The position numbers and the translations under genes are program-made. A stretch of 11,601 bases of DNA. Origin: Anaerolineales bacterium (GTDB lineage: Bacteria > Chloroflexota > Anaerolineae > Anaerolineales > DRKV01). The notes beneath the pieces are model-generated. The model searched no databases. It worked only from the letters and a program-made list of their open reading frames with translations, and had not been told where the DNA came from. The DNA lies in assembly GCA_034435695.1 (NCBI GenBank), contig DAOTWV010000247.1:1-11601 (forward strand). The letters are read 5' to 3'. Positions within the stretch are counted from its first letter, which is position 1. The number at the start of each line of letters is the position of its first letter. This document shows, one piece after another, positions 1-11,601 of this stretch.

Positions 1-258
1 ATCAACCGCGCCCTGCGTCTGCTGGATGCCCCACCGCCAGCCTCCGCCACCCCCGCAGAGCGCGCCAGCCGTCTGGGAGAAACCCTGCCCGCAGTGCAAA
101 CGCTTCTCCCCCGCCTGCTGGATACCTACCATCGCCTGCGCTATGCCTCGCAGGTTGCCCCTCCCTCCGTGGAGGAAAGCACGCAGGCCAGTCGCGAAAT
201 CCGCACCGCAGCCCTGGTTGCCTGGCTCAACCGCAAACTCGCCCGCTGGCAGGAGTAG
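1..258 (+). CDS. 3' end of an unknown protein-coding gene (start lies upstream of the window)
   Basis: Frame 1 is open from base 1 to TAG at 256-258 and translates to ...RLLDTYHRLRYASQVAPPSVEESTQASREIRTAALVAWLNRKLARWQE*. Codon usage matches the other + strand genes. No start is inside the window, so it is absent from the ORF track. No family is recognisable. Confidence 0.4.
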   Translation: MNRALRLLDAPPPASATPAERASRLGETLPAVQTLLPRLLDTYHRLRYASQVAPPSVEESTQASREIRTAALVAWLNRKLARWQE

Positions 259-261
259 GGG

Positions 262-328
262 GACGATAGACAGTAGACGGTTGACGGTGGACGGGGCATG
301 CACCTGTCACCTGGCACCTGATACCTGC
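262..328. repeat. Two adjacent blocks of tandem 7-bp repeats: 5x GACRGNN (262-296) then 4x YACCTGN (301-328)
   Basis: Read directly: gacgata|gacagta|gacggtt|gacggtg|gacgggg, then catg, then cacctgt|cacctgg|cacctga|tacctgc. The block sits between the upstream stop (258) and a perfect TATAAT at 350-355. Confidence 0.7.
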
Positions 329-356
329 TACTTTTCCCCACAACCGGCGTATAATG
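327..356 (+). promoter_or_regulatory. Candidate sigma70-type promoter for the flotillin gene: perfect -10 TATAAT at 350-355, no convincing -35 (heptamer repeats occupy that position)
   Basis: TATAAT at 350-355 lies about 68 nt upstream of ATG 424. The -35 region (about 325-332, ctgctact) is a poor match and is overlapped by the YACCTGN repeats. Confidence 0.4.
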
Positions 357-423
357 CCATAGTGTTCCATTCCCCTGTTGCCGCGGGCAGCAGGCATTTG
401 TGGTTCCCAATTCTGGAGGCACT

Positions 424-2415
424 ATGTCACCCATCACTTTCACCCTCTTGAGCCTGACGGGGGTCATCGTTCTGTTCTTCCTGAGCGGCATCCGCTACAT
501 CCCCAACAACCGCATCGGGATTGTGGAAAAACGCTGGAGCAGCAAAGGTTCTGTTCAGTCCGGCCTGATAGCCCTGAACGGCGAGGCCGGCTATCAGCCG
601 CAGGTATTGCGCGGCGGCCTGCACTACCTCTTCCCCATCCAATACGCTGTGCACATCGCCCCACTGGTCACCATCCCGCAGGGAAAAATCGGATACGTCT
701 TTGCCCGTGATGGGCGTCCGCTTGCCCCCACGCAAACCCTGGCTTCCAACGAAAAGGCCAACGACTTCGAAGACGTGGTGGCCTTCCTGCAAAACGGGGG
801 ACAAAAAGGCCCGCAGCGCCGCATCCTGCGTGAAGGCACCTACGCCATCAACCTGATGCAGTTCGTGGTCATCACCGAAGACAAAATCTACTCCCTGCCT
901 CTCAGCAAGGAAGACAAAGCCGTCATCACGAGTATGGCTGCAAGCATCGCCAACCGAAACGGCTTTACCCCGGTGGTCATCAAGGACACCGATGACCTGG
1001 TGGGCATCGTGACCGTCCACGACGGGCCTTCCCTGCCCCAGGGGGAAATCATCGCCCCTGTGGTCGGCGATACCCCTGAAAACAGCGATACGTACCACAA
1101 CAACTTCCAGGAACCCGACCATTTCCTGCGCGCCGGCGGCTTCCGCGGGCGGCAGTTGCAGGTACTCGTCGAGGGCACCTACTACATCAACCGCCTGTTC
1201 GCCACCGTGGAGATGATTCCCAAGACCACCATTCCGGTTGGCTTCGTGGGCGTGGTCATCTTCTACACCGGCGAAAGCGGACAGGACATCTCCGGCGAGG
1301 AATACCGCCACGGCGAACTGGTAAACACCGGCCAGCGCGGCGTGTGGAGCGAACCGCTCCTGCCCGGCAAATACGCCTTCAACACCTACGCCGGGAAAGT
1401 CGTCATGGTGCCCACCACCAACATCATCCTCAAATGGATTCGCAGCGAAGTCGGCACCCACGGCTACGATGAAAACCTGGCCGAAGTCACCCTCATCACT
1501 AAAGACGCCTTCGAACCCTCCCTGCCGCTCTCTGTCGTGGTACACATTGACTACAAGAAAGCCCCGCTGGTGGTACAACGCTTCGGCGATGTCAAACGTC
1601 TGGTAGAACAAACCCTCGACCCGATGGTCTCGGCCTACTTCAAGAACATCGGCCAGACGCGCACCCTCATCGAGTTGCTGCAAGACCGCAGTGAAATCCA
1701 GCGCATTGCCGGCGAAGAAATGAAAGAGCGTTTTGGACATTACAACCTGGAACTCGAAGAAGTGCTCATCGGCACCCCATCGGCCAGCGAGGGCGACAAA
1801 CAAATCGAGGTCATCCTCAACCAGTTGCGCGCCCGTCAGATTGCCGAAGAACAGGTCGAAACCTACAGCCGGCAAGAGAAGGCCGCCGTCAAGGAACGTG
1901 AACTGCGCGAAGCCCAGGCGCGTGCCGAACAGCAGAAGAACATCACCGAATCCGAACTGAGCATCACCGTGCAGACCAACCAGGGTAAAGCGGAATACCA
2001 GCGCGCCGTGCAGAAGGCCGCCGAAATCCGCACGCTGGCGGATGCCGAGGCCGAAAAAGTGGCCCGCGTGGGTATCGCCCAGGCGCTGGCGACCGAAGAA
2101 CAGGTACGCGCCTACGGCGGCCCGCAATTCCAGGTCACCCAGCAGGTGCTCACCCGCTTCGCCGAAGCCATCCAGCAGGCCAAAGTGGACGTGGTGCCGC
2201 GCGTCATGGTCGGCGGCGGAGGCGAGACGGGCGGCAGCGCCAGCGGCAACCTGATGGAAGCCCTGCTCGCCATCCTGCTTTCCGAGCGCATGGGCGCCGT
2301 CTTGGGAGAAACCCAGCCGCCATCCCCGGAGGCCGAAGCGTTGCGCGCCCAAATCCGCGAGCGGCTCAAAAATGCCCCCGACAAGCCCACCCCGCCCAAG
2401 AAATCACAATCCTGA
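424..2415 (+). CDS. Flotillin-like SPFH/band-7 family membrane-scaffold protein (YqiK/FloT-like)
   Basis: An N-terminal TM helix (ITFTLLSLTGVIVLFFLSGI) is followed by YIPNNRIGIVEKRW and an SPFH-type domain. A long Ala/Glu/Gln-rich coiled-coil flotillin-repeat region follows (EQVETYSRQEKAAVKERELREAQARAEQQK...AEIRTLADAEAEKVARVGIAQALATEE). The C-terminus is Gly/Pro-rich. The start is placed at ATG 424 (GGAGG 415-419, 4-nt spacer) rather than the track's 400. Stop is TGA 2413-2415. Confidence 0.85.
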   Translation: MSPITFTLLSLTGVIVLFFLSGIRYIPNNRIGIVEKRWSSKGSVQSGLIALNGEAGYQPQVLRGGLHYLFPIQYAVHIAPLVTIPQGKIGYVFARDGRPLAPTQTLASNEKANDFEDVVAFLQNGGQKGPQRRILREGTYAINLMQFVVITEDKIYSLPLSKEDKAVITSMAASIANRNGFTPVVIKDTDDLVGIVTVHDGPSLPQGEIIAPVVGDTPENSDTYHNNFQEPDHFLRAGGFRGRQLQVLVEGTYYINRLFATVEMIPKTTIPVGFVGVVIFYTGESGQDISGEEYRHGELVNTGQRGVWSEPLLPGKYAFNTYAGKVVMVPTTNIILKWIRSEVGTHGYDENLAEVTLITKDAFEPSLPLSVVVHIDYKKAPLVVQRFGDVKRLVEQTLDPMVSAYFKNIGQTRTLIELLQDRSEIQRIAGEEMKERFGHYNLELEEVLIGTPSASEGDKQIEVILNQLRARQIAEEQVETYSRQEKAAVKERELREAQARAEQQKNITESELSITVQTNQGKAEYQRAVQKAAEIRTLADAEAEKVARVGIAQALATEEQVRAYGGPQFQVTQQVLTRFAEAIQQAKVDVVPRVMVGGGGETGGSASGNLMEALLAILLSERMGAVLGETQPPSPEAEALRAQIRERLKNAPDKPTPPKKSQS

Positions 2416-2426
2416 ACCCAAAGAAC

Positions 2427-2452
2427 GCCCCGCCTCCCGGCGGGGCTTTTTT
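2427..2452 (+). terminator. Rho-independent terminator after the flotillin gene
   Basis: The stem is GCCCCGCC (2427-2434) / GGCGGGGC (2439-2446) with loop TCCC, followed immediately by TTTTTT (2447-2452). It begins 12 nt after the stop codon. Confidence 0.8.
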
Positions 2453-2485
2453 CGTCCCCTCCCCCGGAGCCTCTATCGGGAAAAC

Positions 2486-2510
2486 GCCGTGTGCTCCGTG
2501 TCTCCGTGTG
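2486..2510. repeat. Short tandem direct repeat (C)TCCGTGT x3 in the intergenic region
   Basis: gCCGTGTG cTCCGTGT cTCCGTGTG, read directly; unit spacing is 8-9 bp. Confidence 0.5.
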
Positions 2511-2583
2511 CGTCATCCTCGCAAGGGACGCCCCGGCTATACTCCCCCAGAGGGGACGCAAGCAAATAGGGGGCAGGGCGGCT

Positions 2584-2602
2584 CTCCCCCCATCGGGGGG
2601 AG
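2584..2602. other. Very stable GC hairpin (8-bp stem CTCCCCCC/GGGGGGAG, 3-nt loop ATC) inside a G-tract-rich intergenic region
   Basis: ctcccccc atc ggggggag read directly. No T-run follows, so it is not a canonical terminator. Additional G-runs flank it, e.g. GGGGGGG at 2619-2625. Confidence 0.55.
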
Positions 2603-2675
2603 ATGTCCGTAGGACAGAGGGGGGGAAACAGGAAGCAATCTACATCTTTTGCTTGCCCCCGTGCGGCTTTGCCCC

Positions 2676-2704
2676 TTGACAGGTGCGATTTTTTTATGTA
2701 TCAT
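2676..2704 (+). promoter_or_regulatory. Candidate sigma70 promoter for the membrane-protein/regulator/ABC operon: TTGACA-N17-TATCAT
   Basis: Consensus -35 TTGACA at 2676-2681, a 17-bp spacer, and TATCAT at 2699-2704 with TG immediately upstream. The stretch is AT-rich and about 58 nt upstream of ATG 2762. Confidence 0.5.
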
Positions 2705-2761
2705 AACTTTGTGGCACAGAGTACTTTTTATTCAAGACAACTTTTTGGCTTTGGAGGCACG

Positions 2762-3331
2762 ATGGAAATTTCACAACAAGAGGCGCAGCAATCCCTGCGC
2801 GATATCGAAGCCGTAATGACACACACGCGCCGGGCATTGGCGCACGGCGGCGGCCCCTACTACATGCTGCTGTGGGGCACCATCTGGTTTTTGGGCTTTG
2901 GCCTTTCGCAGTTCGCTTCCGCGGATGTGATTGGGTGGGGCTGGGCGCTGCTGGATACGCTCGGCGCGCTGCTCTCTGCCTGGATTGGCTTCACACAGTC
3001 CCGGCGGGTGCGCAGCATCACCCTGGGGCCGCGTCTCGGATTATTTTGGCTGGCGTTGTTCGGGTACGCCTTTATCTGGATGTGGCTGCAACCCCCGGCG
3101 AGCGGAATGCAACTGGCGCTCATGCTCACCCTGTACACCATGTTCGGCTACGTGGTCATGGGGCTGTGGCTGCACATCAACCTGTCGGTTGGCGTGGGAC
3201 TGGCGGTCAGCGCCATTGCCGTGGCGACGTATTTCTTGCTGCCCGGTTGGTTCTACCTGACGATGGCCGTTTTGGGCGGCGGCACCCTGTTCGCCAGCGG
3301 CTGGGTGATGCTGAAACGCTGGGGAGAGTGA
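2762..3331 (+). CDS. Uncharacterised polytopic membrane protein (about 190 aa; cytoplasmic N-terminus then about 5 TM helices)
   Basis: The start is chosen at ATG 2762 (GGAGG 2753-2757, 4-nt spacer), in frame with the track ORF 2603..3331, whose 5' part overlaps the promoter. The N-terminus METSQQEAQQSLRDIEAVMTHTRRALAHGGGPYY is followed by hydrophobic segments (LLWGTIWFLGFGL; WGWALLDTLGALLSAWIGF; LGLFWLALFGYAFIWMWL; LALMLTLYTMFGYVVMGLWL; VGLAVSAIAVATYFLL...). The stop TGA 3329-3331 lies 1 nt before the regulator ATG. Confidence 0.65.
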   Translation: MEISQQEAQQSLRDIEAVMTHTRRALAHGGGPYYMLLWGTIWFLGFGLSQFASADVIGWGWALLDTLGALLSAWIGFTQSRRVRSITLGPRLGLFWLALFGYAFIWMWLQPPASGMQLALMLTLYTMFGYVVMGLWLHINLSVGVGLAVSAIAVATYFLLPGWFYLTMAVLGGGTLFASGWVMLKRWGE

Positions 3332-3332
3332 T

Positions 3333-3650
3333 ATGGACGCGCTCAACCCCATCATCCACCAGCCTACCCGGCTGCGCATCATGGCTTCCCTGGCTGCCCT
3401 GGATGGAGATGTCTCGCTGGAATTCACCACCCTGCGGGACCTGCTCAAACTGACGGATGGCAACCTGGGGACGCACCTGCGCACCCTCGAAGAGGCCGGT
3501 TATATCCAGGTGGAAAAAACCTTCGTGGGGCGCAAGCCGTGTACCTTCATTTCCTTGACCGAAGAGGGTCGCGCGGCCTTTCAAAGCCACGTGCGCGCCC
3601 TCGAGGCTCTGATTTATGCCGGAGGAAAAAGCGATGAACGCAGTGATTGA
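3333..3650 (+). CDS. Small winged-helix-turn-helix transcriptional regulator (MarR/ArsR-like, HTH_34-type wHTH)
   Basis: 105 aa. The wHTH signature is HQPTRLRIMASLAAL...LEFTTLRDLLKLTDGNLGTHLRTLEEAGYIQVEKTFVGRKPCTFISLTEEGRAAFQSHVRALEAL (recognition helix, then a beta-hairpin wing GRKP). It is tightly coupled to the upstream membrane protein and is overlapped by the downstream ABC ATPase. Confidence 0.75.
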   Translation: MDALNPIIHQPTRLRIMASLAALDGDVSLEFTTLRDLLKLTDGNLGTHLRTLEEAGYIQVEKTFVGRKPCTFISLTEEGRAAFQSHVRALEALIYAGGKSDERSD

Positions 3651-4551
3651 AGTACGCGACCTGCACAAATCCTATGGAACGGTGCAGGCCGTGCGCGGGG
3701 TTTCGTTTACCGTGCAGGCCGGAGAAATTTTCGGCATGGTCGGCCCCAATGGGGCGGGAAAGACCACCACCATCGAGTGCCTGGAAGGGCTGCGCCGCCC
3801 TGACAGCGGGGATGTGCGCGTCCTGGGGCAGGTTCCCCACCAGGCCGGACGCGCCTTGCAGCAGCGCATCGGGGTGCAGTTGCAGCAATCGGCGCTGCCG
3901 CCCCGCCTCAAGGTGTGGGAAGCCTGCGACCTGTTCGCTTCCTTTTATCAGAAGCACGTCCCCTGGCAGCCCCTGCTGGAGCAATTCGGGCTGGCCGAAA
4001 AGCGCAACGCCTTTGTGGGCAAACTTTCCGGCGGGCAGCAGCAACGCCTGCACATCGTGCTGGCGCTGCTCAACGACCCGGAGGTGGTGTTTCTGGACGA
4101 ACTGACCACCGGCCTGGACCCGCAGGCGCGGCATGCCATGTGGGACATGGTACGCGATATCCGCTCACGCGGCAAGACGGTTTTCCTGACCACGCACTTC
4201 ATGGAAGAGGCCGAGCGTCTGTGCGACCGCGTGGCGGTGATGGATGCCGGGAAAATCATCGCGCTGGATACCCCCGAAGGGCTGACGCGTGCCCTCGAAG
4301 GGCAGGTCTCCATCGTGTGCACCGTTTCCGGGGGGGACGTTCCCCTGGAGGAATTACGCGCCCTCAGGGGGGTAGAACAGGTCACCCTGAGTGGGGCGCG
4401 GCTGGAAATCACGGGGCGCGGGGATGCCCTGCTCCCGCAGGTGGTTGCCCTGCTCAGCGCCCGTGGTCTGACCATTCGAGATATGCGCACCGAGCAGCCG
4501 GGACTGGAAGACGCCTTCCTGGCATTGACCGGCCACCAGGTGCGCGTCTGA
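3634..4551 (+). CDS. ABC transporter ATP-binding protein (ABC-2/DrrA-like exporter ATPase with C-terminal extension)
   Basis: Walker A GPNGAGKTT, signature LSGGQQQR and Walker B VVFLDE are all present. The start is placed at ATG 3634 (GGAGG 3621-3625, 8-nt spacer), giving MNAVIEVRDLHKSYG. The alternative in-frame ATG at 3616 lacks an SD. It overlaps the regulator 3' end by 17 nt. Confidence 0.9.
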   Translation: MNAVIEVRDLHKSYGTVQAVRGVSFTVQAGEIFGMVGPNGAGKTTTIECLEGLRRPDSGDVRVLGQVPHQAGRALQQRIGVQLQQSALPPRLKVWEACDLFASFYQKHVPWQPLLEQFGLAEKRNAFVGKLSGGQQQRLHIVLALLNDPEVVFLDELTTGLDPQARHAMWDMVRDIRSRGKTVFLTTHFMEEAERLCDRVAVMDAGKIIALDTPEGLTRALEGQVSIVCTVSGGDVPLEELRALRGVEQVTLSGARLEITGRGDALLPQVVALLSARGLTIRDMRTEQPGLEDAFLALTGHQVRV

Positions 4552-4563
4552 GGAGGCTCTGCC

Positions 4564-5316
4564 ATGCAATCTTTCGGAAAACTTACCCTGGTGAACCTGA
4601 AATTGTACGTGCGCGAACCGGTGGCGTTCTTTTTCACCGTCGCCTACGCGCCCCTGATGCTGATGCTGTTCGGTGCGATTTACGGCAACCAGCCGGAGGC
4701 CATCTTCGGCGGGCGCGGCACGATGGACGTTTCCGTGCCGGCCTATGTGGCGCTGATTGTGGTCACGGTGGGGCTGATGAGCGTGCCGATTGCCACCGCC
4801 AACGCCCGCGAATACGGCGTGCTGCGCCGCTTTCGGGCTACGCCGCTCTCCCCGGCCGTCTACATGGCCGCCGAAGTGCTGGAGTTTTACCTGATGGCGC
4901 TGGTGGGCGTCATCCTGCTGGTGCTGGTGGGCAAACTGGCCTATGACGTGCGCATCGATGGCAATCTGTTCTCCCTGTGGCTGGGATTCACCCTGGGCGC
5001 GCTCTCCACGTTTGCGATGGGCTACCTGCTGGCCGCCCTGATGCCCTCGGCGCGCATGGCGCAAACGGTCGGGATGGTGCTGGCCTTCCCCATGATGTTC
5101 CTCTCCGGCGCGACCATCCCCCTGCAGGTGATGCCGGAGAGCATCCAGCACCTGGCGCAGTGGATTCCGCTGACGTATGTGGTACAGTTGATGCAGGGGT
5201 TGTGGTTTGGGGATGCCTGGGGGACGCTGACGAAGCCGGTGGTGGTGCTGGCGGCGGTGGGCGTGGTGTGCGCCCTGCTGACGGCGCGCTTCTTCCGCTG
5301 GGATTCTGAGGGGTGA
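4564..5316 (+). CDS. ABC-2 family transporter permease (6 TM)
   Basis: 250-aa hydrophobic protein with the ABC-2 permease topology. AGGAGG at 4551-4556 sits 7 nt upstream of the ATG and 12 nt after the ATPase stop. Confidence 0.85.
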   Translation: MQSFGKLTLVNLKLYVREPVAFFFTVAYAPLMLMLFGAIYGNQPEAIFGGRGTMDVSVPAYVALIVVTVGLMSVPIATANAREYGVLRRFRATPLSPAVYMAAEVLEFYLMALVGVILLVLVGKLAYDVRIDGNLFSLWLGFTLGALSTFAMGYLLAALMPSARMAQTVGMVLAFPMMFLSGATIPLQVMPESIQHLAQWIPLTYVVQLMQGLWFGDAWGTLTKPVVVLAAVGVVCALLTARFFRWDSEG

Positions 5317-5344
5317 GGCTCACCCCTGCGCATGGGCAAAAACA

Positions 5345-5385
5345 CGCCGCCGGGTAGCGCAATGCCATCCGGCGGCGCTGCTTTC
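5345..5385 (+). terminator. Candidate terminator/hairpin after the ABC operon (9-bp GC stem, 15-nt loop, weak CTGCTTTC tail)
   Basis: CGCCGCCGG (5345-5353) pairs with CCGGCGGCG (5369-5377), followed by ctgctttc. The T-tract is poor, so it is weaker than the flotillin terminator. A second small hairpin GGGGTG..CACCCC (5310-5326) overlaps the permease stop codon. Confidence 0.35.
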
Positions 5386-5463
5386 GGCGAGGGGGCGGCA
5401 TAACGGGGGAAGAAAATCCCGTTGTAAAGAGGATATTTGCGCCTGCAGCCAATGGGGGGATTT

Positions 5464-5472
5464 TGATATACT
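5464..5472 (+). promoter_or_regulatory. Candidate extended -10 promoter (TGaTATACT) for the binding-protein/kinase/regulator operon
   Basis: TG-N-TATACT at 5464-5472 lies 32 nt upstream of ATG 5504 in an AT-rich patch. No good -35 is present. Confidence 0.35.
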
Positions 5473-5503
5473 TTCTCTACAAATCCCTTTTTCCGGAGGT
5501 TGT

Positions 5504-6448
5504 ATGCGCAGTTTGCAGAAATTCTTAGCGGTGTGTATGTTGTTCCTCAGTTTACTGTTGACGGGGTGCGGTTCTTCCGTAAACGTAGCCGTGGATGGCG
5601 CGGTGCGCCTGCATGACTTGTCGCCGCTGCCCACCCCGCAGAGTACGGATGTGGTGCCCATTCGGGTGGCCGTGGCGGCGGTCATTTCTCCCAAAGGGAC
5701 GGTGGAAAGTTATTCGCCGCTGTTTTCGTACCTGTCGGAGGCCACCGGGCGGCCGGTGGAAATCGTGCAGCGGCGCACCTATGCGGAGGTCAACGACCTG
5801 GTGCGCACCGGTGAAGTAGACCTGGCCTTCGTGTGTACCAGTTCCTACCTGGTGGGGCGGCGGGATTTTGGCATGCAATTGCTGGTTGCCCCCCAGGTGC
5901 AGGGAAGGACGACCTACCAGGCCTACCTGATTGTCCCGGCGGACAGCCCGGCGCAATCGCTGGAAGATTTGCGCGGCGGCGTATTTGCCTTTACGGACCC
6001 GATTTCGTTTTCCGGGCGTATGGTGCCGACCTACTGGCTGCAACAAATGGGCGAAGTCCCGGAAACCTTTTTCAAGCGTACCTTCTTCACCTATAGCCAC
6101 GATGACGCCATCCACGCCGTGGTGCGCCACCTGGCCGATGGGGCTTCGATTGATTCACTGGTCTTCGATTTTGCCGTGCAGCGCGACCCCTCGCTGCTGG
6201 AGCAGGTGCGCATCATCCGCAAATCGGAACCGTACGGCATTCCCCCCGTGGTGGTAGGCCCATCCGTGCGCCCTCAAATTCGCTCGCTGCTGCAGGAAAT
6301 CCTGCTGGGCATGGCAGACGACCCCCAGGGACAGGCCGCCTTGCAAGCGCTGGGCTATGACCGCTTCGTGATGGTGGATGAGGCGCTTTACCAGAGCGCC
6401 ATGCAGGTGCAGGATGCCCTGCACTTCGAGTTGCAGGAAACTCCATGA
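5504..6448 (+). CDS. PhnD-family (phosphonate/oxyanion-binding-like) periplasmic substrate-binding lipoprotein, a sensor-associated 'X' protein of the AioX/ArrX type
   Basis: GGAGG at 5495-5499 precedes the start. The signal peptide MRSLQKFLAVCMLFLSLLLTGC ends in a lipobox (L-T-G-C). The mature region has a PhnD/SsuA-like type-2 periplasmic binding protein fold (VAVAAVISPKG...YSPLFSYLSEATGRPVEIV...VDLAFVCTSSY...QAYLIVPADSP...FAFTDPISFSGRMVPTYWL). It sits directly upstream of, and is translationally coupled to, a sensor kinase. Confidence 0.75.
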   Translation: MRSLQKFLAVCMLFLSLLLTGCGSSVNVAVDGAVRLHDLSPLPTPQSTDVVPIRVAVAAVISPKGTVESYSPLFSYLSEATGRPVEIVQRRTYAEVNDLVRTGEVDLAFVCTSSYLVGRRDFGMQLLVAPQVQGRTTYQAYLIVPADSPAQSLEDLRGGVFAFTDPISFSGRMVPTYWLQQMGEVPETFFKRTFFTYSHDDAIHAVVRHLADGASIDSLVFDFAVQRDPSLLEQVRIIRKSEPYGIPPVVVGPSVRPQIRSLLQEILLGMADDPQGQAALQALGYDRFVMVDEALYQSAMQVQDALHFELQETP

Positions 6449-7881
6449 CGGAAGAAACCCGCACCCAACGTTTTTATAACGCCCTCTGGCGCTGGATAGG
6501 CAGCGTCAACGTACGCACCAAGATTTTTGGCATCGTGCTTGGCAGCACCGTGATGCTCAGTTTGAGTTTCATCGTGCAGGTACGCGTGACCATGTTTCGC
6601 TACCTGGAAGCCCAGGCCCGTGAGGAAGGTATCTCCATTGCCCACGATGTGGCCGCCCGCTCTACCGATTTGATTCTCATCAACGACCTGTACGGCCTGG
6701 ACCGTCTGCTGCAGGATACCGAAAACAACTTTCGGGATGTGCGCTACGCCTTCATCGTGGCCGATAACGGGGATGTGCTGGCGCACACCTTTTCGGGAGG
6801 TTTCCCGCTGGATTTACTCTCGGCAAATACGGTGACGCCTTTGGGGGATGAGCACATCGCCGTGCTGCAAACCGAAGAGGGCCTGGTGTGGGACGTCGCC
6901 ATGCCCATCTTCGAGGGACGCCTGGGAACGGCGCGCGTTGGCATCTCCGACCGTTTTTTGCAGGAAACCCTGGGGATGCTGACCTCTCAAATGGGGTTGA
7001 CGGTCGTCCTGGTGCTGGTCTTCAGTCTGCTGGCGGCCACATTCCTGACCTGGGTGCTGACGCGCCCCATCCTGGCGCTGGTGGAGGCCACCGAGCGCAT
7101 CGGGCAGGGCGATTTTTCGGTGCGCGTCACCCCCTGGGCGGACGATGAAATCGGCGACCTGGCGGTTGCTTTCAATCAGATGAGCGCCGACTTGTCCCGC
7201 CTGGACGAAATCCGCCGCGAGCGCGAAGACCTGCGCAGGCAACTGCTGGAAGGCATCATCAACGCCCAGGAAGAAGAACGCCGCCGGATTGCGCGCGAAC
7301 TGCACGACAGCACCTCGCAAAGCCTGACTTCCCTCAAGGTGGGGCTGCGCATGTTGGAAGCACAGGTGGATGAGTCCCTCCGTCCCCACGTGCTGGACCT
7401 GCACCGGGTGGCCGGCGAGACTCTCGATAACGTGCACGCCCTGGCCGTGCAATTGCGCCCCATCATGCTGGATGACCTCGGTCTGGAAGCGGCCCTCACC
7501 CGCCTGATTGAAGAATGGCAGGCGCGTTACCGCATCCCGGTGGATGCCCTCATCCGTCTGGGAGAGGAGCGCCTGAAAAGCGAAATCGAGGTAGTCTTGT
7601 ACCGCATTACGCAAGAAGGCCTGACCAACATCGCCCGTCACGCCCAGGCCGGACAGGTCAGCATCTTGATTGAGCGCCGCCCTGACGAGGTATTGGAAAT
7701 CATCGAGGATGACGGCCGCGGTTTCGACCGTTCCGGCGTACACCAGGGCAAACACCTCGGTCTGCTGGGGATGCGCGAACGCGTCGAACTGGTGGGCGGC
7801 CAGTTTTCCGTCGAGACCGCACCGGGCGAGGGCACCAGCATCTTCATTCGTATTCCGCTCAGCGGGAATGGAACGCCATGA
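6445..7881 (+). CDS. Sensor histidine kinase (2 TM, about 135-aa periplasmic loop, HAMP, HisKA_3, HATPase_c; NarX/DegS-type)
   Basis: The ATG overlaps the binding-protein stop (ATGA at 6445-6448). TM1 is about residues 26-47 and TM2 about 183-205. HAMP is LTRPILALVEATERIGQGDFSVRVTPWADDEIGDLAVAFNQMSADL. The HisKA_3 H-box is EEERRRIARELHDSTSQSLTSLKVGL. The ATPase G-boxes are DDGRGF and GLLGMRERVELVGG. Confidence 0.9.
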   Translation: MTEETRTQRFYNALWRWIGSVNVRTKIFGIVLGSTVMLSLSFIVQVRVTMFRYLEAQAREEGISIAHDVAARSTDLILINDLYGLDRLLQDTENNFRDVRYAFIVADNGDVLAHTFSGGFPLDLLSANTVTPLGDEHIAVLQTEEGLVWDVAMPIFEGRLGTARVGISDRFLQETLGMLTSQMGLTVVLVLVFSLLAATFLTWVLTRPILALVEATERIGQGDFSVRVTPWADDEIGDLAVAFNQMSADLSRLDEIRREREDLRRQLLEGIINAQEEERRRIARELHDSTSQSLTSLKVGLRMLEAQVDESLRPHVLDLHRVAGETLDNVHALAVQLRPIMLDDLGLEAALTRLIEEWQARYRIPVDALIRLGEERLKSEIEVVLYRITQEGLTNIARHAQAGQVSILIERRPDEVLEIIEDDGRGFDRSGVHQGKHLGLLGMRERVELVGGQFSVETAPGEGTSIFIRIPLSGNGTP

Positions 7882-8531
7882 ACAAAATTCGTGTTTTTCT
7901 GGCCGATGACCATGCCGTATTGCGCAGCGGGCTGCGCCTGCTGCTCTCGCAATCGGACAAAATCGAGGTGGTGGGGGAAGCCGAAAGCGGCCTGGATACC
8001 ATCCGGCTGGTGGAGGCGTTGCAGCCCGATTTGATTTTGCTGGATTTATCCATGCCCCGTCTGGGCGGGCTGGATGCGCTGCCCACCATACGGCGCGTCG
8101 CCCCCCAGGCGCGCATTCTGGTGCTGACGATGCACAGCGACCCGCAGTATTTGCAGCAGGCCATCCGCAACGGCGCGGCCGGCTACCTGCTCAAGAAGGC
8201 CGCCGATAGCGAACTGCTGGCCGCCATCGAAGCGGTCATGCGCGGCGAAGTGTACGTGCATTCCTCGATGACGCGCGCCCTGCTCGAAGACCTGCTTCCC
8301 ACGCAGAAGGAACAGGATGAAGACGCCTGGGCGAACCTGAGCCGGCGCGAGCAAAATGTGCTGCGGCTGGTGGCGCTGGGGCATACCGGCGCGGAAATCG
8401 CCGACATGCTTTCCATCAGCCAGAAGACGGTGGATACCTACCGGGCGCGCGGTATGGAAAAACTGGGGCTGAAGACCCGCGCCGCCCTGGTGCGGTTTGC
8501 CCTCGAACGCGGCATCCTGACTTCCGATTGA
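7878..8531 (+). CDS. NarL/FixJ-family response regulator (REC + LuxR-type HTH)
   Basis: The ATG overlaps the kinase stop (ATGA at 7878-7881). The receiver domain has DD (ADDH), phospho-Asp (LILLDLSMP) and Lys (LLKK). The C-terminal LuxR HTH is LSRREQNVLRLVALGHTGAEIADMLSISQKTVDTYRARGMEKLG. Confidence 0.9.
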   Translation: MNKIRVFLADDHAVLRSGLRLLLSQSDKIEVVGEAESGLDTIRLVEALQPDLILLDLSMPRLGGLDALPTIRRVAPQARILVLTMHSDPQYLQQAIRNGAAGYLLKKAADSELLAAIEAVMRGEVYVHSSMTRALLEDLLPTQKEQDEDAWANLSRREQNVLRLVALGHTGAEIADMLSISQKTVDTYRARGMEKLGLKTRAALVRFALERGILTSD

Positions 8532-8656
8532 GCCTTTTCGTATGCGGTTCGCAAAGGGGGAAAGGTCTCCACTAGCCAGTGGGGAACAACGGAAAATCTT
8601 TCCGTACCAGGGCAGGGTACCCTCGGAACGCGGGCGTATGCCGTGCTCCATGGTAT

Positions 8657-8702
8657 CCGCAGATTACGCGGATTTTTTCTGTGCTATCGGCGTAATCTGC
8701 GG
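8657..8702. promoter_or_regulatory. Perfect 13-bp inverted repeat CCGCAGATTACGC-N20-GCGTAATCTGCGG in the regulator-to-molybdoenzyme intergenic region
   Basis: The arms are 8657-8669 and 8690-8702; the spacer ggattttttctgtgctatcg contains a T6 run. No T-tract follows either arm. It lies 126 bp after the regulator stop and 254 bp before the B-subunit start. Confidence 0.6.
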
Positions 8703-8879
8703 GTGAATTGGCGCATATTTGGAATTGCTGGGGGAAATGGGAAGGGGGGAGAAACCTTTTGGGAAGAATGTCACACACTGGGGCGCAACATGTCATAGGG
8801 CGGTAGGGGAAATCCCTACAAAGCGCGGGGAGGACATCGGGTTTTTCCCGATAAACAAAACACGGGCAATCGTCTATCC

Positions 8880-8885
8880 TATAAA
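8880..8885 (+). promoter_or_regulatory. Weak candidate -10 (TATAAA) upstream of the molybdoenzyme operon
   Basis: TATAAA at 8880-8885 is about 70 nt upstream of ATG 8956. There is no convincing -35, and activator-dependent promoters often lack one. Confidence 0.2.
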
Positions 8886-8955
8886 CGCTCAAAACCGGCC
8901 GAGTCCTGGCCGTCGCTCCCATTTTTCCCAATCCTTTTAGAGGAGGATGTTTGTT

Positions 8956-9696
8956 ATGGCTGATGTACTCACCCCGGTCAGCGCGCTCGAGAGAATGCGA
9001 GAAGACTTGAAGCGTGCTCTGGCCAAACCCGTGAACGAACGCCGCTGGGTGATGGTCATTGACCTGCGCAAATGCGTCGGGTGCAATGCATGTACCATCT
9101 CCTGCAATGCCGAAAATCGTTTGCCACCTGGTGTGGTCTATCGCCCGGTGCTCGATATGGAAGTCGGCACGTATCCGAACGTACGTCGTGCCTTCCTGCC
9201 GCGCCCCTGCATGCAGTGCGATGAACCGCCCTGCACGCCGGTGTGCCCGGTGAACGCCACCTGGAAGCGCGATGACGGCATCGTGGTAATCGATTACGAC
9301 AAGTGTATCGGTTGCCGCTATTGCATTGCTGCCTGCCCCTACAACGCCCGTACCTTTGACAAGGGCCTGAATTACACCGACGATACCACCACCAACGAAA
9401 ACTTCGTCAGCCTGGATGCCGTGGCTTATGAAGAAGCACCGGCCTTCGATTACGGCAAGGAATGGCCGCGTGATGGTGGTTCGCCGATTGGCAACGCTCG
9501 CAAGTGCCACTTCTGCCTGCATCGCCTGGAAGCCGGAATGCTGCCGGCCTGCACCACCACCTGCATCGGCGAGGCTACTTACTTCGGTGACGCCAACGAC
9601 CCCGACTCGCTGGTTTCCGAACTGATTGCCAGTCCCAATGTGATGCGTCTCAAGGAAGAATTGGGGACTAAGCCGCGCGTTTACTACCTTGTGTAA
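8956..9696 (+). CDS. Four-cluster 4Fe-4S ferredoxin-type electron-transfer subunit of a complex iron-sulfur molybdoenzyme (TtrB/PsrB/NrfC-like)
   Basis: The start is placed at ATG 8956 (AGGAGG 8941-8946, 9-nt spacer), because the track's ATG 8947 directly abuts the SD. Four Cys clusters are present: [37 protein letters not shown] and CHFC...CTTTC. There is no Tat signal. The 246-aa size matches TtrB. Confidence 0.85.
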
Positions 9697-9712
9697 GGAC
9701 CGGAGGCTCATA

Positions 9713-10840
9713 ATGAACGGAAAGAATTCCCTGTCGAAAGTGTTTTGGGCCATCACGGCGGTTGCCTTCGTGATTGGCCTGTATGGTTTGTATGACCGCT
9801 TTGCCAACGGCCACATGCACACGGCCTACGGTTCTTACGTTCCGTGGGGGCTGTGGATTGCTGCGTACACCATGCTGGTGGGCGTGTCGGCAGGTGCGTT
9901 TGCCGCTTCGGCGGTGGCGATTACCACCCGCAAGGAAAAGTGGGAACGCTTCGCCAAATTTGGCCTGCTGGTAGCGCTGGGCGCTTTTGCCGGCGGCATG
10001 CTCAACGTACTGCTCGACCTGGGGCACCCGGAACGTCTGCTGCGGCTGTACTTCGCCAACAACCCCTTCTCGATGATGGGGCTGATGGCCTGGTTCTACC
10101 TGCTCTACGGCCTGCTGCTGGTCTTCATGATCTGGCGCATCTGGAGCCAGGGCGTGGATGACCTGATGGTCAAACTCGGCTATCTGGCCGTGCCCTTTGC
10201 GGTGCTCTTCGCCGGTGCGGAAGGTGCGCTCTTCGGTGTGGTCGGCGCCCGCCCCCTGTGGGAATCTGGCCTGACCCCCATCCTCTTCCTGCTGGAAGGC
10301 GCCATTGGCGGTCTGGCCGCGGCTACGCTGGCCAACTGGATTGCCGGTGCGCTGGAAGATGACCAGTATCAGCGCCTGGGCCGCATTCTGCTCGGTCTGC
10401 TGGCCGTGCTGGTAATCTTCGAATGGGCGGAATACTCCACCGGTCTGTATGCCGGCATCCCGGCCAAGGCTGAAACCCTGCGCAACATCTTGTTTGGCCC
10501 CTACTGGTGGGTCTTCTGGCTGGTGCATCTGGCCGCCGGTGTGGTGCTGCCGATTTTGCTGCTGGCCTTCCAGCCGAAGAACCAGGGCATGATTACGCTT
10601 TCGGCCGCCCTGGTACTCTTCACCGCAATCACTACCAAATTGAACCTGGTCATCCCGGCGCTGGCTCAACCGGAAATCGAAGGGCTGGAAAACGCCTATC
10701 ATGGTCCGGGGCTGTCGTTCACCTACTTCCCGACCATGTCGGAATGGATGCTGTTCATCTGGACGGTTTCCCTTGCTGCCCTGATTTTCCTGGCCGGTTA
10801 TCAGTTCCTGCCCCAAATGCTCAAGAAAGAGGTGAAATAA
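9713..10840 (+). CDS. NrfD/PsrC-family integral membrane quinol-interacting anchor subunit (TtrC/PsrC-like)
   Basis: The start is at ATG 9713 (GGAGG 9702-9706, 6-nt spacer); the track start 9689 precedes the upstream stop. It is a 375-aa polytopic membrane protein of about 8-9 TM ([39 protein letters not shown], ...), the architecture typical of PsrC/NrfD/TtrC. Confidence 0.85.
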
Positions 10841-10841
10841 C

Positions 10842-11601
10842 ATGGCCGAGAAACAAACGACCCAACCCGAAAACTGCGGTCTTTCGCGCCGTGATTTTCT
10901 GAAAATGTCTGCCGTGGTCGGCGGTACGGCAGCCTTTGTTGGCAGCCTGCCGCAGGTCAAGAAAGCGATGGCGGCCCAGACGGCGCAGAGCAGTTACCCG
11001 CTGGCCAACCCGGAAAACGTACTGTACAGCATCTGCCTGAACTGCCACAACGCCTGCACCATCAAAGCGCATATTCTGGACGGCACGCTGGTCAAAATCG
11101 ACGGCAACCCCTACAGCCCGCAGAACCTGCAGCCGCACATCGCTGAAAGCACCTCTCCGGCGGAAGCCGCGCACGCCGATGCGCCGGTCTGCCCCAAGGG
11201 CCAGGCGGGCGTGCAGATTGCCTACGACCCCTACCGCATCCGCAAGGTGCTCAAGCGCGCCGGCAAGCGCGGTGAGAACAAATGGGTTACCATCGAATGG
11301 GACCAGTTCATCGACGAAGTGGTCAACGGCGGCGACCTGTTTGGTGAAGGGCATGTGGACGGTTTCAAAGATGTCTGGAAACTGCGCGACCCCGACCTGA
11401 GCAAGGAACTGGGCGCCGATGCGGCTGCCGTCGCCAGCGGTGACATGACTCTGGACGAATTCAAGTCCAAGCACGCCGCGCACCTCGACCTGCTGATTGA
11501 CCCCGACCACCCCGACCTGGGGCCGGTCAACAACCAGTTCGTCTTCCAGGGCGGGCGCGTGGAGCATGGCCGCAAGGAATTCATCAAGCGCTGGGTGTAC
11601 T
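10842..11601 (+). CDS. Molybdopterin (bis-MGD) oxidoreductase catalytic subunit, N-terminal 253 aa only (TtrA/PsrA/PhsA/ArrA-like), with Tat signal
   Basis: GAGGTG at 10828-10833 lies 8 nt before ATG 10842, 1 nt after the membrane-subunit stop. The twin-arginine motif is SRRDFLKMSAVVGGTAAFVGS...AMA. The N-terminal FeS (FS0) motif is C-x2-C-x3-C (CLNCHNAC) with a fourth Cys at PVCPKG. The frame is open to the window end. It is absent from the ORF track because no stop is in the window. Confidence 0.85.
   Translation, partial: MAEKQTTQPENCGLSRRDFLKMSAVVGGTAAFVGSLPQVKKAMAAQTAQSSYPLANPENVLYSICLNCHNACTIKAHILDGTLVKIDGNPYSPQNLQPHIAESTSPAEAAHADAPVCPKGQAGVQIAYDPYRIRKVLKRAGKRGENKWVTIEWDQFIDEVVNGGDLFGEGHVDGFKDVWKLRDPDLSKELGADAAAVASGDMTLDEFKSKHAAHLDLLIDPDHPDLGPVNNQFVFQGGRVEHGRKEFIKRWVY

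Follow-up and report, generated by a model that had tools for sequence, protein, structure and literature searches.

The locus analyzed here, carried by a window of 11,601 nucleotides from the genome of an uncultured member of the Anaerolineae (Chloroflexota), probably encodes an arsenate sensor of the ArrXSR type that drives a Ttr-like respiratory arsenate reductase. Its six genes, X, S, R, B, C, and A, all lie on the plus strand (Table 1), where a previous sequence-only reading had also placed them. That reading had described a split X-S-R sensor of the AioXSR/ArrXSR type beside a B-C-A CISM operon of the Ttr lineage, and Pfam domains and synteny bear this out.

Gene order, operator, and related loci

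ATGA overlaps join X to S and S to R. The public contig L001 (GCA_964565745.1) is identical, and its gene calls agree with the sizes proposed for B and C, although alternative starts would extend B to 249 aa (position 8947) and C to 383 aa (TTG at 9689). Downstream of A, the longer contig encodes a monoheme cytochrome c, TatA, an FmdE-domain protein, a ThiS/MoaD-like protein, and a TauE permease. The TauE (sulfite-exporter family) and ThiS neighbors are a possible hint of sulfur chemistry. There are no ars genes within the window itself.

Table 1. Features of the X-S-R and B-C-A locus (positions in the window)
Feature	Position	Strand	Description	Basis
X	5504..6448	+	ArrX-type periplasmic-binding-protein sensor, lipoprotein, 314 aa	
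S	6445..7881	+	membrane histidine kinase, 478 aa	Pfam, TM helices, synteny
R	7878..8531	+	NarL/FixJ-type response regulator, 217 aa	Pfam REC + GerE HTH
Terminator-like hairpin + T-run	8655..8683	+	3' of R	consensus scan
Operator site 1 (putative)	8802..8820	no strand	19-bp palindrome GGTAGGGGAAATCCCTACA	
Operator site 2 (putative)	8835..8853	no strand	palindrome CATCGGGTTTTTCCCGATA	
B	8956..9696	+	four-cluster FeS electron-transfer subunit, 246 aa	
C	9713..10840	+	NrfD/PsrC-type quinol-interacting membrane anchor, 375 aa	
A, N-terminal part	10842..11601	+	Tat-exported Mo-bisPGD catalytic subunit	
Gly-Gly-Arg (G237 G238 R239) of A	11550..11558	+		aligned on ArrA (R/K)GRY motif

A one-genome-per-species collection contained 399 matching stretches, the best 80 of which, nearly all from Chloroflexota, were taken as related loci. 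Among these best 80 of 399, S came directly after X in all 70 loci with room for it, R followed S in 60 of 60, and a CISM operon was found in the flanks of 19 of the 22 loci for which 6 kb or more was available on each side, so that chance juxtaposition of X-S-R and B-C-A is ruled out. X pairs with kinases rather than with an ABC importer, and the module is syntenic with CISM operons.

The family consensus of operator site 1, TGTMRGG-N5-CCYKACA, has its sole match within the window between R and B. With at most one mismatch and at most 450 bp upstream of a Ttr-like B gene, it was present in 30 of 37 loci, against ca. 0.5 expected at the chance rate of 33.5 hits per 1.03 Mb. Genes for ArrA-type and 861-aa-type enzymes have it upstream as well, as do separate FmdE operons. 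Site 2 lies 33 bp downstream of site 1, and a second element (..GGACTTTTCCCGCTA..) is kept at an equal offset in a site-1-anchored alignment of 35 loci. Both sites are similar to tcaggtttttccctga, a putative ArrR site that precedes arrA in Chrysiogenes (PMC5908839). The constant succession of X, S, and R and the operator before B argue for a coupling of the sensor to the enzyme. The hairpin and T-run 3' of R weakly suggest that XSR and BCA are transcribed separately, in a consensus scan whose shuffles yield 0.7 such sites.

The module is accompanied by at least four types of catalytic subunit. In one locus (L016), an orthologous XSR (X 59% identical) and a matching operator directly precede an ArrA-type enzyme, which scores 1281 bits over its full length on the ArrA model and has the RGRY motif. 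In another (L078), XSR and operator stand beside a 954-aa enzyme lacking the Gly-Arg pair discussed below, and they are also found beside an 861-aa enzyme, so the module may serve several substrates.

The sensor module

X had been described as a PhnD-like protein anchored by a lipobox and coupled to the kinase by the ATGA overlap, and it is indeed a strong match to Phosphonate-bd (PF12974, 228.6 bits) with the lipobox L-T-G-C22 at its N terminus (MRSLQKFLAVCMLFLSLLLTGC), whose C22 is almost invariant across homologues. Among solved structures, X matches ArrX best (6x6b, 217 bits), followed by AioX (ca. 136 to 139 bits), PtxB/HtxB (ca. 63 to 66), and E. coli PhnD (43). X and ArrX of Chrysiogenes arsenatis share 46% identity over 243 aa, and the AlphaFold model of X (pLDDT 89.3) has ArrX as top structural match (TM 0.93). 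The seven pocket residues of the AioX/ArxX/ArrX subfamily, taken from PMC5908839, are all found in X (Y93, C111, Y138, S168, S170, H199, and D217, equivalent to Y88, C106, Y131, S161, S163, H192, and D210 of AioX), among them the Cys absent from PhnD. Across 81 homologues, six of the positions are invariant, and the remaining one (170) is occupied by S or T. X and all its Anaerolineae homologues have the short polar loop of ArrX, while arsenite binders carry there a three-residue hydrophobic insertion (VFL in AioX of NT-26, AFL in ArxX of Sulfuricella). In the tree, they form the sister group of ArrX, separate from AioX plus ArxX. Arsenate (Kd 1 uM) and phosphate (150 uM) are ligands of ArrX, and tetrathionate, thiosulfate, selenate, antimonite, molybdate, and sulfate are not (PMC5908839). 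However, AioX, ArxX, and ArrX differ in ligand despite their common pocket (PMC5908839), so pocket conservation does not fix selectivity; and since the phylogeny of XSR follows that of the organisms (PMC5908839), the nearness of X to ArrX is partly taxonomic.

S has the Pfam domains sCache_3_2 (residues 51 to 174), HAMP, HisKA_3, and HATPase_c, and the extracytoplasmic loop attributed to it was recovered as ca. 140 aa between two hydrophobic helices (about 27 to 45 and 187 to 205). R consists of Response_reg and GerE/LuxR domains, so that its assignment to the NarL/LuxR type stands. The same assignment made for ArxR does not, since ArxR, like AioR, is of the AtoC/sigma-54 type (PMC5908839), as confirmed on the Sulfuricella arxXSR. 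Among ArxR, AioR, and ArrR, only the ArrR of Chrysiogenes and Firmicutes is NarL/FixJ-like (PMC5908839), and R shares its type with the Chrysiogenes protein. The relationship of X to ArrX, its pocket and short loop, the known ligands of ArrX, the type of R, and the arrA-like operator together point to a sensor of the arsenate type.

The intact pocket, with the counterpart of the As(III)-bonding Cys of AioX, would also suit an arsenite-responsive system, in which the Ttr-like enzyme would oxidize arsenite under anaerobic or microaerobic conditions (Arx-like direction) or work both ways, and electrons would exit via the small cytochrome c whose gene lies downstream of A. A membrane-anchored monoheme cytochrome c does follow A in the subclade of the window (L001, L037, L050, and L061), Arr and Arx are closely related enzymes of opposite direction, and many Anaerolineae have a facultative lifestyle. 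Nevertheless, most loci lack the cytochrome c gene, the loop of X and its grouping with ArrX set it apart from the two arsenite binders, R is not of the ArxR/AioR type, the orthologous XSR of L016 is paired with an enzyme bearing the ArrA-type RGRY, and the characterized Ttr-like arsenic enzymes are all reductases. We regard an arsenite system as quite improbable.

The B, C, and A subunits

The window ends after 253 codons of A, and the full-length protein (ca. 1036 aa) was rebuilt from the L001 contig. A has the Tat motif SRRDFLK at residue 15, as expected from its earlier description as a Tat-type subunit, and a CxxCxxxC...C Fe4S4 motif (C65/C68/C72/C117). On family models it scores 560.7 bits for TtrA (cutoff 1750; a true TtrA scores 2076), 225 for PhsA, and 141 for ArrA, and it is not Fdh-like. 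An NJ tree with Klebsiella TtrA and the Pseudomonas BYT-5 and Azospirillum homologues for comparison, rather than the characterized PSR-1, OR-1, PAE1265, and SrdA sequences, places it in an Anaerolineae clade outside the true-TtrA clade that these three form. From these scores and this position, A is judged to belong to the TtrA/SrdA lineage but not to be TtrA.

The GGR of A aligns on the RGR of ArrA, at R165 of the Shewanella ANA-3 enzyme (phmmer to ArrA 6cz7; MAFFT). GR is invariant in 32 of 32 Anaerolineae Ttr-like A subunits and absent, in MAFFT alignments, from the true Klebsiella TtrA and the Pseudomonas BYT-5 and Azospirillum homologues. A Gly-Arg pair at this position is reported to be common to all arsenic enzymes and missing from true Ttr (PMC12949373, 2026), a rule drawn from the alignment of that one paper. 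ArrA differs in having Tyr166 and Lys198, where A has Val and His. The plasmid-borne B-C-A of Citrobacter arsenatis, located within an arsR-arsDABC-arsH island, also has QSGR, and its active-site stretch HTNICELSHHIA resembles HTTICEQSHHIA of A. This likeness, the GGR at ArrA R165, and the separation of A from TtrA argue for the arsenate branch.

B is a Fer4_11 four-cluster ferredoxin whose top NCBIfam matches are TtrB (196 bits, cutoff 416), DsrO (186), and ArrB (167). Its N terminus lacks a signal peptide or Tat leader, whereas true TtrB is defined by an N-terminal Tat leader. C matches NrfD (PF03916, 111 bits), and a crude hydropathy count gives it ca. 10 hydrophobic helices.

The sequence-only reading had compared the operon and its sensor, apart from the split, with ttrBCA/ttrSR. 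Taken as a true TtrBCA, the enzyme would reduce tetrathionate to thiosulfate, and TtrS would be divided into a kinase and a tetrathionate-binding X. The B-C-A order, the size of A, TtrA and TtrB as the top models for A and B, and the TauE and ThiS-family genes downstream are in keeping with this, as is the PhnD-like domain claimed for TtrS itself, which we recovered in an annotated Klebsiella TtrS (PF12974, 108.7 bits). It is nonetheless very unlikely. Both subunits fall far short of their cutoffs, A stands outside the true-TtrA clade and has the GR pair, and B is leaderless. X is barely alignable with the TtrS sensor domain (24.6 bits) and shares none of the seven pocket residues with it, TtrS has HisKA and S has HisKA_3, and R is 28% identical to true TtrR (71.7 bits on the TtrR model, cutoff 290). 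Tetrathionate is no ligand of ArrX and is not reduced by a Ttr-like arsenate reductase (PMC12949373). Thus, a split TtrSR was rejected as the identity of XSR, given the 46% identity of X to ArrX, and A was rejected as TtrA after failing the equivalog test.

Arsenate as the probable substrate, and known systems

The substrate had been considered unreadable from the sequence, but it can be narrowed considerably toward arsenate. Besides L016, the context is provided by arsenic-resistance-type genes, which recur in the flanks of 15 of the best 80 of 399 loci: ACR3 (396 bits, above the equivalog cutoff of 283), ArsR/SmtB with a CVC motif, ArsP_1, an ArsC-like LMW phosphatase, and an ArsE-type thioredoxin. 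Another oxyanion could be sensed and reduced (selenate, as by SrdBCA of Bacillus selenatarsenatis, antimonate, or tellurate), the likeness to ArrX then reflecting common ancestry. The pocket alone does not set selectivity, the module is paired with several enzyme types, X weakly matches a putative selenate-binding protein model (69 bits, cutoff 250), and five related loci contain a YqeB-like gene (selenium-dependent Moco maturation). Yet the recurring neighbors are arsenic specific, the GR pair agrees with arsenic enzymes, one orthologous XSR adjoins an ArrA-type enzyme, and ArrX binds neither selenate nor antimonite, molybdate, or sulfate. Moreover, a Ttr/Srd-like complex of Limisphaera has been assigned to arsenate, the strain growing on arsenate and not on selenate. 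We consider such an oxyanion unlikely.

In the arsenate system that we favor, X, lipid-anchored at the outer face of the cytoplasmic membrane, would bind arsenate in its Cys-containing PhnD-fold pocket and, once liganded, contact the sCache loop of S. Autophosphorylation via HAMP and HisKA_3 and phosphotransfer to R would follow, and R~P on the tandem palindromes 100 to 150 bp upstream of B would activate B-C-A. A would be exported by Tat with B hitchhiking on it, both docking on C, and menaquinol would supply electrons, which C and then the FeS clusters of B would relay to the Mo-bisPGD site of A for the extracellular reduction of As(V) to As(III).

The arrangement had been thought unusual, a view that does not fit the 399 matching stretches or the literature. 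This kind of system is already known: an “ArrTSR” module precedes a ttr-like locus in the genome of Melioribacter roseus (PMC5492636). Arsenate reductases of the Ttr-like kind are established (PMC12949373, PMC11462812), with examples in Anaeromyxobacter PSR-1, Geobacter OR-1, and Pyrobaculum. Chloroflexota ttrA transcripts have been found in arsenic-releasing paddy soil.

Gene content of the window and synteny of the related loci

The window (11.6 kb, about 60% G+C) contains eleven consecutive genes on the plus strand, the last six of which code for a binding protein (X), a histidine kinase (S), a response regulator (R), an FeS subunit (B), an NrfD anchor (C) and a molybdopterin catalytic subunit (A). 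ATGA overlaps are present at X/S and at S/R. The sequence-only reading had described here a split X-S-R sensor beside a B-C-A operon, and this six-gene layout was borne out in every detail; the gene content, domains, overlaps and B-C-A order thus confirm that observation (see the table). The winged-helix gene upstream of the ABC ATPase was considered as an ArsR regulator and rejected, being of the HTH_34 type with 26 bits on the ArsR/SmtB model (cutoff 55), and it was excluded from the ars counts. The stretch also has a GC-rich hairpin at 5345-5377, and the longest antisense ORFs of this high-GC DNA (e.g., 427-2352, minus strand) are shadows of the real genes. No RNA family was above threshold in an Rfam scan of the window.

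Features of the window and variant catalytic operons beside orthologous X-S-R genes
Feature	Sequence	Positions	Strand	Remarks
SPFH/flotillin-like protein	Window	400-2415	+	671 aa; unrelated to X-S-R/B-C-A
Small membrane protein	Window	between SPFH and HTH_34 genes	+	unrelated to X-S-R/B-C-A
HTH_34 winged-helix regulator	Window	3333-3650	+	3' end overlaps ABC ATPase start by 35 nt
ABC ATPase	Window	3616-4551	+	unrelated to X-S-R/B-C-A
ABC-2 permease	Window	4564-5316	+	unrelated to X-S-R/B-C-A
X	Window	5504-6448	+	PF12974 Phosphonate-bd, 228.6 bits; lipobox ending at Cys22
S	Window	6445-7881	+	sCache_3_2, HAMP, HisKA_3, HATPase_c; two TM helices around ~140-aa outside loop
R	Window	7878-8531	+	217 aa; REC + GerE, without AAA+ domain
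Terminator-like hairpin with T-run	Window	8655-8683		~125 nt after R stop codon; between XSR and BCA units
Operator site 1, GGTAGGGGAAATCCCTACA	Window	8802-8820		palindrome; match to family consensus
Operator site 2, CATCGGGTTTTTCCCGATA	Window	8835-8853		33 bp downstream of site 1; conserved, family core ACTTTTCCCGCTA
B	Window	8956-9696	+	246 aa; four-cluster ferredoxin
C	Window	9713-10840	+	375 aa; NrfD
A	Window	from 10842	+	cut after 253 codons; Tat motif SRRDFLK, Fe4S4 motif
ArrA-type enzyme, then B and C	L016	7250-11687		RGRY motif; full-length, 1281 bits on ArrA model
861-aa PhsA-like enzyme	L003, L006, L014, L069			KGR motif; plus TorD-like chaperone
954-aa enzyme	L078	1069-5639		without GR; gene order B-A-TorD-C

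An identical public contig, L001 (Anaerolineae MAG GCA_964565745.1), extends the locus beyond the window. Gene A is broken there by a run of Ns (~10060-10190) with NMDWKGG duplicated on either side, and closing this gap with its duplicated ends gives a protein of ~1036 aa. Because of the same gap, the deposited calls contain a 513-aa antisense ORF that is spurious and only a 510-aa fragment of the C-terminal part. A selenocysteine or a frameshift in A was rejected since the interruption is an assembly gap of Ns and not a TGA codon. Behind A there are genes for a membrane-anchored monohaem cytochrome c, TatA, an FmdE-domain protein, a ThiS/MoaD-like protein and a TauE/SafE permease.

When one genome per species was scanned, 399 matching stretches were recovered, and the best 80 of these were used for all locus counts. 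Almost all of these 80 are Chloroflexota/Anaerolineae MAGs, with X proteins 56-71% identical to that of the window. S follows X in every one of the 70 loci with room for it, and R comes next in 60 of 60. Among the 22 loci whose flanks reach 6 kb or more on each side, 18 had a Ttr-like B-C-A operon and one another CISM operon. The operon is found downstream of R (the layout of the window) or, behind FmdE/TauE, upstream of X. Six of the best 80 loci carry a different catalytic subunit beside the orthologous XSR, and the 861-aa and 954-aa types among them matched no NCBIfam equivalog. In the X tree, the X proteins of these six loci are interspersed among the Ttr-linked ones; the window's closest relative among the best 80 of 399 (L003, 70% identical) is found beside the 861-aa type.

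The flanking ORFs of the best 80 of 399 loci were clustered. Genes for molybdenum cofactor synthesis (MoaA in 14 loci, MobA in 7) were found, together with ArsR/SmtB regulators with a CVC motif (11/80), ACR3 arsenite efflux proteins (6/80; 396 bits, cutoff 283), ArsP_1 permeases (5/80), ArsC-like LMW phosphatases (3/80) and ArsE-type thioredoxins (3/80). At least one arsenic-type gene was present in 15 of the 80 loci, many of which are short.

Other companions recur. FmdE is present in 43/80 and a TauE/SafE (TSUP) permease in 19/80 loci, whatever the type of catalytic subunit, and the pair occurs with or without ThiS/MoaD, TatA and monohaem cytochrome c (L001 12592-14063, L008, L040, L053, L059, L078 and most others). 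Where FmdE is not directly behind A, it comes with a separate copy of the 19-bp operator described below. A small CMD/AhpD-like gene lies directly upstream of X in nine loci (L015 9654-9980, L026 9636-9962, L044, L058, L061 and others) and a YqeB-like gene (selenium-dependent Moco maturation; 215 bits, cutoff 220) near XSR in five (L039 1-849 and four others); both are absent in the window.

The sensor protein X and its partners S and R

Both the Phosphonate-bd match and an AlphaFold model (pLDDT 89.3) identify X as a type II PBP with a PhnD-like fold. Among solved structures, the arsenate-binding ArrX from Chrysiogenes arsenatis matched best (217 bits, E 3e-63; 46% identity over 243 residues by BLASTP), followed by the arsenite-binding AioX (136-139 bits), by PtxB and HtxB, which bind phosphite and hypophosphite (about 63-66 bits), and by E. 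coli PhnD (43 bits). The modelling that the sequence-only reading had proposed gave the same ranking, ArrX being the best superposition (TM 0.93), then AioX (TM 0.91) and then PtxB/HtxB/PhnD. In the alignment, AioX and ArxX are 31% and 37% identical to X, respectively. The AioX/ArxX/ArrX subfamily is defined by the pocket Y88 C106 Y131 S161 S163 H192 D210 (AioX numbering), with a Cys absent from PhnD (Badilla et al., PMC5908839). The window X has Y93 C111 Y138 S168 S170 H199 D217, the same pattern as ArrX, ArxX and AioX, and across 81 X homologues six of these positions do not vary, with S or T at the seventh. A lone X-S-R of the Bacillus pseudomycoides plasmid L089 (8860-11829), located between transposases with no CISM enzyme nearby, has Ser at the Cys position (YSYSSHD).

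In the arsenite-binding proteins, a hydrophobic loop (Val56, Phe57, Leu58) closes on the ligand; it is longer than the loop of ArrX, which is polar (PMC5908839). We compared this region, which follows an (S/T)P motif, with native AioX (NT-26 plasmid, L090) and with the ArxX of Sulfuricella pSCD (L088), which adjoins arxB'ABCD and a sigma-54 regulator. The aligned loops read ISP---KGTVESY in the window X, ISP---LETMKGY in ArrX, TPVFLSNDLEVL in AioX and TPAFLHDQHVVL in ArxX. The three-residue insertion (VFL in AioX, AFL in ArxX) is found neither in ArrX nor in the window X or any aligned Anaerolineae X, and the X tree joins the Anaerolineae proteins to ArrX as its sister group, apart from AioX plus ArxX. 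Judged by loop, pocket and partner regulator, the best-supported assignment for X is thus a predicted member of the AioX/ArxX/ArrX subfamily of the ArrX, arsenate-binding type.

A PhnD for nutrient uptake was rejected as the identity of X, which scores 135 on the PhnD equivalog (cutoff 261). The sequence-only reading would have been undermined by X proteins accompanying ABC importers instead of kinases; the neighbours are S and R throughout, and no ABC importer adjoins X in any locus. The ABC-2 exporter upstream of X in the window is unrelated and not conserved with X across the loci.

The true TtrS was said to have a PhnD-like periplasmic domain itself, and this held for the annotated Klebsiella TtrS (PF12974, 108.7 bits). 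The match between X and this sensor domain is 24.6 bits, with none of the seven pocket residues in common. The phosphoacceptor domain is HisKA in TtrS and HisKA_3 in S, and R is 28% identical to TtrR, with 71.7 on the TtrR model against a cutoff of 290. By these comparisons the sensor appears clearly ArrXSR-like and not a split TtrSR. The regulator points in the same direction: ArrR of Chrysiogenes is NarL/FixJ-like, and the partner regulators in Chrysiogenes and Firmicutes are of the CitB/NarL/FixJ type (PMC5908839). R is of this type and lacks an AAA+ domain, as expected for the partner of an ArrX-type protein; the NT-26 counterpart gene is annotated AioR. The earlier statement that ArxR is NarL-type proved wrong, as both ArxR and AioR are of the AtoC/sigma-54 type (PMC5908839) and the Sulfuricella ArxR is annotated as sigma-54 dependent. 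We consider it very probable that XSR is a member of the AioX/ArrX family and controls the adjoining operon.

The catalytic subunit, the operator and the proposed mechanism

TtrA was the best NCBIfam model for A, colinear across profile positions 204-995. However, the tetrathionate reductase models to which the sequence-only reading had pointed (TIGR/NCBIfam) all gave values under their cutoffs: full-length A reached 560.7 on TtrA (cutoff 1750), with a Klebsiella true TtrA at 2075.6 bits as positive control, B reached 196 on TtrB (cutoff 416), and R also missed the TtrR cutoff. On the other equivalogs, A scored 225 (PhsA) and 141 (ArrA, cutoff 1600). A canonical ArrAB(C) identity was rejected on this ArrA value, on a motif GGRV in place of (R/K)GRY and on the B-C-A order in place of arrA-arrB.

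Comparators for A were retrieved by tblastn against plasmids. They included the ttrRS-ttrBCA clusters of Klebsiella and E. coli (A 31-34% identical to the window A), one Pseudomonas, one Azospirillum and several haloarchaeal homologues, and the B-C-A cluster of the Citrobacter arsenatis LY-1 plasmid treated below. A recent study found the Ttr-like arsenate reductases to be phylogenetically distinct from both true Ttr and Arr (2026, PMC12949373). Our neighbor-joining tree, which covered plasmid-borne true TtrA and other homologues, grouped true TtrA with the Pseudomonas and Azospirillum proteins and placed the window A apart from these, in an Anaerolineae clade made up of two subclades. The same study reported a Gly-Arg pair, the Arg being the arsenate ligand R165 of Shewanella ArrA, that is strict in Arr, Arx and Ttr-like arsenate reductases and absent in true Ttr (PMC12949373). 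In the window A, Q-G-G-R aligns on R-G-R-Y of ArrA (read on, GGRV). The pair is invariant in 32/32 Anaerolineae homologues of A, is found as QSGR in an enzyme from a Citrobacter ars island and is absent in Klebsiella TtrA (VT-NTS) and in the Pseudomonas and Azospirillum proteins. Two other arsenate-site residues of ArrA are changed in the window A (Tyr166 to Val, Lys198 to His). Its stretch around the Mo-ligand Cys, HTTICEQSHHIA, is like that of the Citrobacter enzyme (HTNICELSHHIA) and unlike that of TtrA (HGAYCGLAYRAG). A further mark of true Ttr is a Tat leader on A as well as on B (PMC12949373). In the window B, the first Cys cluster lies ~30 residues from the start, with no hydrophobic signal or Tat leader, while true TtrB has SKRQFLQRLGVLTAGASLVPLAQA. 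Helix counts by crude hydropathy, a method too coarse for this comparison, were about 10 for C and 8 for true TtrC. By the available criteria, A can be assigned to the Ttr lineage and is predicted not to be a tetrathionate reductase; we consider a true tetrathionate reductase, which gene order and best model might suggest, very improbable.

A 19-bp palindrome, TGTMRGG-N5-CCYKACA, is found within 450 bp upstream of the Ttr-like B in 30/37 loci, against a chance expectation of about 0.5 (33.5 hits per 1.03 Mb in shuffles). The same palindrome precedes the ArrA-type gene (L016), the 861-aa genes and stand-alone FmdE. Both sites of the window resemble tcaggtttttccctga, a FixJ-like putative site proposed upstream of Chrysiogenes arrA (PMC5908839). 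It should be noted that site 1, judged on the window alone, is not significant (at least one match in 71/200 shuffles), so the support for the operator comes from conservation across loci and not from window statistics. No consensus match to a sigma-70 promoter was found upstream of B, which is compatible with an activator-dependent promoter and no more. The terminator-like hairpin between XSR and BCA is part of a 30-nt imperfect inverted repeat (8644-8715, 77% complementary).

Taken together, the homologies, the states of pocket, loop and motifs, the synteny, the conserved operator and the arsenic genes nearby make it reasonably probable that the locus codes for a system of the ArrXSR type that responds to arsenate and activates a Ttr-like arsenate reductase, quinol-dependent and extracytoplasmic. 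Arsenate would bind to X, which would signal through the sCache loop of S; phosphorylated R would be the protein acting on the palindromes, and the window enzyme would reduce As(V). [quoted passage not shown] Slightly less likely still is that the enzyme works as an arsenite oxidase, or in both directions, through the cytochrome c encoded downstream of A; the loop of X is that of the arsenate binder. The Anaerolineae XSR and the 19-bp operator might form a fixed arsenate-sensing "socket" for at least four catalytic lineages (the two Ttr-like subclades, the ArrA type, the 861-aa KGR type and the 954-aa type), an idea that we regard as tentative and rather doubtful.

Significance and comparison with known systems

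Arsenic release to groundwater and rice paddies is usually tracked via arrA. Ttr-like enzymes, including those of Chloroflexota, have been suggested to dominate transcripts in some soils, and transcripts of ttrA from Chloroflexota have been found in paddy soil that releases arsenic, with doubt as to whether these "ttrA" genes reduce arsenate or tetrathionate (PMC11462812). The window locus and its ~80 relatives provide independent genomic evidence on this question, as Anaerolineae Ttr-like operons have an ArrX-type sensor instead of TtrSR, carry the arsenic-type Gly-Arg pair and are swapped with an ArrA-type enzyme under the same operator. The loop and pocket of X, the Gly-Arg pair and the operator can serve as markers when such loci are annotated; in public records they now carry the names phosphonate-binding protein, DsrO or "molybdopterin-dependent oxidoreductase." If all the enzymes of the socket act on arsenic, the regulon marks unrecognised lineages of respiratory arsenate reductases, and if the cytochrome-c-linked subclade of the window operates in the opposite direction, arsenite oxidases would gain a third kind, derived from Ttr. 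Either way, the numbers of arsenic-respiring Chloroflexota in aquifers and paddy soils would be seriously underestimated by arrA-based surveys. In the literature we found no account of how large this family is in Anaerolineae, of its conserved operator with two palindromes, of at least four catalytic lineages being exchanged under one XSR plus operator or of the constant FmdE/TauE companions. These features are worth specialist attention, yet they are extensions and not surprises.

The arrangement had been called unusual, and this did not hold. There are reports of Ttr-like respiratory arsenate reductases from Pyrobaculum aerophilum (PAE1265), Anaeromyxobacter sp. PSR-1 (WP_059435911.1) and Geobacter sp. 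OR-1 (WP_041969781.1), one has been proposed in Limisphaera, and in Melioribacter roseus an "ArrTSR" (binding protein, kinase and regulator) is located directly upstream of a ttr-like locus, beside ars genes (PMC5492636). Given these precedents, the window locus, which has the same three sensor components beside a Ttr-like operon as Melioribacter, extends a known kind to another phylum and is not an unusual hybrid. By published criteria its enzyme appears to be like those of PSR-1, OR-1 and PAE1265 (TtrA/SrdA lineage, outside the true-Ttr clade, Gly-Arg pair), differing in the phylum, in its own two-subclade Anaerolineae clade, in a B without Tat leader and in the conserved FmdE/TauE genes. 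SrdBCA, compared by description, has the same lineage and B-C-A order according to the literature.

The closest sensor is ArrXSR of Chrysiogenes arsenatis (ArrX PDB 6x6b/6xl2), also with a separate PhnD-fold protein, a membrane kinase, a NarL/FixJ-type regulator and an adjoining Mo-bisPGD enzyme. Besides its overall similarity to ArrX, the window X shares the identical seven-residue pocket and the same short loop, and in both systems the enzyme genes are preceded by similar palindromic operators of the GG-T5-CC form. Unlike in Chrysiogenes, the window enzyme is B-C-A, of the Ttr lineage and about 1036 aa long, and not arrAB (ArrA family about 850 aa); further differences are that X is a lipoprotein and that the host belongs to the Chloroflexota. 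AioXSR (Rhizobium NT-26) and ArxXSR (Sulfuricella/Alkalilimnicola type) have the three-component logic, binding-protein subfamily and pocket in common with the window; however, their X is an arsenite binder with the three-residue hydrophobic insertion in the loop, their R is of the sigma-54/AtoC type and their enzymes are Aio or Arx. The enterobacterial TtrRS-TtrBCA (Salmonella; the Klebsiella plasmid L084 was used here) is similar in B-C-A order, subunit sizes, adjoining two-component system, PhnD-fold module and LuxR-type regulator, but its HisKA kinase carries the PhnD-like domain in fused form, without the pocket residues, its A has no Gly-Arg pair and its TtrB has a Tat leader.

Finally, the Citrobacter arsenatis LY-1 plasmid (NZ_CP037863.1, L083) has a B-C-A cluster at 9566-15498 inside an arsR-arsDABC-arsH island, and the same type is present in such islands on 33 conjugative plasmids of E. 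coli and other enterobacteria. These genes are annotated only as [quoted passage not shown] and we found no characterisation of them in the literature. The Citrobacter A is like the window A (37-40% identical, QSGR, HTNICELSHHIA stretch, 663 on the TtrA model against the cutoff of 1750, TauE/SafE nearby), while the cluster differs in that it appears to be under the control of a divergent ArsR-type repressor instead of XSR and in that its B has a signal peptide. By its resemblance to the window enzyme, the Citrobacter-type B-C-A is a candidate plasmid-borne arsenate respiratory reductase.

What the first reader, a model, noticed from the sequence alone, without database searches (positions are those of the whole stretch)
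8657..8702. Perfect 13-bp inverted repeat with 20-nt T-rich spacer between the response regulator and the molybdoenzyme operon
CCGCAGATTACGC...GCGTAATCTGCGG is a 13/13 match, far beyond chance in a 425-bp intergenic region. It is not a canonical intrinsic terminator, since no U-tract follows either arm, although TTTTTT sits in the loop. Candidate roles: operator for a dimeric HTH protein, possibly the adjacent LuxR-type regulator, which binds palindromes; an RNA stem acting as a processing or attenuation element in a read-through transcript from the regulator gene; or a remnant of a small mobile-element inverted repeat.
Basis: seen in the sequence. Interest (0 to 1): 0.55.

Follow-up and report, generated by a model that had tools for sequence, protein, structure and literature searches.

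The report
Copy of a widespread nonamer-repeat hairpin
The perfect 13-bp inverted repeat is real, but it is not a private operator for the neighbouring regulator: it is one copy of a dispersed hairpin repeat built from the 9-mer GCAGATTAC, which recurs with the same core sequence in intergenic DNA of at least eight bacterial phyla and seems not to have been described.

Summary
CCGCAGATTACGC (8657-8669) and GCGTAATCTGCGG (8690-8702) match 13/13, and this is the only perfect inverted repeat of 10 bp or more in the window.

The operator interpretation is not supported.
- None of 19 other distinct loci with the same regulator-then-ttrB gene order has this hairpin.
- They conserve a different, covarying palindrome, GTnnGG-N5-CCnnAC (window 8803-8819), and a second site (8837-8852).
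- These sites lie downstream of the hairpin. The hairpin sits in a spacer of about 270 nt that most relatives lack.

An exact search for the 11-nt arm cores found at least 119 loci in one-genome-per-species collections, where about 0.6 is expected by chance. Of these, 73 are Chloroflexota. The rest are Planctomycetota, Acidobacteriota, Bacteroidota, Proteobacteria and others.

The canonical form is RTCC-(GCAGATTAC)n-GCAGAT-loop-ATCTGC-(GTAATCTGC)n-GGAY. The window copy is the commonest one-unit form.

In Chloroflexaceae the hairpin rides in a MITE (small non-autonomous transposon) of about 125 nt, with CAGGG-type terminal repeats and 10-bp target duplications.

There is no Rfam match, no hit for the sequence in the searchable literature, and no linked transposase.

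Function is inferred only. The element is probably selfish or neutral. It would fold as a -30 kcal/mol RNA hairpin in the 3' region of the regulator operon.

The parts
8657..8669 (.). Left perfect arm, CCGCAGATTACGC. It consists of the foot CC, one full nonamer unit GCAGATTAC, and GC.
   Evidence: Family anatomy.
8690..8702 (.). Right perfect arm, GCGTAATCTGCGG, the reverse complement of the left arm.
8670..8689 (.). Spacer, GGATTTTTTCTGTGCTATCG. Its ends are the degenerate inner half-unit: GCgGAT/ATCgGC here, against GCAGAT/ATCTGC in the family. They give 3 more pairs after a G.G mismatch. The apical loop is 8674-8685 and T6 lies at 8674-8679. A T-rich start to the loop (GATTTTT) is shared with copies in other Chloroflexota (L030, L031, L032, L103).
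8654..8705 (.). The full hairpin element. It has 19 pairs and one mismatch and corresponds to RTCC-(GCAGATTAC)1-GCAGAT...ATCTGC-(GTAATCTGC)1-GGAY. It is nearly palindromic, so transcripts of either strand fold alike.
   Evidence: Fold of -29.5 to -30.3 kcal/mol. The covariance model built from 36 family members scores it 60.3 bits on the + strand and 54.4 bits on the - strand.
8655..8684 (+). Alternative small hairpin, ATCCGC-AGATTAC-GCGGAT (8655-8673), followed by TTTTTTCTGTG. This is a weak intrinsic-terminator-like site that would form before the right arm is transcribed.
   Evidence: one site found, 0.9 expected from shuffles.: -7.6 kcal/mol.
7878..8531 (+). Context only: NarL/LuxR-type response regulator gene. 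The hairpin starts 124 nt after its stop codon.
8803..8819 (.). Context only: conserved palindrome GTAGGGGAAATCCCTAC. This is the better candidate operator for the regulator and is not part of the hairpin element.
   Evidence: It occurs once in the window. It is present between the regulator gene and ttrB in 13 of the 19 other distinct syntenic loci, with palindrome-preserving changes.
8837..8852 (.). Context only: second conserved site, TCGGGTTTTTCCCGAT, about 34 nt downstream of the first.
8956..9696 (+). Context only: TtrB-like 4Fe-4S subunit, first gene of a ttrBCA-like operon. The start is at 8956, not 8947. The hairpin ends about 250 nt upstream.

Best explanation
The inverted repeat is one copy of a dispersed, multi-phylum hairpin repeat whose arms are made of the nonamer GCAGATTAC.

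The canonical form is RTCC-(GCAGATTAC)n-GCAGAT-loop-ATCTGC-(GTAATCTGC)n-GGAY. The window copy is the commonest form, with one full unit per arm. It has one inner mismatch and a wobble pair at the foot.

It is not part of the conserved regulatory module of the ttrBCA-like operon. It lies in a spacer of about 270 nt that most relatives lack, between the regulator's stop codon and the conserved operator/promoter block.

How it most likely works:
- Shown: the element spreads or persists as a unit in intergenic DNA, next to unrelated genes and in every gene-orientation class.
- Shown: in Chloroflexaceae it is carried by a MITE with CAGGG-type terminal repeats and 10-bp target duplications.
- Shown: pairing between the arms is maintained by compensatory changes.
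- Inferred: elsewhere the bare hairpin is copied by an unknown route. Candidates are a trans-acting single-strand (HUH/Y1-type) enzyme, or slippage combined with template switching between the arms.
- Inferred: at this locus it is transcribed as the 3' region of the sensor-kinase/regulator operon. There it folds into a -30 kcal/mol hairpin that would block 3' exonucleases or read-through into the reductase operon. Alternatively, it has no local function at all.
For: Family membership:
About 0.6 is expected by chance in 596 Gb.
- My tally of the record titles: 73 Chloroflexota, 11 Planctomycetota, 11 Acidobacteriota, 9 Bacteroidota, 6 Proteobacteria, and others. The set includes isolates and contigs of 1 to 7.6 Mb.
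- BLAST also found 9 diverged copies on the Gemmatirosa megaplasmids.
- Unit counts per arm are (1,1) in 47 copies, (2,2) in 34, and unequal in 40. The foot is TCC/GGA in 72 of 121 copies, with compensatory ACC/GGT and GCC/GGC variants.
- In 36 one-unit copies, 93% of cells are paired and there is covariation outside the ascertained core.
- The covariance model scores the window copy at 60 bits.

Not the operator:
-.

Dispersed and non-autonomous:
- About 90% of copies are intergenic.
- No neighbouring gene family recurs.
- The classes of intergenic region match the background (p = 0.45).

Mobility:
- A filled site in Chloroploca mongolica corresponds to an empty site in C. asiatica.
- The MITE terminal repeats and 10-bp target duplications are seen directly. 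They match the ISAs1 family traits given in PMC11946415.

Persistence:
- The hairpin is kept at an orthologous site in three Anaerolineaceae MAGs whose flanks are only 73-81% identical.
Against: - The copy number in the window's own genome is unknown. Only one copy was seen in about 18 kb of that species. No copy was found in 394 kb around homologous regulator loci.
- The family set was ascertained with exact arm cores, and the scan was truncated. Diversity and abundance are therefore under-sampled, and the conservation of the core is partly circular.
- No terminal repeats or target duplication flank the window copy, so insertion at this site is inferred, not shown.
- No trans-acting enzyme was identified.
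- Identical cores across phyla are not explained by any mechanism I could test.
- Gene calls for the context statistics were crude longest-ORF calls.
- Some MAG taxon labels on short contigs may be binning errors.
Confidence: 0.72

Rival explanations
1. Operator for the adjacent NarL/LuxR-type response regulator. A dimer, or a pair of dimers, would bind the two arms and control the ttrBCA-like operon or autoregulate.
For: The repeat is a perfect palindrome in the regulator-ttrB spacer. Regulators of this family bind inverted repeats (established knowledge).
Against: - It is absent from all 19 other distinct syntenic loci, including the 86%-identical regulator locus L124.
- A different palindrome with compensatory changes, and a second site, are conserved instead, closer to ttrB.
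- The arms are 33 bp apart centre to centre, and the spacing between arms varies from 12 to 28 nt among family copies.
- The same sequence lies next to unrelated genes in many phyla.
Confidence: 0.04
2. The primary role is a transcription terminator or attenuator of the sensor-kinase/regulator operon. The left-arm mini-hairpin plus T6 would terminate, and the full 19-bp hairpin would be the competing or stabilising structure.
For: - A terminator-like site lies at 8655-8684.
- The element lies 124 nt after the stop codon and upstream of the conserved ttrB promoter block.
- Relatives with long spacers also carry a hairpin after the regulator gene. L124 has a 13-bp stem, L185 a -48 kcal/mol hairpin of tandem 8-mers, and L191 a canonical terminator plus a hairpin of 9-mer units.
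- Family copies lie a median of 48 nt from the nearest stop codon.
Against: - The mini-hairpin is weak (-7.6 kcal/mol), and one such consensus hit is what shuffles give by chance (0.9 expected).
- No U-tract follows the full hairpin.
- Across the family there is no depletion from divergent (promoter-side) intergenic regions: 23 of 91 against 76 of 386 in the background, p = 0.45.
- Termination would not require the same sequence in eight phyla.
Confidence: 0.2
3. A REP/REPIN-type element mobilised in trans by a RAYT or other HUH Y1 single-strand transposase. The hairpin would be the enzyme's recognition structure. Each unit ends in TTAC, and its complement starts with GTAA, which resembles a foot tetranucleotide.
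For: - Bare hairpins recur without terminal repeats or target duplications. Within one Bacteroidota MAG the loops are also alike, which implies that the whole hairpin is copied.
- Loop flip-flop occurs between copies.
- A RAYT-associated REP of Ignavibacterium album, GTAGCACAGATTAGTAATCTGTGCTAC, shares the CAGATTA/TAATCTG core (PMC6006769 Table S1).
- Y1 transposases occur in these phyla (PMC6006769).
Against: - There is no conserved unpaired GTAG or CGTC foot. The foot is RTCC, and it is paired.
- No Y1 transposase or other recurrent gene lies within 8 kb of the 119 copies.
- REP sequences normally co-evolve with their RAYT and differ between species (PMC3733652, PMC6006769). Here the core is identical across phyla.
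Confidence: 0.2
4. A double-stranded DNA binding array for a conserved protein that reads tandem 9-bp units, in the way ribbon-helix-helix or nucleoid proteins read contiguous heptads. Hairpin formation would be incidental.
For: - The units are contiguous and variable in number.
- Solo arms exist, and so does a 7 x 30-nt one-arm array, so a partner arm is not obligatory.
- Sequence, not only structure, is conserved.
Against: - Compensatory changes between arms and at the foot indicate that pairing, or arm-to-arm templating, matters.
- No candidate protein was found.
- The copies are scattered next to unrelated genes.
Confidence: 0.08
5. A chance or locally evolved palindrome that is unrelated to the other loci.
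For: Only one copy is visible in the available sequence of this species.
Against: - The probability by simulation is below 0.002.
- Foot, unit, inner half-unit and T-rich loop start all match the family in the same register.
- The family model scores it 60 bits.
Confidence: 0.02

Closest known systems
REP / BIME / REPIN elements (repetitive extragenic palindromes, RAYT-associated)
   Same: Both are short, multi-copy, intergenic palindromes next to unrelated genes. Both are non-autonomous. Both form RNA or single-strand DNA hairpins, often lie close to gene 3' ends, and can be nested in larger palindromes (PMC3733652, PMC3116915).
   Different: - This family has no unpaired GTAG or CGTC tag.
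- Its arms are tandem 9-mers that vary in number.
- Its loops are long and variable (12-28 nt).
- No RAYT gene was found nearby.
- The core sequence is the same across phyla, whereas REPs are usually species- or genus-specific.
- It shows no depletion from divergent intergenic regions.
Short tandem intergenic repeats shared across phyla: the TAACTGA heptamer repeats of Beggiatoaceae, Cyanobacteria and Bacteroidetes, and the cyanobacterial STRR heptamers
   Same: In both, identical short units (5-11 nt) are tandemly repeated in intergenic DNA and have a patchy cross-phylum distribution with no evident transfer mechanism (PMC4679880). From memory, STRR heptamers can sit on both arms of helices. 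The same loci also hold hairpins of other tandem units: (CGTGAAA)n, (GGAGATT)n, (TTGGTCA)n and (TAGTCGAG)n.
   Different: Here the unit is a nonamer, usually present as only 1 to 3 copies per arm. It is nearly always in two inverted arrays that form a hairpin with a defined foot (RTCC/GGAY). TAACTGA repeats are direct repeats just upstream of start codons.
MITEs derived from DDE insertion sequences (ISAs1 family)
   Same: In Chloroploca, Viridilinea and a related Chloroflexaceae MAG the hairpin is the centre of 114-133-nt units. These have 18-bp terminal inverted repeats starting CAGGG (or CATGG) and 10-bp target-site duplications, and a filled/empty site pair was found. ISAs1 elements have inverted repeats that start CAGGG and a 10-bp direct repeat (PMC11946415).
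   Different: The window copy, and copies outside Chloroflexaceae, have no such terminal repeats or duplications. In the family the innermost part is the most conserved, which is the opposite of a MITE. No parent IS was seen.
Intrinsic (Rho-independent) terminators and DNA-uptake-sequence inverted pairs that double as terminators
   Same: Both are stable stem-loops downstream of a gene. The left-arm mini-hairpin with T6 fits the terminator consensus.
   Different: No U-tract follows the full hairpin, and the loop is 12 nt. The sequence is identical across phyla, and the orientation-class statistics do not fit a dedicated terminator.
NarL/LuxR-family operator palindromes
   Same: Both are inverted repeats near a gene for such a regulator.
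   Different: This one is not conserved with the regulator, and its spacing is wrong and variable. The conserved GTnnGG-N5-CCnnAC palindrome at 8803-8819 fits that role better.

Membership tests
GCAGATTAC nonamer-repeat hairpin family (defined here) | Arms contain GCAGATTACGC and GCGTAATCTGC in inverted orientation, 12-28 nt apart. | tested here: met
   Window 8659-8700 matches the same pattern that found at least 119 loci.
GCAGATTAC nonamer-repeat hairpin family (defined here) | Paired foot RTCC...GGAY and inner half-unit GCAGAT...ATCTGC, in the same register. | tested here: met
   The window has ATCC...GGGT, with a U.G wobble at the foot, and GCgGAT...ATCgGC, with one G.G mismatch. The covariance model scores it 60.3 bits.
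GCAGATTAC nonamer-repeat hairpin family (defined here) | Multiple copies within one genome. | not testable with these tools
   Only about 18 kb of the source species is available, and it holds one copy. Multi-copy status is shown in other genomes: at least 15 loci in Viridilinea halotolerans and at least 11 in Chloroploca mongolica.
Response-regulator (NarL/LuxR) operator | Conserved together with the regulator and its target operon in related genomes. | tested here: not met
   It is absent from all 19 other distinct regulator-then-ttrB loci. A different palindrome is conserved there.
Response-regulator (NarL/LuxR) operator | Half-sites at a fixed spacing that suits a dimer. | tested here: not met
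   The arms are 33 bp apart centre to centre. The spacer ranges from 12 to 28 nt among family copies.
Response-regulator (NarL/LuxR) operator | Bound by the phosphorylated regulator. | not testable with these tools
   This needs EMSA or footprinting.
Intrinsic terminator | A G+C-rich stem, a short loop (3-8 nt) and a U-tract directly after the stem. | tested here: inconclusive
   The full hairpin has a 12-nt loop and no U-tract, so it does not fit. The left-arm mini-hairpin 8655-8673 plus T6 does fit. However, it is only -7.6 kcal/mol, and one hit is what shuffles give (0.9 expected).
REP/REPIN (RAYT-associated) | A conserved unpaired GTAG (or CGTC) tetranucleotide at the foot of the hairpin. 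| tested here: not met
   The foot is RTCC, and it is paired with GGAY. The definition follows PMC3733652.
REP/REPIN (RAYT-associated) | Copies flank a Y1 (RAYT) transposase gene somewhere in the genome. | tested here: inconclusive
   No recurrent transposase-like family was found among 685 ORFs within the fetched loci (up to 8 kb each) around 119 copies. Whole genomes could not be searched.
REP/REPIN (RAYT-associated) | Many intergenic copies next to unrelated genes. | tested here: met
   for the family and not for the source genome.
MITE of a DDE transposon (ISAs1-like) | Terminal inverted repeats plus target-site duplication flanking the unit. | tested here: not met
   This is met for Chloroflexaceae copies, which have CAGGG-type terminal repeats and 10-bp duplications. 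It is not met for the window copy, around which no such terminal repeats or duplication are found.
Short tandem repeat arrays (STRR / LSSR / TAACTGA type) | Head-to-tail copies of a 5-11-nt unit in intergenic DNA. | tested here: inconclusive
   The family shows 1 to 3 full units per arm, solo arms, and a 7 x 30-nt array. The window copy has only 1 full unit plus 1 partial unit per arm.
Any Rfam family | A match to a curated covariance model. | tested here: not met
   There were no matches at E <= 10 in window 8400-9100. There were none at gathering score in 10 loci holding long copies.
Integron attC site | R''/R' core sites RYYYAAC ... GTTRRRY at the ends of an imperfect hairpin. | tested here: not met
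   By inspection there is no AAC/GTT core at the ends of the arms. The definition is from established knowledge.

The most novel reading that the evidence does not exclude
The GCAGATTAC hairpin may be the cis-element of an undescribed, sequence-specific, trans-acting system shared by at least eight phyla. That system could be a single-strand DNA (HUH-type) mobilising enzyme or a hairpin-binding protein.

On this reading it would be a pan-bacterial, REP-like element whose core sequence is held constant across phyla. It can expand by whole 9-nt units and can hitch-hike inside ISAs1-type MITEs. It would be one example of a wider, unstudied class of hairpins with tandem-unit arms in Chloroflexota, Planctomycetota and their neighbours.
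Probability: 0.3. Interest if true: 0.75.

Novelty: new variant of a known kind. Interest (0 to 1): 0.55.

Why it matters
For this locus, the result redirects attention. The hairpin should not be annotated as the regulator's operator. The conserved palindromes at 8803-8819 and 8837-8852 are the sites to test.

More broadly, dispersed palindromic repeats are normally lineage-specific. A hairpin with the same 22-nt core in Chloroflexota, Planctomycetota, Acidobacteriota, Bacteroidota, Gemmatimonadota and others is unusual. It is kept at orthologous sites while the flanks diverge by 20-27%.

This implies one of three things: an unknown sequence-specific partner, frequent inter-phylum transfer of a 50-nt element, or a self-templating repeat mechanism. 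Any of the three would add to what is known from REP/RAYT systems and cyanobacterial short tandem repeats. It would also give a handle on gene flow among poorly cultured phyla.

Tried and rejected
- Rfam on the window region (E <= 10) and on 10 loci with long copies gave nothing.
- Full-text searches for the 18-mers and the 9-mers found only chance co-occurrences in unrelated papers.
- The viral contig scan found no matches.
- A plasmid BLAST found only the Gemmatirosa megaplasmids, which carry no annotation.
- I looked for a linked mobilising gene. All-against-all BLAST of the immediate neighbours, and of all 685 ORFs in the 119 loci, gave only small clusters. These were common housekeeping families: ABC ATPase, kinases, SDR, epimerase, FtsX, sigma factors.
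- I looked for target-site duplications around bare hairpins. The flanks extend the palindrome by 2 nt and are not direct repeats.
- The class 3 Y1-transposase 'CnGA-foot' structures turned out to be unrelated sequences.
- CGTC-tagged REPs have 8-9-bp stems and 4-5-nt loops, and are not similar.
- A first outward-pairing tally was confounded by unequal unit numbers on the two arms. I replaced it with unit-aware parsing.
- An apparent frameshift in the L001 molybdoenzyme gene is a run of N in the scaffold, not biology.
- The Elhai 2008 paper on small dispersed repeats could not be read.
- I considered DnaA-box, sigma-54, NarL 7-2-7, attC, CRISPR-repeat and tRNA-anticodon-arm resemblances by eye. 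None fits.
Full report
**1. Observation**

The sequence is as described. CCGCAGATTACGC lies at 8657-8669 and its exact reverse complement GCGTAATCTGCGG at 8690-8702, separated by 20 nt that include T6.

The pairing continues in both directions:
- Inward, there is one G.G mismatch and then GAT/ATC, leaving a 12-nt apical loop.
- Outward, there are U.G, A-U and U.G pairs, reaching 8654/8705.

As RNA the core folds at about -30 kcal/mol. A 101-nt context folds better than all 200 shuffles on either strand.

It is the only perfect inverted repeat of 10 bp or more in the 11.6-kb window. In 1000 Markov simulations of the 424-nt spacer the longest repeat reached 12 bp, and only twice.

An independent MAG contig of the same species (L001) has the identical element.

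No U-tract follows the full hairpin. The left arm alone, however, makes a 6-bp hairpin (ATCCGC/GCGGAT, -7.6 kcal/mol), and the T6 run follows it directly. The consensus scan scores this as terminator-like, although one such hit is what shuffles give by chance.

**2. Genomic setting**

The window encodes the following genes, all on the + strand:
- a PhnD-like binding protein (5504-6448);
- an sCache/HAMP/HisKA_3 sensor kinase (6445-7881);
- a NarL/LuxR-type response regulator (7878-8531);
- a TtrB-like 4Fe-4S protein, whose start is at 8956 rather than 8947;
- an NrfD-type membrane subunit (9689-10840);
- a Tat-signal molybdopterin subunit starting at 10842.

This is a ttrBCA-like gene order. 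The best NCBIfam hits are TtrB and TtrA, below their cut-offs.

Named homologues point to Chloroflexota, specifically Anaerolineae or Anaerolineales.

The hairpin starts 124 nt after the regulator's stop codon and ends about 250 nt before the ttrB start.

**3. Is it the regulator's operator?**

I collected loci with the same regulator-then-ttrB order:
- L124/L125, which are identical to each other (86% regulator identity and 85% TtrB identity to the window), found through the closest TtrB homologues;
- 18 further loci from a metagenome scan with the regulator protein, at 50-68% identity.

That makes 19 distinct loci besides the window. None has the hairpin between the two genes. A covariance model of the hairpin family finds only the window and L001 in 394 kb of these loci.

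What is conserved is a different palindrome, GTnnGG-N5-CCnnAC:
- In the window it is GTAGGGGAAATCCCTAC at 8803-8819, its only occurrence in the window.
- It keeps its symmetry through paired changes, for example GTCAGGAAAAACCTGAC and GTGGGGGAATCCCCCAC.
- About 34 nt downstream lies a second site, nGGnTTTTCCnGnT (window 8837-8852).

In most relatives this block begins 10-60 nt after the regulator's stop codon. The window and L124 have about 270 nt of extra, mutually unalignable spacer, and the hairpin lies inside that spacer.

The operator reading is therefore not supported. The conserved block is the better candidate.

**4. What it is**

I searched one genome per species (596 Gb) for the 11-nt arm cores, GCAGATTACGC-N12-28-GCGTAATCTGC. 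About 0.6 is expected by chance.

By my count of the record titles:

| Group | Loci |
|---|---|
| Chloroflexota | 73 |
| Planctomycetota | 11 |
| Acidobacteriota | 11 |
| Bacteroidota | 9 |
| Proteobacteria (mostly Gallionellaceae) | 6 |
| Spirochaetota | 2 |
| Verrucomicrobiota, Gemmatimonadota, Armatimonadota and other singletons | 7 |

- The Chloroflexota include Chloroploca, Viridilinea, Kouleothrix, Anaerolinea, Ardenticatenia, Caldilinea and Promineifilum.
- The set includes isolates (Kouleothrix, Chryseobacterium, Terrimonas) and contigs of 1 to 7.6 Mb, so binning error cannot explain the spread.
- BLAST added nine diverged copies on the Gemmatirosa kalamazoonensis megaplasmids.

The arms are head-to-tail copies of the nonamer GCAGATTAC. 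The typical element is RTCC-(GCAGATTAC)n-GCAGAT-loop-ATCTGC-(GTAATCTGC)n-GGAY.
- Full units per arm are (1,1) in 47 copies, (2,2) in 34, and unequal in 40.
- The window copy is a (1,1) element with GCgGAT/ATCgGC as the inner half-unit and ATCC/GGGT as the foot.
- Its T-rich loop start (GATTTTT) is shared with copies in Anaerolinea, Anaerolineaceae, Caldilinea and Ardenticatenaceae MAGs.

Pairing is maintained:
- Outer units show 10 double (compensatory) changes against 13 single mismatches.
- The first foot position is U-A in 21 copies, A-U in 6 and G-C in 6.
- In 36 one-unit copies, 93% of cells pair. No shuffle reaches the observed covariation score.

**5. Behaviour of the family**

- About 90% of copies are intergenic by crude ORF calls.
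- The classes of intergenic region that hold them are 16 convergent, 23 divergent and 52 tandem. This does not differ from the background in the same loci (81, 76 and 229; p = 0.45). The family as a whole therefore does not behave like dedicated terminators.
- Copies do sit closer to stop codons (median 48 nt) than to the farthest possible start codons (median 97 nt).
- Neighbouring genes are unrelated, and no protein family recurs within the fetched loci. The largest clusters are ordinary housekeeping families.
- There are no hits in viral contigs.

In Chloroploca, Viridilinea and a related Chloroflexaceae MAG the hairpin is the centre of units of 114-133 nt. These units have 18-bp terminal inverted repeats (CAGGGCTGATGCAAAGTC or CATGGCGGTTGCAAAGTC) and clear 10-bp target-site duplications. 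A filled site in C. mongolica corresponds to an empty site in C. asiatica. These are the hallmarks of the ISAs1 family (PMC11946415). In that clade, therefore, the hairpin is multiplied by a MITE.

Elsewhere bare hairpins recur without terminal repeats or duplications. Within one Bacteroidota MAG even the loops are alike.

Other forms also exist:
- solo arms;
- a 7 x 30-nt array of one arm;
- loops in either orientation between otherwise equal copies.

The element can be long-lived. Three Anaerolineaceae MAGs whose flanks are 73-81% identical keep it at the same place, between a methyltransferase gene and a PIG-L-type deacetylase gene (my reading of the sequences). Several Chloroploca species pairs share orthologous copies.

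**6. A wider class**

The same loci contain other intergenic hairpins whose arms are tandem short units of different sequence. Examples are (CGTGAAA)n, (GGAGATT)n, (TTGGTCA)n, (ATTTGCA)n, (GGAATTA)n and (CAGTGGGT)n.

Two relatives of this very locus carry such hairpins just after the regulator gene:
- L185 3620-3713, tandem 8-mers, -48 kcal/mol;
- L191 3747-3803, units of CACGAATAA.

The spot downstream of this regulator gene has therefore acquired different tandem-unit hairpins independently.

**7. Mechanism**

Shown:
- membership of a dispersed, cross-phylum hairpin family;
- absence from orthologous regulatory regions;
- maintenance of pairing;
- MITE-borne transposition in one clade.

Inferred:
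- How bare hairpins spread. Candidates are a trans-acting single-strand HUH/Y1 enzyme, or slippage by whole units with template switching between arms. The second would explain the symmetric unit numbers, the compensatory changes and the loop flip-flop.
- What the window copy does. The most likely local effect is passive. The element would be transcribed at the 3' end of the sensor-kinase/regulator operon, and its -30 kcal/mol hairpin would impede 3' exonucleases and read-through into the reductase operon. The weak mini-hairpin with T6 may add some termination. It may equally have no function.

The identity of the core across phyla is not explained by anything I could test.

**8. Comparison with known elements**

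- It works most like REP/REPIN elements, but it fails their defining tag (an unpaired GTAG or CGTC foot), and no RAYT gene was seen (PMC3733652, PMC6006769).
- One RAYT-linked REP of Ignavibacterium album shares the CAGATTA/TAATCTG core. This is a lead, not a test.
- The tandem-unit architecture and the patchy cross-phylum sharing recall the TAACTGA heptamer repeats (PMC4679880). From memory, they also recall cyanobacterial STRR sequences.
- The MITE definition is met only in Chloroflexaceae.
- There is no Rfam family, and the sequence does not appear in any searchable paper.

**9. Verdict**

- The operator idea is not supported.
- For this locus the feature is an ordinary passenger.
- The family it belongs to is unusual: a nonamer-built hairpin with the same core in at least eight phyla, and apparently undescribed.
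- I class it as a new variant of a known kind (dispersed palindromic repeats), with interest 0.55.

Limits:
- The family was ascertained by exact-core matching and the scan was truncated.
- The gene calls were crude.
- The copy number in the source genome is unknown.
- No experimental data were available.

Noticed in passing
window 8803-8819 and 8837-8852: A conserved palindrome, GTAGGGGAAATCCCTAC, and a second site, TCGGGTTTTTCCCGAT, lie upstream of ttrB. They are present in most regulator-then-ttrB loci, with palindrome-preserving changes. They are probably the real response-regulator operator/promoter module.
   Followed up: partly
window 8947-8958: The longest ORF of the 4Fe-4S gene starts at 8947, directly after the GAGGAGG ribosome-binding site. 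The protein on record starts at the ATG at 8956, which has normal spacing.
   Followed up: yes
window 8896-8913: A small hairpin, CCGGCCGAGTCCTGGCCG, lies between the conserved promoter block and the ribosome-binding site. It is kept in L124 and L122 with changed bases. It may be a 5'-UTR element of the ttrB-like mRNA.
   Followed up: no
window 5504-8531: The sensor arrangement differs from classical TtrS. A separate PhnD-like periplasmic binding protein is followed by an sCache_3_2/HAMP/HisKA_3 kinase and a NarL-type regulator. The best NCBIfam hits are MctS/MctR, below their cut-offs. The reductase hits TtrB/TtrA below their cut-offs, so its substrate is uncertain.
   Followed up: partly
L004, L016, L022, L038, L039, L044, L065, L085, L091, L097, L104, L111, L116 (for example L085 3818-3948): Chloroploca and Viridilinea carry MITEs of 114-133 nt. 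They have terminal repeats CAGGGCTGATGCAAAGTC or CATGGCGGTTGCAAAGTC and, at six loci, identical or near-identical 10-bp target duplications (approximate at others). The GCAGATTAC hairpin sits at their centre. This is an ISAs1-like signature, but no parent IS was seen.
   Followed up: partly
L185 3620-3713; L191 3747-3803: Other relatives carry different tandem-unit hairpins at the same place, just after the regulator gene. L185 has 8-mers (TAGTCGAG-like, -48 kcal/mol). L191 has CACGAATAA units, after a canonical terminator.
   Followed up: partly
L033 3996-4058 and 7941-7997; L066 144-221, 1040-1093, 1925-2005; L093 2244-2327; L081 6275-6352; L115 2519-2595: There is a general class of intergenic hairpins whose arms are tandem 7-9-nt units of various sequences, including GGAGATT, CGTGAAA, TTGGTCA, GGGTTCG, ATTTGCA, GGAATTA, CAGTGGGT and GTAGTCA. 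They occur in Chloroflexota, Planctomycetota and Acidobacteriota.
   Followed up: no
L067 1776-1998: In a Gemmatimonadales MAG, one hairpin is followed by seven tandem 30-nt copies of its right arm plus foot (ATCTGCGTAATCTGCGTAATCTGCGGATTC).
   Followed up: no
L018 ~1104, L037 ~206, L118 ~2654, L121 ~849, L060 ~2799: Solo arms occur: tandem GnAATCTGC units ending in GGAT with no partner arm nearby. Some sit in the loop of an outer purine/pyrimidine-rich stem.
   Followed up: no
L051 467-509, L105 7490-7538, L109 347-390: The hairpin is retained at an orthologous site inside an operon in three Anaerolineaceae MAGs with 73-81% flank identity. It lies between a methyltransferase-like gene and a PIG-L/LmbE-like deacetylase gene (my reading of the sequences). 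Its foot is about 10 nt upstream of the deacetylase start codon.
   Followed up: partly
L040 about 2700-3090 (reverse strand): At the site that is empty of the hairpin MITE, C. asiatica has a different insertion containing five tandem copies of a 56-nt unit.
   Followed up: no
L001 about 10040-10150: The MAG contig has a run of N inside the molybdopterin subunit gene. This explains the split gene call and the spurious minus-strand ORF there. It is not a biological frameshift.
   Followed up: yes
L004-L110 (Chloroflexaceae loci): Other recurrent hairpins occur in Chloroflexaceae. One is CCCCCTCTCCCAC with a 3-nt loop. Another is a set of long A/T-flanked stems ending ...TGGCGGC-TTC-GCCGCCA..., which look like bidirectional terminators.
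   Followed up: no
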